Part shown: positions 1 through 64,000 of the stretch, in pieces
How the letters are laid out: the number at the start of each line of letters is the position of its first letter
Position numbering within the stretch: the stretch's first letter is position 1
Origin: a virus
IMG/VR virus record: IMGVR_UViG_3300033182_000991
Location: 48,920 to 112,919 of that record
Reading direction: 5' to 3' (one strand)
DNA: 64,000 nt
Position numbers and translations under genes: made by a program
Notes under the pieces: model-generated
What the model was told of the DNA's origin: nothing
What the model saw: the letters and a program-made list of their open reading frames with translations, nothing else
The model's database searches: none

Positions 1-265
1 TTGTTGCAATTGAATAGTTTTTTCTAATCTCGTCTTCATGTTCAGGTGAGAATATAACTGAGTCGAACCCATCACCTCCGTTTGATTTTGGATGAGTAGA
101 AACTCTCCACCAATCCCTTGGCATTTCTTCGGTTAAGTAATGGTGTATACGTTCGGCGTATTCATCCTTTAAGAAGTCTTCAATGACTACTACTCTTTTA
201 GTGATGTACTCCTCTCTGATTGACTGAATATCTAAATCAGGGTTGATGATATCTTTCAAGGTCAT
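1..265 (-). CDS. partial 2OG-Fe(II) oxygenase-like protein (N-terminus only)
   Basis: Manual translation MTLKDIINPDLDIQSIREEYITKRVVVIEDFLKDEYAERI; the VVIEDFL start is typical of these oxygenases; runs off the window edge. Confidence 0.5.
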   Translation of the reverse strand, partial: MTLKDIINPDLDIQSIREEYITKRVVVIEDFLKDEYAERIHHYLTEEMPRDWWRVSTHPKSNGGDGFDSVIFSPEHEDEIRKNYSIAT

Positions 266-267
266 AA

Positions 268-846
268 TTAATATTCTGTGTTGAAGAAAAATACTTGAAA
301 TAGTCTTCCATCATTTATATCTCTACCGAAGTAATCTAATGAGATATGGAAATTGTCGGCTCTATACATAACCATTCGATTAAATAGATTTCCAAACTTA
401 TCTACCTGTTCCCATTTGGTAATGTCTTTTGCCGTTTCCATTGGTGAGTTAGGGTCGAACTCATCGTCCTTATGTTCCTCATAATTCCAACTCATCAGTC
501 CTGTGTGTTTGTGACGATAAATTCCTGTTCCTGCGGTTACAGGTGCGTCGGGTGTTAGATATAGTACTGCTGCCCAATCAGTATAAGAGTCTGAGTGAAT
601 CCATGAACGGTCTTGGGCGGTCGTATACTGGAATGAACCTGTATATTCACCACCCCAAAAGGTTACCTCACCTGCGATGGGTCTTAAAATATCTGCTAAA
701 CCTTCTTTAATATCTTCATTAAGGTGTGGTTTGGTTCTGAAACCTGGAAAGTTGCCAGTCACGTCAAACTCTTGCTGAAGAGCAAAGTCTCGTACCTCGT
801 AAGGGTTGCTGTAAAAATCATCAATGATTAATGAATTGACTCTCAT
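268..846 (-). CDS. DUF6445-like 2OG-Fe(II) oxygenase
   Basis: IIDDFYSNP start, WIHSD (HxD), AVLYL, NRMVMYR..FH, RLFQVFF. Confidence 0.75.
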   Translation of the reverse strand: MRVNSLIIDDFYSNPYEVRDFALQQEFDVTGNFPGFRTKPHLNEDIKEGLADILRPIAGEVTFWGGEYTGSFQYTTAQDRSWIHSDSYTDWAAVLYLTPDAPVTAGTGIYRHKHTGLMSWNYEEHKDDEFDPNSPMETAKDITKWEQVDKFGNLFNRMVMYRADNFHISLDYFGRDINDGRLFQVFFFNTEY

Positions 847-897
847 AGTATCTTTTTTGTTAAAGATAAATCAAAAGGATATAAAGAAAATATGATT

Positions 898-1872
898 TTA
901 TAGATAATCTTTGAAGTTGTCATTGATGAATTCTCTTACTCTTCCATCATCTGCCCATTCAGGCCAACTAACACGAATGGATTCACCTTCTTCAACTAAG
1001 AAATATTCTAATAGACTTTCAAGACTTCCGTAATATTCAAAGTCATTATCACTTTGGTAACCACCCCAATTTAAAACTTTTTTAACTACTCTTGGTAGTA
1101 ATTTTGTTACATCAACTTGTGTATAGGTATCATCAACTTCAATTGGTTGATTGGTGCCGGCTTTGTAAGTCTTTCTTTTATAAGGGACTTCACGCATGAA
1201 GAAGTGTTCCTCAAATAAATTTCTTAGTCCATTCATCACATCGTCATACAACTCATCATAGTAAGCTGATTCCTCAGCATTTATATGAATAGTTTCTAAT
1301 TCTTGTAAAACTTCAGGAGCATTTTCTTTGATAAATGATGATAGTTCATCGTCATCCATATTATCAATAAGGTCAAAGGTTGCAATGTCTTTAACATCAT
1401 TCACTTCCACTTCTTTACCTTCAACTTCTTGGTAAACGGATTGCTTCAAATAATTAACATTATCGGGAGTAAGCTCTCCAATGAAATAGGTAAGGTCATA
1501 AATCTGTGAATCTATATCTAAGAAAGGTGTATCATCTTGTAGAATTAACTTAGCTAAACCTTGTGAGTTGTCTCTATCATCTCTGAAGAATTTTGACAAA
1601 TCCTCACGGTCAATCCTCATCCAATATTTATTACCATCCATAGTAACATCGTCAAGGTAACCAAGGAGAAATTCAACAACAAACTTAGGGTCATCCTCGT
1701 AGTGAGCGTTCATCACCTCAGTTAAATAACCTTCTTCAATGAGGTGGTCTAACATTTCACCTAACAGATTTTTGGATTTTAAGAATTTAATAAAAGCATC
1801 GGAATCTCCATTGAAATATTTACCGATGAAATCCCCGAGGTCGTTATCTTCTAAGAATTGGATTAAGTCCAT
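898..1872 (-). CDS. acidic hypothetical protein (late promoter)
   Basis: 324-aa ORF, TATTTATA on the minus strand at 1887-1894. Confidence 0.8.
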   Translation of the reverse strand: MDLIQFLEDNDLGDFIGKYFNGDSDAFIKFLKSKNLLGEMLDHLIEEGYLTEVMNAHYEDDPKFVVEFLLGYLDDVTMDGNKYWMRIDREDLSKFFRDDRDNSQGLAKLILQDDTPFLDIDSQIYDLTYFIGELTPDNVNYLKQSVYQEVEGKEVEVNDVKDIATFDLIDNMDDDELSSFIKENAPEVLQELETIHINAEESAYYDELYDDVMNGLRNLFEEHFFMREVPYKRKTYKAGTNQPIEVDDTYTQVDVTKLLPRVVKKVLNWGGYQSDNDFEYYGSLESLLEYFLVEEGESIRVSWPEWADDGRVREFINDNFKDYL

Positions 1873-1949
1873 TGTTATTGTTTTATTATAAATACAAAAA
1901 AAGGGAGAAATAATTCCTCCCTTTTATTCTGTTTAATTTTTTCTTTCTA

Positions 1950-2075
1950 TTACTTCTTTTCGTAATACTTTTCAACAGTCTTTTTAATGGCGTTTTGAAC
2001 CTGAGTCTGTGTTGAGGCAGCTTGAGTTTGAGTTTGTTTTGCTGCTTGTGCTTTTTGTTTACATCCGCATCCCAT
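1950..2075 (-). CDS. small MGCGCK-start Q/T/A-rich protein (41 aa, not in ORF track)
   Basis: MGCGCKQKAQAAKQTQTQAASTQTQVQNAIKKTVEKYYEKK; TATTTAT upstream (~2112); hairpin downstream (1898-1925). Confidence 0.7.
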   Translation of the reverse strand: MGCGCKQKAQAAKQTQTQAASTQTQVQNAIKKTVEKYYEKK

Positions 2076-2144
2076 AGTTTTATTTTTTTAAGGTGAAAAA
2101 GTTTATTTACTAATAAATATATTTGGTTTTAATTATCTGTAAAG

Positions 2145-2780
2145 ATGAACGCAAGTAAAAAATGTAATTTAATATACTGGGGGACTGCGGGATGTGGTTC
2201 TCGTAGTATCGGTAGTTTCATTCAAAGAGTTGGATGTGACGATTTTAAGAACACCGTGTACGACCAACTCATTGCAGTGGAATGTTCCCATACTCATAAC
2301 GTAGGAATACCTGAAGGTTATGAAGATTGTGATATCGTTGCCGTGGTTAGAAACCCATATTCATTATTTGTGAGTAGGTGGTTTGACGAGTCCAATGACT
2401 TTGAATACGAAGAAGTAAGAAATGGATTCAAAGATTTTGTGTATAATAATCCGTTGTGGGATTACTTTGGACAAGGTGATTTCTTTTTCCTACATCAATG
2501 GAAAGAGATTGGTAGGTTTCCCAACCATATTATAAGGATGGAACATATGGAAGAAGACTTAAATAAGGTCAAAGTCCTTAGAGATATGGAAAAGTTTGAT
2601 GAAAGTATCGAAACATATGTCACGCAAAATATATTCAAGAACGGTTCTAAGAACGACAGTTACATCGGTGAACATCAGGATTATAAGATTTATTGGACAG
2701 AAGATATTGCAGACTTCTTTTATGAGAAGATGGAGGAATATTTCACCACCTTCAATTATGATAGAGATTCTTGGAAGTAA
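2145..2780 (+). CDS. sulfotransferase family 2-like protein
   Basis: GTAGCGSRSI N-terminal loop, VVRNPY..VS, IRME.MEEDL, C-terminal F.Y pattern. Confidence 0.65.
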   Translation: MNASKKCNLIYWGTAGCGSRSIGSFIQRVGCDDFKNTVYDQLIAVECSHTHNVGIPEGYEDCDIVAVVRNPYSLFVSRWFDESNDFEYEEVRNGFKDFVYNNPLWDYFGQGDFFFLHQWKEIGRFPNHIIRMEHMEEDLNKVKVLRDMEKFDESIETYVTQNIFKNGSKNDSYIGEHQDYKIYWTEDIADFFYEKMEEYFTTFNYDRDSWK

Positions 2781-2805
2781 GAGTATTTATAGTAAACGAT
2801 AATGT

Positions 2806-4401
2806 ATGAGTCTTAGTCAGATATTACTTGAGGGGAGAAAAGATGATTTCTTAAATAAGTTTAGGGATAAGTTTACTGGTGAAGAGTTGAAAGATATCTT
2901 CATGTTGTCTCGTGATTTGGCATCCAACCATAAGTTCTTAATGTTCTTAGGTAAGGTGTTGGAAACAGGTAAGGTAGATATCAATAAGACCAGAGACCTT
3001 ATTCAGAACTTCGTGAAATACCAAAAGGTATTACCAACGAAAGACATTTACTTATTTGATAGTCTTCAATCTATTCAAGATGAGATTGACCAACACGAAA
3101 ACAAAGTCAGAAGGCAGGTTAAGGAGTTGGAAGGTGCCGACCAAGTATATGAAGACGACAGGTTCGTTATTGTAACACCAAAGAATCACAAAACAAGTTG
3201 TTATTATGGTGCTGGTACCAAATGGTGTACTGCGTCTATGGATGGTTCTTCACACTTTGACCGTTACAATCAAGACGGTAAGTTGTTCTACATCATTGAT
3301 AAGAAAGCCAAATCTCAGGACCGTTTTTACAAAGTTGCATTACTAAACAAATATGATGGTAACCAAACATTCTATGATGCTCCTGATAAAGCCTTCAATG
3401 AAGGTTGGATTTTAGGTTCAGAACAATGGAACAAAATGAATGGTGCTATTCAAGACTACATTCAAAGTAAATTCAAAAGAGAGATTGATATTTTCAAAGA
3501 TAAGGAAGCGGCACGTCTTGAGATGGAAAGAATCCGTAGAGAACAACAGGCTGAGAGAACAAGACAAAAACTACAAACTCAAAGAGAACGTAAAGAAAAT
3601 GACGAATGGAATCTCAATAACAATCCTGATGAAATGGGTATTCATGCTAATGCCGTATTCAACATACTTGATGATTTGGGTGTTGAAGTGGGTGAAGGTG
3701 AAAGTGTTTATAACTTAGTACCAGCGGACCACGGTCATATGGGTCTAACAACTTTTGAATGGTTGGGTGAAGACGAGCAAGGAAGAGAGATTGCGGTAGG
3801 TGATTGGGACCAAGTGTGGGAAGCGGCAAAAGATTACTACCAAAACGTTTGGGATGAAATGGGTATTGAAGGTTGGAATAGAGACTTCATTGAATCACAC
3901 TTAGATACTGATAAGGTTGAGGATTACTTTGAAGAGATATATGAGTCAATGATTGATGACGACCCACAGTCTTATTTTGACGAAGATGAATTACCTTTAT
4001 CTGAAGAACAACAACAAAAGGTTGAGAAACTTAGAGAAGAGATTGAAGAGTTGAATGATATTGTCAATTACTCTGAAGATGAAGATGAGATTGGTTTTGC
4101 CGAAGAAAGAATCCAAGAGATTGAATCAGAGATAGAAGACGAAGAAAACAATCCTGAAGGTGAACCTACAGTAGGTCAGATAGAGGACAAAGTTCAAGAT
4201 ATGTTGTATGATGTAAAACAGAACCCTCTTGACTACTTGAATGACTATGGATTTGACATTGGTGGTTTTGTTGATGTTGACGAGCTCATTGAAGATTCCC
4301 TTAATTACGACGGTGTTGGACCTGCATTATCATCTTATGATGGTGAGGTATATGAATCACTTATAAATGGTGAGTGGTATCACGTAGTTATTGTTGAATA
4401 A
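2806..4401 (+). CDS. large hypothetical protein with SCYYG.GTKWC domain and acidic C-terminus (late, likely virion-associated)
   Basis: 531-aa ORF; GTATTTATAG at ~2783; starts MSLSQILLEG. Confidence 0.75.
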   Translation: MSLSQILLEGRKDDFLNKFRDKFTGEELKDIFMLSRDLASNHKFLMFLGKVLETGKVDINKTRDLIQNFVKYQKVLPTKDIYLFDSLQSIQDEIDQHENKVRRQVKELEGADQVYEDDRFVIVTPKNHKTSCYYGAGTKWCTASMDGSSHFDRYNQDGKLFYIIDKKAKSQDRFYKVALLNKYDGNQTFYDAPDKAFNEGWILGSEQWNKMNGAIQDYIQSKFKREIDIFKDKEAARLEMERIRREQQAERTRQKLQTQRERKENDEWNLNNNPDEMGIHANAVFNILDDLGVEVGEGESVYNLVPADHGHMGLTTFEWLGEDEQGREIAVGDWDQVWEAAKDYYQNVWDEMGIEGWNRDFIESHLDTDKVEDYFEEIYESMIDDDPQSYFDEDELPLSEEQQQKVEKLREEIEELNDIVNYSEDEDEIGFAEERIQEIESEIEDEENNPEGEPTVGQIEDKVQDMLYDVKQNPLDYLNDYGFDIGGFVDVDELIEDSLNYDGVGPALSSYDGEVYESLINGEWYHVVIVE

Positions 4402-4437
4402 TTCTTCCAATAACTTATATTACTAAAAACTTTACGG

Positions 4438-5181
4438 ATGCAATTAGACTGGATTATTCAAGACCCAATAGATTTCGAGCACAAACAATATTTGATTCTC
4501 GATTATATAAAGAAGACTGGTGAGAAGTTGGAGAGATTTGAACTCTACCCTGCTTTTCAGGAATTGTCTTTGTTATATAGTAGTGCTCAGAGAGTTTTGG
4601 ACCACGGTCAATTCATTACGTTTAAGAGAGAACCTGAGGAAATAGATGATGAAATATTATTTATTGATTTGATATATAATACCATTAGATTCAAAGATTC
4701 TGAGGAGGGTAACGAAATATTAAAGATTGCGGAATTTGCCACTAAGTCATTCAAGGAATTGTTTATGGTTGCAAAATCTTTATGGTCGATTATAAATGAC
4801 AGTGTTAGTTTAGAAATCACAAACGACTTAAATAGAGCTAAGGGTGGTTGGGGTTACTTTTATTTTGACTATAATGGTGAGTTATATGTATATGAATATC
4901 ATATAAAACTTTTGAATCCAAAGGCCCGTGAAAATAAATGTTATATCACAAACATCTATAGAGGTAAAGAGAAAGATATTGATGAAATTATCACAGAAAA
5001 GGGGTATTTTGGTATTAATGGTGAAAAACCGAATGAACATTTTGGTTTGGAATTTCCGATTTTTAAGATTACATTTGACCAAACCTTTCCATTGGAAGGG
5101 TGTTTACTTTCTTTGAGTAAGAGGAAAGTAATGAATTACATATTTCAATCGATTAAAATAAAAGACCTTAAAATAAATTAA
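4438..5181 (+). CDS. hypothetical protein
   Basis: 247-aa ORF in a co-directional operon. Confidence 0.75.
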   Translation: MQLDWIIQDPIDFEHKQYLILDYIKKTGEKLERFELYPAFQELSLLYSSAQRVLDHGQFITFKREPEEIDDEILFIDLIYNTIRFKDSEEGNEILKIAEFATKSFKELFMVAKSLWSIINDSVSLEITNDLNRAKGGWGYFYFDYNGELYVYEYHIKLLNPKARENKCYITNIYRGKEKDIDEIITEKGYFGINGEKPNEHFGLEFPIFKITFDQTFPLEGCLLSLSKRKVMNYIFQSIKIKDLKIN

Positions 5182-5282
5182 GATGGATATTACAACAAAA
5201 ATTGACACAGAGTACCTTTACCAATTAGTAAAAGAGACACCAAACGATTTAGAGTTAGGTGGAAAAATCAGAGCCTACATTT

Positions 5283-5690
5283 ATGAAGTCGAAGAAGCCT
5301 GATAATGTTGTATGGGACGATAAACTTCAAAAGTATAACGCTTCTTTATTACCTTACTCCACTAATGTTAGTGGGCCAGTCATCAAGTTAGATGATGTAG
5401 GTGCATTCAAAGAAAGGGGTGTTAACAGAGTTCAAAAGACCTTCAGTGCGAAATATAAAGAATTGGTTGATGAATACAATCACCTCATCAGTGAAGTAGA
5501 ACTGAATGAGATGATTTATAATTCAAATTATTCTTTTGAACCTGTTATTGGTGAAATTTATCATTTGTATATTAGAAATAATGGAAAATATTTCTTATCT
5601 TTGATATCTCCACGAGAGTGGAATATGGAATACATAACATCAGTAAGACTTAATTCAGAACATAAATGGGTTTCAACAAAAGATTTCTAA
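5283..5690 (+). CDS. DUF2452-like protein
   Basis: FEPVIGEIYHLY...LSLISPREW motif; start moved to the ATG at 5283. Confidence 0.7.
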   Translation: MKSKKPDNVVWDDKLQKYNASLLPYSTNVSGPVIKLDDVGAFKERGVNRVQKTFSAKYKELVDEYNHLISEVELNEMIYNSNYSFEPVIGEIYHLYIRNNGKYFLSLISPREWNMEYITSVRLNSEHKWVSTKDF

Positions 5691-5851
5691 ACAAAGAGGT
5701 AATCCTTAGGACCGAAGAAAAATTCTTGGACGATTTATTCAGTGCAGATGCTTTCATCATGGACGAATGGTCAGAAAAGTTTATGAAGCTTCACGAAGAT
5801 GGATTAGATAAACTTCAAATTATTGGAATGTTAGATGATGGAGAAAATTAA
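5666..5851 (+). CDS. hypothetical protein
   Basis: Short ORF overlapping its neighbours in operon fashion. Confidence 0.6.
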   Translation: MGFNKRFLNKEVILRTEEKFLDDLFSADAFIMDEWSEKFMKLHEDGLDKLQIIGMLDDGEN

Positions 5852-6821
5852 TTTTTCCGACTCTTCATTATACCACCCAAAAGGTATATTGAGGAAACCT
5901 ATCAACATTGAAATCACTGACGATGTAATCTCAGTGGTTTTAGCTGGTGGTTTGGGTAACATGATGTTCCAAATATCCACCATCTTATCTTACGCCAAAG
6001 ATAATAATCTACGACCTCTTATTGGTTATTGGACCACACACCAATCAGAAAGTTCCCGATGGTCAAAGAGGTTGAATCGTTATGCGAGGAATCATCACTT
6101 TGAACCGTGGGGTGGACACATCTTACAAGACAGACCAGTTTCGTTGGGTGAGGTATACCCAAAGTTACCGTGGTTTAACGATAGACCAAACGCATTTGAG
6201 TGGTGGTTCAATCAAGACTTTGCGTATGAATTAGATACTGGTAAGTCTGGGTTGTTTGTGGATATTGGTAAGGATTTGACTCCACCATTTTTAGTTCAGG
6301 GTTACTTCTTCAACTACAGATTTTGGCACCACAACAGAGACTATATCTTGGATATGTTTACATTGGATGAGGAACTAAGGGATTGGATGTACTACCACTA
6401 TGGTAACCTTTTCCAAGAAAAGACAATCTCAGTACACTTACGATTAGGTAATGATACAGACTTTATGCCTGTTGAGAAGGTTCCAATGAAATGGGTGATA
6501 GATAAAATTGAGTCATTAGTTGAAGGTAAAGATGACAATGTATTAATTTTTTCAGATAATTTACCTGCTGCAAAAAAAATGTTGTATCTTAACTGTGATG
6601 TTCGTCGTTCACAATTACATTTCATTGAGGATGACCCTTACATTTGTATGGAGTTGATGTCACGATGTGAAAAACACATATTATCCAATTCAACCTTATC
6701 TTTTTGGGGTGCATATATGGATAGAAATGAAAACAATCCCGAGACTTATATACACGAGTCTTTCTTCAAGGAACACCCAATTGAGATGATTCCTTATGAC
6801 AACTGGAAAATAGAAGAATAA
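5835..6821 (+). CDS. alpha-1,2-fucosyltransferase (GT11)
   Basis: GGLGNMMFQ, VQGYF, SVHLRLG.D, IFSD, SNSTLSFWGAY. Confidence 0.88.
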   Translation: MMEKINFSDSSLYHPKGILRKPINIEITDDVISVVLAGGLGNMMFQISTILSYAKDNNLRPLIGYWTTHQSESSRWSKRLNRYARNHHFEPWGGHILQDRPVSLGEVYPKLPWFNDRPNAFEWWFNQDFAYELDTGKSGLFVDIGKDLTPPFLVQGYFFNYRFWHHNRDYILDMFTLDEELRDWMYYHYGNLFQEKTISVHLRLGNDTDFMPVEKVPMKWVIDKIESLVEGKDDNVLIFSDNLPAAKKMLYLNCDVRRSQLHFIEDDPYICMELMSRCEKHILSNSTLSFWGAYMDRNENNPETYIHESFFKEHPIEMIPYDNWKIEE

Positions 6822-6838
6822 TTATAAATAAAAGAACC

Positions 6839-7033
6839 ATGAGAAAACCAAAATCCGATTTTGAACTTTTAGCTCCAAAGATGAGACAACCGATTCACAT
6901 TACTTATCTCGCTAAATACATCCTTAAAAAGACTATTGAAGAAACGCAAGAAGTGATTAACAGAGGTGTTGATATGGGAATATTTGAGGAAGTAAAATTT
7001 AATGGTTACTTCAAACTAAAAAACCAAGATTAA
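6839..7033 (+). CDS. small winged-helix-like hypothetical protein
   Basis: 64-aa ORF in operon. Confidence 0.55.
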   Translation: MRKPKSDFELLAPKMRQPIHITYLAKYILKKTIEETQEVINRGVDMGIFEEVKFNGYFKLKNQD

Positions 7034-7034
7034 G

Positions 7035-7256
7035 ATGAGTAAAGAGTTGGTTAACCATCCCGACCATTACGGTGGGGAAGAGAATCCGTATGAGGTGGTG
7101 AAGATTGCTGAGGCGACAGGGATTGATAAAGATGCCTACCTATTCAATGTACTGAAATATATTGTCAGAAGTGGAAAGAAAGATGACAATCCACCTTTAC
7201 AAGATTTGAAAAAAGCGTTATGGTATTTGGAACGCAGAATTAAAACAATGGAATAA
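7035..7256 (+). CDS. DUF3310 / T7 gp1.7-like protein
   Basis: VNHPDHY, NVLKYIVR.GKK, DLKKALWYLER. Confidence 0.88.
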   Translation: MSKELVNHPDHYGGEENPYEVVKIAEATGIDKDAYLFNVLKYIVRSGKKDDNPPLQDLKKALWYLERRIKTME

Positions 7257-7428
7257 TGGCGATATTGATTAACTATCTATTCATCGGAGTATTGGTGGCA
7301 TTTCTTTTGGAGATGTTGGTCGGTAAAGTTGCTGGTGAAAGATTCACATTCGGTGAAAGACTATTTGTAATCACACTATGGCCGATTTCCCTTATGGTGT
7401 TCCTAACAGGATTTTTTAACGAAGGAGA

Positions 7429-8313
7429 ATGAAAGAAATAAAAGAATTAATAGGAGACATTCACTGTTCGGATACAGTGAAGTTTATGAATGAAATGCCT
7501 GAGAAGTCGATTGACTTGATTGTCACATCACCACCTTATGGGGTTGGGATTGACTATGACTGTTGGGACGATGATAAATACTTTTCTGAGTATATGGAGT
7601 TTACTCGTGAATGGTTAAGTGCTGCGTACCGCGTGTTGAAAGACGATGGTCGTATTGCGGTAAACATTCCATATGAGATTAACCGTCAGAAGAAAGGTGG
7701 TCGTATCTATTTCTCTGCGGAGATTTGGATGGTAATGAAACATCTGGGTTTCGGGTTCTTTGGTCTTGTGGATTTGGAAGAGAGTTCACCACACAGAAGT
7801 AAGACAACTGCTTGGGGTAGTTGGATGAGTCCATCCGCACCATACATCTACAATCCGAAAGAGTGTGTCATCTTAGCGTATAAGAATCTTCCAAAGAAAA
7901 AAACAAAGGGAACACCTCAATGGGAAGGTGAATACCAAATGGTTCCAAACGAGAAGATTGAGGGTGAGTTCAGAAAGAAGTTGGTTTATGATGAGAAAGA
8001 TAAGAAAGACTTTATGTCTTTGGTCTTCGGTCAGTGGAACTACTTTGCGGATACTCAACAGAAGACTAAGGCGACCTTCTCTTTGGACATTCCATACAGA
8101 GCGATTAAGATTATGTCTTACAAAGAAGATTTAGTATTTGACCCATTCAACGGTTCAGGAACAACATGTTTAGCTGCTGAGATGTTGGGACGACCATGGT
8201 TGGGATGTGATATATCAAAGGACTATTGTGACGTTGCCAAAGAAAGACTCCAAGAGTATAAACTGGAACAGCAGCAGTTAGAAATTGTATTAGATGAGCA
8301 TTCAAAACATTAA
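7429..8313 (+). CDS. beta-class DNA methyltransferase (N4-C/N6-A)
   Basis: IDLIVTSPPY (motif IV) N-terminal; VFDPFNGSGTT (motif I) C-terminal. Confidence 0.92.
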   Translation: MKEIKELIGDIHCSDTVKFMNEMPEKSIDLIVTSPPYGVGIDYDCWDDDKYFSEYMEFTREWLSAAYRVLKDDGRIAVNIPYEINRQKKGGRIYFSAEIWMVMKHLGFGFFGLVDLEESSPHRSKTTAWGSWMSPSAPYIYNPKECVILAYKNLPKKKTKGTPQWEGEYQMVPNEKIEGEFRKKLVYDEKDKKDFMSLVFGQWNYFADTQQKTKATFSLDIPYRAIKIMSYKEDLVFDPFNGSGTTCLAAEMLGRPWLGCDISKDYCDVAKERLQEYKLEQQQLEIVLDEHSKH

Positions 8314-8448
8314 AGTGATTGATGGTGATACTTTGATAATCACCACAACAGACAACGAGGTAAGGTGGTACGATAAGAACAAACTCAGTGGACCACAGAG
8401 AGCGTGGTTTGATAACATCTTAGCTTGTAGTGTATCATTAGTAGACGA

Positions 8449-8474
8449 AACCCCTTCAAGATAAGGGGTTTTTT
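8449..8474 (+). terminator. intrinsic terminator
   Basis: aaacccctt-caagat-aaggggttttttt. Confidence 0.75.
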
Positions 8475-8508
8475 CTTGTTAAGGATATTTATAGTAAAGA
8501 TTTTGTTG

Positions 8509-9123
8509 ATGAGAAGATATAGAATGACTGAGTCAGAAAAGAAAAGGATATTAACTTTACATGAGACTGCCACAAAAAATGTATATTTGAGTGAACAGAG
8601 TAGTGAAGTTGACTTTGGGTATGGACATGAAGGTAAACCTGCTGGTCAAGAAGTGTTTGACCACATTAGGAGTTTTGAAAAGTTTGTTCCTTATGTTTAT
8701 GATGACGCGGTTTTCCCATCAAAGCCTTATGACCCTAACTCAGGTAGTCCCAAGGGAACACTAACTATTGGTTATGGTACTACTAACCCTGACATTATCC
8801 AAAAATATCTTAATAAAATGACTCAGGAAGAGGCAATGAGGCTTTCAGCTGAGGATATAAAAGACGCTGCGAAGACCGTTAAGGACTGGCAAAGTAAAGA
8901 CCCTGAAAATCGAAAACTAACCAAGGGTATGTATATTGCTCTGATTGATATGGCGTATAATAGAGGTCGTACTAACTTCATGCAGAGTGGGGTATTAAAA
9001 CAAATCACAAAAGGAAATTATAAACAAGCCGCACAGGAAATATTAAATGGTAAAGGTATTTGGGGTCACCCAGAGAGATTGAAAAAAGACTATGAGATGT
9101 TCTGTAGAGACGGAGGTTGTTAA
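8509..9123 (+). CDS. GH24-type lysozyme with N-terminal virion-targeting-like leader
   Basis: HIRSFE (catalytic E), Y.D, TLTIGYGT, ALIDMAYNRG; leader MTESEKKRILTLHE..LSEQ; ATATTTATAG at ~8485. Confidence 0.8.
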   Translation: MRRYRMTESEKKRILTLHETATKNVYLSEQSSEVDFGYGHEGKPAGQEVFDHIRSFEKFVPYVYDDAVFPSKPYDPNSGSPKGTLTIGYGTTNPDIIQKYLNKMTQEEAMRLSAEDIKDAAKTVKDWQSKDPENRKLTKGMYIALIDMAYNRGRTNFMQSGVLKQITKGNYKQAAQEILNGKGIWGHPERLKKDYEMFCRDGGC

Positions 9124-9134
9124 ATTATAGACAG

Positions 9135-10550
9135 ATGAAAACATTATTAAAAGAAACGGGTTTACGTAACATTGGTGAGTTAGCCAAAAGATATCCAAAG
9201 GCAAAGATTTACTTCCACCAAGATTTGGATGGGGTAACAACAGCTTTGGCGATGAAGAATTATTTGGAAGACAATGGTATCAAAGTGGTTGATGCTGAGA
9301 TTATCCAATACGGTGATAAAGAGTTTGCGGTTAAGAAACAAGATGCCACGGGTGATACGATGCCAGTCTTAGTTGACTTTGCTCACGGTAAACCAATGTT
9401 CGTTATCCACACTGACCACCACGATAGTCAAAGTGGTGTTGAAGGTGATACCGCCACATCATTTAGACCTTCACGTTCAAATGTTGCAACAATCTCAGAT
9501 GTGATGTCACCAAAGGACATCTTTCCTGCTGACGATATTACTTTAATTTCAACTGTGGATTCTGCAGACTTTGCTAAGTATGGATTGAAACCAAAAGATA
9601 TTATGAACTTCATCTTTAGATTAGATAAAGATAAGTCGCTACAAAAGAATAAAATGGCTTTAGGTTTGGCCGCAAACAAATTGATGTTGGCGTATAAGAA
9701 CAAACCTGGTTTTATGGAGGAGTTGGTGATGACATCAAAACCATCATTGTTGAACATCTTCCAAAACATTAGAAGAATTGCTGACAGAGAAAACTATGCG
9801 TCTCCATTGATGATGGCTGCGAATCAAGAAGACTACATTGAGCAGAGAAATCAAGACCCGAACCTTAATTATAAAGATGGTATCATTTACCAATACGGTG
9901 GAGGTAAGATGTTCAAACCAGGTTCATACGACAGATACACACCATTTGAATTACATCCTGACGCTGACTTCTTAATTACGGTTTGGCCGATGGGATTGGT
10001 TCAGGCATCATGTAACCCATTCAAAAAAGAAAGAGAGTTAAAAGGTGTGAACTTAGGTGAGATTGCTCAAGAAGTGTTGAGTAAGTGGGAACCTAAATTA
10101 AGAGAGAAGATTATTCCTTTATCAACCATCAAATGGATTTCTGAGAGTAGTAAACAATTTGGTGAGGATTCTGTAGGTTTCACAAACGCAGATTTGGAAG
10201 CGTTCTACGGTAAGAAGATTAGAGGAATGGAAGGTGGTGACCAGTATATGGAAAACCTAAAACAAATTATGGATAAGAACTTCTCTGAGTTAAGTGAAGA
10301 TGAAATGAAAGTGTTGGACAACTTGGGTGTTCCTGCTTGGGAGATGATTCAAGCAAACTCAGGTGGTCACAAATGTATTACAAATATTTCAGCTCTTAAC
10401 TACTTTGGTAGAAGTAACAGACCTCCTCAAGGTGGATACAAATATAACAGAGGTGGTGGAGATGCACCATACGTTAAGTTCGCTAAGATGATAGGACAGG
10501 AGTTCTATAGAATATTAAGGGAAAAGATTGACGGAAGTAAATCAGAATAA
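9135..10550 (+). CDS. DHH-family phosphoesterase
   Basis: HQDLDG, LVDF, TDHHD, SGGH motifs. Confidence 0.82.
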   Translation: MKTLLKETGLRNIGELAKRYPKAKIYFHQDLDGVTTALAMKNYLEDNGIKVVDAEIIQYGDKEFAVKKQDATGDTMPVLVDFAHGKPMFVIHTDHHDSQSGVEGDTATSFRPSRSNVATISDVMSPKDIFPADDITLISTVDSADFAKYGLKPKDIMNFIFRLDKDKSLQKNKMALGLAANKLMLAYKNKPGFMEELVMTSKPSLLNIFQNIRRIADRENYASPLMMAANQEDYIEQRNQDPNLNYKDGIIYQYGGGKMFKPGSYDRYTPFELHPDADFLITVWPMGLVQASCNPFKKERELKGVNLGEIAQEVLSKWEPKLREKIIPLSTIKWISESSKQFGEDSVGFTNADLEAFYGKKIRGMEGGDQYMENLKQIMDKNFSELSEDEMKVLDNLGVPAWEMIQANSGGHKCITNISALNYFGRSNRPPQGGYKYNRGGGDAPYVKFAKMIGQEFYRILREKIDGSKSE

Positions 10551-10898
10551 TGAGAAGGAGACTTTGTCTCCTTTTTTTATGCCGAGTTGTTTTGTCATAC
10601 CTGCTGGTAGTTCCAATACTTTATCACCATAACCAGTATAAGATTCACATTCCAACTCATCTTTACAGATAGGACAATTTTCGTGGATGGTATCTACTTC
10701 GTCGTTATTGATAAAAATAATATCCAAAGGAACAATACAATCAAACATCCAAAACGATTGTTCACCTTTGGTTGGCATCAAGAAATACATACCTTGAAAC
10801 TCATCATTAAAACGCTGTCCTTGCATTCCTTTGGTGATGGCTTCTTTGGTAACACAAAGTTTAACTTTGATATCTGTATTTCCTATTGAAACTTTCAT
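10542..10898 (-). CDS. DUF192 family protein
   Basis: GMYF..FWM...PLDIIFI...VLELPAG....GIKKGD; start moved to MKVSIG. Confidence 0.85.
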   Translation of the reverse strand: MKVSIGNTDIKVKLCVTKEAITKGMQGQRFNDEFQGMYFLMPTKGEQSFWMFDCIVPLDIIFINNDEVDTIHENCPICKDELECESYTGYGDKVLELPAGMTKQLGIKKGDKVSFSLF

Positions 10899-10927
10899 AT
10901 ACTTATAAATATCTAAACAATCATAAT

Positions 10928-11335
10928 ATGAATAAATACGGAGGAGTAATTGTAAGGTGTAACAATAAGGTATTGTTATGTAAAAGAAATGCTGAAGGCT
11001 CATTACCTGGTCATTGGTCGTGTCCGGCTGGTAGTGTTGAAGAAGGTGAAGAACCATTGAAAGGTGCGATGAGAGAGTTTTTTGAAGAAACTAACATCAA
11101 ACTATTGAAAACGCCACAGTTTTGTGGTATAATTAAGAGAACCAATAGAGACGGTAGTGAGATTAAAGGTGAAATGTATTGTTACCTTTATGATTGTGAA
11201 GAAGAAGTATATCCTGATTTAGATAAAGCTAAGGACGGTGATGAACATACAGAATGTGGTTACTTCGGAAAAGACGAGTTACCTTCTCCAATGACGGAAC
11301 AATTTAATAAATTACTAAATATAATCTTAAAATGA
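10928..11335 (+). CDS. NUDIX hydrolase
   Basis: Nudix box G.VEEGE....AMREFFEET. Confidence 0.92.
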   Translation: MNKYGGVIVRCNNKVLLCKRNAEGSLPGHWSCPAGSVEEGEEPLKGAMREFFEETNIKLLKTPQFCGIIKRTNRDGSEIKGEMYCYLYDCEEEVYPDLDKAKDGDEHTECGYFGKDELPSPMTEQFNKLLNIILK

Positions 11336-11547
11336 GTTTAATGTATCAAGCCCTCGTAGCAAAATACGAAGCAGACCTTTTAGAAGCAAAGGCAACCTTA
11401 GAAGTTTACCTAAACAATTCAGTTGGTATTGGTGAACACCCTCAACACTTGGAAGAAATGGACAAGATGGTCGGGAGAATGGAATCTGCAAGTGGAAAAT
11501 TAAAAGCGCTTAAATCTAATTTCAATGAAAAGGGTATGGCAATCTAA
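11332..11547 (+). CDS. conserved phage protein (GIGEHP motif)
   Basis: VYLNNSVGIGEHP. Confidence 0.75.
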   Translation: MSLMYQALVAKYEADLLEAKATLEVYLNNSVGIGEHPQHLEEMDKMVGRMESASGKLKALKSNFNEKGMAI

Positions 11548-11636
11548 CGAGCCACTAAGGAAACATTCAGGGTATTTCAAACTATCTTATAACCCAATGG
11601 GTTACATCATAAAGGAAATGACCAAAAAAATTAAGA

Positions 11637-11663
11637 AAACTGCTTGACCGAGCAGTTTTTTTT
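11637..11663 (+). terminator. intrinsic terminator
   Basis: aaaactgct-tgaccg-agcagtttttttt. Confidence 0.7.
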
Positions 11664-11746
11664 ATTATCTTCATATAACTTTTGACAGATAAGGGAATAT
11701 TTATACTTTACCCTACTGATTTAATCAGAAAAATTTGTTAAAATAA

Positions 11747-11795
11747 TTTGACACTTCCAAAAATATGTTTTAGATTTGTCAAAGTTCTTTGAAAT
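11747..11795 (+). promoter_or_regulatory. Bacteroidota sigma70-type promoter followed by boxA-like element
   Basis: TTTG (-33) at ~11747, TAGATTTG (-7) at 11771-11778, GTTCTTTGAAAT at 11784-11795. Confidence 0.7.
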
Positions 11796-11797
11796 AT

Positions 11798-12611
11798 TGG
11801 TCATGTTTATGGACCGACTTTTGTATTATCTCTTCGGAGATTATCCTTTCCAAAGGAGTTGGACATAGACAGACACGGCGGTTTAGCGTCGTTAGATAAC
11901 CCCTGTGAGGGGACTAAAGGGATTGAAGCGGGATTAGTACACCGTGGATATTCGCAGTCGTGAGGCTGACAACTAAACAAAGTGGCTACGGCTGATTCCC
12001 CGAGGGCAACTGCTGGGGGGAAGAGGTTACTCTGAGTCCGTGGAATATCAGAGTTGAGATGGTGACATCAACAGGAAAAGCTACAGGTGACGGTTCGACA
12101 CACTCTGCAAGGTGTCGTAGGGCTGGGTACCAGTCTGATGGGTTTCCGAGACGTTAAAGTCTACGAAGTCCTGACTGACCGTAAGTTTGCAGACTTACAG
12201 AGAGGTGTGAAGCATTCTGTTCTCCAAAGGAACGGACCTTCTCCCGAAGCACATCTTTCCTTCTTCCACAATGCTAATTTAATTAATCAATTAAATACGA
12301 GCAAGAGTCTTCGGGCGTTGACAACGAAAGGTGTCTAAAACTCCGAGTGTAAACTAACGGAGTCATTGATAGACCGCAAGTCTTTCAATGTCAATTACAA
12401 AAGACCTGTTGGGACGGCCATCCCTTCATGAACTCGCAAGGTTCAACAGAGTTAAGTAGTAGTTGAGTAGTTGTTAACGAATACGAGTGGTTAACGTAAG
12501 TAACCGACACTGACTTGATACGATAGGCAACTATTGTGGACAATGTGAGCAACCGACTATTAGGGTACACTCACGAAAGACAGGTCACATAAACGTGTAG
12601 TCTCAGCGTTC
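11798..12611 (+). ncRNA. large ornate structured RNA (GOLLD/ROOL class)
   Basis: GC-enriched ~810 nt without a credible ORF. GNRA/UUCG hairpins: atctc-ttcg-gagat, cccct-gtga-gggg, cagtc-gtga-ggctg, gacc-gcaa-gtc, gaactc-gcaa-ggttc, atag-gcaa-ctat. Long-range gacctgt/acaggtc pairing. Own promoter and terminator. Confidence 0.8.
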
Positions 12612-12632
12612 TATACCTCATATACCTTCCTT

Positions 12633-12664
12633 GACCTCGGTGCTAACCCACCGAGGTTTTTTTT
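12633..12664 (+). terminator. terminator of the large RNA
   Basis: acctcggtg-ctaacc-caccgaggt followed by a T-tract. Confidence 0.85.
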
Positions 12665-12713
12665 ATGCTCTTAGTTGTTTGATAAGAAAATATTTCTTAT
12701 CTTTGTATAACAA

Positions 12714-13001
12714 ATGAAGACAACTATGGTATTAGAAAGAAACATCAAAATCATCCACCCACAATTCGGAGAACTATTGAACGACTTCTACAATGACGAG
12801 GTTCAGTTTAAGTTGTTCCTTCAGATGGTTCACTCTTGTGTGGAGTTGAAGCAGGACCTATCGTTCTTCAACGGTCGTGATTTCTACGTTCATGTTCCTT
12901 ACGAACTTCTTCGTCAATCCATCATCTTGGGTAATACTAAACCTCAGGAGGAATTGACTTTGGGTCAGTATGCTGTCCGTAAATCTAAGATGGAGGAGTA
13001 A
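12714..13001 (+). CDS. hypothetical protein (early promoter)
   Basis: TATCTTTG promoter element at ~12698 directly upstream. Confidence 0.75.
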   Translation: MKTTMVLERNIKIIHPQFGELLNDFYNDEVQFKLFLQMVHSCVELKQDLSFFNGRDFYVHVPYELLRQSIILGNTKPQEELTLGQYAVRKSKMEE

Positions 13002-13169
13002 GTTATGGAGAAGTCGGTCATTGAACAAGCTATAGATATCTTTGAGGTCCACTCAAATGTATACCGTGATAAAAAAAATGAATCACCTGAAATGGAGTTT
13101 TATTATAGAGGCAAAGCGGAAGCTTACGAACAGGCTATTCAGGTTCTAAAATCGTTATCTTCATAAGTT

Positions 13170-13364
13170 ATGTATAAGGTCGGTGGTAGTGTTGTGATTC
13201 CTGAGACAAAGGAAATCAAGGAAATTAAAGAGATTGAGAGGTTCGAAGATGACGTTGTTATTTACACTACCGATGGAATGGCTTATGGTATTAGGGAATG
13301 TAGAACAGTGGATGACGCATTCAATGAAGAAATAGAAAAACTATTAGGTAAATGGAAAGTCTAA
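13170..13364 (+). CDS. hypothetical protein
   Basis: 64-aa ORF in operon. Confidence 0.6.
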   Translation: MYKVGGSVVIPETKEIKEIKEIERFEDDVVIYTTDGMAYGIRECRTVDDAFNEEIEKLLGKWKV

Positions 13365-13518
13365 AATTACAATGGTAAACTTGATTTAATAGTTGAATAG
13401 GTTTATCATTTATTTCCCGAAAGGGTGGTGGAGTAGCCGACCTCACGTATAGCCGTGTCGGCCCCAAAGGTGGAGAGTTTTTTTCTCCACCTTTTTTATT
13501 TCCATGATATTTATGAGT

Positions 13519-14130
13519 ATGAATTTTATAAAAATACTTTCTGACGTTATTAGTGAACAGCCAAGACCGAGACAAGGTGCGTCACCAATCGGTGGGGGTG
13601 TTACGTCAAGTGGTGGTGCCGGTGTAAACGCAGGTGCAAACGCTGCCCAATCAAATAGTTCATCAAGTGGTTGGTCAAGAGTTTCTTCACATAGTTGGAA
13701 AAGTGGTAGTAAAATAGATTCACCATTGAAAAATCCTGGCAAATGTAAAAACTACGGTCAGTACAGAGGTTCAGGGCGTGGGTATCATAATGCTTGTGAT
13801 ATTTCAGTAAATGTTGGAACTGCAGTATTTGCACCTCATGATGGTACTTTCACTGAAGTGGATAACAGTGTATGTGGTAATGGTATTATTATCAAAGGTC
13901 AAGATGAAAATGGTAAGGAATTACATTCAGGATTCTGTCACCTTAGAGGTCGTGAAGTGCCTTCTGACGGTAAGGTAAAAAAAGGTGACCTAATTGGGTT
14001 TACTGGTGGTGGTTATGTACATGGTTCACAAACAGAAAAAGAGCCAGGTGCGGGTAGAAGTTCAGGACCTCACTTACATTGGACTTTCAAAGTAGGGGGA
14101 CAACCAACAAATCCGTATACCTATAATTAA
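13519..14130 (+). CDS. M23 family peptidase with low-complexity N-terminal leader
   Basis: H-N-A-C-D (HxxxD), GFCHL, VKKGDLIG..G, SSGPHLHW; leader ..VISEQ. Confidence 0.9.
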   Translation: MNFIKILSDVISEQPRPRQGASPIGGGVTSSGGAGVNAGANAAQSNSSSSGWSRVSSHSWKSGSKIDSPLKNPGKCKNYGQYRGSGRGYHNACDISVNVGTAVFAPHDGTFTEVDNSVCGNGIIIKGQDENGKELHSGFCHLRGREVPSDGKVKKGDLIGFTGGGYVHGSQTEKEPGAGRSSGPHLHWTFKVGGQPTNPYTYN

Positions 14131-14173
14131 TTTTATTGGAAACATAATATATTTATAAATAAAGATAAAAAGT

Positions 14174-14473
14174 ATGGCAAACATTATTCTAACAGAAGCA
14201 CAATTGGAGAGGTTGAAGGCTTCCTTGACTGAAGGAAAATATGATGGGTCGTACATGGCGAAACAACAACTCTTTACCATCGCCACCTTAGCATATAAGA
14301 TGTGGGAGATGATGGAAGATGGTGAACAATTGGAAGATTGGATGGAGAGTAAGTTGGCTCAAGCAGAACAAGGCGTAGTTGCCGTAGTGAAAGCGTACAT
14401 GTATGATGAGGTCGAGGAAGAATTAACAGGTATGAGTAAATTAGACTATTCCGATTTAGTCATCGGAAAATAG
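14174..14473 (+). CDS. late protein with LTE leader
   Basis: MANIILTEAQLERL, MAKQQL, LEDWMESKL; TATTTATA upstream. Confidence 0.75.
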   Translation: MANIILTEAQLERLKASLTEGKYDGSYMAKQQLFTIATLAYKMWEMMEDGEQLEDWMESKLAQAEQGVVAVVKAYMYDEVEEELTGMSKLDYSDLVIGK

Positions 14474-14565
14474 GTGAAAAAATAATTGATTATTAAGACC
14501 CCTTTGTTATAATAGACGAAGGGGTTTTTTAATGCCCGATTAACAATAACAATAACAAAAATATT

Positions 14566-14775
14566 ATGCAAAACTATCTAAAGTTTAACACAAAAAAACA
14601 CAAATTGTCTGTCATCTATGAAGATGGTACAGTCGGAGTTTCTGACCTTGAGAATGTGACAACAATCAGAGAAGGTGAAGGTTTCTATGAGGTTCTTCAA
14701 AGACAAGAGAATGGTAAGAACGCACCAATCTACAGATTTCCAATCCATAACACAGTGATTAGATATTTCCACTAA
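14566..14775 (+). CDS. hypothetical protein
   Basis: Stop overlaps the thyA start. Confidence 0.7.
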   Translation: MQNYLKFNTKKHKLSVIYEDGTVGVSDLENVTTIREGEGFYEVLQRQENGKNAPIYRFPIHNTVIRYFH

Positions 14776-15719
14776 TGAACCAATTAGATATTGACTATCA
14801 GGATTTATTAAAAGACATCATGACTAATGGTGTTGAGAAGCGTGACCGAACAGGTACTGGTACGGTTTCGGTCTTTGGTCGTCAGATAAGACACGATATG
14901 AGTAAAGGGTTTCCATTGTTGACTACTAAGAAGATGGCGATTAAGACCATGATGACGGAATTAAAGTGGTTCCTCAAAGGAGATACCAACATCAAGTATT
15001 TGGTGGAGAACGGGTGTAACATTTGGAATGGTGATGCATATAAGAGATATAAGGAAGATAAGGGAACCTTGGCTATGGGTCCTGAATCCTTCATCCAAAG
15101 GATTAAAAGTAGTGACAGGTTTGCTGAGAAGTGGGGAGACTTAGGTCCTATTTACGGACATCAATGGAGACAATGGACTGTGGAAGAAGACACTTCATAT
15201 GGTGGTAAATACGTTTGGATTGACCAAATCCAACATCTTATTCGACAGTTAAAAGAGAATCCAGATTCTCGCAGGTTAATGGTTTCAGCGTGGAATGTAG
15301 GTGAATTACATGAAATGGTTCTACCACCTTGTCACTATGGATTCCAAGTGTATACAAGAAAGACTACACGAGAAGAAAAGATTACTAATCCAGGTAAGTA
15401 TCGTGCTATCTCCCTAATGTGGAATCAGAGAAGTGTTGATACATTCTTAGGGTTACCATTTAATATTGCTTCATACGCAACATTACTTCTTTTATTATGT
15501 GAAGAAGTGGGTATGGTTCCTGGTGAGTTGGTTGGTAACTTAGGTGATACTCACTTATATAGTAATCACATTGAACAAGCGAACATACAATGTGGAAGAC
15601 AATCGTATAACCTACCAATGATTAAGTTGAGTAATGTGGATATTCTAAATGGTGAGTTTGATTATGAAATCATTGGGTACGAAAGTCATCCATCCATCAA
15701 AGCACCGTTAAGTAATTAA
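14775..15719 (+). CDS. thyA: thymidylate synthase
   Basis: DRTGTG, FPLLTTKK, ELKWFL.G, LGPIYG.QWR, SRR, LPPCH, QRSVD.FLGLPFN, HLY.NH. Confidence 0.98.
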   Translation: MNQLDIDYQDLLKDIMTNGVEKRDRTGTGTVSVFGRQIRHDMSKGFPLLTTKKMAIKTMMTELKWFLKGDTNIKYLVENGCNIWNGDAYKRYKEDKGTLAMGPESFIQRIKSSDRFAEKWGDLGPIYGHQWRQWTVEEDTSYGGKYVWIDQIQHLIRQLKENPDSRRLMVSAWNVGELHEMVLPPCHYGFQVYTRKTTREEKITNPGKYRAISLMWNQRSVDTFLGLPFNIASYATLLLLLCEEVGMVPGELVGNLGDTHLYSNHIEQANIQCGRQSYNLPMIKLSNVDILNGEFDYEIIGYESHPSIKAPLSN

Positions 15720-15720
15720 A

Positions 15721-15960
15721 ATGGAGATAACTATCAATTCACACGAGTTCAATCCTGAAATCAGGGAGATGTACCACAATAAGATGTTTGAATCCATCTC
15801 TATTGATTACATGTATAATGCGGCGATGGGTTGGAGTGAAGGTGTTGAGTATGTGATTATAGACTTTGACAAATACTTCAGGTTGGACAATAGGTTCAAT
15901 ACCTATGAGTTGGAAACACATCCTTTTAAGATAGTTATTAATATAAAGGTAAATAGATGA
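15721..15960 (+). CDS. hypothetical protein
   Basis: ORF abutting thyA. Confidence 0.6.
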   Translation: MEITINSHEFNPEIREMYHNKMFESISIDYMYNAAMGWSEGVEYVIIDFDKYFRLDNRFNTYELETHPFKIVINIKVNR

Positions 15961-16337
15961 GGGATATAAAAGGAGGTTTGGTGGATTACATTCGTGAGAT
16001 GTATGAAATACAATACTCTCCTTTTCCCAATCGTCGTTTGGTCATCAAACACTGCAACGAGAATTTTAAGGATAAGGACATCACCGTTGTTCCTATTACT
16101 GTGGGTAAGGAGGTTAATGTAGATTTCCTTTGGGGAAAGTCTAAGAAGGTCACCGCGATAGATTTATACCGTAAAGACTTCAATGATATGCCAGGTAATG
16201 TGATGAAGATGTTCCGTCACAAAAGGAGTTTGGATTTCTACGATTTTTTGATTAATACTGATGAACCGATTAGTATTCCTTTAACTATGGTTCCTGAGGA
16301 GTTTCCCTTACTTTTTATTATTGAGGAAGGTGAATAA
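15957..16337 (+). CDS. hypothetical protein
   Basis: ATGA overlap with the upstream gene. Confidence 0.65.
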   Translation: MRDIKGGLVDYIREMYEIQYSPFPNRRLVIKHCNENFKDKDITVVPITVGKEVNVDFLWGKSKKVTAIDLYRKDFNDMPGNVMKMFRHKRSLDFYDFLINTDEPISIPLTMVPEEFPLLFIIEEGE

Positions 16338-17192
16338 GTTTTCTATAGTTTCAAAGTCAGATGACCCTGTTTCTTTATAGTGACCATAGCTTACTATGGG
16401 GTGACTTATTCCGTTAACAAGTATTTCCAATTGTGAATAGTAATCTTCATAGAGTCCTTCGTCCCATGAAACATGTTGACCTAAACAATTATAGAATTCA
16501 GGAATAATGGTTCCTGAATCAATTTGTTCTTGTATTGCAAAGGATGTTGAAGATAGTATGGAATTGATGACTTCTTTTTCACTGTCCCAATATTGTCCAC
16601 CATCTTCACCGCCATGGTTTACAAATTCTTTTATATCTTCAAGTGTTACTTTTACTGATTGACCATCTTTGTTGGTTAAAAGAATATAATCAGGGACAAC
16701 ATAGATATAAAAAATAAGATAAGCATCATTGGATTCTATGTCACTACTCATTATGGTATTGTTTACCAAAGTTACAGTATAGTCACCCATAGCTTCACTT
16801 ACATTTATAAATGCGGTTCTGAGTTTAGTTGGATTATTTTCTATGTATTCTATTGTTGAGTTAAAACAATCCAATACAGGTTGACTCACTTTTACATTGT
16901 ATGAATTACCTGTTAAGGTGTCTCCGTTATATTCTATTATGATATCAACATCAGAATAAACTTCCATAGTGATTGGTAAGTATCTTGAAGCATCTTTGAA
17001 GGACCTCCAAACCTTTTCGTTGATTAAATTTCTGCTTATAATAGGTACAACATTGTCGGGGTCAACAAGATTTGCGATGATACCCGTATCATCAGTTCGG
17101 TATTCTATTTTATAGTCTCCCTGTGATGAAAAAATGGCATTTAATAACTTAACGACAAGTTCTTTCCCTTTATTTAATTCTTCTGCAGTCAT
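16308..17192 (-). CDS. hypothetical late protein
   Basis: 294 aa; TATTTATA on the minus strand at ~17210. Confidence 0.75.
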   Translation of the reverse strand: MTAEELNKGKELVVKLLNAIFSSQGDYKIEYRTDDTGIIANLVDPDNVVPIISRNLINEKVWRSFKDASRYLPITMEVYSDVDIIIEYNGDTLTGNSYNVKVSQPVLDCFNSTIEYIENNPTKLRTAFINVSEAMGDYTVTLVNNTIMSSDIESNDAYLIFYIYVVPDYILLTNKDGQSVKVTLEDIKEFVNHGGEDGGQYWDSEKEVINSILSSTSFAIQEQIDSGTIIPEFYNCLGQHVSWDEGLYEDYYSQLEILVNGISHPIVSYGHYKETGSSDFETIENLFTFLNNKK

Positions 17193-17219
17193 ATAATTGA
17201 AGTATTAACTATAAATACT

Positions 17220-17522
17220 ATGAGTTCAATAAATAAGATAATCCCAAAGGTCTTTTCTACCCTTACTTATGAGTTTGGTAAGGAGAAGATTATCTATGAT
17301 ATTATCTTTGAAAGTGTGATGGGTTGGGACTTTGAGGGTTCTCCGAGATTGAGCACGGTGGTGAAGTTTGAAAGACAAACACCAAAGACAAAGGTGACGG
17401 TGGCTAATCGGGTTCTTAATGAACACCTGTGGAAAGAGATGAACGATAAGTGTCATTATCTCGGTGTAAATCATATTCATGTAAGTCTAAGTAAAGATAT
17501 CAGCAAGACTGAATGTATATAA
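17220..17522 (+). CDS. hypothetical protein
   Basis: 100-aa ORF. Confidence 0.6.
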   Translation: MSSINKIIPKVFSTLTYEFGKEKIIYDIIFESVMGWDFEGSPRLSTVVKFERQTPKTKVTVANRVLNEHLWKEMNDKCHYLGVNHIHVSLSKDISKTECI

Positions 17523-17546
17523 TAAAACTATGAAGTATTTATTGGT

Positions 17547-18317
17547 ATGGATATAGTTGACAAATACTTTGAGATTGCTGGTGATGTTATTGATGATAAG
17601 ATTATCAAGTATATGGGACTTAACAGAGACCAAGAACAAGAGGTTCAGAAAAGGTTATCTGATAAGTTGGGTAGAGAAGGTATTGACCAAGTCATGCAAG
17701 AAAAAGGTAAAGGTGTTATTGAATTCTCTTGTGGTGGTTATGACCTGAGGTTTGTTGTTACCTACTATGACATTGAAGTGGACCATCTCGGGTTCTATTA
17801 TCTTGAGGAGATTGATGTTGCCATCGACCCTAAATCCACGGTTGAATTATTTGATAATAATGTAACTTATAAGTTGGGTGACTTATATAATTATTCAGAT
17901 ATTGATGAGTTGAATGCCAATTACAATAGTGAAGAAGAGCCAATTACTGAAGATAATATTAACGAGATTGGTTATGAAGTTAGAAACTGTATCCAAGATT
18001 GGTATTATAGGGATGTGTATAACTTTACTGGTGCTGAATTTGGAGATGTTTACCCATCCAATGCATCTGTGGACCAATTAGTTGAACAATATGGATTGAA
18101 CGAACAACTAAAAGGGTATGATACCAAACCTTTCGCCTTACATGCCGACATCTTTGAAAAGTTATGGGATGGTTTTATGAATAACAATTTGTTAGTAACC
18201 TATCTATCGTTAAGAATGAAGATGCCAAAAAGACAGGAGTATGTAGATTACTTCTATGAGTTCATCATGGATAATGGGGAACATATCAAAAGAAAAGAAG
18301 AGAAAAGGAATCAATAA
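17547..18317 (+). CDS. hypothetical late protein
   Basis: 256 aa; GTATTTATT upstream. Confidence 0.75.
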   Translation: MDIVDKYFEIAGDVIDDKIIKYMGLNRDQEQEVQKRLSDKLGREGIDQVMQEKGKGVIEFSCGGYDLRFVVTYYDIEVDHLGFYYLEEIDVAIDPKSTVELFDNNVTYKLGDLYNYSDIDELNANYNSEEEPITEDNINEIGYEVRNCIQDWYYRDVYNFTGAEFGDVYPSNASVDQLVEQYGLNEQLKGYDTKPFALHADIFEKLWDGFMNNNLLVTYLSLRMKMPKRQEYVDYFYEFIMDNGEHIKRKEEKRNQ

Positions 18318-19615
18318 TTAATCCACCAGTCAATTTCGTTGTAATCTCTAAGCATTGTCAAGTGTTTGTATTTCCCAACAATATTCCAAACCGTATTTTC
18401 AAATACTCCAATATGTTCATTAGGAATATCGTGACCACCAGCCTCAATAGTTATTCCTGGGTAATCGTCTTCACGATAATAAACATTAATCCAAGTATCA
18501 TTTGCTTGTGCGGTGGTAAATACGTCACTCTTAATTAACTCTTCGTGTAGTTCTTTTGTTGCGTCGTGAGCTTCGTCATCAAGGAAGTCGTGATTAAAAT
18601 AGGATATACCGATGTATACTTGACGTTGTATTCCTAAATACTTTTCAACCGTCTCTATCACTTCTTCTAAATTATATATTACTTCAGAGTATTTTTCGTC
18701 GTAATTTTCGTGACTGTCGAGAATTCTACTTACATCAACATCTATATCCAGGCTGATATAATCTTTCTCACGATGTGGCATTCTGTAAATTTTATAAGAT
18801 ACATCTAATCCATTAAAGAACAGTGCTTCGAGTAACTTTTTGACTGACGAGAATATTACATATTCATTTTCATCGTCTACACTACCTGGTGTTGGTTCCA
18901 CTTTCTCCCAATCTTCATTGATACCGTCTTCCAAAGACATGGACCAAACCTCATCAGATTTTGATTCTTCGTAGTTTTGCTCAAAATCTAACTGTAGTTG
19001 TTCTAAATCCATATCAATGATACATTGACCTTGTGAACCTTCATTGATTTCCCATCCGCCGAAGTTGATACTTAACATTCTGTAGAACATATCTTCAGCA
19101 GGTTCATAGATTTTGGTAGGACCATCAAAGTCAGAGTTACCATTCTCTTCAATATAACCTGAGTCACCACCACCATAGAATTGGAATGTGATATTACCTC
19201 TACAGATTTCTTCTTTTTTACAATAGTGGTCAATGATTTCTTTTACTTCTGGCTCTTGTTCTGTATCTACGGTAACCGTAACCGTATCTTCAGTGTACAA
19301 TTCTGAATATTGTTCGTAAACTGAGATGGTTTTTGTATCAGGATAAAGTCTTACTTCAAAACCGTAAGGGTCATCACTGTTTACCATGTCAAACTCATTT
19401 TGGTGGTTATCAATTAATACCTCCAACTCTTGTGTGATATCTAATGGAAGACGGACTGTTCCTAATCTATAATTTGATGATATACATCCCCACTGACTAT
19501 TTTGGTCATGAAAGTTCATGGTGTAGTAGTCACCTTCCTTTTCGGCGTATCGACAACCATTCAGTTTCAGGTAATCAAAGATTAAGGATAATTTCTTTTT
19601 TAAGTCTGCGTCCAT
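18311..19615 (-). CDS. DUF6878-like domain protein with extra C-terminal domain
   Basis: FYGGGDSG ... GGWEINEGSQG motifs. Confidence 0.65.
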   Translation of the reverse strand: MDADLKKKLSLIFDYLKLNGCRYAEKEGDYYTMNFHDQNSQWGCISSNYRLGTVRLPLDITQELEVLIDNHQNEFDMVNSDDPYGFEVRLYPDTKTISVYEQYSELYTEDTVTVTVDTEQEPEVKEIIDHYCKKEEICRGNITFQFYGGGDSGYIEENGNSDFDGPTKIYEPAEDMFYRMLSINFGGWEINEGSQGQCIIDMDLEQLQLDFEQNYEESKSDEVWSMSLEDGINEDWEKVEPTPGSVDDENEYVIFSSVKKLLEALFFNGLDVSYKIYRMPHREKDYISLDIDVDVSRILDSHENYDEKYSEVIYNLEEVIETVEKYLGIQRQVYIGISYFNHDFLDDEAHDATKELHEELIKSDVFTTAQANDTWINVYYREDDYPGITIEAGGHDIPNEHIGVFENTVWNIVGKYKHLTMLRDYNEIDWWINY

Positions 19616-19627
19616 AGACTATAAATA

Positions 19628-19981
19628 TTAGTCTTCTATGTTTAATTTCATAGTTTTCATCATCCAAATGGGTTTTTTCTCTGATAGAATACCTTCAATC
19701 CATTCTTTTGCGGTTGGGACGTGGTTGTTGCAATCTTCTCTAACGTGTTGTTCTCCGATGTAACGAGTATAAACGGTTTTCCCGTCACTATTTTCAAAAG
19801 ACATGCCAAATACTTCCTCACACTCAAAGATACCCTCAGAGTGGTGTCTAAACATTCTGTGATAGATGTGTGCATACCAACCTTTTGTTTCGTCAAACCA
19901 TTGGTGTATGTGGATGTAATCATCGGGAGTTCCACCGAACTTCTGTGCTGATGATATTGAGTGTTGCCAAGGATGTGCCAT
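19628..19981 (-). CDS. DUF6915-like protein
   Basis: MAHPWQHS.SS..KFGG..DY..IH.WFDETK; HR..RHH.EG; IGEQHV.ED. Confidence 0.82.
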   Translation of the reverse strand: MAHPWQHSISSAQKFGGTPDDYIHIHQWFDETKGWYAHIYHRMFRHHSEGIFECEEVFGMSFENSDGKTVYTRYIGEQHVREDCNNHVPTAKEWIEGILSEKKPIWMMKTMKLNIED

Positions 19982-20152
19982 AAGTTTTATTTTAATAGTA
20001 GAAAGTTTGTTGTAAATGTGTATATTTGTTGTATTAACTAAACTACTTATAAATATGGATGACCAATTTGAAGACTTCGTAGACTTTTACGATAAGAATG
20101 TCTATTCTGAGCCTACGTTCTCTGAAGATTAAAGACAAAAAACAAAAAACAT

Positions 20153-20971
20153 ATGAGAAGATTATTACTCTTAGTGGTATGTGCATTTTTTACACACACC
20201 ACTTTTGCTCAAAGTGAGAGGGACCAAAAGATTCAAAAGGTAGAAGAGAAACGTTCTAATACCAACGTTAATACCAACTCTAATACCAACAACTATAACC
20301 AAGGATATCAAAATGGGTATAACCGTGGTTACAATGATGGTTCATGGAATAATAGATATAGGACCACCTACTATTATAATCCATATGATGTGGGTTACTA
20401 TCCTTATTGGAATACCAATCGTAGATGGGACAATCGTGATTATGTAATGACCACAGATAATGAGTTGGTCCGTAGTAATACTTCAAAGCCGATGAGAGTA
20501 TCTTTCGGTGTTTTGATGGAAAGAGATATGTTCCAAAGTCAGTTGTCTCCTTATTTCATTACGGGTGGTGAATCGTTTATGATTGTTCAATACCATATGA
20601 CCTTACCACTTATGTATCCATATTATGATAATATCACAACATGGGAAGTTCAGGATTGGGGTGATGAGTCTCGTGGTAATGTAGAAGTCAAAGGAGATTT
20701 CTCTGTTGGTGCGGGTAGGACCATAGATAGATTCTCACCATTTGTTACTGTGGGGATTACATCAAGGAAAAGATATGATGCCTATCACGATGAGTTATGG
20801 GTGTTGTCTTCGCCCAATCAAAATGGCATATACTTGATTAATGAGCAAAAAAGCGTTAATATGAGCATTCGTGGTGGGTTTTTATACCACTGGGAATATT
20901 TGGAAATAATTACACAAGCCCGTTACGATGGAAGATTAGGTATCGGTATGGGTTTGGGATTAAAACTATAA
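20153..20971 (+). CDS. secreted outer-membrane beta-barrel-like protein
   Basis: Signal peptide, N/Y-rich linker, alternating beta strands ending GIGMGLGLKL. Confidence 0.65.
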   Translation: MRRLLLLVVCAFFTHTTFAQSERDQKIQKVEEKRSNTNVNTNSNTNNYNQGYQNGYNRGYNDGSWNNRYRTTYYYNPYDVGYYPYWNTNRRWDNRDYVMTTDNELVRSNTSKPMRVSFGVLMERDMFQSQLSPYFITGGESFMIVQYHMTLPLMYPYYDNITTWEVQDWGDESRGNVEVKGDFSVGAGRTIDRFSPFVTVGITSRKRYDAYHDELWVLSSPNQNGIYLINEQKSVNMSIRGGFLYHWEYLEIITQARYDGRLGIGMGLGLKL

Positions 20972-20975
20972 CAAC

Positions 20976-23030
20976 ATGAAACAGTTTTTAACTTTATTCT
21001 TATTCCTCATTTCATTTGGGATGATGGGTTCACACCTTTCGGGTGGTGATATTCAATACCGTTATATCGGTGATTCTACGGGTGTTGCTCGTCAATATGA
21101 GGTCTTACTCCGAGTATACCGAGATAACTCAGGAATTCCAATGGGAAACACTCAGACGGTGTATATTAACTCGTCTTGTTATAGTCAGCAGAGTTTGACA
21201 GTAACTTTATTACCGGGTTCAGGTGGGATTGCTCCGACATTGTTTGATTGTGTGGTACCATCTTCATCCACAAAGACCTTAGAGATTTATGCATACAAAG
21301 GTATTGTTACTCTGCCAGGTAACTGTAATGATTTTACGTTTTGGTGGCAACAATGTTGTAGACCTGGTGGTATTGATAACATCAATGGGTCCAATGGGTT
21401 GGGTACTGACGGATTTTATTTTGACGCCTTACTTAACAATACCAAAGGTCAGAACTCTTCACCAATCTTTGTTTCAGAGCCTGTAAGAGCCTTCTGTGTT
21501 AATAATCCATTCAATTGGAAACAAACAGTAATTGAGGAGAATGGTGACTCCATTGTATTCTCAATGATTAATTGTAGAGAGGGTAACTATCCTGGTACTG
21601 ATATTAACTTTGATGCGGGATGGTCTGCAAGTCAACCTATAACCTCATCATATTTTAATTTAGACCCTGCAACGGGTCTTATCAACTTCTTACCAACGAT
21701 GCAAGAGATTGATGTTGCTTCAGTATTGGTAAAGGAATACAGATATGATTCATTATACAATGTGTGGTATCAAGTTGGTTCGGCTTCAAGAGATATGATG
21801 ATTCAGATTGAAGCGACTTGTTCTCCTGCGGTGATGGATGGTGTTGGTTTGGACTTTAACGCGCCAGGTCACTATATAGATACTATCACAGGATTACCGA
21901 CAGTGGACTACGATTGTGGTGATACTGCGGTGACCATCTATTTGGATATTATGTTGGATTGTTTCTCCATCTCACCTGACGGTACTGACTTTAGAATGAC
22001 ATCACCAACAGGACAACCGTGGGCAATCAAAAACATTATTGGTAACTGTAATGTGAATGGTGAGACAGACTCACTTACGATTGTATTGAACAGACCATTA
22101 GCGGTGAACGGAAAGTATTACCTGTATTCCAAAGTGGGTAACGATGGTAATACCATTCTAAACAAATGTGGTATTGCGATGGATGAGTTTGATACTCTTG
22201 TGGTTAATGTAGACGATTGTGTAAACTTAGTAATGGAATTAGAAAACGTTACAGTCATCAACGACAATCATCCACAGGTTCAATGGAGTGTAGACACCAC
22301 AACATTCTTCAAAGACCAATTTGAAAGATATGTGATTTTACGTGAAGATTTGGGTTGGCAGTCAGTGGGTAACGTATTCAATCCTGATAAGTTATTCTAT
22401 GATGATTACTCAGCTACATTTGTAGACAACCAAAGTTACAATTACAAAGTGTATATGGTTTATAACTCATTCAATATGGATACCACAAGAGATGTTCACT
22501 CTATACTGTTACAAACGGATGGTAGTTGTGATACATTGTGTTTCAATTGGAACAGTTACAATGGTTGGAGTAATCCTGAGTATGATATTATGTTGAAAGT
22601 AGATACAGGATGGATGAAGATATTACCATCACCAATCACTGACACTACATATTGTGGATATTTTGACACATTACAGGTGGGTAATAACATATTCAAAGTG
22701 GTAACGACGAATGGAGTTGATACTTCTGAGAGTAATTACGCAACCTGCTTCCAACCTGAACCACCAATTATTGTGGTACCAAATGTGATGACTCCGAATG
22801 GTGATGGAATGAATGATATTTTTGACATTAGGTATATTGACTTATATGATGTCAAAAAGTTGACAATCTACAACAGATGGGGTACAATTGTCTATCAGAG
22901 TGAGGATTACCAAAACGATTGGGATGGTGGAAATGTATCTGACGGTGTTTACTTCTACGTATTGGAATTGTGGAAGGGAACCGATAACACAAACTATTAT
23001 GGAAACCTAACGGTTATTGACAATGATTAA
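20976..23030 (+). CDS. T9SS type-B (gliding-motility/CHU_C) CTD surface protein
   Basis: Signal peptide, SHLSGGDI.Y, C-terminal VPNVMTPNGDGMND.F...IYNRWG..VY...Y.NDWDG...DGVYFY. Confidence 0.88.
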   Translation: MKQFLTLFLFLISFGMMGSHLSGGDIQYRYIGDSTGVARQYEVLLRVYRDNSGIPMGNTQTVYINSSCYSQQSLTVTLLPGSGGIAPTLFDCVVPSSSTKTLEIYAYKGIVTLPGNCNDFTFWWQQCCRPGGIDNINGSNGLGTDGFYFDALLNNTKGQNSSPIFVSEPVRAFCVNNPFNWKQTVIEENGDSIVFSMINCREGNYPGTDINFDAGWSASQPITSSYFNLDPATGLINFLPTMQEIDVASVLVKEYRYDSLYNVWYQVGSASRDMMIQIEATCSPAVMDGVGLDFNAPGHYIDTITGLPTVDYDCGDTAVTIYLDIMLDCFSISPDGTDFRMTSPTGQPWAIKNIIGNCNVNGETDSLTIVLNRPLAVNGKYYLYSKVGNDGNTILNKCGIAMDEFDTLVVNVDDCVNLVMELENVTVINDNHPQVQWSVDTTTFFKDQFERYVILREDLGWQSVGNVFNPDKLFYDDYSATFVDNQSYNYKVYMVYNSFNMDTTRDVHSILLQTDGSCDTLCFNWNSYNGWSNPEYDIMLKVDTGWMKILPSPITDTTYCGYFDTLQVGNNIFKVVTTNGVDTSESNYATCFQPEPPIIVVPNVMTPNGDGMNDIFDIRYIDLYDVKKLTIYNRWGTIVYQSEDYQNDWDGGNVSDGVYFYVLELWKGTDNTNYYGNLTVIDND

Positions 23031-23436
23031 AAGATTTATAAATAAGATTCAGTCTTTCATTAAGAGATATTGGTGGTTAGCGGCAATATGGTATGGGATG
23101 AAGTTCACACTTCTAATCCTTACCATTTTGTTTTTGACTTCATGTGAGAACACTTACAAGGCGAATAAAAACTATCTCTATACCTTCTCCTGCGTGATTG
23201 AGAAGGACGATTATGGTAGAAAGGTCTATGGGGCTCACCATTTCCTTTTGGACGAGCAAATCAAAGATATGTCGTCTTTTGAAGAATGTTATGTAAATTA
23301 TTTGGAGTGGTCAGGATTGGATAAGGACGGAATGTATAAGAAATCCTACTACGCTGACAGAAAGAATGTTGACATCTATTTGGTGGATGAAGTGTGGGGA
23401 AGTGTAACTGTTGAATCTGCAGACCTTTGTAATTAA
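23023..23436 (+). CDS. putative lipoprotein
   Basis: Hydrophobic segment ending LFLTSC. Confidence 0.55.
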   Translation: MIKRFINKIQSFIKRYWWLAAIWYGMKFTLLILTILFLTSCENTYKANKNYLYTFSCVIEKDDYGRKVYGAHHFLLDEQIKDMSSFEECYVNYLEWSGLDKDGMYKKSYYADRKNVDIYLVDEVWGSVTVESADLCN

Positions 23437-23437
23437 G

Positions 23438-23896
23438 ATGAAAAAATACTTAAAAAGGATAAAAGATATTTTAACGTATTACGATTATCAACCCATGCTT
23501 TTCTTTTTGGCGTTGTACGATGTAATATGGAATATCCAAAGTTATCTTCAAGAAACTTCAGGTTCAGAACTTTACTTCGGAATATTTTATTTTGATAAAA
23601 GTAACTTTTATGAATGGCAGTATTTTGTTTATACTATATTGTCTTTTCTGATTATAATTTTCCTTCATAATGAAAAAATACTCACAAGACTTGTGATACC
23701 TAAGGTTATAATATGTTCACATATTTTACTTAGTGAGATTGTTTATTATATCCAAATATTTACAGGTGAGGCTGAATTGACATTTATTGAGTATTTCTCA
23801 ATGATAATTTTTGCAACCTTTTATTGGCCAATGGTTTGGATTTGGATTTTATTCCAATTACTAAAAAAGAGATTATACTTAAACACCAATAAATGA
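23438..23896 (+). CDS. multi-pass membrane protein
   Basis: Several hydrophobic segments. Confidence 0.65.
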   Translation: MKKYLKRIKDILTYYDYQPMLFFLALYDVIWNIQSYLQETSGSELYFGIFYFDKSNFYEWQYFVYTILSFLIIIFLHNEKILTRLVIPKVIICSHILLSEIVYYIQIFTGEAELTFIEYFSMIIFATFYWPMVWIWILFQLLKKRLYLNTNK

Positions 23897-24159
23897 TGGA
23901 TTGGACTACAATTATAACGACATTACTTACCTGTATATTCGGAGCGGGAGCATGGAAGTTTTATACCTATGTGGTTAAGACTAAAGCCAAACAAAGAACT
24001 GAAACGATGGACCAACACAATGTCTACAGAGATGACTTACGTGAAAGAGTAAAACAACTTGAAGCTGATAAAGACGAATGTATCAATTCACTTATGGAGG
24101 TGAAACAGGAGTTATCAGCACTCAAAGTTAAAGTAGAATTCTTAGAGAAGGGAAAGTAA
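23893..24159 (+). CDS. N-terminal TM plus coiled-coil protein (holin/spanin-like)
   Basis: TIITTLLTCIFGAGAW followed by heptad-rich tail. Confidence 0.55.
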   Translation: MMDWTTIITTLLTCIFGAGAWKFYTYVVKTKAKQRTETMDQHNVYRDDLRERVKQLEADKDECINSLMEVKQELSALKVKVEFLEKGK

Positions 24160-24192
24160 AAAAAGGGGTTGGGGATTAAGTGCCAGCCACCA

Positions 24193-24597
24193 TCAGCGAG
24201 AAATGTAATCTTCCCATCCCTTTATCGTTTTTTCAGGGGACTTGCTCGTTTCAACTTTTGCAAAATCAAAATCATAAGTTTCTTCAAACCAATCAGATAT
24301 GATGTCCATGGCTTTGTGTTTCCTGATACCGACATGTTTGCTCAACATATCCACAAGGTCCTCACTAATAGATAATACATTTCTCGGACCATCATTATCA
24401 TCATAATCAAAACTTCCTTCATATTCAAAAAGGATAAAAAGTGGTTCATTACCTGCAGTAATAAACGCATTTAACAAACTACCTTTAGAGAATTGGTTTC
24501 TAATGGTCTTCACACGACCACCTCTCATCTTTTCATCAAGATAGTTAGCCACCACACGGTCCAACTGTTCACGGGTAATTAGGTATTGTTTTTTCAT
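24193..24597 (-). CDS. hypothetical late protein
   Basis: MKKQYLITREQL leader. Confidence 0.75.
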   Translation of the reverse strand: MKKQYLITREQLDRVVANYLDEKMRGGRVKTIRNQFSKGSLLNAFITAGNEPLFILFEYEGSFDYDDNDGPRNVLSISEDLVDMLSKHVGIRKHKAMDIISDWFEETYDFDFAKVETSKSPEKTIKGWEDYISR

Positions 24598-25130
24598 CTT
24601 TCCTTAAATATGATTTGCCAATCGGGGTTTAGGTTCATGTTGTTAGATAAATAGTCCATGACCATATCTTTCAGTTCACCGTTCAATAAATCTACATCGG
24701 CGTCGGTTTCAACCACAATGGTATTATTATCTTTACTAACCACTCTATACTTTTTACTACGAACTCCGAGACTATCTCTATATTTTTCAGGGGTATAGTC
24801 ACTCTTTAAGAATTTCTTCATCAACTCACTAAGTTCGGTCCATTCATCATCAACAACGAATATACTTACCATCTTTTGGCTCGGTCCAAGATATTTCAAT
24901 ACATCTTTAACTTCTCTTTCAATCTGACTATCCAATCCTCTGAATGGGCTACCGATATTATCGTCCATCTCATAATAGACTTCGGGGTGTACAATAACGC
25001 CAACACCAATCATGGCCCAACCGTCAGACAAAGTTCTAATATCCACCATATAGTCGTCAATCAATTCAGGATAGCTCGGAGATATTAACTTCTCCAATAA
25101 CCCTTTCACCATATCTTCAGTAATCTTCAT
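24594..25130 (-). CDS. KY[LIF]G paralog family protein
   Basis: MKITEDMVK..IGVGVI..IEREVKDVLKYLGPS, homologous to 25132-25395. Confidence 0.75.
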   Translation of the reverse strand: MKITEDMVKGLLEKLISPSYPELIDDYMVDIRTLSDGWAMIGVGVIVHPEVYYEMDDNIGSPFRGLDSQIEREVKDVLKYLGPSQKMVSIFVVDDEWTELSELMKKFLKSDYTPEKYRDSLGVRSKKYRVVSKDNNTIVVETDADVDLLNGELKDMVMDYLSNNMNLNPDWQIIFKER

Positions 25131-25131
25131 A

Positions 25132-25395
25132 TTAGTAATCTATTACATTATAGAACTCCACCATTACAAAAGATGGGGACAAGTATTTCATTACGTTTCT
25201 AACTCTACGTTCAATAGAATATTCCAATGATTTATCCCACGTCATAGAATGGGGCATCAATACATCAACACCGATACCTGTTTTACCTTCATCGTTCTGG
25301 CGCAAGATAACATCATACCCGACAATATCTTTTTCAAACTCAGGGGTAACCAAAGTATTCAATAATTGTTTCACTATGTCCTCAGTGATGTTCAT
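25132..25395 (-). CDS. KY[LIF]G paralog family protein
   Basis: MNITEDIVK..IGVDVL..IERRVRNVMKYLSPS. Confidence 0.75.
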   Translation of the reverse strand: MNITEDIVKQLLNTLVTPEFEKDIVGYDVILRQNDEGKTGIGVDVLMPHSMTWDKSLEYSIERRVRNVMKYLSPSFVMVEFYNVIDY

Positions 25396-25401
25396 AATCT
25401 A

Positions 25402-25716
25402 TTAGGCTTTAATGTTATTCCAATCTGTCATCTTTTCCACAGAGTCGTCCATATAAACTTTAATATCCACTTTGTTTATACCAACATATTTCATAATACT
25501 TTTGATTCTTTCTTCCATATCTCTAAGGTTATACCAACCACCATAACCTGAGGGTCCGCCATCCCAATATGATTTAGTATTAATCAACACATGAATAATT
25601 ACGTCATAAATGCGGTAAGGGTCTTCCACCACCCTATAGTCTTTAAGAAGACCTTCAGTGGGGTCAACATATAAGCTGTCCATAACTTTTCTAACAATCT
25701 GCGCTTTATTATCCAT
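25402..25716 (-). CDS. KY[LIF]G paralog family protein
   Basis: MEERIKSIMKYVGIN; TATTTAT upstream. Confidence 0.72.
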   Translation of the reverse strand: MDNKAQIVRKVMDSLYVDPTEGLLKDYRVVEDPYRIYDVIIHVLINTKSYWDGGPSGYGGWYNLRDMEERIKSIMKYVGINKVDIKVYMDDSVEKMTDWNNIKA

Positions 25717-25837
25717 ACCAATAAATACTCAGGAATCCAAGTTTCGGAACCACTGACGAATAACTAAAAATACGTGAATTAAAGCATATCCTATAAGGGT
25801 AATCTTCATCATGATAAAAAGACCACGGAGGATGTTA

Positions 25838-26323
25838 TCAAACACCCACATAATACATCTCGGGGAGGACAGAATAAATGCCGTAAACAACCATTAAGAA
25901 ACCGACAATCTCCACCCACCATAACTTATTCTTAATTCCCTCAGTACCCATAATGATAATAGTGGAACCAAGCTGAATGGCAAAAGGTAAAGGATGGTTA
26001 TAAGAAAGGTAAAAATACAACAGGGGAGTAACAATACCCACAGCAGCGCCAGCAAAGTGTATCAAACGAGTATACGATTCTTTCATCTTAAACTGAGTGG
26101 CAGCACCCACAAAACATAATCCCACACCTGAGATAAACAAAGGAAGGGTTCCATACAACAACATAGGTATTCCAATTCCCCACGTGAAGAACGTAAACAA
26201 ACTCTTCCAACCCAATGGTAATGAATACCAACTATCACTAATGGACGGTAACACACCATACTTACTAACAATCCCAATCACATAAGATAAGAACACAAAT
26301 ATCTGAAACAATAATAACTCCAT
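25838..26323 (-). CDS. multi-pass membrane protein
   Basis: PSISDSWY, FVGAA..F, IHFAGA, WWVE; about 6 TM segments. Confidence 0.75.
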   Translation of the reverse strand: MELLLFQIFVFLSYVIGIVSKYGVLPSISDSWYSLPLGWKSLFTFFTWGIGIPMLLYGTLPLFISGVGLCFVGAATQFKMKESYTRLIHFAGAAVGIVTPLLYFYLSYNHPLPFAIQLGSTIIIMGTEGIKNKLWWVEIVGFLMVVYGIYSVLPEMYYVGV

Positions 26324-26382
26324 AACAACGGTTTTCTTTATAACATACACAATCCATAAAATAGATAAAGATATTTATTAAT

Positions 26383-26910
26383 ATGGGGTGGAAACATATA
26401 GTATTTTTATTAATCTTCTTATTATCAACAAAGATTAATGGACAATCAATAGTCGGGGTGGAAACATCAATATCCATAGACAAATATATATTGTTCCCAT
26501 ACAACTCACTAACCCTATACTACAAGAACGGATTAAATATAGAAGCGGGGTTTGTAGACTACCCAACATCAACAAACGTATTCTTCCAAGAAACCATAAG
26601 ACAACAATCCACAAACTTACAATGGATTATCCCAACAATAGAAGATTACGGGGACTACACAAGAAACACAAGAGGAACAGTACCATATTACTTTATAGGA
26701 TATAGAATAGAACAAGATATATTCGCCATCAATATACAGAACGGGTGGTGTCACGATAACTACTATACACTCAAACTAAAACCATACATAAGAATATACG
26801 AATACAGAGAAGATAATAATACAGTTCAATTCCATATCAACTCACAAGTATTCATATCAGAGAAATCCACATATACATTCATAGGTTATAATGTGTTGTT
26901 TAGGATATAG
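26383..26910 (+). CDS. secreted beta-rich protein with strongly A/C-biased codons
   Basis: Signal peptide; ATATTTATT upstream. Confidence 0.6.
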   Translation: MGWKHIVFLLIFLLSTKINGQSIVGVETSISIDKYILFPYNSLTLYYKNGLNIEAGFVDYPTSTNVFFQETIRQQSTNLQWIIPTIEDYGDYTRNTRGTVPYYFIGYRIEQDIFAINIQNGWCHDNYYTLKLKPYIRIYEYREDNNTVQFHINSQVFISEKSTYTFIGYNVLFRI

Positions 26911-28460
26911 GGGTAAAGTAATTCCCATCCCCCTCACCCCTAACGGGTACGTTCATTCCCCTACGGGTCATTCACTCTCGGTGTCTGAAAATAACTTTAC
27001 CCCAAATCCCCCACAGAAGGTCATCTAAAGACTAATTCCCTAAAACTAATAGGGGATATCCACACAATAGTTTATCATTACCCTAAAGGGATATATTACA
27101 ATACTATATACACAATATCCTATAAGAGAAATATACCCATAGTATAAAAACAATAACCCATAAGGGTTATAATTAACAATACTTTCTCCCACTTTCTCCC
27201 ACTTATGAAAGTCTATCTAAAAGACCTTATCTTTAAGGTCAAATTAAATAATTCCCCCTGACGGGGACGTTGAGGGTAATTAATTAAAACCTACAAGACT
27301 TCGTCCCGGCCGCTTCACTATGTAAACATACATTATTTACTGGAAATTATATATACCTTTTTTTACACTAATTTAATAAACACAAAATCAAAAAACCTTC
27401 GATTCCACCGATGAAATCACAGAAAAAGTGGTGTTTAGGGGTTCAGAACCATAAGTGGGACATAGTGGGAAAACCCCTCAAGGGATTATCCCCCATGCAG
27501 CTCCCCTCTGACATTTTGACAAATCCAAATAAATGACCCCAAAGTTATCAACAATTAAGATTTATTTTTCCCCCTGACAGTATGACAGAGAGGGATTTGT
27601 GGCATGGACATATACAAAAACCCTATGGACCATAACCCTATATTAACACTATACAAAATATAATGGGGGGTTATACTTATGGGATATGGATATGATGAAC
27701 TACATAAAGGAGAACTTTACCCCAACGGTGACGGAGGATAAGGACGGGATGAAGGTGATACTCACCAACGAGAGTGAGGTGGTACCCGATTGTGTCATAT
27801 GGTTTGAGCCAGCCAAGAGGGGATGGAGCAAGAAACCCATTAGTAATAATCAGTATATCATTGTTGATGCGTACCTACTACCCCTGTTCGAATTCTTCAC
27901 CAAGTATATCGGGGTGAGTGAAGATGACTACCAAGACCTACGTATGAATGTCATCCACTACTCCATGGACATTATGGACAAACATCTCAATGGGGAAAAA
28001 TAAATAAGGTTTTATTTGGCAGTGTCAACTATATTCCATATCTTTGTTCTGATGCTTTGGCCCCAAGGGGGAAGGTCACTCTAAAGCACCAACACAAAGA
28101 TACAACATATTTCCCACATGACCAAATATCAAGTCACATTGTCATGGTCCCCTAAGCCCACCATATAACCACTCCCCCCATATTAGTCATAAGGGGGTCT
28201 CCCCATCAAAATTCCCTATATACCCCCCATATGGGGTCCCCCCCTCCTCTATGGGTCTCCCGTATCCCCCCTCCCCTACCCCCTTTTAGGGTTGTTTTGG
28301 GGGGTTAATCCCCTAAATAAAACTTATGGGAAAATGGTAGAGAAAATGTTTATAAAAATTTTTGGGAAAATTTCGTTATAAACAGGACCCCCTATTTGGA
28401 AAATGGGTGAAATAGTGGAAAAGAATTTTCTGGAAAATTTTGGAAAAATGGACCTTTTAC
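26911..28460. other. candidate replication origin or genome-terminus region
   Basis: Largely non-coding; AC-to-GT skew flip; C/G tracts; TGACA direct repeats; GGAAAAT repeats; convergent promoters. Confidence 0.5.
27686..28003 (+). CDS. hypothetical protein
   Basis: 105-aa ORF within the atypical region. Confidence 0.6.
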   Translation: MDMMNYIKENFTPTVTEDKDGMKVILTNESEVVPDCVIWFEPAKRGWSKKPISNNQYIIVDAYLLPLFEFFTKYIGVSEDDYQDLRMNVIHYSMDIMDKHLNGEK

Positions 28461-28648
28461 TTTGTAGGAGGTTTTTTTATTTTATGTATATGGAAAATGA
28501 AATGAATATTATTAGATTCAAGGATAAGGGATTTATCTTGGTCTATCCAGATAGGGAAGAGGTTTGGAACAGAGGAATTGATAAGGGTATTGAAGTGGGA
28601 AGTTCTTACATTCGATATAAGAGTCAGATATACAAACAGGCTGTATAG

Positions 28649-28981
28649 ATGGAATACAATCTCAATTGGGTTAAGGGGATTATGATGGATACTCATCCCA
28701 AGTTTGGGGATATGGGTTTTTATCTTGAGAGACCTATGGAGATTGTTGAGGTATTGGGTGATGAGGATATGACTATTGTCCATCCGAAGAGGATGGGTAT
28801 TAATATATTGGGGAGACCTGATGTTAATGTTGAAGATATACAGGGGTTCTGTGATACGATGAAGTATATGGGATTGAAACCTTACTATTGGGATTATGAT
28901 AAATGGGGTATGTTATTTTTTGAGTTTGAGTTGAATGTTGGGGATAATGTATATTATGAAAATGAGAAGATATGGGAATAG
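28649..28981 (+). CDS. hypothetical protein with strongly G/T-biased codons
   Basis: 110-aa ORF; TMKYMGL motif. Confidence 0.65.
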   Translation: MEYNLNWVKGIMMDTHPKFGDMGFYLERPMEIVEVLGDEDMTIVHPKRMGINILGRPDVNVEDIQGFCDTMKYMGLKPYYWDYDKWGMLFFEFELNVGDNVYYENEKIWE

Positions 28982-29104
28982 GATGGATTATTTTATTTAT
29001 GGTATTATTGGTTGGGGGAGCTTGGTTGTTGTCTAAGGATGTATGATTGAATGGGGGTGAGACGATAGTCTTGTAAGTTTCCTTCAACGAATATATTTAT
29101 TGTT

Positions 29105-29449
29105 ATGAATATCAACGAATCCCATAGAGCTGAAATCCGTAAGATGTATATGGCCGAACAATTGTTTCAGGGTATAAAGAACGGATTGATTTACTACCAA
29201 ACATCCAAAGGTAAGGAAGTGAAGTATAAGGTGACCAACCCGATGTTTTCTGACATCAAGGTTTTGGACTTTGATTTGGAATCGGGAGATTGGGAAGTGG
29301 AGTTAAAGAAATACTTCATGAGTATGACAAAGGAGGGAACATTTAACTTTGATGTTCTTGCTGATGTCATTGAGAATATGAACAATGGTGTTAAGAAGTT
29401 CGACATCCCTGTTCAGGGAAATATACGATTAAACTTTGAGAGGATATGA
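29105..29449 (+). CDS. late protein with INE leader
   Basis: MNINESHRAEIRKMY..EQ; TATTTAT upstream. Confidence 0.75.
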   Translation: MNINESHRAEIRKMYMAEQLFQGIKNGLIYYQTSKGKEVKYKVTNPMFSDIKVLDFDLESGDWEVELKKYFMSMTKEGTFNFDVLADVIENMNNGVKKFDIPVQGNIRLNFERI

Positions 29450-30057
29450 TTCGTTGGGAGGACTACGAGAATAAGGACCAACTCTATAAGTTATGGGACG
29501 CCACGGGTGTGGGTTATAAGTCTACTCGCTATTTGGGGGATAAGTTTGAAACCTTTCATGACTACCTGTTGTTTGTTGCCGATTATTATAATATAGAAAA
29601 CGTTTCTGTCTTGGGGTTGATTTCGCATATAATTCAGGAGATGAACGACTATCTGTCTAACCCTGAGAACATCCCTTGTGGTGGGGATGCCGAAATCCGT
29701 TTGACGAATATTGATATTGACATTAGAGACGATATATATAAAACATCATACATGTCTAATTTGTATGACGGTATGGGTGGAAAGCCATGGGGTATGTTTG
29801 ATTTTGTGTTACATGACCCACAGGGGTTTGAATGTGAACCCATCCCTGGTTATGACGAGGAAAGTATGATGGAAGATTTCCTATATAAAAAATATAAAGA
29901 TACTGAAGTTCCTTCAGAGGGTCTTAAAGATACTGACGAGTATAAGAAGTTCTGTTTCGAGGAGAGTTGCTTTCATTATGTCATTAGAGACGTACTGAGT
30001 AAAATCCGTAAGAAGTATGGGATTTCATTAAACGTCTCAGGAGGGGAAAGAGAATAA
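29446..30057 (+). CDS. hypothetical protein
   Basis: 203-aa ORF, overlapping start/stop. Confidence 0.7.
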   Translation: MIRWEDYENKDQLYKLWDATGVGYKSTRYLGDKFETFHDYLLFVADYYNIENVSVLGLISHIIQEMNDYLSNPENIPCGGDAEIRLTNIDIDIRDDIYKTSYMSNLYDGMGGKPWGMFDFVLHDPQGFECEPIPGYDEESMMEDFLYKKYKDTEVPSEGLKDTDEYKKFCFEESCFHYVIRDVLSKIRKKYGISLNVSGGERE

Positions 30058-31160
30058 TGACCATTAGTGACGCCATAACAGATTACTTTTATAAGAATTG
30101 GAAGAACCTTTCTAAACAGATTGGTTTTCATGCTAATCTTGTGGCTGACCACTCCGAGTGGGTTGGTCTGATAAAAGACATGAAGTTAAGGGTCACCCCT
30201 ACAGAAGATGATATTGTCATTAACGGTTTTCAGTATGTCGGGCCAGGTGACCTTGACTTGGATGTCTATTTAGATGTAGACCATATCTTGGAGTTTCCTA
30301 TTGACCACTTTATGTTTGCCCGTGAATCTCTAATCCCTTGGTTGAATAGGGGGATACTAAAATATTTCGGTATAAACTTGAATACCGACTTTGCCGATAT
30401 TAACGTGAACTTTTACGACAAGATGGGGGATGTGGACTCTTACGAGATTCCTGCCGATTATGGAAGAACAAAGCCGAGTTTCTTTTACGACCATCCGAGT
30501 AGGTATTGGGTGAAGACCGACAAAAAACAAAATATTAAAGAACAGAGGAAACAGAAGAAAGACGTTCTTATTTTGAACTTCCCTAAAAAGGGTGTGGAGA
30601 TGAACATCATGAAAACCCTTGGAAACATTTTTGTTTCGGGGGTGTTTGGGTCCATTAATCAGTCATTAGATTGGGTGACTAAAAATGAGGACGAATTCAC
30701 GAAACCCCTGAAGACCTTAGTTATTGGTGCTCACGGGAATAAGTGTAGTCGTTCTATCATGTCCACAGCAGAAAAGAATGTGGAAACAAATGAAACCATA
30801 TTATTGAAACAATTGCAGAGTAAAGGGTTTATCGGTCCGAATACTGTGGTGTTCTTTACTGCGTGTTATGGTGCTGATGATTTGAGCAAGTTGATAAATT
30901 CTTCGATGGCGTTGGGTGGTCATAGGATTCATGGTGCTGAAGGTGTGTATAATTATGTGACGGGAAATGCCGATGCATTTTACTCTTGTAGTTTTACTCC
31001 TGAAGACAAAGAGAAAATGTGGAATGGTGAAGCCTACAAAAAATGGTGTATGTTGAAATACAACAAATATATTATTAACGACAATAAGTTGTATAATGAA
31101 TATTTCCTTGAAAGAGGATATTGTCGTAGAGAAAGCGGCGCACCATATTCATTCTTCTAA
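30057..31160 (+). CDS. two-domain protein with C-terminal caspase-hemoglobinase-fold (DUF4347/CHAT-like) domain
   Basis: LVIGAHG and VVFFTACYGA give a His-Gly/Cys dyad pattern. Confidence 0.55.
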   Translation: MTISDAITDYFYKNWKNLSKQIGFHANLVADHSEWVGLIKDMKLRVTPTEDDIVINGFQYVGPGDLDLDVYLDVDHILEFPIDHFMFARESLIPWLNRGILKYFGINLNTDFADINVNFYDKMGDVDSYEIPADYGRTKPSFFYDHPSRYWVKTDKKQNIKEQRKQKKDVLILNFPKKGVEMNIMKTLGNIFVSGVFGSINQSLDWVTKNEDEFTKPLKTLVIGAHGNKCSRSIMSTAEKNVETNETILLKQLQSKGFIGPNTVVFFTACYGADDLSKLINSSMALGGHRIHGAEGVYNYVTGNADAFYSCSFTPEDKEKMWNGEAYKKWCMLKYNKYIINDNKLYNEYFLERGYCRRESGAPYSFF

Positions 31161-31439
31161 ATTTTTTGGGAACGACACCCTCCCCTGAAAGGGCAGGTGT
31201 AGTGACCCTTGAGAAAATAGAGGGTCTAATAAAATAGGGTGTCTTAAATCCCATGAAAAAATCTTTCGCGCAACCCGTCCGACCTTCGGTCGTTCGTTTT
31301 TCTTCTCGCAAACCGTCCGTCGGTCCTTCGGACCTCCTTTAATAAAATCTCTCTGACGCCGGAATCTATTTTAAGAAGGTCTTTTAATGTGTCTCTAAAA
31401 ATCCCCCCGACCCCCCTATTTATTTAAAAATAATATATT

Positions 31440-32318
31440 ATGAAAAAACTTTTATCTATCTTAAAACGTGTCTTTAGAAAGACATCCGATGTGGACCCAA
31501 CCATTAATGATTATGTGGTATCGGCACTTAATGTGGTCTTACAATCTGATGCAATTCAGAATTGGACTTTTGAAACTTCATCTGGTTGCGATACATCTGT
31601 ATTAAATGATATGATTTTCTGTGGATTGGAAGCGAAAGATAAATACACATGGAGTGTGGTTGATGATGCGTGTGTCGATGCATGTAACATAGCTTATGAC
31701 GCATGTCATGGTGGGTGTTCTGCGGTTGATTGGACTTGTGGTAATTGTTGCACAAAGGAATGTAAAAAAGGTAGAGATGCGTGTAAAGATGCTTGTGGTT
31801 ATTTGGACTACTCTGCTGGGTATGATTATAAAATTGAAAACATAAAAGGTGTTGGGGGTATTAAGGTAACAAGTATTGATGAAATGACCGTTTCACCTGA
31901 TAACCCTAATGTGTTTAGTGTTACTATGAGTTTGAATGTCCCACAAACTACGGTTCATTGTTATTATAAAATTTGGGCAGACCTTGCGGGTAGTTATGAA
32001 GGACATATGGATGTCATCGCAAAAAATTCAACAGGAACGGCAACGGGAACATTAACTTTAGAATGTGGTGTTGATAATCCAGGTTATTACTTGGTGGTTG
32101 ACTCTGTAGATGTTACAATCCCTGAAAATGTGTTTGATTCTAATACCCTTACTCAGATTGCAAACGCTTTAGGTATGAGTGTATCATTCCTAACTGATGG
32201 TGTTGTTGATTTGAACAAAATGTTATTAGACTATGCGGATGGAGAATTGTCGACAGAATTGGAAAAAGTTTTAAATGACGTATTGAAAGATAGTTGTTTA
32301 ATGAGTGTCCAATGTTAA
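31440..32318 (+). CDS. Cys-rich hypothetical protein
   Basis: CVDACNIAYDACHGGCSAVDWTCGNCCTKECKKGRDACKDAC segment. Confidence 0.75.
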   Translation: MKKLLSILKRVFRKTSDVDPTINDYVVSALNVVLQSDAIQNWTFETSSGCDTSVLNDMIFCGLEAKDKYTWSVVDDACVDACNIAYDACHGGCSAVDWTCGNCCTKECKKGRDACKDACGYLDYSAGYDYKIENIKGVGGIKVTSIDEMTVSPDNPNVFSVTMSLNVPQTTVHCYYKIWADLAGSYEGHMDVIAKNSTGTATGTLTLECGVDNPGYYLVVDSVDVTIPENVFDSNTLTQIANALGMSVSFLTDGVVDLNKMLLDYADGELSTELEKVLNDVLKDSCLMSVQC

Positions 32319-32401
32319 TATCGTAAATTAAATAATTAATCCTCACAAAATAAGTGGGATTTTTTATTTTACAAAGTATTTATATATAAATTAATCTTAT
32401 T

Positions 32402-32773
32402 ATGAAACACTTATTAAATAACATTTCTGAAGAAGAGAAAAACAGAATCCGCGAACAACACGAAGGCGGAATGAACTTATCCATTGATAACTTCAAAACT
32501 TTGGTGGAAACTAAATTAGGTGACGCAAAACCATATCTTACTGAAGTATCACAAGAAGATGAATTGGATGAACAATTAAGATTAAAGTACTTGACCATCC
32601 CTGAGATTGAATCTTTGGCGAAAGAAATAGTAGGTAAATTGGATGATAACTTAAAGAAACAGTTGCGTCGTTTGGATATGAGAAACGATAGACAAAGAAT
32701 GATGTTAGTGAATGATATATTAGAACTTGTAGGTATTAACACTGACAAAATGGGTGGTGGACCACTTGGATAA
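32402..32773 (+). CDS. late protein with ISEEEKNRI leader
   Basis: MKHLLNNISEEEKNRIREQH; TATTTATA upstream. Confidence 0.8.
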   Translation: MKHLLNNISEEEKNRIREQHEGGMNLSIDNFKTLVETKLGDAKPYLTEVSQEDELDEQLRLKYLTIPEIESLAKEIVGKLDDNLKKQLRRLDMRNDRQRMMLVNDILELVGINTDKMGGGPLG

Positions 32774-32848
32774 TTAATTATTCTTAAAATAAAATACAAA
32801 AACCCTCACATTTCTGTGGGGGTTTTCTTTTTCTTGTTGGTTTGGTTC

Positions 32849-33262
32849 TTACGACATGATATAGTCAAATGACTCATTGATTTCTGACATAAGAGTTTCG
32901 TAGTTGTAAGTATCACTGAACAAACACGTAGCAATGGTTAGTCGGTAACGTTCAATAAATCTAACTTTCATCTTGTCGTCCAATTGACTGAACTCTTCAA
33001 TCCACCAACGTCCAAACTCTGAAAGGTATTCGTCAACATCGTCGTACCATTCCTTTTGGTCTTCTGGCATGTTCTCATACTCCTCAATGATATTTGAGTA
33101 AGTTGGAATGTTTTCCTTACCCCAATCACTCATCAACGCTTCAATGGTGTTTACCATATCTTCGTGAAGGTAAGCGAAGTCCAACATCTCCATAAGGTTG
33201 CGGTCCAATTTGTTTACTGTTCCATCCAAATCGTTCTCGTCGTAGTAAAATCTCTGTGGCAT
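32849..33262 (-). CDS. hypothetical early protein
   Basis: TATATTTG promoter on the minus strand at ~33290. Confidence 0.7.
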   Translation of the reverse strand: MPQRFYYDENDLDGTVNKLDRNLMEMLDFAYLHEDMVNTIEALMSDWGKENIPTYSNIIEEYENMPEDQKEWYDDVDEYLSEFGRWWIEEFSQLDDKMKVRFIERYRLTIATCLFSDTYNYETLMSEINESFDYIMS

Positions 33263-33367
33263 GATTTTTATTTTTTTAAGTTTATACGACAAATATAAAA
33301 GATAAATTTGATGTTGACAACACCTATCTTTTATTTTTTTTGTGTATTTATAATAAAATCATTTATT

Positions 33368-33640
33368 ATGAAGAAAGTCAAATTGACCGAGAAACAATTG
33401 GAAGAGTTGGTTCTTAAAGTATTGGAAGAACAAGGCGCTATTGGTGGTGCTTCATCGGGAATGAATAGAAGTGAAATCAATAACTTACCTAAATGTTCTA
33501 AGAAAGACGCCAAAGAACTAATTAATGGTGTTGTGAAACAACCTGTGATGTCTAAGTTTCAATATGCTGCCATTGCCACAGGTACAGGAACTGAGTTGTA
33601 TTTGGAAGTTAAAAACAAACCATTCTGCAAATTAAGATAA
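33368..33640 (+). CDS. late protein with LTE leader
   Basis: MKKVKLTEKQLEELV..LEEQ. Confidence 0.78.
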   Translation: MKKVKLTEKQLEELVLKVLEEQGAIGGASSGMNRSEINNLPKCSKKDAKELINGVVKQPVMSKFQYAAIATGTGTELYLEVKNKPFCKLR

Positions 33641-33641
33641 T

Positions 33642-34181
33642 ATGGTTAGTGAGAAGGCTATAGAAGACTTACTCAATACATTGGGTAAACAATTGGCAAT
33701 GGTCTACTACGGTCTTGACCTTAACTTCACCGTTGTGGAGGTTTCCGAAAAATACGGGTTTCCCAGAATCGTCGTCAAGACTGACAAACAAATTCCAATG
33801 ACATTTGAAGTTAAAACAGAACCAGGTATGAACGCCGGTAGGTTCGCTCGTATTGGTGATTTGATGGGAAATCTTAGTCATATCATGAAATATATTGGTC
33901 TTAAAGGTGCAGACATAGTAATCCCTGAAGAACAAACACCTGAAAGATACCAAACCGTTGTAACTCCCGATGACTTTATCAAACACCCACAAGATTATGT
34001 GGAGTTGGAAAGTGTGGGTCATGTCTTAGAAAAAGATACGGGTTATGTTTATCCCTTATATCAGAACGGTAGGATAGACGTTAACAATTCGATACACCTT
34101 TCAGAGATTTTTGAAGAAGGGGGTTGGTGGGATTCATTATCGCCTGAGGATATTCACACATTAGAGAATATTTATAAGTAA
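33642..34181 (+). CDS. KY[LIF]G paralog family protein
   Basis: LSHIMKYIGLK. Confidence 0.7.
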   Translation: MVSEKAIEDLLNTLGKQLAMVYYGLDLNFTVVEVSEKYGFPRIVVKTDKQIPMTFEVKTEPGMNAGRFARIGDLMGNLSHIMKYIGLKGADIVIPEEQTPERYQTVVTPDDFIKHPQDYVELESVGHVLEKDTGYVYPLYQNGRIDVNNSIHLSEIFEEGGWWDSLSPEDIHTLENIYK

Positions 34182-34201
34182 CTAAACAAAAATTATTCAT
34201 T

Positions 34202-34435
34202 ATGGCATTCAAAGACATTTTTAAGGACAACAATGACTACAACGAAAAAAACATCGTTGGTTTCATGTCATTCGCAGTTATGAGTTTAACTGCCATCGCA
34301 GATGTGGTAACAGGTATCTGCGGTAAAGAATTGGTTATTGATGATACCATCTTTAACTCGTTTGTGATTATCACATTAGGTGCTTTCGGTATTGCGGAAG
34401 CGGGTAAAATCTTCGGTGGTAAGAAAGATGAGTAA
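34202..34435 (+). CDS. small two-TM protein (holin candidate)
   Basis: Two hydrophobic helices, charged tail GKKDE, late promoter. Confidence 0.55.
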   Translation: MAFKDIFKDNNDYNEKNIVGFMSFAVMSLTAIADVVTGICGKELVIDDTIFNSFVIITLGAFGIAEAGKIFGGKKDE

Positions 34436-34489
34436 GAATTAGAAGGAAACAATAAATTACCCTCACATTTTTGTGGGGGTTTTTTATTT

Positions 34490-35158
34490 ATGTTATTTAC
34501 AGAAATGGTTAGTCAATTATTTTTAAGTAAAATGACTACAATGGATAAAAACTATAATGACATTAAGGACACTATCGCTAAGTTTGATAGGGTAATTGTT
34601 ACAGGTCCTCACGGAGCGGGAAATAAAATTACTGCAAAAATTATTGAACACGATTTTGGATTGAAGTACATCCGTTTTGAGAATCCGTGGTCACACCATA
34701 ACTATTGGGACCATGAGTTGGGACTCAAAAGAGAGTTGGAAAAAATCAGAGAGGAAAATGAAAAGTATGTTTTGTTCTCACCATCGGTTTCAGGTCACCT
34801 GTTAAGAATGATGGAATATCTTGACGACACATTAATCGTCTTTACCTACAAAGACCCTGAAGAAGTTCATAAGTATACTTTAAGAAATGACTACCTAAAA
34901 AATCAAACTCACACTTATGAGTCTTTGGTATATACTGATGTTATTGTAAATGAGTTTCCTGAGTATGCGGATTTATTGAGTGAGAGTATTGACGATATGA
35001 CGTGGATGTTTTGGGAACAAGTACAAAAGGAACGTGTACCACATGCGGTAGATTCCCACCACTCCAGTTTGGAATCCCATCCATTATTCATTCCAAAAGA
35101 AGAAAGGTCACACTTCAAAGCATGGCAAACCGCTCATGACCAGAAAGGACATAATTAA
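34490..35158 (+). CDS. P-loop / sulfotransferase-like protein
   Basis: VIVTGPHGAGNKI. Confidence 0.55.
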   Translation: MLFTEMVSQLFLSKMTTMDKNYNDIKDTIAKFDRVIVTGPHGAGNKITAKIIEHDFGLKYIRFENPWSHHNYWDHELGLKRELEKIREENEKYVLFSPSVSGHLLRMMEYLDDTLIVFTYKDPEEVHKYTLRNDYLKNQTHTYESLVYTDVIVNEFPEYADLLSESIDDMTWMFWEQVQKERVPHAVDSHHSSLESHPLFIPKEERSHFKAWQTAHDQKGHN

Positions 35159-35179
35159 TATATTTATAAATAAAAAATT

Positions 35180-35518
35180 ATGACACCACAAGATTACGAA
35201 CAATTATTCTCAGGGTTTACATTTGGTAGTCCAAACTTATCAGATACTTTAACATTTACTCAGGTAAGTGGTCGTACTCATATTGATGTTATTGATATTA
35301 ATGTTTCAGCATCCACTGTATATATGTCTGACTATATGGGTTACCCAAATGATATTTGTAATCCTATTTCAGATGTATTAGAAGCGAGTGAGTTTGCGGG
35401 ACAAGATGGGGATAGGGTGTTTAATTTATTTTTTATGGATGGTACAGACAAAAAACATTTGGAAAGTTTTTGGTTTGACTCCGATGGTCTTTTAATATTC
35501 TCCCCTGTTATTCCTTAA
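35180..35518 (+). CDS. hypothetical late protein
   Basis: TATTTATA upstream. Confidence 0.7.
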   Translation: MTPQDYEQLFSGFTFGSPNLSDTLTFTQVSGRTHIDVIDINVSASTVYMSDYMGYPNDICNPISDVLEASEFAGQDGDRVFNLFFMDGTDKKHLESFWFDSDGLLIFSPVIP

Positions 35519-35533
35519 CTTAGGTAGATATTT

Positions 35534-35998
35534 ATGGATATGAAACCATCGTATAAAGATTTAATGACCATTTATTATAATTCACAGGTAACACCACAAT
35601 TGGATTGGGTGGACGGAATTGTTGTGGACAAATTTGACATTGTACAAAAAGAAAGAGAAAATGCAATTCTGGATACCAAGAAAGGTCAATTCATAAATAA
35701 GATGGTTCCTGTTGTTGACGCTAAGATTCGTATCTTATCTAATGTTGATGTTCCTGACACTATGACATCTATGCAATTTTTTGAAAAATTAGGAATGTCC
35801 CCTACTGATTTTTCTAACATGATGTATGACAGTAAAATTGAAAATTATATTGGTTTACCTAAAGGGGTGATGTATGATGATTTGTCTGATTTTGATATGC
35901 AGATTCTTACTAAAGATGAGGTAAAATCTGAATTGGACGAAAGAATCATTAATATATTTAAGACTGACAAGCCTATTACTACTCTGGGTATGTTCTAA
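35534..35998 (+). CDS. hypothetical protein
   Basis: 154-aa ORF. Confidence 0.7.
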   Translation: MDMKPSYKDLMTIYYNSQVTPQLDWVDGIVVDKFDIVQKERENAILDTKKGQFINKMVPVVDAKIRILSNVDVPDTMTSMQFFEKLGMSPTDFSNMMYDSKIENYIGLPKGVMYDDLSDFDMQILTKDEVKSELDERIINIFKTDKPITTLGMF

Positions 35999-36214
35999 CC
36001 CTCTAACCTCACCAGGTGAGGTACGTTGGACTTTTTCCACTTCGTGGGGTACCTACCCCACTCGTGTCTTAAAAATGTCTTAAAATCAAAATTTTCCTAT
36101 ATAATAATATTATATAATAATTCTATTATTTTCTTATATTTTACTTATTCTACTATTACTATATTATATATTATATTATAAGAATAATAATTATCACAAA
36201 CATCACGAAAAGAC

Positions 36215-36805
36215 ATGCGATTAGAAGATTTTATTTTGGTGAAGGATAATGTGTTTACAAAAGAGTTCTGTCAGGAGTTGGTGGACTTTTTTGAAAATAA
36301 CCCACAATACAGACATAAAGGTGAGATGGCTGGTGGTTTGAATACAGAGGTAAAAGACACCACAGACCTTAACCTTTTTAATTATCCCGAACTTATGGAG
36401 ATGTATGGAGATTTCGTTCTCTCTAAATTTAATGAAGTGGTTAGTGAATACGCCGAATCGTTACCATTTCAGAATAAATTTGACGCACCTTCTGTATTAT
36501 TTTACGAAAACAGTGAATACACCACTTGTCAGATTCAAAAATACGATAAAGGGGTGGGTCATTATAACGCATTTCACTTTGAAACTGATAATGCAACTAA
36601 TTGTTGTCGTGTTTTTGTTTTTATACTCTATTTGAACGACGTTGAAGAGGGTGGTGAGACCGAAGTTTTGTACTCAAGAACGAAAACTAAACCTAAAACA
36701 GGACGTGTTATTTGTCACCCCGCAACTTTCCCATTTGTACACAATGGACACACCCCAATTTCGGACGATAAGTACATTTTAACGACCTGGTTGAACTATG
36801 TGTGA
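36215..36805 (+). CDS. 2OG-Fe(II) oxygenase (prolyl-4-hydroxylase-like)
   Basis: QIQKY, FHFE (HxE), LYLNDVEEGGET, H.G, KY..TTW. Confidence 0.9.
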   Translation: MRLEDFILVKDNVFTKEFCQELVDFFENNPQYRHKGEMAGGLNTEVKDTTDLNLFNYPELMEMYGDFVLSKFNEVVSEYAESLPFQNKFDAPSVLFYENSEYTTCQIQKYDKGVGHYNAFHFETDNATNCCRVFVFILYLNDVEEGGETEVLYSRTKTKPKTGRVICHPATFPFVHNGHTPISDDKYILTTWLNYV

Positions 36806-36900
36806 TATTTATAATAGTAAAATATTGTTTTAAAATGGGTGTTTTTGATGAAAATATCCATTTTTTCGTTTAATACGAATAAATGACTAAATAATACGTC

Positions 36901-37113
36901 ATGGAAGATGATAAAAGACAGAAAATCAAATCTCTTGATACTCAAATCAAGCAATTAAATAAAGAAAAAGAGTTAATTCAGGACTCTTGTACACATAAAA
37001 CCACTAAGGTAAAGTTCGAAAACGGCACAAATACTATGAAACTCTATTGTGCTGAGTGTGATAAGGAGGTTGGATACCCCACAAAGGAGCAAATTGATGA
37101 ATTTTTAGGATAA
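36901..37113 (+). CDS. small Zn-finger-like protein
   Basis: C.H ... CAEC. Confidence 0.6.
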   Translation: MEDDKRQKIKSLDTQIKQLNKEKELIQDSCTHKTTKVKFENGTNTMKLYCAECDKEVGYPTKEQIDEFLG

Positions 37114-37236
37114 ATTTTCAGAAATTCCCTCTTTTTTTAGAAAACAGTTCAGATGAACGTTACCGACCATATAATCTTCGGGTATTCTCTCGGTGTTTTC
37201 TCCACAAATCGGACAAATATTGATATTGTATTCCAT
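37105..37236 (-). CDS. small Zn-finger-like protein (43 aa, not in ORF track)
   Basis: MEYNINICPICGE...VHLNCF. Confidence 0.5.
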   Translation of the reverse strand: MEYNINICPICGENTERIPEDYMVGNVHLNCFLKKEGISENLS

Positions 37237-37287
37237 TTTTAAGACTTTTCCTTAAATTTAGGTAATATTTATAATAAAAACAACACT

Positions 37288-37371
37288 ATGAACTGCGATA
37301 ATTGTACTTGTGACGAAAGTTGTTTAACGGAAGGTTGTCACTGCACGAATTGCACGTGTATATTTGATTAA
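37288..37371 (+). CDS. metallothionein-like peptide (27 aa, 8 Cys)
   Basis: MNCDNCTCDESCLTEGCHCTNCTCIFD; ATATTTATA upstream. Confidence 0.6.
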   Translation: MNCDNCTCDESCLTEGCHCTNCTCIFD

Positions 37372-37447
37372 ACGACCCCTTTTTAGGGGATTTAGGACCG
37401 TTATCAGTGATGGTAACGATAAAGGGAGAGGTTCGCTACCTTCTCCC

Positions 37448-38239
37448 TTACTTTTTATTAAGAATTTCTTGTAATAACCTCAAATTTTGTACTGTAGAGG
37501 TCTTTTTTGACTCGTCAAACCTTCTATATCCCTTAACTACCATTCTTGGGTTAGCAGTATCTATGGCTTGTTGGATATATTTCTTTCTTTTACTTAAAAT
37601 ACCCATTAATAAGTCTAACATTTCAATATCCCACTCAGATTCTACATAATTCATGAAATCTTCAGAGGTAAATGGGGCTTCAAAGGTATCTAAGTCTACT
37701 TTTTGTTCTTCTTGTTCATTTACAGACTCATTAAAAGGGACTTCTTTGAAATTATCAACTTGTTGTTCGGTATCTTTGGCATCGTAAATCTCTGAGTCTA
37801 CCAAACTACCGTCACTTACAGATAATTCATATTCGTCAAACAAATTTTGTATGAACACCTCTGAATATCCTTCCATTTCACCAGTATAATAGTCGGCTTT
37901 CCATGCCCAATACTTTTCAACACCATCCCACTCAAATTTTTTCTTTTGAGGAATCATATATTCTTCAGAGTTGAAGTTTCCACTATCCAATAGAGACGCA
38001 TTGTCCTTCATAAAGGTAAAAACGTAATCGTCAACCTCATTTTCGGTGACATTTTTTATTCCCACTAATTTTAAGTTGGAATAAACCTCATCTAAAAAAC
38101 GATTCCGAGGACTCAGGTTATCAAAACTAACTTTGTCATTATAGTTTGATAAGGTAAATTGAATGACTTTCAGAAGTGCCTCTGTATTAACAGGTGCAGT
38201 TCTCGGCATTTTGTCTTCGTTCATACTATTTTTACTCAT
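37448..38239 (-). CDS. hypothetical late protein
   Basis: 263 aa; TATTTATA on the minus strand at ~38260. Confidence 0.75.
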   Translation of the reverse strand: MSKNSMNEDKMPRTAPVNTEALLKVIQFTLSNYNDKVSFDNLSPRNRFLDEVYSNLKLVGIKNVTENEVDDYVFTFMKDNASLLDSGNFNSEEYMIPQKKKFEWDGVEKYWAWKADYYTGEMEGYSEVFIQNLFDEYELSVSDGSLVDSEIYDAKDTEQQVDNFKEVPFNESVNEQEEQKVDLDTFEAPFTSEDFMNYVESEWDIEMLDLLMGILSKRKKYIQQAIDTANPRMVVKGYRRFDESKKTSTVQNLRLLQEILNKK

Positions 38240-38300
38240 TGTAATAAATGGATTTACTTATAAATATCCGTATATTTATATTAGTATAGACAATTTTTTC

Positions 38301-39122
38301 ATGGACGAAATAATTCAGATATTGAAAAGTTGGATTGATATTAATCTGACAGAACTAAAGACAGGTAAATTACCCCACGTCAGTTTTATTATTGACCGTA
38401 TTATCACCCACCCAACCAGTAGAGGACTCATAAAACATCTAAGTGGTTATGAGGTGGTTAAAATCGGTTATATCCTGTTCCACATGTATGAAGGAAAGAC
38501 CTTGGAAGAGGCTAAAGAAATTGTTGAGAATATCCATACGGTTCATGTGGTTGAAATCAATGATATCGGTGATGAAATGGAAGAGTGTGAAACCTGTTAT
38601 GCAGATGGAACTATTGAATGTAGCACTTGTGATGGTGATACTACAATTGACTGTTATGTATGTAATGGTGACCCTGATAGTATTGAAGGAGGGTGTGACT
38701 ACTGTGATGGGACAGGAAAAATAGATTGTGATGAATGTTACGGTGATGGTAACTTGGAATGTTATGACTGTGGTGGTGATGGTGAAGTAATGTCAGGTTA
38801 TGAGTATGTAGAATTTGATGAAGATATATGGTTATTCACGAACGATGAGTTATATAAAACATATCAAGCCAAGATGGATGGAAAAATCCAAAACATAGAT
38901 TTCTACGAAGAAAGTGATGAACACGCTGGTGACCTATGGTTATACAAAAATACAAAAGACGGTATGAGATTGGAGGACTTCAACTCCGTAAATATGATAG
39001 AAGAACCTCAGAGGGGTGAAAGTATTGTTGTTGATTTAGATGAGGATATCCCATCAGGATTGAAGAATATGATGAGTATAAAAAAATTCGGTAACTCAGG
39101 GAGAGACTACCGAATTATTTAA
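38301..39122 (+). CDS. DnaJ-type CxxCxGxG zinc-finger repeat protein
   Basis: Six CxxCxG(x)G-like repeats; no J-domain. Confidence 0.8.
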   Translation: MDEIIQILKSWIDINLTELKTGKLPHVSFIIDRIITHPTSRGLIKHLSGYEVVKIGYILFHMYEGKTLEEAKEIVENIHTVHVVEINDIGDEMEECETCYADGTIECSTCDGDTTIDCYVCNGDPDSIEGGCDYCDGTGKIDCDECYGDGNLECYDCGGDGEVMSGYEYVEFDEDIWLFTNDELYKTYQAKMDGKIQNIDFYEESDEHAGDLWLYKNTKDGMRLEDFNSVNMIEEPQRGESIVVDLDEDIPSGLKNMMSIKKFGNSGRDYRII

Positions 39123-39140
39123 TAACGTTAAGTACGTTTC

Positions 39141-39617
39141 TTAGAACATATGTTTGTTTAAGAATCTATCTACTTTAAGAACACCATCGTGACCTGTACT
39201 GAAAACTGCAGATACATTAGTCAATCCCATTACCTTAATAACCGTTTGGTCAACTAAGTTAACTTCAAAAATTGACTCTCCCACTTCTTTTCTGTAAAGA
39301 CCTTTGGCGAATTCATTAAACCCTCTACCAACCAACATATCAATTAATTCTGTATGCACAGTGAAATCAACCGGTAGAACTGGGTCCATCGGTTTCAAGT
39401 CACTCGGTTGAGGTGTTGGAGAAGGGTTACTTACTTTTTTTTTTAAGTCGTCATTAAGACCACTTTCCAAATCTGCAAGTTTGTCATCCATTTTGTCCTT
39501 CCACGTCTCATCCTGAGGTTTCGTGTTGTAATCATACTTATAAGGGTTTTCACCTTCGTACTTCTTTGCTCTTGGTTTGAACAAATTTTTGAAAAAATCT
39601 ACTAATTTTTTGAACAT
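39141..39617 (-). CDS. hypothetical late protein
   Basis: Amphipathic N-terminus; TATTTATA upstream. Confidence 0.7.
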   Translation of the reverse strand: MFKKLVDFFKNLFKPRAKKYEGENPYKYDYNTKPQDETWKDKMDDKLADLESGLNDDLKKKVSNPSPTPQPSDLKPMDPVLPVDFTVHTELIDMLVGRGFNEFAKGLYRKEVGESIFEVNLVDQTVIKVMGLTNVSAVFSTGHDGVLKVDRFLNKHMF

Positions 39618-39647
39618 GATGTTTAAGTTTTAGTTATAAATAGTGTT

Positions 39648-39980
39648 TTAATTATTAATAGTCAAGGTATCTGTAGAATTATTAAAAGTAATTTCACCTG
39701 TGGTGTTTGTGCCGTAAGTAATGTGTCCTGTACCATGTGAGCTGATATGGAAAGGTGGTTGATATGTACCTGTATCGTCCCCGAAGTAGGTCCAATGTGG
39801 TAGTAGTGGGTTTGTGATTGTTTCGGTAGGTCTATCACTTAGATAGTCATCGGCCATGTCTACTTTCCATTCTTCTACTCCATCAATATTGATTAATGAA
39901 AGGACGTGTTGTAGGTCCTCTATAGTGAATGGTTCGTGAAATAAAATTTTGTTGTTTTCAGTATCAATCGTGAACTTCAT
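39648..39980 (-). CDS. hypothetical protein
   Basis: 110-aa ORF. Confidence 0.65.
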   Translation of the reverse strand: MKFTIDTENNKILFHEPFTIEDLQHVLSLINIDGVEEWKVDMADDYLSDRPTETITNPLLPHWTYFGDDTGTYQPPFHISSHGTGHITYGTNTTGEITFNNSTDTLTINN

Positions 39981-40200
39981 CTTTAACTTCTCTTTTTACA
40001 GTTGTACACTTTCCTTCGTTGATTATGTTATAAAGGAAATATAAAAGAGATGTCATTAATAGTAAAGAAACTATCTCAGCAATCCAGTATTGAATGTTGT
40101 GTCCACATTCTATGATAATTCCACCTTTAACTGTATTGGTAATAGATAATGCAAATACATAAAGAAAGGCGTAAATAAGTTTTCTGTATTTTTTGAACAT
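39964..40200 (-). CDS. small membrane protein
   Basis: Two hydrophobic segments. Confidence 0.6.
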   Translation of the reverse strand: MFKKYRKLIYAFLYVFALSITNTVKGGIIIECGHNIQYWIAEIVSLLLMTSLLYFLYNIINEGKCTTVKREVKDEVHD

Positions 40201-40201
40201 A

Positions 40202-40825
40202 TTATAGATAGATGTCTAAGGTGTCGGAATCTTTAGAAACTTCATCCTTAAAGTCTTGAGTGAAGTCTCCGTCTTTTTTTAGATACTCAGAAGGGATTTC
40301 TGAGAAAACCCATTCCAAAGATAAAACGGCTACCAAGTTTTTATCTCTATCAAAAATAGGTACTGAAGCGTGTGACTTAATACCTTGAGAAAGTGATAAA
40401 GACCTTAGACCTAAATCTTCCATTTTATTCACGTCAGAATAGAACATCGTCATTTCAATTACATTCTTTATGAAAGAATTAAAATGAGAAACCAGATGGT
40501 TTTGGTTTTTTTCGGCTTTTCTTTCTAAACCATCTGAGTTTCTTTCATACGTGATTGAAACTTTCTGCATCGGTGCATTGGTATAGAAACTTCCCCCATT
40601 GTGGAACTGCCATATATAGACTCTGTCTGCGTTATATCTTCTTCTTATCTCACGAATAGATAAGTGAATAATTTCGTCGTTTTTAATCTGTTGCATTAAG
40701 GACTCTCTTGACTTACTTTTTTGTTTTTTGTCAGACATCCTTCTAAAAAAACCAGCCCCTACAAGTGCAACAATAATAGAGGTTAGTGATGTTATTAATA
40801 GTTCAGCTATTTTTACCCAATTCAT
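40202..40825 (-). CDS. N-terminal TM plus GAF-like domain protein (T4 T-type holin candidate)
   Basis: Single TM, ADRVYIWQFHNG, GIKS..SVPIFD..LVAVLSL; late promoter. Confidence 0.6.
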   Translation of the reverse strand: MNWVKIAELLITSLTSIIVALVGAGFFRRMSDKKQKSKSRESLMQQIKNDEIIHLSIREIRRRYNADRVYIWQFHNGGSFYTNAPMQKVSITYERNSDGLERKAEKNQNHLVSHFNSFIKNVIEMTMFYSDVNKMEDLGLRSLSLSQGIKSHASVPIFDRDKNLVAVLSLEWVFSEIPSEYLKKDGDFTQDFKDEVSKDSDTLDIYL

Positions 40826-40946
40826 GAAATACAATTTATACTAAATAAATATACCAAGAGGTAACATTTATCATTTTTTGAGTCTAAAATCAAACAAAAA
40901 ACCCCACCGAATGGTAAGGTTTTAAGAAAGGAATATGTGTTACATA

Positions 40947-41618
40947 TTACTTTTTGGTGGTAATGATTTCATCGATAATACCATACTCCAATGCGTCTTT
41001 TGAAGACAACCACAAATCACGAGAAGCGTCTTGCTTTACTTGCTCAGGGTCTTTATCACAAAACTCACCCAACAAACCGAATAGAATGTCATTCAACTTC
41101 TTCCATTCGTTCATTGTGATTTCTGCATCTTGGATGTTACCCATGGCACCACCTGATGATTGGTGTAACATAGTACGAGAGAAACGAAGTGATGAACGCA
41201 TCCCTTTGGTTCCTGCACCCAACAGGACTGAACCCATTGATGCTGCCATACCTGTATTAACCGTGGCGATATCAGATTTGATGTAATGCATCACATCCAC
41301 CATTGAAAGTCCTGATTTTACTGACCCACCTGGCGAGTCAATGTGCATCGTAATCGGCATGTTGTCCACAGAGTCCAAATACATAAGTTGTGCTTGGACC
41401 ATTGTTGACATATGGTCGTTTACAGGACCTGCAACCCACAACAATCGGTCTCTCATCAAACGAGAGAAGATATCAATTTGAGTTGCTCTCATTTCACGTT
41501 CCTCTAAGATGTAAGGGGTTAGTGAAGATTCAATTTGTAGACCGGCGTAGTCCATTTGTGAAGAGGACATATTGAAGTCACTCATTGCATACTTGCGAAA
41601 ATCTTTTCCGAAATCCAT
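40947..41618 (-). CDS. clpP: ATP-dependent Clp protease proteolytic subunit
   Basis: DIFSRLMRDR, IDSPGGSV, GMAASMG (Ser), MLHQ (His), RDLW (Asp), ALEYGIID. Confidence 0.96.
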   Translation of the reverse strand: MDFGKDFRKYAMSDFNMSSSQMDYAGLQIESSLTPYILEEREMRATQIDIFSRLMRDRLLWVAGPVNDHMSTMVQAQLMYLDSVDNMPITMHIDSPGGSVKSGLSMVDVMHYIKSDIATVNTGMAASMGSVLLGAGTKGMRSSLRFSRTMLHQSSGGAMGNIQDAEITMNEWKKLNDILFGLLGEFCDKDPEQVKQDASRDLWLSSKDALEYGIIDEIITTKK

Positions 41619-41691
41619 ATTTTCTGTTTTAATTTGATACAAATATAAGATATAATTTTTACTTCGTCCAAACTTTTATTAAACTTTATTC

Positions 41692-42300
41692 ATGATAACA
41701 CCAAATATTGATACAATACAAGTCGGAGACTTTTTAATCTACACCTCAGAGATTGACTATGTTAAGAACTTAGACCGAGATGAACTCATGGATGAGTTTT
41801 GGTCTGATGAGTTTTTAGGGGTGAATAGGTTAGATGATGGTACCTATGAAAATCAGGGACCTGGTGTACACGTCACTCTTGATGATGAAAACTTTCCACA
41901 CTTTTTTCAGGATACCTACAACTGGGGACTGACATTGGCTCGTTCATTGAGAACTTTGGAAGGTAAGAGTCTTAATCTATTGAATAAGTCGGCTTGGATT
42001 ATTGCTGCCAGTGAGGAACACACTCCATATTGGCATTCACACCGCAGAAATATTGAGGACCCACGAACTCAAGAGAATACAGACACCACATATACGGTGA
42101 CGGTATATTTTAATGAACCGAGTTGTGGTTCACCTTATTCTGATTTGTTATTTGCACATAAAGACGATTATGTATCTGTCCCAATTAAACATGGAACCGC
42201 ATTTTTATTTGACGGTAGATTATTTCATAGACCACAGTTGGTGCCATCAGAATTCGGGTGGAGGTACTGTGCGGTGTGTGACTTTTTATTTGAAGAATGA
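41692..42300 (+). CDS. 2OG-Fe(II) oxygenase-like protein
   Basis: WHSH, TVTVYF, FLFDGRLFH, WRY. Confidence 0.65.
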   Translation: MITPNIDTIQVGDFLIYTSEIDYVKNLDRDELMDEFWSDEFLGVNRLDDGTYENQGPGVHVTLDDENFPHFFQDTYNWGLTLARSLRTLEGKSLNLLNKSAWIIAASEEHTPYWHSHRRNIEDPRTQENTDTTYTVTVYFNEPSCGSPYSDLLFAHKDDYVSVPIKHGTAFLFDGRLFHRPQLVPSEFGWRYCAVCDFLFEE

Positions 42301-42596
42301 TAGAGATTAATTTACAGACATTAGACCAACTCTCACGAGACAACGAAAAGGTATTCGTTTTCTTTTATACTCATTGGCACGACCAATCAAAAATGATGAT
42401 GCCGAATCTTAAAAGGTTACAGTCACTCACAGACGTGCCGATTACAATCTGTAATGCCGATTACAATTTAGATTTAGCTGATGACTTTGGGGTGAGAGGG
42501 TTACCAACATTTGGATTGGTGGAAGATGGTGTTATATCCAAAACCGATAGTATGGTAAAGACTGTGGACTTTCTATTAGATTTTATTGAAAATTAA
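42297..42596 (+). CDS. thioredoxin-fold protein lacking CxxC
   Basis: VFFYTHWHDQSKMMMP ... FGVRGLPTF. Confidence 0.78.
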   Translation: MIEINLQTLDQLSRDNEKVFVFFYTHWHDQSKMMMPNLKRLQSLTDVPITICNADYNLDLADDFGVRGLPTFGLVEDGVISKTDSMVKTVDFLLDFIEN

Positions 42597-42622
42597 AAAA
42601 GGGACTTAACGTCCCTTTCTTT

Positions 42623-43003
42623 TTATCCTTCGTGATTTTCAATCCCTGAGTTCTTAAATATAAGAACCAATCCAATTACAAATAATACTAAAAGGAGTAA
42701 TATCTTGAATGGACTGTCCTCATTCATCGCTTGTTGAACCAATTGAAGTGTGATTAATCCACCTGTATACATTTTTGCATCCTTTGGAAACAAAGCGGTC
42801 ATACGTTTATAGATGGTTGATAGTTGTAGCCACATTAGTGGTGCAAACAACGCGACAAACACCATAACTAAACCTGTATTACCCATACCGAATGAATATC
42901 CGATACCATAACCAACACCAAAACCTAAAATTGCCAATACGATGTTTCGTAGGAAATAGTTAAGACCGTTGATTGTTCCTGAGAATTCAAAATACTTTTT
43001 CAT
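42623..43003 (-). CDS. DUF805-like membrane protein
   Basis: F.FSG.IN..NY, KRM, TM helices. Confidence 0.65.
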   Translation of the reverse strand: MKKYFEFSGTINGLNYFLRNIVLAILGFGVGYGIGYSFGMGNTGLVMVFVALFAPLMWLQLSTIYKRMTALFPKDAKMYTGGLITLQLVQQAMNEDSPFKILLLLVLFVIGLVLIFKNSGIENHEG

Positions 43004-43014
43004 ACTTTTCTTTT

Positions 43015-43278
43015 TTAATCTTCATTAATATAAATTATTTTTCCGTCTTCATCGTGTTTGTGTGCTCTTTTGATTGTTGGTGCTAAGAGAGGGTGTTCAC
43101 TTAATGAACTATGAAGTGCGTGAACACAATAAGGACAGTCATCTGCATAGATTTTCTCAATCTTTTCTTTAATGATTTCGGTGTCTTTTTGAATTTCTAA
43201 TGTTGAATTTAGAATCCATCCTGCGACACCCAACAGGAGTGCCCCAGCGGCACCTGTGATAATCTTTGAAGTTTCCAT
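43015..43278 (-). CDS. small TM protein with CxxC-H motif
   Basis: N-terminal TM, CPYCVH. Confidence 0.6.
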   Translation of the reverse strand: METSKIITGAAGALLLGVAGWILNSTLEIQKDTEIIKEKIEKIYADDCPYCVHALHSSLSEHPLLAPTIKRAHKHDEDGKIIYINED

Positions 43279-43303
43279 GTTTTTCTTTTTTTAATTTTTA
43301 TGA

Positions 43304-44227
43304 TTATAACTTATAGATTTTTTCAGAAGTTCCGTTACTATATCTAATTACATATAATCCACTATTATTTAGTGATTTTATATCTTTTCCCATATAACGA
43401 CCCATCCAATCGTAGATTTCATACTCCATACTTTCGGTGGTGAGTTCTTCAATACCCAATGTAGATAAAAGAACAATAAAAGTCCATTGGATTCTTTGAC
43501 TACCGATGAGTTGACCATTTCTATAGTCATCAATTTGGAATCCATTACCCACTCTACCTAAGTTTGAAGATAAAAAGGTGATACTGTCATTCCCCACATA
43601 CATGTTGGACGGACTTTGACCTACTTGAGGGACGAACACCCCATTTGCGTAACCACTATATAATTGTGTTTGATATAGGTTTACTGAATCACCGTAGTCG
43701 GGGTTGTTTAAGAAACAATTAAAATTTCCCCACATGGGTTTCATCACATTCACCGTATCTTTTTGCATATTAATCAACAAAGGGTTAAATGCAAATGGTG
43801 TTGAGTTGTTTGGGATGTGCCAATAGTCTGCCGAGAGGACAAACTCAGAGGAGAATGAATTGGATGAGTTATTCAAAGAGCCCCAACAACAGTTCTTATA
43901 GATAAATCTGTATTTGTTGGAATCTAAATCAAGGTAATCACTTGCATAGTTAGTGATGTAATGACCTTGAAATGGGATTGGTGATGTTCCTTGTGTCAAT
44001 GTGACATACCCATCTAAGGTATACCAACCCACAGAGTTCATCACCCATTTTTCTACAGATACTGATTGTGGTAGAGATACTCCCTGACCATCGCTAATAA
44101 GATACATACCCACACTTGTGGAATCTTGAGAGGTCTGTGCCACGACAATCATACCCCCCATAAGGTGTGATGCTTTTGTCACAAATGTTGTCAAAATTAG
44201 TGACAGGATGAGTAATAGTTTTTTCAT
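43304..44227 (-). CDS. secreted protein related to the N-terminus of 20976-23030, with T9SS-like tail
   Basis: ASHLMGG, NCCW, NSTP; tail LGIEE..IYDWMGR....GLYVIRY..G..EK. Confidence 0.7.
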   Translation of the reverse strand: MKKLLLILSLILTTFVTKASHLMGGMIVVAQTSQDSTSVGMYLISDGQGVSLPQSVSVEKWVMNSVGWYTLDGYVTLTQGTSPIPFQGHYITNYASDYLDLDSNKYRFIYKNCCWGSLNNSSNSFSSEFVLSADYWHIPNNSTPFAFNPLLINMQKDTVNVMKPMWGNFNCFLNNPDYGDSVNLYQTQLYSGYANGVFVPQVGQSPSNMYVGNDSITFLSSNLGRVGNGFQIDDYRNGQLIGSQRIQWTFIVLLSTLGIEELTTESMEYEIYDWMGRYMGKDIKSLNNSGLYVIRYSNGTSEKIYKL

Positions 44228-44733
44228 CGTTGTTCTATTTTTACTAATCTATTAATATCAAAACTTGCGTCTTCCGCAGTTTTTGATAGTTTGTTATACA
44301 GTTCATCACTGATTTGTGGTGTTCTTGAAAGAATCCATAAGTAATCACGTGAAGGACTCCCGACCAAAACGTATTGGTAATCTTCATCTAATTCAATGAT
44401 GTAATAATCCCCATAAAAGGGTTTGAAGAAGGTGACTTTTAACTTACCTGGTTCGATTACCTTAGCTTCACCGATTGCCTTTTCATTCTTACCACTTTTG
44501 GTGTTATAACCTTGATTAAGAACTCTTACTTTCCCATTCTCCTTGATGGTGTAGTTTGCGGTAACATAAATTAAGTTCTTCTCGAAGTTATTTGGGATTC
44601 TTGCAATCTCATACCATGTTCCTTGGTATCTTTCTAAATCAACACTATCTACGGTGTTTAATGGTAGTTTGTCATCACATCCTGATAACCCCACTAACAC
44701 CAACAGATATAATAATACTTTTTTCATTATCAC
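44224..44733 (-). CDS. blc: bacterial lipocalin (Blc-like lipoprotein)
   Basis: LSGC lipobox, DLERYQGTWYEIAR, YLWILSRTP. Confidence 0.93.
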   Translation of the reverse strand: MIMKKVLLYLLVLVGLSGCDDKLPLNTVDSVDLERYQGTWYEIARIPNNFEKNLIYVTANYTIKENGKVRVLNQGYNTKSGKNEKAIGEAKVIEPGKLKVTFFKPFYGDYYIIELDEDYQYVLVGSPSRDYLWILSRTPQISDELYNKLSKTAEDASFDINRLVKIEQR

Positions 44734-44739
44734 GGTTTT

Positions 44740-45228
44740 TTAAGAATATAGTAAACTTTTCTCAAACCATAAAGGGATGTCTCTATTTTTCCATTTAGAA
44801 AATCCCGCTTTCTCTCCGATATAATAGTTTCTATACGATTCCACCACAGAGTCAACCTTATACTCCTCAGGCATTGCCTTAGCGGGTTCTGTAAATCCCT
44901 TATCTATGATATTTGGTTTGTTCTCAATACACCACTCAATTACATCCTGAGACTTATGTCTCTTACCGTAACGATAGGTATATTCTTTGGAAAGTTCCAA
45001 ACCTAATTCACACAACCATAGGTAGTTGGTTAGACTCTCACGAGCCCAAATGGAACAGGGATGGTTCTTATGTGAAAGACGGTAGGGGACTTGGTCGTTA
45101 GCTTGGTCGGTCATGTGATGGACACCACATAACAACTGAGCGGTCTCCAATATCATCTTAACCACATGTTTGTCGTTGTGATACTGAGCACACTTTTCAA
45201 CGTCCCAATCCAATACAAAAATATTCAT
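44740..45228 (-). CDS. pyrimidine-dimer DNA glycosylase (DenV)-related protein
   Basis: MNIF.LD, HVVKMILE.AQLL, H.NHPC..W, EY.YRYGK.H, AMP. Confidence 0.82.
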   Translation of the reverse strand: MNIFVLDWDVEKCAQYHNDKHVVKMILETAQLLCGVHHMTDQANDQVPYRLSHKNHPCSIWARESLTNYLWLCELGLELSKEYTYRYGKRHKSQDVIEWCIENKPNIIDKGFTEPAKAMPEEYKVDSVVESYRNYYIGEKAGFSKWKNRDIPLWFEKSLLYS

Positions 45229-45273
45229 AAGACAAAGGTAAAAAAAAAGGTTTGGAAAACCAAACCTCTTAAA

Positions 45274-45873
45274 TTAATAATCTTTTGTGAACTCACTCGG
45301 TGGATTGTCCCACAGATTGATGGCGATTGCTCGTCTTCTACCTTTAGTTATTTTACTCACACCGTGTAATTTACCCGCATCAAAAATAACCAATCTGTTG
45401 AACTTAGGTTTGATGATTTCAGGTTCATAGTCAGGCCAATAGATGTAACCTTCTTCAGTGGTTTGTTCAGGGCCAAACTTGTCCCAATAGTACAACATAC
45501 CACCTTCCATTTCATCAATCTCACGACAAGGGTAGAATATGGTACCAATCTTTGGAGTAATGAATCTCTTTTCATTGTTCCAAATCTCCTCATCTTTATC
45601 AAAGTGTAACTTAAGAGCCCACTCCCTACCTAAGACTTCGTTGATGTCGGTTTCATTATAATCACCAACCCAATGTTCAAATCCACCCACTTGGATTCCT
45701 GGATGTGGTGAATTCTCACCCCATATCTTTTCAATGAGTTGGTGACGAAGGGTTGTGATGGGTTCATTCCACCAACCACCATACCAATTGTAACCAATCT
45801 CCCAAAAATCTTCACTGTTTTCTATTTCTTTAAGGAAATCTAAATCCTCAATGAAGTTATCAATTATAATCAT
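45274..45873 (-). CDS. 2OG-Fe(II) oxygenase
   Basis: IIIDNF, LHFDKD, PKFNRLVIFD..LHGV, RRAIAINLW. Confidence 0.85.
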   Translation of the reverse strand: MIIIDNFIEDLDFLKEIENSEDFWEIGYNWYGGWWNEPITTLRHQLIEKIWGENSPHPGIQVGGFEHWVGDYNETDINEVLGREWALKLHFDKDEEIWNNEKRFITPKIGTIFYPCREIDEMEGGMLYYWDKFGPEQTTEEGYIYWPDYEPEIIKPKFNRLVIFDAGKLHGVSKITKGRRRAIAINLWDNPPSEFTKDY

Positions 45874-45930
45874 TTGAAATTCTTTATAAAATAATTATAA
45901 CACAATATGTTTATGGGTAAACACCATTTG

Positions 45931-46004
45931 TGGGCCCTGTAGGGTTCGAACCTACGACCTAATGATTATGAGTCATTTGCTCTAACCGACTGAGCTAAGA
46001 GCCC
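45931..46004 (-). tRNA. tRNA-Ile2(CAT) (or Met)
   Basis: GGGCTCTTAGCTCAGTCGGTTAGAGCA..CTCATAA..GTTCGAAC; Ile2-like body; own TATATTTG promoter. Confidence 0.88.
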
Positions 46005-46065
46005 CAACGGAACAAATATACTATAATATCTATGACGGTCAAACTAAAAATTTATATTTATTAGT

Positions 46066-46884
46066 ATGAGGGGGTTTTTAACTACATTGTTTTTTTTAAT
46101 ATCATTTGTTTGTTTTGGACAAAATAATGAGAATGCTCAAAAAGTATCTGAGTTGACAAATATTACTTATGTTGATTTGGATAATGACATTATTAGTAGT
46201 TCAAATATATCATTAGGTTATTTAGGTGATATCTCCATATTCAGTTATACCCTTGTTTATGAGTGGGGAGGTGAAAAACATAATAATAGTATTTTCTTTT
46301 CTCATACTCCCACATTTGAATACCGTAAATTGGGGTATAACTATAGTAAAACTAAAGAGTTTGAAAGTGGGGTTATTAGAACTAATAATTATAGTTTAAC
46401 CATTTCTGAATCAGGGTACGGTGATGCTATAACGATTGCACCATTCTTTAATCAGATGTATGAGTTTAATAATAATAGAGTTGGTTATACTTTGTTTGTT
46501 AATGATTACAGTTGGAACGGTTTTGATTTTATGGGTGAATATTATCCTGCTGCCGCCGAAACAAAATTTAGTGTCATGATTATTGGTATGAAAAGATTTG
46601 AAAAAGGTAAATGGATTATAAAACCTGAATTATTTCTATTATCAGGTATAAGAACTCATTATATTACCTTAGAAGATATTGATAATCCATTAGATATATG
46701 GTATTGGGATTATTTTAATATAAACGCATATTATGGGACTTCCTTAGAATATATGTTCACAGACAAATTTGGGTTGGGTACCAAATTCAGAAGTAATTTA
46801 TCATATAGTTCTTTTGATAGTAGTGAAGGTTTTAGTAAGAGTATTCCTGTGATATTAACACTTGGTTGTAATTATGATTTTTAG
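46066..46884 (+). CDS. outer-membrane beta-barrel protein
   Basis: Signal peptide, C-terminal LGCNYDF beta-signal. Confidence 0.7.
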   Translation: MRGFLTTLFFLISFVCFGQNNENAQKVSELTNITYVDLDNDIISSSNISLGYLGDISIFSYTLVYEWGGEKHNNSIFFSHTPTFEYRKLGYNYSKTKEFESGVIRTNNYSLTISESGYGDAITIAPFFNQMYEFNNNRVGYTLFVNDYSWNGFDFMGEYYPAAAETKFSVMIIGMKRFEKGKWIIKPELFLLSGIRTHYITLEDIDNPLDIWYWDYFNINAYYGTSLEYMFTDKFGLGTKFRSNLSYSSFDSSEGFSKSIPVILTLGCNYDF

Positions 46885-47095
46885 ATTTTTTTTATTGTCA
46901 TTATTGTTCACCTCTTGTGTCATTACAACACCTATACAAGAGGAAGAAAATGTAGAATCAAAAGTTGAAACTGAAAAAGAACAAATGGTAAATGCTCCTA
47001 AAGTAAAGGCAACAGAACAAGCTCGTAGGGCTCAAGAAGAAAGAGAAGAGTCAAAAACGAGTGACGATACTAAAGGGGACGGAGGTAAAAACTAA
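46874..47095 (+). CDS. small lipoprotein
   Basis: LLFTSC lipobox. Confidence 0.6.
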   Translation: MIFRFFLLSLLFTSCVITTPIQEEENVESKVETEKEQMVNAPKVKATEQARRAQEEREESKTSDDTKGDGGKN

Positions 47096-47493
47096 AAATC
47101 CTCTAAAGCGTTTTCTAAAGACTTCTTAAGTGCTACAGAGAATTCTGTTTGTTCAAAAGGAATGTTAGGGTCAGATAACTCTGTCAACATAGATTTTGCC
47201 GTTGTCTTAGTAACACCTTTACCATAATATTCCTTCCCATCAACCTCAACTTTGGTTTCAACGATAGTCTTCTTTTGTTTGATTTCAAAAGGTCCTATCT
47301 GTATTCCTGTTGATGGTGCTTCAATAGATAAAATGGTTACATTGATAGGATGTCCGTCTTCACATAATGCATGGTCATCGGCAATAATTTCTTCAGTTAT
47401 TTGTCTTACACCAAACTCAAATCTTCTTGAGTCAATGTTGTTGATAGTTGCAAGGGAGATAACACTTGCCACGAAGTAACAGATTAAGTTCAT
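47092..47493 (-). CDS. secreted protein, CsgG-operon associated
   Basis: FGVRQITEE; FEQTEFSVALKK resembles the tail of the CsgG-like gene. Confidence 0.65.
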   Translation of the reverse strand: MNLICYFVASVISLATINNIDSRRFEFGVRQITEEIIADDHALCEDGHPINVTILSIEAPSTGIQIGPFEIKQKKTIVETKVEVDGKEYYGKGVTKTTAKSMLTELSDPNIPFEQTEFSVALKKSLENALEDF

Positions 47494-47494
47494 T

Positions 47495-48691
47495 TTAGTC
47501 TAATGTATTAACAGGTTTATAATTCTTTGGTGGTTTGGTAATCACTGGCATATAAATAGTGTGTGATTGTGTCACAGATGGATTTATATTTTGAATAGTT
47601 CTAATAGATGTGGCTTGATATGTTGATTTTTTGCTTGTAGTGGAGTTAACAATATTATTATATTCTATACTATTAAAGAATGCTCCAACAGGTAATGAAT
47701 TATTATTAACACCTGAGTAAAATAATAATAAATCTTTATTTGTAATTGTGTCATTATTACTTATATCCAAACAGTAGTAATCAAAACCAATGACAGAATC
47801 AGGTTGTAAGATTTTACTCATAAAATATTTCTGTGATTCTAAAGTATCAAATTGATAATATGGTGATGTCATTGTAAATCTATATTGTAATGTATTTGGA
47901 TTACTAAAAGAAACGTATCCTGTTGTGTCTGTGTATTTTGTGCCTTGATTAACCCATTGTGCGATGGTTGCTGATGATGTTAGTTCATAACACTCACCAC
48001 TTGCAAATCCATTAATTTTAGATGCTAACCACGATGACCCATTTGATAATCCTATTTGTTCTATATTAGAACCATCGGCCAAATAAGTTCTTAATACAAC
48101 ATAACACTTAGTCCAATCAGATTTGAAAAAATATAAATCAATTTTAGTGTTAATACCTGTGACATTATATTTGTAACTACCCTCATACCTAATTCTAAAC
48201 ACAGTGTCATTTACTGAGGTATCATAATACGTTTCCGTTCCTGCCCACGACATATTATTGTCTGTGTTGGAGTTGTTTACGGATGTGAAGTGAATTGTTG
48301 GTACATTTGGCGCCGATGCTGAACTTGAATAACTATTATATGTTGATGTTCCGAGTGCCCACCAAGCATTTGCGTGTAAAGTTGCATTTGAATATGTTGT
48401 AGTCCCCACTACATATCCATAACCAGTCGGGTAGTTAACCGTCAAATTACCTTGGTCTGAATTTGCAGTGTTCCATATTTGGGTTAGTCCTGTTCTACCC
48501 CTATCGGTTGGAATATTAGATGTGATTTTTGTTATTGCCCCTGTGGTTGTTGCCTGAGTATAATGTTCCATTTCTATAGGAATACTATCCTTACGAACAT
48601 CAGCTAACGGTACAATAGTAATATTCTGAGCATTCACTAATGTGTAATTAATGATACAAAATAAGGTTAATATGTAGCTTTTAATATGCAT
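47495..48691 (-). CDS. secreted protein with dockerin/EF-hand-like C-terminal motif
   Basis: Signal peptide; LDISNNDTITNKDL. Confidence 0.6.
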   Translation of the reverse strand: MHIKSYILTLFCIINYTLVNAQNITIVPLADVRKDSIPIEMEHYTQATTTGAITKITSNIPTDRGRTGLTQIWNTANSDQGNLTVNYPTGYGYVVGTTTYSNATLHANAWWALGTSTYNSYSSSASAPNVPTIHFTSVNNSNTDNNMSWAGTETYYDTSVNDTVFRIRYEGSYKYNVTGINTKIDLYFFKSDWTKCYVVLRTYLADGSNIEQIGLSNGSSWLASKINGFASGECYELTSSATIAQWVNQGTKYTDTTGYVSFSNPNTLQYRFTMTSPYYQFDTLESQKYFMSKILQPDSVIGFDYYCLDISNNDTITNKDLLLFYSGVNNNSLPVGAFFNSIEYNNIVNSTTSKKSTYQATSIRTIQNINPSVTQSHTIYMPVITKPPKNYKPVNTLD

Positions 48692-50364
48692 TATAATAAA
48701 ATCTTCGTTCCTGTTGAAAGTTGCCAGTTCAGCACATCACCCTTATATTGGTATACACCTGCGAAAGATATACTCCACTTAAAGGTATCCGTTATTTTTA
48801 TGTCGTTGTTAATAAGAGGGATAAATAATAGACCACTCTTATACCATTGACCTTCGTAATAGAATATATAGGGTGAATATACACCCAATAACATTACATT
48901 AGAAGAAAGATAACGCCCACCTTGGAAGTTTGTAAAGCCTCCACCAATTATGGACCAGTTGGAGAATTGACCTTTACCTAAATAACCATATGTGTAGTTG
49001 GTACCACCCATTATGGTTATTTTATTAATTTTTACGGCATCCATTACAGATGTTGTATTGAAAATATCTGAACTAAAGTTAGACATAGTTGCATTTGAGA
49101 ATATGAACATATTTCTTTCAGTCTTAAATGAACCATAAAGTGTTAGGTTACCTATATTTTCACCTGTTTGATAATTGAAGTTAGCTCCTTTGATAAATGT
49201 TCTTTTAGTATTAAGGTGTGTTAAGGACGCATTGAACTTAAAATTATCCACACCCGTGTCTCTTGGGTTTGATGAGTTACGAATAACTACGAAGTCACCT
49301 GCACCGATAAGTGCTCCTCTACCTACTTTTTCTTGTTTTGATTTTTTGCGGCCTCCGCCTCCACCTGAACCACCATCACTTCCTGATTCGGATTCACCAC
49401 CTGATGCGGTTGTTGTTGTTTGGTCACCCATACCACCCATATCGGAATCTGACGATGTGTTACCACCACCATTATCTGCCGAGATACCACTACCATCACC
49501 AGTTCCTACGGAGGGTTCACCACTACCTGAAGAACTACCCGTGTTACCACCTCCTCCTGAAGATGAACCTCCTGTGTTTCCACCACCGGTACTACCTCCG
49601 CCTGTGTCTCCACCTGTGGATGCCCCACCATTGCCTGATGAACCTGAACCACCTGTATTTCCACCCGATGAAGACCCACTACCTGTGGATGTTGAACCAC
49701 CATTTGAGTTACCCGAACCTGTTGATGTTCCTGACCCTGTAGAACCACCTGTAAACGTCCCTGAACCACTATCACCACTTGTTGATGTGTTACCACCTGA
49801 AGAGGAAGAAGACCCCGTAGAATTATTCCCCGAACTTGAAGATGAATTACTACCACTATCTGTTGACTCTTCATCTCCACTGTTATTATTTGATGAAGAG
49901 CTTCCACCACCGTCACCCGATGATGTTGAACCACCACCTAACGATGATGATATACCACCTGCGGTGTTAGCAGCACCTGAAGTGGAGTTGGCTAATCCTG
50001 CAGCCATTTGAACGATACCTGTGATATTGGCAACGTTCCCTGCAGTTGTTGAACCCATAATTGTATTGAAGTCGTTAGTCACATCACCACCTAACCCAGC
50101 ACAAGGGTCAGTCCCTGGTGGGAATTGTGAGTTGATAGATGCTACCCATTGGTCGTATGCACCTGCCTGTAACTGAGCATAGGTAAATGTTTGGTATTGA
50201 CCACCATAAAACATTGTAACAGTTCCTGAGGTTGTTGGGACTTGAATGGTGGTTTGAACACCAGTACAAGGGTCAATATATGTATAAGGGACGGTCTGAC
50301 CTTTTGAGGTCAAAACCATCCCAAACATGAAAAATAAGAATAATATTAATTTTTTACCACCCAT
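48691..50364 (-). CDS. secreted Gly/Ser/Thr-rich-stalk protein with C-terminal beta-barrel
   Basis: Signal peptide, YIDPCTG, ~200-aa G/S/T tract, alternating-strand C-terminus. Confidence 0.75.
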   Translation of the reverse strand: MGGKKLILFLFFMFGMVLTSKGQTVPYTYIDPCTGVQTTIQVPTTSGTVTMFYGGQYQTFTYAQLQAGAYDQWVASINSQFPPGTDPCAGLGGDVTNDFNTIMGSTTAGNVANITGIVQMAAGLANSTSGAANTAGGISSSLGGGSTSSGDGGGSSSSNNNSGDEESTDSGSNSSSSSGNNSTGSSSSSGGNTSTSGDSGSGTFTGGSTGSGTSTGSGNSNGGSTSTGSGSSSGGNTGGSGSSGNGGASTGGDTGGGSTGGGNTGGSSSGGGGNTGSSSGSGEPSVGTGDGSGISADNGGGNTSSDSDMGGMGDQTTTTASGGESESGSDGGSGGGGGRKKSKQEKVGRGALIGAGDFVVIRNSSNPRDTGVDNFKFNASLTHLNTKRTFIKGANFNYQTGENIGNLTLYGSFKTERNMFIFSNATMSNFSSDIFNTTSVMDAVKINKITIMGGTNYTYGYLGKGQFSNWSIIGGGFTNFQGGRYLSSNVMLLGVYSPYIFYYEGQWYKSGLLFIPLINNDIKITDTFKWSISFAGVYQYKGDVLNWQLSTGTKILL

Positions 50365-51094
50365 TAGATTCCATTCTACTTACAAGGTTAAATGTTGCTT
50401 TCTCTAAAGCTCTTTGTGTTGCAATACCTACAGTAGATTGGTCAAATGACATATTAGGGTTCTTGAAGTAACCCTCTCCGATTTGTGTCGATGTTCCTTG
50501 TCCTGATGCGACAATATATTCTGAATTGTCAACATTAACCATACGGATTTGAATACCCATAATGGTTGTGTTTGTTTTGTGAAGTTTTCCTTTGTCATAT
50601 GTTTCACCGTAAGAAACTGAGAAATCGTAAATCTCTGCATATACAATATACTTTGGAAGTAATACACCTTCCATTGTTAATTGTGTTTCACCGTTAGACA
50701 TTCCTTCTAAGTCTGTCTCCCATGCATCTAACATCTGACCTACGATTTGGTCTTTTTCTTCAGCGTATTTGAATCTACCTGTTGTTTCGAAGTTTTCGAC
50801 GATACGGTTAGTAACACCCAAACCTACTCTCTTCTCTCTTAGTTCAGGAAAGAATTCCCATAACTCACTATTCACATTAAGTTTTGATAATTGAATAACT
50901 GTTTTCTCACCTTCAAATGGAGGTAAAGTATTCAGTGATTCTGCCTTTTCAAAATCTGCTTGATATTGAACTGTTGAGATTGATGACTTACACGATGTAG
51001 CCATAGTTCCTACGAAGACTAATGCACATGCAGTTAATACTAACATTAAAGGTGCGACCGTCCATTCTAAAATTGCGTCTTTTCTTGTTCTCAT
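50354..51094 (-). CDS. CsgG/HfaB-like lipoprotein
   Basis: TSC lipobox, TGRFK..E, IYDF, GIQIRMVNV...I.ASG.G, ALEKA. Confidence 0.7.
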   Translation of the reverse strand: MRTRKDAILEWTVAPLMLVLTACALVFVGTMATSCKSSISTVQYQADFEKAESLNTLPPFEGEKTVIQLSKLNVNSELWEFFPELREKRVGLGVTNRIVENFETTGRFKYAEEKDQIVGQMLDAWETDLEGMSNGETQLTMEGVLLPKYIVYAEIYDFSVSYGETYDKGKLHKTNTTIMGIQIRMVNVDNSEYIVASGQGTSTQIGEGYFKNPNMSFDQSTVGIATQRALEKATFNLVSRMESNGW

Positions 51095-51111
51095 AATTTC
51101 TAATTTTTATT

Positions 51112-51285
51112 CTAAAGCCTCAAATATATTTCAGTTGTTTCACCTGCTTCTTCTAATCCTTCTAACGATGGGTTAGACTCAAGATTTTCAGCAAGTCCTT
51201 CAACTGAGGTTGTTGCATTATTCACATCAGATTTTGCGTCGTGTTCATTATTAACAACTTCTTTTCCAATATTATTTTCCACCAT
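51112..51285 (-). CDS. small acidic protein (57 aa, not in ORF track)
   Basis: MVENNIGKEVVNNEHDAKS...EIYLRL fills the operon gap. Confidence 0.55.
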   Translation of the reverse strand: MVENNIGKEVVNNEHDAKSDVNNATTSVEGLAENLESNPSLEGLEEAGETTEIYLRL

Positions 51286-51673
51286 TTCTCTGTTCCTTTA
51301 ATTTCTTTAATCTTGCCATTCTTTCGGCATTCGTTTCAGGTTTTTCCTCCACAGGTTCAGGTTGAACTGTTGGTTGTGATGCTGGTACTTCACGAACAGT
51401 TTCTCTTACGATAGTCTGTGTAGGTGCAGCTTGAGGAATTGTTAAATTAATAGTTGGACCCTGAACATTAACATTTTGTTGTTGAGTATTGTTGTTCTCC
51501 ACAGGAACGACAACCTCTGTTGATGTATCTGATTCATCATCACCACCAAAAAGTTCTTCAATGTGTGTTGTTACATATGCACCCGCAGCAGTAACAATTG
51601 TTGTGATAACTCCGATAATTGTCTTCTTAACGGTGCTCATCCCTTCTTTTACGATTTCATCTTTCATATTCAT
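51272..51673 (-). CDS. TM-anchored low-complexity protein
   Basis: N-terminal TM followed by a Q/P/T/E-rich stalk. Confidence 0.7.
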   Translation of the reverse strand: MNMKDEIVKEGMSTVKKTIIGVITTIVTAAGAYVTTHIEELFGGDDESDTSTEVVVPVENNNTQQQNVNVQGPTINLTIPQAAPTQTIVRETVREVPASQPTVQPEPVEEKPETNAERMARLKKLKEQRNGGK

Positions 51674-51729
51674 TGAGTTTTATTTGATTTATTAAAAAGG
51701 CTATGGGGGAGATAAACTCCCCCTTATTA

Positions 51730-53658
51730 TTAATATTTAATAATTCTTGTGTTCTTAGATTTGTCAGATGTTGTCATTCTTACAATGTATGTTCCTGAAG
51801 GAACCTTAGACATATCAATCCACGTTGAGTAGAAAGACAAACCTGTAGTTTCAAATTCTTCAGAGTATTGTAATTGACCTAACATATTGTAGAACTCCAC
51901 TCTAAATGGTGAGTCAGACAATGAGTAGAAATCAATAAACACATAGTCGTTAGTGACAGGGTTAGGGTAGATTAAGAATGATTCCATCATCTCGTTAATC
52001 TTAGGGTCATTAGAACGTTTACCCACATAAACAATCGTACCATCTGTAGGAGTTGGTTTGATATTTAAGTCGTCAGCGTGTTCTGAACCAGCACCTTTGT
52101 TAAAGACTCTAATTTGTGATTCCGTCCAATCTGTTGAAACCACGTCGAACTTAAATGTGATAACCTCTTGGTCTCCCTCAATAACAGCAGGTGACATATT
52201 CGTTTCGTGACCACCCCACAATACTTTACCATATTCAAATGATATAAATGAATTCCATTGACTTAATAGTTGTGAAGTTTGGACACCTTTGAATTGGAAA
52301 TAGTTTGTGTCAAACTCCAATCCGATTTGTGCCGCTCCAATCTTATTACCGTGAGTGTAGATAGTGATAGGAACCTCAACCTCATTTAATGCTGGTGTCA
52401 ACTTAGGAACTCTGAATTCCACAGTGTCTTCAATCGTAGAATAAAGAACACCCATATCCATAACCCAATCAGATGGGTCACCTGGGTTAGCCTTCATTGC
52501 AATTTGTAACATTTGGTTATTCACACCTGTTGAAGTAGCGTCACCCAAAACAAATACTCTATATCTTAACGAGTCTAAACCATTAACCACTGAATCCAAT
52601 TCGTAACCACCATCAATACCTGAGAAAGTTGATGGAGATGCGACGATTGTGTTGTATTCAGTTTCTCTTAATAGTTTTACGTTATTTTCACCAGTAACAA
52701 ATGATGACCAATCAGTTGCAGAAGATGCGACTCTGTTGAAAACCAAGAAACCATCCGCAATTGTGATATCGTCAGATAAGTTAACGTCTGATTGTTGTTG
52801 ACCGTAAGAAGTTATAGTGTCAGCAAAAATAGTATGACCGATGATTTTGTATGCGTCCGTAACATTGATTGCACCGTCATCACCCATATTAGATGAATTA
52901 AGAACAACTTTCAAATCGTAGAATGAACTATCGTAAGGGATTACGACTGACGCAAGACCCATAGAGTCAGTATAGAAAGAAGTTGCTCCTTGAGTGTATG
53001 TTTGGTCGGTTTTAAGTTTGTAGTCGTATCTAATTAAAACACTATCAGCACCTGATGAGTTAGTGATGGTAGATGTGCCTACATTTAATACTCTAACAGG
53101 GAATGTAACAGATGGTTGAATAAAGTTACCACCATAGTTGTGCATACCTAAAGTAACGTCAACACCACCTGATGTAGTTGCTAAGTTACTATAAGAAGTT
53201 GCCCCTGCGATTGCCATTGAATCCACAGCAGTTGGGTCAAAACCATTTTTGTGTGGTAATTCAACCTTTAAGATTGCACCGTCTGGCCAATCAAATGTAG
53301 AGTTACTTGCGGTATAAACCATTGAGAAATTTACCCAATCGTCATCCGTGTAGTAAGCACCATATTTGGTTGTAATTGTTGATGTTACAGGACCCCATTT
53401 AATAATTGGAGTGTCGAAACTCGCACTATCGTAGAAGAATCTTGCCTGTAAACCTTGAATTGTCTGAGATGTAGGGTTTTGATAGTGAAGATAGATAACC
53501 GTCGTATCTTCAATGATGGTACCCAATGTGAATACCGTATCAATCAAGAAATACGGAGAATTCGTGTTTGGAGATGTTAAAGTTTCAGTTTTACCATTCT
53601 GAGCGAATAATCCAGCTGAAAGCACCAACCCCATAAGAGTTAGTAGTAATTTTTTCAT
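51730..53658 (-). CDS. T9SS type-A CTD protein with two cohesin-like and a dockerin-like domain
   Basis: IQGLQARFFYD and VEVPI..IGAAQIGLEFD (cohesin-like); AINVTDAY and DVNLSDDITIADG (dockerin-like); IYPNP...YNMLGQ...GTYIVR (CTD). Confidence 0.8.
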   Translation of the reverse strand: MKKLLLTLMGLVLSAGLFAQNGKTETLTSPNTNSPYFLIDTVFTLGTIIEDTTVIYLHYQNPTSQTIQGLQARFFYDSASFDTPIIKWGPVTSTITTKYGAYYTDDDWVNFSMVYTASNSTFDWPDGAILKVELPHKNGFDPTAVDSMAIAGATSYSNLATTSGGVDVTLGMHNYGGNFIQPSVTFPVRVLNVGTSTITNSSGADSVLIRYDYKLKTDQTYTQGATSFYTDSMGLASVVIPYDSSFYDLKVVLNSSNMGDDGAINVTDAYKIIGHTIFADTITSYGQQQSDVNLSDDITIADGFLVFNRVASSATDWSSFVTGENNVKLLRETEYNTIVASPSTFSGIDGGYELDSVVNGLDSLRYRVFVLGDATSTGVNNQMLQIAMKANPGDPSDWVMDMGVLYSTIEDTVEFRVPKLTPALNEVEVPITIYTHGNKIGAAQIGLEFDTNYFQFKGVQTSQLLSQWNSFISFEYGKVLWGGHETNMSPAVIEGDQEVITFKFDVVSTDWTESQIRVFNKGAGSEHADDLNIKPTPTDGTIVYVGKRSNDPKINEMMESFLIYPNPVTNDYVFIDFYSLSDSPFRVEFYNMLGQLQYSEEFETTGLSFYSTWIDMSKVPSGTYIVRMTTSDKSKNTRIIKY

Positions 53659-53753
53659 TTAAGGAATAATTTTTAGTTTTATTAGTTAGTTAACCAATAA
53701 ATAGTCAATTATCCCCTAAATGAAATGTGATTTAATGGTATGTCTCAATTGAG

Positions 53754-54134
53754 TTATTTTTCTATGTTTTTCAACCTTAACCAGTTCTTAATACTTAAGA
53801 TTGCGGTGGTTAAAACAACCATACCTCCGATGAAGAATAGACCGTCAAACTTGTTGTGAGATGAAGTGAGGTATGTAAGTTCTACCAAACCTATCATATA
53901 ACCAAACCACATGATAACCCATACCAAGTCAGGGATTCTTTTAACTTTCTTCTCCACTTTCTCCACTTTCTCATCATGAACGACTCTTGAAAGTGCGTCT
54001 TGTAAGTCTTTACCGTATGCAGGCACTTTAGAAGTGGTACCATCTTCAGATAAAATGGTTATTTCATACTTCAACCATTCAGGGAAGGATTCTGATGTCT
54101 TTCTGTATTCAGCGTGAATTGCTTTCTTTTTCAT
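53754..54134 (-). CDS. membrane protein
   Basis: PAYGKDLQDAL plus two TM segments. Confidence 0.7.
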   Translation of the reverse strand: MKKKAIHAEYRKTSESFPEWLKYEITILSEDGTTSKVPAYGKDLQDALSRVVHDEKVEKVEKKVKRIPDLVWVIMWFGYMIGLVELTYLTSSHNKFDGLFFIGGMVVLTTAILSIKNWLRLKNIEK

Positions 54135-54691
54135 TACTTAATTTCTTCTCTGATGATTTCAATAATCCTACGCAAAGCGTGGTCACCTACTTTCACCATA
54201 TGATACGGAATCTTATTGTCATCCAATATCTTTTTTATTATTTCGTCATACTTCTCAGACTCATCCTCTGTTTGAAATCTCCCTTCCTGTTGAAACTTTC
54301 TATCGGCTCTATCTAAGAAAATATTTACGTTTTCATAACTATTAAATAGTTCCAAAACCATGGAATCAAAACTATCGTTATAAAACTTAGCAGGATAATC
54401 ACCTGTATACCCATTTTTATAGGCTAACGACAATAATAATGGAGAATCTAAAATAATGTAGTTTACTTTACCATAAGAACGAACAATTCCTCTATGTTGG
54501 TTGGCCAAGATATAAAGTTGGTCGGTAATCTGTGAGTTGTTGTCCTCCCAAGCCACCTGCTTTGGGAATTCATAAGGGTTATCACAACTAAGTCCCTTGC
54601 TCTTAAATGTATAGAAGAGACCTGAAGATATGGTTGATTTACCACTACCAGGTCCTCCAAATAAATTTATGATTACGGTTCTTTTATCCAT
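54134..54691 (-). CDS. AAA_28/NadR-like P-loop ATPase
   Basis: INLFGGPGSGKST, ILDSP, GRFQ. Confidence 0.85.
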   Translation of the reverse strand: MDKRTVIINLFGGPGSGKSTISSGLFYTFKSKGLSCDNPYEFPKQVAWEDNNSQITDQLYILANQHRGIVRSYGKVNYIILDSPLLLSLAYKNGYTGDYPAKFYNDSFDSMVLELFNSYENVNIFLDRADRKFQQEGRFQTEDESEKYDEIIKKILDDNKIPYHMVKVGDHALRRIIEIIREEIK

Positions 54692-54843
54692 TTATCCAAA
54701 TACACGAGATGTGATGGTTAATAATCCGTAGATTGTTAATACTCCAAGCAAAAGAATGATGGAGTTATAAGCCATCTTTCCGTATGACTCGTATTGTTTT
54801 TTACTACGACCTTGAAAGTCGTCGGGGTTGTATTCTTCTTTCA

Positions 54844-55479
54844 TTACTTAAGTGTTATGGTTGGACAATAAAAAATCTTTGAATCCTCAGGCCAATAATA
54901 ATCACCAGTCGGATTTTGAAGTGAGTGAGCGTCAACATGAGACAATTCAACACCCTCCACCTCAAAGTTACAAATATCTTTCAAATATTCATAATCATAT
55001 TCTCTGATTAATAAATCTTTGTTATCACGATTGTGGGAAACGTTATTGAAGAATGAGTAAACACCATCCTCTTTGAGTATATTAGGTAGGTAAGTATGGA
55101 ACTCATCCAACTCCTCATTCCACGTGTCAATATAGATACCATCAAACTTCGGAAGGAATTTTAAGTACCATCTCCAATCACCATAAAGGATTTTAACGTG
55201 AGGTTTCAAATGCCACCCATCTTCCAACATCTTAGTATATACGTCCAAATGGGCTTCAATAATCCAATGTTCTTCAATGTCATATTCTTCAATGTAAGTG
55301 TCAATGATACCCATACCGAAACCGACATTGAGTACCCTACCTCCTTTTTGACAGACAATCTCTGCACTCTTTTTCATGATTGGGTCTTCCCAATCCATCA
55401 TTACCGCCATACCGTACTCGTCCATAAGACGACCATCATCAGTATAGGTTAACCTTTGGTCAATGTAATCCTTCTCCAT
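54844..55479 (-). CDS. Rmt2/GAMT-like SAM methyltransferase
   Basis: VMMDWEDPIM, LNVGFGMGIIDT, HWIIEAH, FDGIYIDTW, GVYSFFN. Confidence 0.85.
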   Translation of the reverse strand: MEKDYIDQRLTYTDDGRLMDEYGMAVMMDWEDPIMKKSAEIVCQKGGRVLNVGFGMGIIDTYIEEYDIEEHWIIEAHLDVYTKMLEDGWHLKPHVKILYGDWRWYLKFLPKFDGIYIDTWNEELDEFHTYLPNILKEDGVYSFFNNVSHNRDNKDLLIREYDYEYLKDICNFEVEGVELSHVDAHSLQNPTGDYYWPEDSKIFYCPTITLK

Positions 55480-55788
55480 TAGTTCATTCTTCTTGCTATG
55501 GACATTAATTGGTCCTCCAAAATAACTTTACACTTATCGTTGGAACAAAGATAAAAGTCCCCCTGATTTGCTGTTGTTGTGATTATTTTGGTGGCCTCAT
55601 TACCACAAATAAAACAAGTGTGTTTCATTATTTGATGTTTTTAAGTTTTTCCAAGATTTGTTTGATTCTTCGTTCGTAGACTGCTGCTTTCTCAGAGTAT
55701 CCGTTTCCCACTGCTCTATTATATCTTTTCTGAAGTTGATGTAATTTATGACCTAACTTCAAACGGTCCCATTTGTTTAAGATTTTTC

Positions 55789-56163
55789 TCATTTCTTTTT
55801 GAAATATTTAACCATTATATGTCCACTTTTATAGTTTGTCGCCAATGGTACATCGTGGACATCACATAATCTCATTAACATTTGAACATCAGGTTCGTGA
55901 GGGTGCTTATCTAATGGGTCACGAAAAAAGAATACCCCATCAATCTCTCCACGAGTAACCATTGCACCAATCTCAGCATCTCCACCTAAAGGACCTGAAG
56001 CTACCGCTTCCACCTTATCAACACCTGCATGTAATATTTTTTTACCTGTGGTACCTGTGGTAACGATGGATACATCAACTCTATTGAAAAAATCCAGTCG
56101 CTTCATTACAAAAGCAACCATATCCGATTTTTTACCATCGTGGGCGATAAGTGCTAACTTCAT
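55789..56163 (-). CDS. mgsA: methylglyoxal synthase
   Basis: LALIAHD.KK, TTGTTG, SGPLGGD.EIG, FFRDPL..HPHEPDV..L.RLCDV. Confidence 0.96.
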   Translation of the reverse strand: MKLALIAHDGKKSDMVAFVMKRLDFFNRVDVSIVTTGTTGKKILHAGVDKVEAVASGPLGGDAEIGAMVTRGEIDGVFFFRDPLDKHPHEPDVQMLMRLCDVHDVPLATNYKSGHIMVKYFKKK

Positions 56164-56393
56164 AATTCTAAATCTATATTGTATTGATTGAGAATACCAT
56201 AAAAGATATCTTGGATTTCTTCATATGCTTTGTAGGTATCTACCGACAAATCATCAGGTGCGTACTTAACCTTTTTTCTAAGTTCCTGAGACATATCCCA
56301 TAGAGCAATACTCATATCCTTAGCCTTTAACATCATCTGATGCTCCATACGGTCGTCTTCGTCCTGTAAGTCAAATTCAAATCGTGCTTTCAT
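56160..56393 (-). CDS. conserved phage protein
   Basis: MKA.FEFDL..D, ALWD..QELR. Confidence 0.7.
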   Translation of the reverse strand: MKARFEFDLQDEDDRMEHQMMLKAKDMSIALWDMSQELRKKVKYAPDDLSVDTYKAYEEIQDIFYGILNQYNIDLEL

Positions 56394-56411
56394 GATATTT
56401 TTTTTTTAATG

Positions 56412-56484
<73 letters not shown>

Positions 56485-56522
56485 ATAAGACAAATATAGT
56501 CCAAATGTTTTAAAAAAACAAG

Positions 56523-56596
56523 TGGAGGATATCGGAGTCGAACCGATGACCCCTTGCGTGCAAGGCAAGTGCTCTGGCCAACTGAGCTAATCCCCC
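56523..56596 (-). tRNA. tRNA-Ala(TGC)
   Basis: Cloverleaf, G3:U70. Confidence 0.95.
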
Positions 56597-56607
56597 ATTT
56601 TTATTAG

Positions 56608-56679
56608 CGGTCCGTGCGGGAATCGAACCCGCCATACCGGCGTGACAGGCCGGCGTTATAGCCGATTAACTAACGGACC
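56608..56679 (-). tRNA. tRNA-Asp(GTC)
   Basis: Cloverleaf, loop CTGTCAC. Confidence 0.95.
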
Positions 56680-56685
56680 AATTTG

Positions 56686-56758
56686 AGCGGAAGACGGGAT
56701 TCGAACCCGCGACCTTCTGCTTGGCAAGCAGATGCTCTACCAACTGAGCTACTTTCGC
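56686..56758 (-). tRNA. tRNA-Gly(GCC)
   Basis: Cloverleaf, loop TTGCCAA. Confidence 0.95.
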
Positions 56759-56829
56759 ACAAAAAAAGATGAGGTTCTTTTTTCAAGACACATAGTTCCA
56801 ACGCGTATTGTGTGTCTCCCCATCCGTAG

Positions 56830-56901
56830 TGGCGGGGGAGGGAATCGAACCCCCGACCTCAAGGTTATGAGCCTTGCGAGCTACCTCTGCTCTACCCCGC
56901 G
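56830..56901 (-). tRNA. tRNA-Met(CAT), initiator-like
   Basis: CGCGGGG 5' end with 1:72 mismatch, loop CTCATAA. Confidence 0.9.
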
Positions 56902-56908
56902 ATATCAG

Positions 56909-56982
56909 AGCCTCCAGAGGGATTCGAACCCACGACCCCGAGATTACAAATCACGTGCTCTGGCCAGCTGAGCTATGGAGGC
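56909..56982 (-). tRNA. tRNA-Thr(TGT)
   Basis: Cloverleaf, loop TTTGTAA. Confidence 0.93.
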
Positions 56983-56986
56983 ATTT

Positions 56987-57081
56987 GAGTTACTTCAGAC
57001 AGGCATTCTACTCCCAGCTCCGAGGAATTGTATCTAACTTAGCCCTACTCACCGCTGTATGGGTACCTGAAGACGTAACTC
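56987..57081 (-). ncRNA. unidentified structured RNA between tRNAs
   Basis: Closing helices GAGTTAC/GTAACTC and CTTCAG/CTGAAG. Confidence 0.55.
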
Positions 57082-57090
57082 TTTTTTTAG

Positions 57091-57163
57091 TAGCCCGACG
57101 GGGAATCGAACCCCGCTTTTATCCGTGAAAGGGATATGTCCTAAACCGATAGACGACCGGGCC
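57091..57163 (-). tRNA. tRNA-Glu(TTC)
   Basis: Cloverleaf, loop CTTTCAC. Confidence 0.95.
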
Positions 57164-57180
57164 ATACTACTTAAACCATC

Positions 57181-57228
57181 ATTTCAAAGAACACTACAAA
57201 TATACAACTCTTTTTCTTTCTATCAAAC
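57181..57228 (-). promoter_or_regulatory. early promoter plus boxA-like element for the tRNA cluster
   Basis: Minus strand TTTG..TATATTTG then GTGTTCTTTGAAAT. Confidence 0.7.
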
Positions 57229-57238
57229 TATCGGACAT

Positions 57239-57265
57239 AAAAAAACCCACCTTTTTGAGGTGGGT
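57239..57265 (-). terminator. attenuator terminator
   Basis: ACCCACCT-CAAAA-AGGTGGGT-TTTTT. Confidence 0.85.
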
Positions 57266-57292
57266 CTTTAAGTATCTTACGTTATGACAATA

Positions 57293-57361
57293 CTATCCCA
57301 CCTCCGACTTTCGTGGAGTATCACCTTCCGTACCTGGTGTGATATGTAAAATAGTTTTCAT
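57293..57361 (-). CDS. putative attenuator leader peptide (22 aa)
   Basis: MKTILHITPGTEGDTPRKSEVG; last codons GAGGTGGG are complementary to the terminator 5' arm; TATTTATA promoter at 57385-57392. Confidence 0.65.
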   Translation of the reverse strand: MKTILHITPGTEGDTPRKSEVG

Positions 57362-57411
57362 TGAATGTATTATCTGTTTGAGATTATAAATATAACTAAC
57401 AATCAAAAAAA

Positions 57412-57690
57412 TTAAACAGTCATCATATAAAGACCGTAAGAAAAATCCGCAGACTCCTTATAAGTCTTTGCTCTACGACAAGTTTCAGGGTTTACACGAA
57501 GTTGAGTGTAAGTAGGGTTTTGTTTCTCCCATTCTTTACGCTCACGATTGACCTTGGCGATTGCTTCACGCTTTGTTTTCGCCCAAACTGAGTTACCACC
57601 AGTGGTTGGTTTGAACTCCTTAGAACCAGGTTTGGCTTCCAACCAACCGAACAAGTATTCTGATTCTCCCTTTGAATTTTTGTATGTCAT
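57412..57690 (-). CDS. basic hypothetical early protein
   Basis: GGNSVWAKTKREAI; TATATTTG upstream. Confidence 0.7.
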   Translation of the reverse strand: MTYKNSKGESEYLFGWLEAKPGSKEFKPTTGGNSVWAKTKREAIAKVNRERKEWEKQNPTYTQLRVNPETCRRAKTYKESADFSYGLYMMTV

Positions 57691-57724
57691 ATCTCTTTCC
57701 TTTTAACACTACAAATATAAGCAA

Positions 57725-57943
57725 TTATTCTTTCTCTTTGGAAAAAATTCTAAATCTTTTTTTACTTACTTTCCACTTTAATTCACTTCCTTCCCAAGGA
57801 CCTACCTCCAACTTTAATGTGCTACGGTCAATGGCGTCCTTATCTGTTAAGGGTTCGGTGGATTCACCAAACTTAATGGGGTCATCATTGTCAAATTGAA
57901 TGTAATATTCAACTCCGTGTTCAAAGTATTTCTTTTCTTCCAT
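57725..57943 (-). CDS. hypothetical protein
   Basis: Operon overlap. Confidence 0.6.
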   Translation of the reverse strand: MEEKKYFEHGVEYYIQFDNDDPIKFGESTEPLTDKDAIDRSTLKLEVGPWEGSELKWKVSKKRFRIFSKEKE

Positions 57944-58527
57944 TATCGTATTCTCGTTATAATAGGTATCGTTATGTTTTTCAAAACTGGATTGATATAG
58001 AAACCACCATTTTCATATTGTTTTTCAGGGATGAGACCGTAATTTTCCATTTCAACATAACTTACTTCATAGTCATCTGATAGTATACTTAAAAGCGAGT
58101 CAAATTCAGTTTGATTATACCAAATAGAAAATACCCCTCCGACTTTCAAACATTTATCCAAAAAGTTGGGTATAAATGGAACTCTTTGGTCCATCCATGT
58201 ATCAAGGTAAATTCCATCAAACATTCCAATATTGTCCATGTGGTCTTGCCATCTTCCGAAGATACAAGTAGCCTTGTCCTCCCAATCATTAACTTTCATA
58301 TAATCAATAACATCAGGATGTGATTCAATAATTGTATGTGAATTTGGATTTGATTCTTGAATGTATGTATCAATGATACCCATACCAAACCCAATGTTGA
58401 GGATATCACCACCACTTGTGGTGATGGTATCACATACCTTCTTCATTAGAGGTCGTTCCCAACCCATCATGACCGTTCGGCCATATTCGTCTACTAAATT
58501 ATCGTCTTTGTAAAAATATCTACCCAT
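57943..58527 (-). CDS. Rmt2/GAMT-like SAM methyltransferase (paralog 2)
   Basis: VMMGWERPLM, LNIGFGMGIIDT, HTIIESHPDV, FDGIYLDTW. Confidence 0.85.
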   Translation of the reverse strand: MGRYFYKDDNLVDEYGRTVMMGWERPLMKKVCDTITTSGGDILNIGFGMGIIDTYIQESNPNSHTIIESHPDVIDYMKVNDWEDKATCIFGRWQDHMDNIGMFDGIYLDTWMDQRVPFIPNFLDKCLKVGGVFSIWYNQTEFDSLLSILSDDYEVSYVEMENYGLIPEKQYENGGFYINPVLKNITIPIITRIR

Positions 58528-59087
58528 TACTGTATCTCACCTGCACATTCAGTTATAGTAAAACGATGACCTTTGGTTACTTTAGTAACCTCATGGAAAT
58601 CCATACCACTATATAATATAAATGTTCCTTTATATCTTGGAGCTACCTCACCATTAATTATTAAATCACCACCTTCATAATCCTCACCGTTAGTAAGTTG
58701 TATAGTAACAACTTTATCACGACGGACATCATTATGTACACCACCATCTTTGTGAAGTCCATGAAAACCATTCAAAGGATAGTATGTAAAATAATGAGGA
58801 CCTTCAATACCAAACTCATAGTTCAATACCGTTGAAAAAACATTCTTTATTTTTTCGGAGATAAAAGGAATTTCATCAACAGGTAAACCGAAAATCTCTA
58901 CCTCCCTCCCTTCATGTGATATGTAAGATTTGTAGGGTGACCATATATCCCATTCGTTAGTTCCGATAAGTTGATGACGAAGTTCAATACTTTCCCAATG
59001 ATGTAAAAGGTAATCAATTTCAGTATCACTTAATACGTTCTCCACATAGGAAAAGTTTTCACCATGTTTTAATTCGTAATCAGTCAT
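58527..59087 (-). CDS. 2OG-Fe(II) oxygenase
   Basis: HKD, TIQL...DYEGGDL, FHEVTKVTKG.R. Confidence 0.88.
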   Translation of the reverse strand: MTDYELKHGENFSYVENVLSDTEIDYLLHHWESIELRHQLIGTNEWDIWSPYKSYISHEGREVEIFGLPVDEIPFISEKIKNVFSTVLNYEFGIEGPHYFTYYPLNGFHGLHKDGGVHNDVRRDKVVTIQLTNGEDYEGGDLIINGEVAPRYKGTFILYSGMDFHEVTKVTKGHRFTITECAGEIQ

Positions 59088-59265
59088 CTAATTTTGAGTG
59101 TATTTCGTATAGACTTTTAGACATCATATAACCAGAAGGTGCATTCTTTGAGAACTTACTAACCTCCTCAAATGTTCCCTCACACTTGATGTTGTGGTCG
59201 TAATCTGAAAATACCCAAGTGTCTATTTCTCTTACGTCTTTTCTTTTCATGGTAATTAATATTTG

Positions 59266-59337
59266 CTCCCCGGGGGAATTACGATATCCCGACCTTAACC
59301 TTAACAGGGTTCTGCTCTGCCTCTGAGCTACCAGGGA
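59266..59337 (-). tRNA. tRNA-Asn(GTT) with atypical T-loop
   Basis: Loop CTGTTAA; T-arm GGGAT-ATCGTA-ATTCC. Confidence 0.85.
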
Positions 59338-59368
59338 ATATAAAGTGAGTCCTTTAACGTTTTAATGA

Positions 59369-59710
59369 TTACCCGTTAATAACGGATTTATCGTTTTGTA
59401 GTTTATCTACCATTTGGTTGAGGTATGCAATCTCACGAGATACATTGTCAACCACCTTGTCTACCCTACTGTCAATGAGACGGTAGATTTTCTCTTGTTC
59501 GTCAATTCGGTTTCGGTCAATATTATTACCAAAATCGTAAAGTTGACTTTCTTTTTTCTCCAAATCCATTTGAGTATATTCCAATTGTTTTTGGAGAGAG
59601 TTAATTTCCTTTTTCAAGGACATAGTTGTCATATAATTCACAAACGTACCCACGACCATCATAATAACGATGACCACACATACACCTAAAATAAATGATG
59701 TTATTTCCAT
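59369..59710 (-). CDS. TM plus coiled-coil protein inside the tRNA array
   Basis: N-terminal TM, IDSRVDK. Confidence 0.75.
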   Translation of the reverse strand: MEITSFILGVCVVIVIMMVVGTFVNYMTTMSLKKEINSLQKQLEYTQMDLEKKESQLYDFGNNIDRNRIDEQEKIYRLIDSRVDKVVDNVSREIAYLNQMVDKLQNDKSVING

Positions 59711-59748
59711 ATTCGTTAAAGTATTACTATGTCAAAGAACTCACTTTG

Positions 59749-59831
59749 TTGGAAGGGAGGGATTCGAACCCCCGTACTCCGAAGAGAGTGGATTTACAGT
59801 CCACCGCCTTTAACCACTCGACCACCTTCCA
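59749..59831 (-). tRNA. tRNA-Tyr(GTA)
   Basis: Loop CTGTAAA, long variable arm. Confidence 0.93.
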
Positions 59832-59837
59832 TTGATA

Positions 59838-59960
59838 GAAACAGGAACAACTTTATCAGGAATCCCACATATAGCTTCACACACCATTAGAGAGTTGTAC
59901 TTAGTGTGTACCCTTGCGTAACTGCTCTCCCAGTCTGTTGTTCTACGCCTCCTCTGTTTC
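59838..59960 (-). ncRNA. unidentified structured RNA between tRNAs
   Basis: Closing helices GAAACAG/CTGTTTC and GAACAAC/GTTGTTC; internal GAGAG/CTCTC. Confidence 0.55.
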
Positions 59961-59965
59961 CTTTG

Positions 59966-60060
59966 TGGTGTAGACGGGATTCGAACCACGTGGCACGGTC
60001 GGTTTCAATGACCTGCTCTACCATGGGAAGAATAACATCTTCCACCTGAGCTACTACACC
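59966..60060 (-). tRNA. aberrant tRNA-Phe(GAA)-like with extra hairpin in the D-loop
   Basis: Acceptor GGTGTAG/CTACACC; insert GGAAGA-TGTTAT-TCTTCC; loop TTGAAAC. Confidence 0.65.
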
Positions 60061-60069
60061 ATATTGTTG

Positions 60070-60151
60070 CGGAAGAGACAGGATTCGAACCTGCAAAGCT
60101 GTTACACCCGACGGTTTTCAAGACCGCTTGACGACCACTGTCCACTCTTCC
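60070..60151 (-). tRNA. tRNA-Ser(TGA)
   Basis: Loop CTTGAAA, long variable arm, short D-arm. Confidence 0.88.
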
Positions 60152-60242
60152 AAAATGAGGGTAAGTATTTGCAACTACCTACCCTCGTAAACTACTCACC
60201 CTAAGCGCCCTGTTCTGATGGGAAGGGGGATGAGTCCTATAG

Positions 60243-60314
60243 TAGGCCCACCAGGACTCGAACCTGGAACTACTGTTTAGAAGACAGTGGTTATATCCCT
60301 TTAACTATGGGCCC
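60243..60314 (-). tRNA. tRNA-Arg(TCT)
   Basis: Loop CTTCTAA. Confidence 0.93.
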
Positions 60315-60318
60315 ATGT

Positions 60319-60392
60319 TCGCGGAGGTAAGGATTCGATACCCACACTGTAACAGGTGTTTCACTGCCGTCTCTATCTTGGGCTACTCCGCA
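60319..60392 (-). ncRNA. degenerate tRNA-like element
   Basis: Acceptor TGCGGAG/CTCCGCG, TCGAATCC T-loop, 8-nt loop TGAAACAC, poor D-stem. Confidence 0.5.
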
Positions 60393-60447
60393 TTTGTGCC
60401 CCGGGCCGGGCTCGAACCGGCACGGACATTACTGTCCACAGGATTTT

Positions 60448-61145
60448 CATACCAACTACGACTTTCATCGCCATCATAAGATGTTTGTGGTCTGGACTTT
60501 CTCTTAACCCTCGTCTTTACGTTAGGGTTCCTCCCGTCAAGTCTCTACACGTCCCTAAATGTTTTTACCACGATAGGTTGTGGTCTGAGAATGACAATTA
60601 GGACAAATGATTCTTAAGTTTTCTTCTCTATGGTCGTTTCTTATACCATTGATATGGTCTAATTCAAAACTTAACTTTTCACCATTCCAATCTTTAATAC
60701 CACATACTTCACATTTTTTCTCTTTAATACCTTCGTTCAACAAACGAATTCTGAGTTTATTAGTTTGGTAATGTGGATGTTTACCTTCTAAAATCTCATT
60801 TGTTGGGATTTTAGACTTTGGAGAAGGTTTATTAGTTCCTCGGGCACCTTGATTTGGTTTATACACATTTAACTTTTTAGCCTTTCTTATGAAAGTGTTA
60901 TAATGTAATCCAACTCTTGTCGCCGCACGAGCCATAGTTACTTCTTCTTCACATGCCCTGATTATATCCTCATCACTGATGTTTATCTTTTTCATTACTG
61001 TCTTTTTTAATAAATATAGACATAACGGAAAAAATAACAATAGTGTCTACCATTTAGGTTTCGCTCGGGATTGCCATTTAACAGGTTTCCCCGAATTTGA
61101 GAGGTTTTACATTAAAGGTTTCCCTTTATGCACTCAATTTAATCT
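60448..61145 (-). mobile_element. group I intron (trnL-UAA type) with HNH ORF in the P6 extension
   Basis: Core elements AAATTCGGGAAACC (P), GGCAATCCCGAGC (Q), GTAGAGACTTGACGGG (R), AAGAGAAAGTCC (S); terminal G; insertion after U34. Confidence 0.92.
60555..60995 (-). CDS. intron-encoded HNH homing endonuclease
   Basis: CEVCG, LDHING...D.REENLRIICPNCH; N-terminal HTH-like segment. Confidence 0.92.
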   Translation of the reverse strand: MKKINISDEDIIRACEEEVTMARAATRVGLHYNTFIRKAKKLNVYKPNQGARGTNKPSPKSKIPTNEILEGKHPHYQTNKLRIRLLNEGIKEKKCEVCGIKDWNGEKLSFELDHINGIRNDHREENLRIICPNCHSQTTTYRGKNI

Positions 61146-61258
61146 AAGTCCGGCGTGTCTACCAATTCCACCACCGGGGCATTCATTCCAATATTTCAAA
61201 TAACTTGTTTCCTTTTCAGTGATTCAAATATACGACACATAATGTTAATGGACAACAC

Positions 61259-61801
61259 TTATATTAAATTAAGTGAAATTAATGTTTCGTAAGTTTCACT
61301 CCCTTGGGGGACGTTGAGTTTGTATTCGATGTTTTTGTTTTCCTTATTACTTTCTTTGGTCCCGTGAATGGAATTCAGTTTGAAATTTGTATCATTCACA
61401 TCTTCTTTATTCAAAAGGATGAATTTATAATCACATCCATTGAGTGGGTCAATAAGTAGGAATAGATAGTAATCAAATTTCTCATGAGGTCTCAATTGTA
61501 TAAAGTTCCATGAACCGTCAGAAGAAAGATACGATGATTTCAATTCTATGGTTTCATTTTCTTTGAAATGGTAGTTAAGGAATTTGGTTGATGTTGTCAC
61601 CAACAAATCACCTTCACCTTTTCTCGATGGGATTTTATAAAACTTAAAATCTCGAATTATCCTTTTCTCGATTTTGGGACCGTAAGACTGTGGTGTACAT
61701 TTCACATAACAAGCGGCTAAGAAGTTATCGAAGGTCAAACCTTCTTCAACCTGATTCTTATTCTTTGCTCTTTGTTCTGCTAAAAGTTTATAATTTACCA
61801 T
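61259..61801 (-). CDS. PD-(D/E)XK nuclease-like protein
   Basis: GEGDL ... IELKSS, FIQLRP..FDYY. Confidence 0.6.
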   Translation of the reverse strand: MVNYKLLAEQRAKNKNQVEEGLTFDNFLAACYVKCTPQSYGPKIEKRIIRDFKFYKIPSRKGEGDLLVTTSTKFLNYHFKENETIELKSSYLSSDGSWNFIQLRPHEKFDYYLFLLIDPLNGCDYKFILLNKEDVNDTNFKLNSIHGTKESNKENKNIEYKLNVPQGSETYETLISLNLI

Positions 61802-61841
61802 AATACCAAGTATAAGTAATATAATTTATAAATCAAAATTG

Positions 61842-61913
61842 TTACCCTGTTAGGACTCGAACCTAAAATGTCTGAACCAAAATCAGAAGTGTTGCCAATT
61901 ACACCACAGGGCA
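61842..61913 (-). tRNA. tRNA-Gln(TTG)
   Basis: Loop TTTTGGT. Confidence 0.93.
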
Positions 61914-61919
61914 ATTTTG

Positions 61920-61993
61920 AGGTCCCGGTCAGATTCGAACTGACGAATAATGGATTTGCAATCCACCCCCTTAAACCACTTGGGTACAGGACC
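61920..61993 (-). tRNA. tRNA-Cys(GCA)
   Basis: Loop TTGCAAA, U73. Confidence 0.93.
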
Positions 61994-61998
61994 ATTTG

Positions 61999-62073
61999 GG
62001 TGAATGATGGGATTCGAACCCACGACCTTCTGAACCACAATCAGACGTTCTAACCTGCTGAACTACAATCACC
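61999..62073 (-). tRNA. tRNA-His(GTG)
   Basis: Loop TTGTGGT, G-1:C73. Confidence 0.94.
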
Positions 62074-62079
62074 ATATTG

Positions 62080-62154
62080 TACACCCTAATGGATTCGAAC
62101 CATTGACCCCTTGCTTGTAAGGCAAGTGCTCTGAACCAACTGAGCTAAGGGTGC
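62080..62154 (-). tRNA. tRNA-Val(TAC)
   Basis: Loop CTTACAA. Confidence 0.95.
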
Positions 62155-62158
62155 TTTG

Positions 62159-62239
62159 TACCGAAGGTGGGACTCGAACCCACACACTTTGAAGTATCTG
62201 TTCCTAAGACAGACGTGTCTACCATTTCACCACTTCGGC
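62159..62239 (-). tRNA. tRNA-Leu(TAG)
   Basis: Loop CTTAGGA, long variable arm. Confidence 0.93.
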
Positions 62240-62245
62240 ATTTTG

Positions 62246-62318
62246 TGACTCCTCGGAGGTTCGAACTCCGGACCCATACATTAAAAGTGTATTGCTCTAC
62301 CAGCTGAGCTAAGAAGTC
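62246..62318 (-). tRNA. tRNA-Lys(TTT)
   Basis: Loop CTTTTAA. Confidence 0.95.
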
Positions 62319-62323
62319 AATCC

Positions 62324-63162
62324 ATTGACAATAGTAACCAGGATTCTGTTTTAATCTGTCATTCATCTAAGCCCCTACCTTACCCGACCAGCTCACCGTC
62401 ATAGGTTATTTTGGGTTGCATCCTCGGTGGTCCAAACGATTGTGAATGCGGTGCGTTCGTAATCTCCCACCTTAAGCAGTGATGTCCTGAGTTTCCTCCC
62501 TGTTCAACACATCATAACCGTTATATTCCAAAACATTTATACATAATTGAATAAATTCATCAACAGTCATATCACTCTTTGCGTAGTTAACGTTAGATTT
62601 TAAAAATCCTAAGTTTTCTAAGGAGTTATCACCCCCTTTGGATTTGGGTAATATATGGTCTAATGAATAATCTTTACTATCAGTTAAATCAATTTTTTCA
62701 CCTGTAAGATAGCAAATCGGTTCAGACCCAAACTTTTCATACACTTCTTGTATTGTGAATGAATGTGTTTTTTTTCCTACCCTACTATTTTTTTCAGACC
62801 TACCTTTAAACCCACCGAGTTTCAATGATAATATTCTGTTAGGAGACATTTCATCTCTCGGTATGTAGTTTTGTTTTACTTTAGGTTTTTTTTCTTTTTT
62901 TGGTTTTGGTTTAGAATTAATGATATTCCATACCTGACCCACACTGTAGTTTACTTCTTTTGAAATCTCACGATAACTGTAACCACATTCGTGAAGTAAT
63001 TTAATCTGACTTTTGACCTTATTTTTCATAATATCCTTTTAATATAAATATCATCACGTTCAGTTTTTTATATGTTTTTCACAAAAAACAAACAATAAAA
63101 TTGAACGTTCAGGTGCACTGAACAGTTTGATATGTTGAACACAGCGACAGAACTTTGTCAAT
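62324..63162 (-). ncRNA. rnpB: RNase P RNA (minimal), interrupted in P3 by an HNH gene
   Basis: CR-I GAGGAAACTCAGGAC pairs with CR-V AACAGAATCCTGGTTA (P4); AGATGAATGAC; P1 ATTGACAA/TTGTCAAT; P2 TCTGTC/GACAGA; P3 TGTTCAACATATC/GATGTGTTGAACA. Confidence 0.85.
62472..63029 (-). CDS. HNH endonuclease with N-terminal HTH, embedded in RNase P RNA
   Basis: GYSYREIS HTH; CYLTG, SLDHILPKSKGGDNSLENL....VN.AK; TATTTATA upstream. Confidence 0.9.
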   Translation of the reverse strand: MKNKVKSQIKLLHECGYSYREISKEVNYSVGQVWNIINSKPKPKKEKKPKVKQNYIPRDEMSPNRILSLKLGGFKGRSEKNSRVGKKTHSFTIQEVYEKFGSEPICYLTGEKIDLTDSKDYSLDHILPKSKGGDNSLENLGFLKSNVNYAKSDMTVDEFIQLCINVLEYNGYDVLNREETQDITA

Positions 63163-63718
63163 CTTCTTTTTTCTTTGGTGCAAATTTACTATTTGCCATC
63201 AAATCGTCCCAATCTTTATACCCTTGTTCTTGAGCATAAATGTCGTTCTTCTTTCTCTGAAATGCTTTGACATTTTCAGGGTCTCTCATTTCTTCAACGG
63301 TTTCAAAACCGAGTGACTTTGCACATTCAGTTTCACACCACTGATGAGAACCGATATTGATGTTAATAGGTAGGTCGGTATTGAGAGATTCAATGAAGTC
63401 TTCAAACTGATTTGCCGCAATAAATGGCATTGTGTAAGTACCTTCCTCAACCTGGTAACCTGATTCATCTTCACTGTCAAATACCTCAATCCTACCCATT
63501 CGGTATTTTTCTCCCATTAAAGAGAAAACACCATAACCAACGGTTGAATAACTGTAACGTCCTGGGTCACTGACACCATGAACATCTACACACCCTGGGT
63601 TCCTTTCCATCCATAGGGCGAGTTGTTCAACCAGTTGTTCATCCGTGAGTTCCTGACCCTCGGCTCTCCTACGGATGTTTTGGAGATACCATAACAGGTC
63701 TTTTCTATTTATTTTCAT
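63158..63718 (-). CDS. hypothetical protein
   Basis: 186-aa ORF; stop codon overlaps the RNase P P1 5' strand. Confidence 0.75.
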   Translation of the reverse strand: MKINRKDLLWYLQNIRRRAEGQELTDEQLVEQLALWMERNPGCVDVHGVSDPGRYSYSTVGYGVFSLMGEKYRMGRIEVFDSEDESGYQVEEGTYTMPFIAANQFEDFIESLNTDLPININIGSHQWCETECAKSLGFETVEEMRDPENVKAFQRKKNDIYAQEQGYKDWDDLMANSKFAPKKKED

Positions 63719-63799
63719 TATCGTTCAATTTGTTCTAATTTGTGGCTCATTTATCAAGTATTTTGAGCCGTATACTTGATATCTGTGAGCCATAAGTTG

Positions 63800-63886
63800 T
63801 GGAAGATGTTGGATTCGAACCAACGGACCCCTTACGAGGTCAACACCTTAGCAGGGTGTCGCTTTAAGCCACTCAGCCAATCTTCC
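63800..63886 (-). tRNA. tRNA-Ser(GCT)
   Basis: Loop CTGCTAA, long variable arm. Confidence 0.93.
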
Positions 63887-63890
63887 GTTG

Positions 63891-63963
63891 TGGTATTAAC
63901 TGGAATCGAACCAGTGACACATGGATTTTCAATCCATTGCTCTACCAACTGAGCTATAATACC
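63891..63963 (-). tRNA. tRNA-Phe(GAA)
   Basis: Canonical cloverleaf, loop TTGAAAA. Confidence 0.95.
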
Positions 63964-63969
63964 ATTTTG

Positions 63970-64000
63970 CACGTCTGCAAGGATTTGAACCCTGACCAAA
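63970..64000 (-). tRNA. partial tRNA (3' end only)
   Basis: GGTTCAAATCC T-arm plus acceptor 3' strand; truncated by the window edge. Confidence 0.7.

Follow-up and report, generated by a model that had tools for sequence, protein, structure and literature searches.

GOLLD RNAs are among the largest non-coding RNAs of bacteria and phages, and the family (RF02032) was reportedly described by Weinberg et al. in 2009. The loop of the terminal hairpin, L27 (GUAnUCUCA), organises the 3′ domain of these RNAs. A GOLLD joins a 5′ domain that varies to a 3′ domain conserved throughout the family, and the whole ranges in size from ∼700 to 830 nt (PMC12990946); the formation of GOLLD cages and the roles of the two domains have been described (PMC12286853, PMC12990946). 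The phage-borne env-38 GOLLD, which lies downstream of a Met-tRNA, was seen by cryo-EM as a 14-mer (PDB 9MEE; Kretsch et al. 2025, PMC12286853); its linker, residues 497–538, is disordered and points into the cage. The S. agalactiae GOLLD, of 700 nt, is a dodecamer (PDB 9L0R; PMC12990946). ROOL, likewise a large ornate RNA of phages and prophages, also forms an RNA-only cage (octameric or hexameric) with an internal disordered linker, and is unrelated to GOLLD in sequence and fold. A different kind of precedent is the boxA of bacterial rRNA operons, with its antitermination complex of NusA, NusB, NusE/S10, NusG and further factors, which stands in the untranslated leader of a stable RNA and in the operon spacers; boxA recruits NusB/E and shields the transcript from Rho (PMC12360218).

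Here we analysed a window of 64,000 nt of viral DNA, the whole stretch to which all positions below refer. The segment 11747–12664 is very probably a stand-alone GOLLD transcription unit of a large, tRNA-rich phage, the host of which most likely belongs to the Bacteroidota. The locus offers a clean, tRNA-free GOLLD unit running from promoter to terminator, in a Bacteroidota phage lineage with ∼70 relatives.

Identity and extent of the RNA

An earlier note, made by reading the sequence, had guessed at an RNA of the GOLLD or ROOL type. With Infernal (Rfam 15), the GOLLD model RF02032, for which the gathering score is 150 bits, matched 12200–12609 with 292.3 bits (E = 1.5e-82), whereas ROOL gave no match in 11500–12800 at E ≤ 1. 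The hit is not truncated, covering positions 1–416 of the 416 in the model. It corresponds to a 3′ domain of 410 nt, which together with a 5′ domain of 324 nt makes up a core of 734 nt (11876–12609). Both domains are conserved and covary among relatives. Judged from its sequence, the RNA at 11876–12609 almost certainly belongs to the GOLLD family, and the locus adds a member to a known family, not a new family. The block had also been described as GC-enriched, with two structured domains on either side of an AT-rich linker, and this description held: the GC content is 0.47–0.525, compared with 0.26–0.38 in the flanks, and a linker of variable length was found at ∼12260–12308. The coordinates of the features are collected in Table 1.

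The closest comparison is with env-38, which is also phage-borne. Common to both RNAs are the L27 loop, the P21a and P21b hairpins, a self-complementary L21a, a linker that follows the initial 3′-domain hairpin and a pseudoknot clamping that linker, and L27 closes the env-38 construct just as it does the present core. (The labels L20, L21a, L21b and L27 do not appear in the Kretsch supplements.) The 5′ domain starts as in env-38, with a hairpin, UNAAAUAA and a second hairpin; this resemblance over the first ∼50 nt was judged by eye, and the helices may correspond to the consensus P1–P13. At ∼325 nt, compared with 420 nt in env-38, the 5′ domain is ∼95 nt shorter. That of S. agalactiae is similarly reduced (∼325 nt), but S. 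agalactiae GOLLD has no P21b, whereas the present copy has both P21a and P21b. Unlike env-38, the present GOLLD is not beside tRNAs and stands alone, with its own predicted Bacteroidota promoter, boxA-like leader and terminator.

Table 1. Predicted features of the GOLLD unit and of the tRNA array that shares its leader motif
Feature	Position	Strand	Basis or remark
−33 element TTTG, Bacteroidota sigma-A type	11747–11750	+	20 nt upstream of the −7 box
−7 box TAGATTTG, consensus TAnnTTTG	11771–11778	+	predicted start ∼11783
boxA-like element GTTCTTTGAAAT	11784–11795	+	conserved; also heads tRNA array
Variable leader, three small hairpins, including UUCG loop 11831–11834	11796–11875	+	alignable in closest relatives only
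GOLLD 5′ domain core, ∼17 helices	11876–12199	+	conservation and covariation
GOLLD 3′ domain	12200–12609	+	Rfam RF02032, model 1–416
Linker-clamping pseudoknot, 5′ strand CCCGAAG	12243–12249	+	pairs with 12309–12315
AU-rich linker, variable length	12260–12308	+	unpaired in Rfam model; length differs among relatives
Linker-clamping pseudoknot, 3′ strand CUUCGGG	12309–12315	+	pairs with 12243–12249
P21a hairpin, self-complementary loop CGGCCA	12411–12424	+	candidate intermolecular kissing loop, bridge B8 of env-38
L27 terminal hairpin, loop GUAGUCUCA, end of GOLLD core	12593–12609	+	loop at 12597–12605
Intrinsic terminator, 10-bp stem then 8 T	12633–12664	+	terminator scan, covariation
TATATTTG, 4 nt, then GTTCTTTGAAAT	57181–57204	−	heads 7-tRNA array (Glu, Thr, Met, Gly, Asp, Ala, Pro)

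Promoter and boxA-like leader element

A promoter of the sigma70 type had been proposed for this RNA. We retain a promoter at 11747–11778 but not its type, as it is better read as a Bacteroidota sigma-A promoter with a −33 TTTG and a −7 TAnnTTTG; the consensus of the latter occupies positions −12 to −5 (PMC9723704). The −33 TTTG overlaps the sigma70-like TTGACA at 11748–11753. Among relatives, a TTTG lies 20–21 nt upstream of the −7 box in 17 of 26 distinct sequences, and a TAnnTTTG box is found upstream of the leader motif in every aligned copy. From this promoter model we infer a transcription start at ∼11783.

The earlier note had also seen a boxA-like sequence in the leader, and we found it well conserved. 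Every one of the 36 aligned copies has the motif GTTCTTTGA, as do 54 of the 55 informative loci of the first scan (59 at first, less four cut-hit artefacts), while the leader sequence around it is not conserved. One sub-clade has a diverged form, GTTCTTACAC, at this position. The element is 11–12 nt long, U-rich (written GUUCUUUGA in the leader RNA) and unpaired in the predicted leader fold. Including it, the leader is 92 nt long (11784–11875); the variable part folds with z = −2.58 and falls outside the cage-forming env-38 construct.

The same motif marks the tRNA genes of the phage. The 12-mer before a tRNA array on the minus strand (57181–57192) is identical to that of the GOLLD unit and equally spaced from its promoter, and a second tRNA unit is headed by a copy with one mismatch. 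The record has four non-coding copies, each of which belongs to the GOLLD unit or to a tRNA unit. Related phage DNA totalling 706 kb holds 56 copies linked to a promoter, 55 of them ahead of GOLLD and one ahead of a tRNA array.

In the rRNA operons of Flavobacteriaceae, the classical positions of boxA are occupied by GTTC(A/T)TTGA. Upstream of 16S, there were eight boxA-type sites in five genomes, compared with none in a reversed control. Their motif, GTTCATTGAAA, seen in the leaders and spacer of Tenacibaculum, is one base away from that of the GOLLD leader and identical to it in one genome, where the leader's GTTCTTTGAAA occurs exactly at one 16S-upstream site. In Tenacibaculum operons, GTTCATTGA(A/C)A follows the promoter at ∼105 nt upstream of 16S and recurs in the 16S–23S spacer, where a 17-mer matches the GOLLD leader at 15 of 17 positions. 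The Tenacibaculum genome uses the A variant (GTTCATTGA) and the exact GTTCTTTGAAA is absent from its rRNA operons; the T variant was seen in one of five informative genomes. Because phage tRNA leaders and Flavobacteriaceae rRNA operons share the motif, the boxA reading is strengthened, and a boxA/Nus mechanism is the interpretation of this sequence pattern that we favour for the GOLLD leader.

The RNA could be a GOLLD and GTTCTTTGAAAT nevertheless not a Nus boxA but a promoter-proximal DNA element or early-transcribed element that sets promoter strength at stable-RNA genes, a site bound by a regulator of the phage or the host, or an RNase processing signal; we consider this unlikely. It would fit with the position of the motif only 4–5 nt past the −7 box (+1/+2) in the GOLLD and Glu-tRNA units. 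The putative boxA begins at +2, the extreme 5′ end of the predicted transcript; in the rRNA leaders that we examined, it lies much farther in. It would also fit with our finding no boxB, boxC or end-pairing stem beside GTTCTTTGAAAT, and with a genome-wide count of the 11-mer GTTCTTTGAAA no higher than the control in three Bacteroidota genomes. However, a fixed promoter element would not be expected to vary in its spacing to the −7 box from 5 to 30 nt, as this motif does among relatives. The host-type motif also occurs free of any promoter at both of the classical boxA positions given above, and one phage copy lies directly 3′ of tRNA-Tyr, inside an operon. A leader–trailer stem for RNase III processing, as in 16S-type rrn leaders, where it is an accessory and not a defining feature, was not found in the present unit (mean z = +0.57 against shuffles; RNAduplex, 36 copies).

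On the favoured boxA reading, host RNA polymerase would initiate at ∼11783 and the first transcribed bases, GUUCUUUGAAAU, would act as boxA, recruiting host NusB/S10 and the rest of the Nus factors in the manner of an rRNA operon. The Nus-modified elongation complex would then resist Rho along a transcript of ∼880 nt that is highly structured and not translated, with the Nus factors helping the GOLLD RNA to fold during synthesis, until transcription stops at the terminator. If true, this would account for the escape of a long untranslated RNA from Rho and would tie GOLLD to the cellular programme of stable-RNA expression. It would also provide a switch, in that mutating boxA or depleting NusB should turn GOLLD off in a phage–host pair. 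The new detail is that this lineage appears to place both its GOLLD and its tRNA arrays behind the boxA signal employed for rRNA by the Bacteroidota, its likely hosts. A full-text search, with Weinberg 2009 and Morgado 2020 outside its scope, found no paper linking GOLLD RNA and boxA, and this rRNA-style mode of GOLLD expression has probably not been described before.

We tentatively extend this to a broader proposal, that Bacteroidota phages co-opt host rRNA antitermination for all of their stable-RNA genes, namely the tRNA arrays and, in two or more GOLLD clades, the GOLLD genes that stand alone. Polymerase modified by Nus factors would serve both as a shield against Rho and as the folding chaperone needed for the cage, and GOLLD would be an rRNA-like, highly expressed RNA made independently of tRNAs. 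Such co-option, if true, would separate GOLLD function from tRNA processing.

Genomic setting and boundaries of the unit

The 5′ domain of the GOLLD is conserved in ∼70 related viral contigs, and is 71–94% identical across ∼60. GOLLDs typically, though not by definition, lie beside or within tRNA arrays of phages or prophages. The viral record has 20–22 tRNA genes, of which the nearest to GOLLD is ∼33 kb away, and no tRNA was called in the ∼10-kb loci around 62 relatives. A blastn search of 50,697 deposited phage genomes gave no match to the RNA, and this set therefore offers neither a cultured relative nor a host annotation. A scan of genome contigs with a GOLLD 15-mer returned at least 120 loci; among the matches listed, all were chance matches by blastn and no bacterial host was identified.

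The terminator named in the earlier note was borne out. Its stem covaries among relatives (GACCUCGGUG/CACCGAGG, AACCUCAGUU/GACUGAGG and ACCUUAACC/GGUUAAGG), and the run of T after it does not vary. With the promoter at the other end, this layout suggests that the locus is probably a stand-alone unit. The GOLLD core might instead be trimmed from a longer read-through transcript of the upstream NUDIX/phrog_1811 genes, its own promoter being incidental. GOLLD does belong to a conserved module on the same strand (477-aa ORF, NUDIX, GOLLD, 95-aa ORF), and GOLLDs of other clades are clearly embedded in tRNA operons. However, a separate terminator-like hairpin with a T-run (11633–11662) closes the upstream gene, and it is the TAnnTTTG box and the boxA that are conserved upstream of GOLLD in relatives, not the sequence around them. 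A read-through origin is thus very unlikely.

The embedded arrangement is seen in a clade of prophage GOLLDs from isolate genomes, in which a tRNA gene begins 11–16 nt after L27, where the present locus has its terminator. No boxA-like motif was seen upstream of these GOLLDs. No such motif occurred in the 1.5 kb upstream of 28 out of 31 distinct other-clade loci, a tally that takes in six chance matches from the second pattern scan, rejected as GOLLDs at the Rfam gathering score. As boxA is absent upstream of most other-clade GOLLDs, it is not a general feature of the family and is specific to units of the Bacteroidota type. One env-38-like GOLLD of another clade (L313, 260.8 bits) has the same layout of promoter and boxA.

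Covariation and the predicted cage

Covariation on homologues, which the earlier note had put forward as a check, gave a consensus structure of 202 pairs, 98 with compensatory change, in an alignment of relatives; these counts include shared ancestry, because the relatives all come from one syntenic phage lineage. In the region 11876–12259, which spans the 5′ domain and continues through the initial 3′-domain hairpin, there are 106 pairs (98.9% paired), 50 of them with changes on both sides. Shuffling gave 29.9 ± 2.7 such two-sided changes, with none of 500 shuffles as high as the 50 observed, and slid controls gave 7–12. Covariation therefore puts the structure of the GOLLD block far beyond chance. 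Thermodynamic stability by itself is weak (z = −1.67).

That the block is protein-coding, a self-splicing intron or some other catalogued ribozyme is implausible in the extreme: its longest frame, of 83 aa (12087–12338), is open in this copy only, being broken in relatives by stops after 8–63 codons and by length differences that are not multiples of 3, so that, as the earlier reading had it, 11548–12713 holds no conserved ORF; Infernal with permissive filters matched no ROOL, OLE, HEARO or group I/II intron model, nor any other family, in 11500–12800 at E ≤ 1; and the substitutions in helices are compensatory.

Two tertiary contacts proposed from the sequence were rejected on covariation. The long-range pairing of gacctgt (12403–12409) with acaggtc (12580–12586) was paired in 64% of cells without compensation, and the two arms have local covarying partners of their own (12447–12453 and 12511–12517) that are 98–99% paired. 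The pseudoknot of gtctc (12600–12604) with gagac (12148–12152) was paired in 73% of cells; the loop never varies while its partner drifts, and that partner sits in a covarying local hairpin. Three other covarying long-range pairings were detected instead, among them the linker-clamping pseudoknot, which has 7 bp, four of them with compensatory change, and is 100% paired. By eye, env-38 has GAUAGAC and GUCUAUC at the equivalent places. Within the clamped linker, the L096/L079 group of relatives has one extra hairpin.

By analogy with env-38 and the S. agalactiae GOLLD, the ∼735-nt core (11876–12609) would form a dihedral RNA-only cage of ∼12–14 copies, with the 5′ domains as caps, the 3′ domains as the ring and the AU-rich linker pointing inward. 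This copy may well assemble in such a way, although its stoichiometry, and even closure of the cage, cannot be assumed because the 5′ domain of env-38 is ∼95 nt longer. The shorter domain is in turn a further natural variant with which to address how the 5′ cap sets cage stoichiometry. As to function, the guess that we would put first, with low confidence, is that GOLLD acts as a scaffold or container tied to the phage translation apparatus (tRNAs, ribosomes) during lytic growth.

Two loops of the 3′ domain are strongly conserved. The L27 loop, GUAGUCUCA, fits the conserved GUAnUCUCA, and its UCUCA is invariant in 36 copies. The L21a loop, for which a self-complementary sequence is rationalised by bridge B8 in env-38 (PMC12286853), is here a candidate for the same symmetric intermolecular kiss: a central GC is found in 36 of 36 copies, as GGCC in 31 and as the palindrome AGCU in one.

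Family identity and limits of the GOLLD gene

An Rfam 15 scan of the whole window gave a single non-tRNA match, to the large phage RNA GOLLD (RF02032; 292.3 bits against a gathering score of 150, E = 1.5e-82, model positions 1–416 of 416). The Rfam model is limited to the conserved 3′ domain. A permissive Rfam rescan of 11500–12800 added only two sub-threshold chance matches, both on terminator hairpins, and no match to ROOL, OLE, HEARO or group I/II introns. The earlier note's guess of a GOLLD/ROOL-type RNA was therefore correct for GOLLD, which alone was matched in the Infernal comparison with these families and matched over the full length of the model.

The window represents bases 48920–112919 of a 112.9-kb IMG/VR viral contig. 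CheckV completeness is 38%, which for the 112,919-bp record implies a genome near 300 kb. The record contains one GOLLD copy and, by ARAGORN, 20 tRNA genes, all on the minus strand and within the last 18 kb. Phage genes (endolysin-like, NUDIX, M23-peptidase-like and ThyA) neighbour the GOLLD. This GOLLD was found in no deposited phage genome and, among the matches listed, in none of at least 120 loci from a bacterial genome scan.

An IMG/VR motif scan followed by blastn identified ∼60 viral contigs homologous to both GOLLD halves, with the 5′ half 71–94% identical; a second scan gave a dozen further relatives. The gene order is common to all these contigs: a 477-aa ORF, NUDIX, GOLLD, a 95-aa ORF and then ThyA further along. 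The 477-aa ORF has a sub-threshold DHH (RecJ/NrnA-like phosphoesterase) match only, and the conserved 95-aa ORF is without a family match.

When 35 distinct full-length relatives were aligned with the window copy, there was a sharp onset of conservation at 11876, the 92 nt upstream being alignable among close relatives only. The cage construct of env-38, a GOLLD solved by cryo-EM, has 833 nt, with a 5′ domain (1–420), a 3′ domain (421–833) and a disordered linker (497–538), and forms a 14-mer (PMC12286853). By eye, its start mirrors the window from 11875 onward, and its end is the L27 terminal hairpin, here at 12609. Since the ends of the construct correspond to 11876 and 12609, the functional core here is this stretch of 734 nt. 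The locus holds a true GOLLD gene with clear boundaries, and so a member of a known family; it comes from a lineage of probable Bacteroidota phages, and its 5′ domain is reduced, falling ∼95 nt short of the env-38 one. The AT-rich stretch described in the earlier note is indeed the GOLLD linker, but it follows the first 3′-domain hairpin rather than marking the domain boundary.

In the published structures, GOLLD stoichiometry is set by the 5′ domain: the 3′ domain alone gives decamers, whereas dodecamers are formed by the 700-nt RNA of S. agalactiae and tetradecamers by env-38 (PMC12990946). The P21a loop has a central GC in 36/36 copies, of which 31 read GGCC and one the palindrome AGCU; self-complementarity of this type is the env-38 paper's argument for a symmetric intermolecular kiss (PMC12286853). 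By analogy with these structures and their discussion, the present copy may assemble into a cage and might be linked to translation.

Features of the GOLLD locus and of the tRNA units (window coordinates)
Feature	Position	Strand	Details
Module 5′ of GOLLD	9117–11547	+	477-aa ORF, NUDIX hydrolase, 71-aa phrog_1811 protein; in most relatives
Terminator of upstream gene	11633–11662		Separate from that of GOLLD
TAnnTTTG box	11771–11778	+	TAGATTTG
boxA-like motif, 12-mer form	11784–11795	+
GOLLD core	11876–12609	+
RF02032 match	12200–12609	+
Long-range pairing	11881–11886 with 11973–11978		6 bp, 2 covarying
Loop–loop contact	12105–12108 with 12189–12192		4 bp, 1 covarying
Linker-base clamping pseudoknot	12243–12249 with 12309–12315		7 bp, 4 covarying
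Trailer element	12619–12631	+	AUAUACCUUCCUU
Terminator stem	12633–12658	+
Head of 7-tRNA array	57181–57204	−	TTTG, 19 nt, TATATTTG, 4 nt, 12-mer GTTCTTTGAAAT identical to that of GOLLD
Fourth motif copy	59729–59740	−	GTTCTTTGACAT, 8 nt past tRNA-Tyr 3′ end, ahead of 113-aa ORF
Pair of odd tRNA-like genes	60320–60392, 59966–60060	−
Third unit, split tRNA-Leu	60393–61232	−	TATATTTG, 20 nt, GTTATTTGAAATATTGG, then split tRNA-Leu
Split tRNA-Leu, 5′ half	from about 61179	−
Split tRNA-Leu, variable arm, T arm and acceptor 3′ half	about 60447–60393	−
HNH endonuclease ORF	60555–61040		161 aa

Covariation and long-range contacts

The RNAalifold consensus of the 36 aligned copies contains 202 pairs, of which 98 have compensatory changes. 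For 11876–12259 (the 5′ domain and first 3′-domain hairpin) there are 106 pairs, with 98.9% of cells paired. Both sides change in 50 of these pairs, compared with 29.9 ± 2.7 in column shuffles and 7–12 when the partners were slid by 1–3 columns, although these counts are not fully independent events since the relatives belong to one phage lineage. As the stability of the single-sequence fold is unremarkable (z = −1.67), it is the covariation that provides real evidence for structure. A protein-coding reading was rejected, the sole sizeable frame (83 aa) being disrupted in every relative.

Neither tertiary pairing proposed in the earlier note held up. The gacctgt/acaggtc pairing is formed in 64% of cells with zero compensation, and its arms instead pair locally, 12403–12408 with 12447–12453 (98%) and 12581–12587 with 12511–12517 (99%). 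The second of these helices shows CG/UA/UG exchanges, and both are as in the Rfam consensus. For the gagac/gtctc pseudoknot, 73% of cells are paired; the UCUC of the loop is invariant while its partner drifts and lies within a covarying local hairpin (12147–12165). An unbiased search over unpaired columns gave the three covarying long-range pairings in the table, which may be intra- or intermolecular. By eye, env-38 has GAUAGAC/GUCUAUC at places equivalent to the linker-base pseudoknot.

Promoter, terminator and leader motif

The promoter expected from the earlier note is present but of a different type. A consensus scan matched TTGACA-17-TAGATT upstream of GOLLD, but the part conserved in the alignment is a TAnnTTTG box, found in every relative and usually preceded by TTTG 20–21 nt to its 5′ side, rather than a sigma70 consensus. 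The sigma-A −7 box of Flavobacterium is TAnnTTTG at −12 to −5 (PMC9723704), and the predicted start is therefore at about 11783. The proposed terminator was upheld, with a covarying stem and an invariant T-run. Between L27 and this terminator, the trailer element AUAUACCUUCCUU is conserved in most, not all, relatives and is loosely like the 16S rRNA 3′ tail ACCUCCUUU, possibly by chance.

The boxA-like motif GTTCTTTGA occurs in 36/36 aligned copies and in 54 of the 55 informative first-scan loci, the exception reading ATTCTTTGAAAT; 59 loci had enough upstream sequence, from which four motif-less artefacts of cut hits were left out. It lies 21–107 nt 5′ of the core and 5–30 nt 3′ of the −7 box, in otherwise unconserved sequence, and is single-stranded in the predicted leader fold. 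No leader–trailer processing stem was found around GOLLD. Among 12 clade members outside the alignment, seven have the motif and five, all of one sub-clade, have GTTCTTACAC in its place; at these five loci (L276, L281, L289, L292 and L305) GTTCTTACAC is preceded by a conserved GAUGAGAAAUCAUC hairpin. In 706 kb of related phage loci there are 56 promoter-linked copies of the motif, 55 ahead of GOLLD and one ahead of a tRNA array.

This layout, as TTTG, TATCTTTG, 28 nt, GTTCTTTGAAAT, recurs in an env-38-like GOLLD from outside the clade (L313, 260.8 bits). The motif is absent within 1.5 kb upstream in 28 of 31 distinct other-clade loci, a set that includes six chance pattern matches that are not GOLLDs by Rfam scan. 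In isolate-genome prophage GOLLDs (loci L268–L310), a tRNA gene (Ser, Phe or Trp) begins 11–16 nt after L27; at L271, a tRNA lies within the GOLLD linker, inside a large tRNA array.

The leader motif at tRNA units and host rRNA operons

Within the record the motif recurs at tRNA units (see table). A Bacteroidota-type promoter of its own precedes the array of seven tRNAs (Glu, Thr, Met, Gly, Asp, Ala, Pro), and the copy after tRNA-Tyr resembles the boxA that rRNA operons carry internally, in their spacer. The remaining four copies are within ORFs.

In a Tenacibaculum chromosome, GTTCATTGAAT stands 41 nt past a TATATTTG promoter in both rRNA operons, with GTTCATTGAAAATATTG about 105 nt 5′ of 16S in each, and the one 16S–23S spacer examined has GTTCATTGACATATTGG 3′ of its tRNAs. 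These are the classical boxA positions. The spacer copy is identical to the GOLLD leader at 15/17 bases. The pattern GTTCWTTGA-N85-115-AGAGTTTGATC gave eight sites, one of them exactly GTTCTTTGAAA, in 5 of 81 Flavobacteriaceae genomes (mostly drafts, probably without assembled rRNA leaders), and its reversed control gave none.

GOLLD is organized here as a unit of its own, and its leader agrees with the boxA in the rRNA operons of the likely hosts. The boxA-like element of the earlier note is thus supported by its conservation, its sharing with tRNA units and its resemblance to the Flavobacteriaceae rRNA motif. Judged only from the promoter and boxA type, the host phylum is probably Bacteroidota. 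Because boxA recruits NusB/S10 to form a Rho-resistant rRNA antitermination complex (PMC12360218), we read the leader motif as a putative host-type boxA with an antitermination role; it would carry the polymerase through ∼880 nt of untranslated RNA. We found no literature linking GOLLD RNA to boxA, the likeliest sources lying outside the searched text.

Several tRNA-like genes accompany these units. Of an odd pair, the gene directly 5′ of tRNA-Arg, with a GCGGAGT.../...ACCTCCGC acceptor, went uncalled by every tool, and the second has an Rfam call (43.9 bits) without an ARAGORN call. The split tRNA-Leu-like gene, not called by ARAGORN or by the tRNA model of Rfam, is interrupted by a ∼700-nt group I-like intron, in which two sub-threshold Intron_gpI matches (32 and 19 bits, against a gathering score of 50) flank the HNH endonuclease ORF.

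Follow-up and report, generated by a model that had tools for sequence, protein, structure and literature searches.

A large uncultured phage carries a mini RNase P-type RNA gene that stands ahead of a run of tRNA genes and is interrupted by a gene for an HNH endonuclease seated in its P3 helix. We analyzed a window of 64,000 nt from this virus (positions 48,920-112,919 of IMGVR_UViG_3300033182_000991), in which the RNA gene occupies positions 63162-62324 on the minus strand and has a 643-nt block, closed by a 14-bp helix, lodged between its P2 and its CR-I. RNase P, whose RNA is a ribozyme found universally, trims newly made tRNAs. As far as sequence comparison can tell, the locus is a real, conserved and phage-borne RNase P-type RNA, its catalysis being inferred, and it combines two known kinds of element, namely an RNase P RNA and a free-standing homing endonuclease. 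The comparisons reported below establish the architecture of the locus, the series of alleles to which it belongs, the mobility of the inserted block and the integrity of its ORF. That the interrupted RNA cleaves pre-tRNA, probably together with the RnpA protein of the host, and in which form the RNA would be used, are inferences made without activity or transcript data. Taken together, we consider it probable that the locus is a mini RNase P gene derived from bacterial type A, into which an HNH gene has spread by homing and whose two parts are held by a P3 clamp, as one RNA or as two.

The first-pass annotation of this DNA had recognized RNase P hallmarks in the 3' part of the gene as well as a separate 5' part bearing P1, P2 and the 5' arm of P3. 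Both parts were located on the minus strand, the latter at 63162-63128, and the features of the locus are as follows:

63162-63153, minus strand: P1 5' strand, ATTGACAAAG, pairing with 62333-62324
63152-63146, minus strand: P2 5' strand, TTCTGTC (TCTGTC at 63151-63146), pairing with GACAGA(A) at 62360-62354
between the P2 5' strand and the P3 5' arm, minus strand: GCTG
63141-63128, minus strand: P3 5' arm, TGTTCAACATATCA, forming inverted repeat I4 with 62514-62501
63124-63106, minus strand: inner P3 hairpin, TGTTCAG-TGCAC-CTGAACG, homologous to the inner hairpin of long-P3 alleles and followed by a U-rich run
63105-63030, minus strand: 5' UTR of the HNH gene, with the ATATTTATA motif at 63051-63043 and an AAAGGA ribosome-binding site
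63029-62472, minus strand: HTH-HNH ORF, 185 aa
62514-62501, minus strand: P3 3' arm, TGATGTGTTGAACA, within the HNH ORF (codons Y-D-V-L-N)
62498-62484, minus strand: CR-I and P4 5' strand, GAGGAAACTCAGGAC, aligning to GAGGAAAgUCC of the Rfam RNase P models
62483-62324, minus strand: remainder of the ribozyme, with P5, a stub S-domain hairpin, J5/15 GCAA, P15 to a P16-like arm with GGUA, AGAUGAAUG, the P2 3' strand, the CR-V/P4 3' strand and the P1 3' strand
62350-62335, minus strand: CR-V and P4 3' strand, AACAGAATCCTGGTTA
62333-62324, minus strand: P1 3' strand, 5 nt 5' of tRNA-Lys
62318-62245, minus strand: tRNA-Lys(UUU), the first of six consecutive tRNAs directly downstream

On the 3' side of the P3 3' arm, the sequence runs through GG, GAGGAAACTCAGGACATCACTGCTTAA, GATGCAA, the GGUA arm, AGATGAATGACAGA, AACAGAATCCTGGTTA and CTATTGTCAAT, which ends at 62324; the hallmarks that had been named for this part, i.e. 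CR-I, GATGCAA, AGATGAATGAC and CR-V, were all found there. The 5' strand of P1 overlaps the TGA stop codon of the upstream ORF (63158-63718), and at the opposite end the 5' processing site of tRNA-Lys would set the 3' end of the ribozyme. Pairing of CR-I with CR-V, GAGGAAACUCAGG against CCUGGUU, yields the P4 pseudoknot and its bulged U, and the P4 of the window (AACuCAGG/CCUGGUU) proved to be compensated, as had been claimed, relative to the bacterial AAGuCCGG/CCGGCUU. The 13-bp pairing originally described between the two arms of P3 does exist, with its extent now refined to arms of 14 nt that are 93% complementary, the single mismatch being a G-U pair in the RNA, and that lie 613 nt apart. 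The inverted repeat is by itself unexceptional in this AT-rich DNA, where 50 such pairs were found, and the case for this locus rests on comparative data.

At gathering thresholds, Rfam reported nothing at the window locus. In an Rfam scan by E-value, RNaseP_arch matched positions 62323-62523 with 32 bits (E 2.8e-7), in an alignment that takes in CR-I, GCAA, GGUA, UAGAUGAAUG and ACAGAA..UUAC, and in which P1 and P2 were forced onto ORF sequence. As a control for an insert-deleted window, we scanned natural insert-free alleles with Infernal and Rfam. One of these (L047:167-353), whose RNA overlaps the same upstream stop codon as that of the window and lies 4 nt before a tRNA-Lys, matches RNaseP_bact_a from end to end (45 bits, E 3e-11), and a second one with a long P3 (L153:239-495), which shares 97% identity with the window in its RNA body, reaches 44 bits (E 1e-10) with the Rfam models, with the top of the Rfam scores found in a more distant member of the family (L109, 66.6 bits, E 1.5e-16). 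E-values thus span 1e-7 to 1e-16 for the family, and 1e-10 to 1e-16 for insert-free alleles, with scores that miss the Rfam gathering thresholds (44-45 bits vs 100 for RF00010, and 32-67 bits vs 84 for RF00373) because ~110 S-domain positions and P18 are missing. The specificity domain (P7-P14, CR-II, CR-III) is indeed absent, its ~110 model positions being replaced by 16-90 nt in a single hairpin, and the 23 model positions of the P18 helix come down to 1 nt. The initial description of a very small RNA without P18 and with a much-reduced S-domain was therefore accurate, the S-domain being a stub and the catalytic domain otherwise complete. Finally, when seven insert-free alleles, and not the window, were used to build a covariance model, this model matched the 3' part of the window RNA with 138.8 bits (E 2.6e-29). 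The RNase P-type identity first proposed for this locus is thus supported by the RNaseP_arch match of the window, by the insert-free covariance model and by the full-length matches of natural alleles.

The search for uninterrupted alleles in related phages, which had been put forward as a check, yielded contiguous copies such as L047 and L153. When the two pieces of the window RNA were joined and used as an nhmmer query, contiguous matches were obtained in L047, L021/L022 and L015, and nhmmer following a motif scan added L049, L051, L053 and L054. An 18-mer from CR-I matched at least 120 metagenome contigs along with 16 genome contigs, and among these matches nhmmer places the RNA on at least 91 related contigs of metagenomes or viruses; only two short MAG-binned ones of the genome contigs (L183 and L190) carry the RNA, and the others are chance 18-mers. 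Searching the locus by blastn against 50,697 phage records returned tRNA matches only. At every locus examined, including L047, L015, L054 and L049, a tRNA follows the 3' end of the RNA at a distance of 3-6 nt.

To evaluate covariation, an RNase P-style structure, with the P4 pseudoknot that is absent from the covariance model, was imposed on an alignment of 95 copies, 77 of them distinct. Across the 95 copies, 95.1% of the alignment cells pair and 51 of the 68 pairs show compensatory changes on both sides, with a covariation score of 0.277 compared with 0.03-0.06 after the 3' partners were slid by 1-3 columns. Changes on both sides were seen in all pairs of P1 (11/11), P15 (3/3) and the P16-like arm (7/7), and in most of those of P2 (6/7). 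P4 and P5 are without variation in the family, the seven P4 pairs being formed in 99-100% of the 77 distinct copies, and CR-I is invariant.

Among the matches listed, P3 occurs in three states. The first is a mini P3 made of a 3-bp hairpin (CUC-UACG-GAG), found in ~60 copies including L047. The second, found in 13-14 copies, is a long P3 of 57 nt, with a 9-bp outer stem (UGUUCAAUA / UGUUGAACA), then an internal loop, and an inner hairpin (GUGUUCA-N7-UGAACAC) that displays compensatory changes of its own. The third, the long P3 with an HNH gene, is found in the window, L165 and L181. Distant members of the family have other simple hairpins in this place. The first 45 nt and the last 15 nt of the window insert are homologous to the long P3, so that the HNH gene interrupts a long P3 at a point past its inner hairpin and short of its 3' arm. 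Judging from these alignments, the 14-bp stem is not a plain P3 with an added loop, and most relatives have the 3-bp mini P3. The first 8-9 nt of the P3 5' arm are common to long-P3 alleles, and the outer stem extends over 14 bp in HNH alleles compared with 9 bp in ORF-less long-P3 alleles, the added pairs using the codons for a conserved Y-D-V near the end of the HNH protein. We estimate the chance of six extra in-register pairs at ~0.003, and the longer stem suggests that a firmer clamp has been selected for where the loop is large. The 14-bp helix, which closes the insert together with an extension, is present in both the MFE and the centroid folds of the 839-nt RNA, in which P1 and P2 are kept.

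Within P3, the first-pass annotation had also placed an HTH-HNH gene whose last codons would be read through P3 and P4. The 185-aa ORF matches Pfam HNH_4 (1.5e-9) and a PHROG HNH endonuclease (1.6e-17), as well as HTH_23 weakly, and it stops at 62472, inside the ribozyme, so that both parts of this description hold. The end of the ORF (...VLNREETQDITA, then the stop) lies within the ribozyme, and the last 14 codons coincide with the P3 3' arm, the CR-I/P4 5' strand and P5. Homologues at 38-68% identity normally end in ..VLEYNGYxVxK and a stop. The corresponding 90% protein cluster comprises nine variants on at least 36 contigs (JGI, ENA, Logan), and all nine read ..LN(R/K)EET.. through CR-I. 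One of these variants, P0125, keeps the family-native ending ..NVSK and then goes on ILNREETQDITA, which shows how the frame became fused to the P3 arm. Two close relatives of the HNH protein (P0003 and P0002) found nothing when used as queries in viral contigs, and a DNA pattern for the variant ending in ..REETSK and a stop had no match in viral contigs. None of the three copies has a disrupted ORF, codon changes among them are synonymous in 10-14 cases compared with 1-4 conservative non-synonymous ones, and we conclude from these counts that the HNH ORF is under purifying selection. A ribosome that completes this ORF has to open P3, P4 and P5 of the very RNA that it reads, which speaks against a working interrupted ribozyme. 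As to the promoter attributed to the HNH gene, it remains plausible only: ATATTTATA is enriched in the window sequence (14 occurrences vs 2.15 expected) and lies close before ORF starts, at 4-25 nt upstream in 10 of the 14 cases.

Measured from arm to arm, the 643-nt block is 96.7-97.4% identical among the window, L165 and L181, whereas the variable RNA bodies of these three HNH alleles are only 44-64% identical. The three alleles differ in their S-domain hairpins and in extra hairpins in J2/4 or in the P15-16 arm, and the upstream gene differs in L165. In a tree of the RNA bodies, the HNH alleles do not form one clade: three changes are needed, at least two of which are forced by well-supported branches, and each HNH allele has a long-P3 allele among its nearest neighbors. 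The block thus shows presence/absence polymorphism at one precise site and is more conserved than its flanks. This distribution, with a ~97% identical block at the same site in three RNA backgrounds, strengthens the earlier reading of the gene as a homing endonuclease. We infer that the pattern is the one expected of a homing endonuclease specialized on the P3/CR-I site, although cleavage was not shown, and the locus is, as judged from these alleles, a case of intron-less homing into a ribozyme helix in which the targeting of the site by the endonuclease is inferred. The insertion site borders on the part of the target gene whose DNA varies least.

The mechanism that we propose starts from a ribozyme derived from bacterial type A, which keeps P1-P5, P15, CR-I, CR-IV and CR-V, and in whose expanded P3 a free-standing HTH-HNH gene with a promoter-like motif sits without any intron. 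Spread at the DNA level would most likely occur during co-infection, when the HNH enzyme would cut HNH-free ribozyme alleles and repair would copy the HNH gene, along with the P3 arms, into the cut allele. At the RNA level, the 14-bp P3 helix would join both parts of the ribozyme, the core of which could take shape within a single RNA of 839 nt that has a 613-nt loop, or from two RNAs. In the latter case, the 5' piece would end near the inner hairpin and the U-run, and P1, P2 and P3 would connect it by base pairing to a 3' piece, which may start out as the HNH mRNA. No RnpA gene was found in the 112.9-kb record, which is only ~38% complete, so that a host protein would be needed.

The last of these possibilities amounts to a natural two-piece RNase P ribozyme assembled by pairing in trans, with a second transcript from the HNH promoter serving as HNH mRNA and then as the remainder of the ribozyme, a reading that we offer tentatively and regard as doubtful. 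If it were true, a molecule that is being translated into the nuclease could not at the same time fold its catalytic core, nor the reverse, and the expression of a selfish gene would be coupled to tRNA processing. Cofolding of the two pieces predicted 37 intermolecular pairs (ddG -20.7 kcal/mol). The inner hairpin and U-run resemble a terminator, and such sites are no commoner than in shuffled sequence. Together with the enrichment of ATATTTATA, this terminator-like site makes separate transcripts possible, yet unproven.

A different outcome, which we consider unlikely without being able to set it aside, is that the HNH insertion inactivated the ribozyme. Host RNase P would then process the phage tRNAs, the arms would be leftovers of a long P3, and decay would lie ahead. 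The ribozyme gene is in fact sporadic among related phages: it is not nearby in ~38 of the 46 that share the upstream gene (46 relatives of the upstream ORF being found in viral contigs), and shortened remnants of the RNA occur in L105, L176 and L172, both of which would suit a dispensable gene on its way to loss. The state of the core was assessed at the 74 columns whose conservation among uninterrupted alleles reaches 95% or more, where the window allele retains every conserved position (0 deviations), as does L181. The three deviations of L165 could be taken as early decay, but they fall within the range of uninterrupted alleles (0-6). However, the copies of the insert differ by only ~3%, hence the insertion is recent and an intact core, which would be expected either way, is only weak evidence of selection since then. 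Inactivation is less easily reconciled with a P3 that reaches 14 bp rather than 9 bp in HNH alleles through complementarity to the coding sequence, with the retention of P1, P2 and P3 in the MFE fold, or with the occurrence of the interrupted form on at least 36 contigs, which come from more than one source of data and encode nine variants of the protein.

An RNA that derives from RNase P and does not cleave pre-tRNA, acting instead as a decoy for host RnpA or as a signal by which the tRNA transcript is processed or structured, much as has been suggested for the inactive RNase P-like RNA of camelpox, appears improbable to us. Such a role could be suspected from the missing S-domain (CR-II, CR-III) and P18, from Rfam scores that are all below gathering, and from one published precedent, a viral RNase P-like RNA of camelpox that was inactive in vitro (PMC3001073). 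It would leave unexplained, however, why CR-I, the bulged U of P4, J5/15, the GGU in L15, CR-IV and CR-V are all invariant across the family. In addition, RNase P RNAs without an S-domain, both natural (Pyrobaculum type T) and engineered, keep their activity.

That the insert is instead an intron, be it of a self-splicing type that is degenerate or novel or one that proteins excise, whose exons would be ligated into a contiguous ribozyme, is very hard to sustain. A U ends the 5' flank and a G ends the insert as at group I boundaries, the phage family does have group I introns in tRNA genes (L135), and cmscan can overlook introns with large ORFs. However, no intron family was detected at E<=10 over 62250-63250 with the tool that detected two group I introns in L135, in line with the initial remark that no group I core was visible in the insert, the non-coding part of which is only ~100 nt. 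In addition, without its ORF the element is a 57-nt helix-loop-helix that covaries internally and is too small to splice, and splicing would remove P3 entirely.

With a mini RNase P gene invaded by a homing endonuclease as our preferred reading, the locus can be compared with known systems. A literature search returned no description of a phage RNase P RNA, nor of an HNH gene inside an RNase P RNA. The closest counterpart of the phage RNA is bacterial type A (rnpB, E. coli M1 RNA; RF00010), with which it shares the order P1-P2-P3-P4-P5...P15...P2'-P4'-P1' along with CR-I, CR-IV, CR-V, the P4 pseudoknot and its bulged U, the GCAA of J5/15 and the GGU in L15. It differs from type A in its length (~190-265 nt vs ~370 nt), in the absence of P18, in an S-domain reduced to one hairpin, and in being phage-encoded and, in the window, interrupted by a protein gene. 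A similarly small RNA is known from Pyrobaculum/Thermoproteaceae, namely the type T RNase P RNA (Rfam RNaseP-T), which at ~200 nt keeps the C-domain and has almost no S-domain. Type T is, however, archaeal and chromosomal, with archaeal protein partners, whereas the motifs of the phage RNA are closest to those of bacterial type A. The only viral precedent that we found, the virus-encoded RNase P-like RNA of camelpox that was inactive in vitro (PMC3001073), is a single case from a eukaryotic virus and is not linked to viral tRNA genes. Since the scores of the phage RNAs are under Rfam thresholds and an insert hides the genes further, phage annotation misses them.

Segments inserted at the tip of a helix are known from other structured RNAs. 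RNase III excises intervening sequences from 23S rRNA. In CPR bacteria, rRNAs carry extra, sometimes ORF-bearing segments at a helix tip, more than half of which are group-I-like, with a LAGLIDADG nuclease (2024, PMC11270868). The window insert resembles both in its position at a helix tip and possibly in an RNA that is used whole or fragmented; it differs from the CPR insertions in that the host RNA is an RNase P RNA rather than an rRNA, the nuclease is HNH rather than LAGLIDADG, and the insert is not group-I-like.

To our knowledge, homing endonuclease genes are thought to persist in essential genes only if sheltered by an intron or an intein. The HNH gene of the window lies within a ribozyme gene with no shelter other than a helix, its frame ends in the catalytic core, and it represents an intron-free route for selfish nucleases into structured-RNA genes. 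It also provides a natural test of the load that a peripheral helix of a ribozyme can bear, and of the assembly of a split RNase P in vivo. Intron-less homing has been described for SegB, a free-standing endonuclease in the tRNA gene cluster of T4 (PMC2330249), and for MobE, a free-standing HNH enzyme of T4-like phages (PMC2790892). The window gene is like SegB and MobE in having its own expression signals, no intron, a presence/absence polymorphism, an apparent spread along with its flanks and a location in a tRNA region. Unlike Seg and Mob genes, which lie between genes, it is found inside a structured-RNA gene, with arms that form a helix and last codons drawn from the ribozyme core. Its more distant HNH relatives in viral contigs (L056-L061), with no tRNAs nearby, are ordinary free-standing genes among protein genes.

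The RNase P RNA carries additional hairpins of 30-45 nt at two further sites, one in the interval between the 3' strand of P2 and CR-V and the other within the P15-16 arm, in alleles from related metagenome or viral contigs (the L numbers used here):

L049:11060-11098, with relatives L123, L082, L140 and L165: extra-hairpin alleles, first listed group
L181:2487-2530, with L183 and L113: extra-hairpin alleles, second listed group

Given these hairpins at two more places, the ribozyme tolerates insertions at several peripheral sites. Within the 90% cluster of the HNH protein encoded in P3, the variants P0122, P0123 and P0127 (14 contigs) end in ..LN(R/K)EETSK* instead of ..REETQDITA*, which implies that, in these three variants, the DNA past GAGGAAACT departs from the family-invariant CR-I.

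Truncated remnants of the RNase P RNA gene were identified in three relatives:

L105:10844-10961 (-): truncated remnant
L176:6574-6691 (+): truncated remnant
L172:765-900 (-): truncated remnant

All three retain P1 through the S-domain stub and are followed directly by a tRNA or protein gene; since their 3' half is deleted, some lineages have lost the ribozyme gene.

A second nuclease ORF, group I introns and further tRNA or tRNA-like genes were also recorded:

Window 60555-61040 (-): second HNH endonuclease ORF (Pfam HNH, 6.9e-6)
Window 59966-60060 (-): 95-nt tRNA (Rfam, 43.9 bits), absent from the ARAGORN output
L135 (+): a pair of group I introns, at 2478-2682 (Rfam Intron_gpI, 72 bits) and 2777-2964 (64 bits)
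L021:4982-5054 (+), L053:12491-12563 and L005:8223-8301: tRNA-like genes with odd anticodon loops (ARAGORN)

The second HNH ORF lies in the window's tRNA array and has no sequence relationship to the P3-borne HNH gene. Both introns of the related phage L135 are located in the tRNA array, immediately 3' of its RNase P RNA gene. The odd tRNA-like genes, which include one with a four-base 'ctta' anticodon, likewise follow closely on the RNase P RNA in related phages.

The 9-mer ATATTTATA is found at 14 sites in the window vs 2.15 expected, 10 of them preceding the start of an ORF by 4-25 nt (example sites of the 9-mer: window 8485, 14149, 35160, 38272, 57385 and 63043), and is probably a phage promoter element yielding very short leaders.

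A further structured RNA was detected in the window:

Window 12200-12609 (+): full-length GOLLD RNA (Rfam RF02032, 292 bits, E 1.5e-82)

A single phage record holds a GOLLD RNA, a tRNA array and a mini RNase P RNA.
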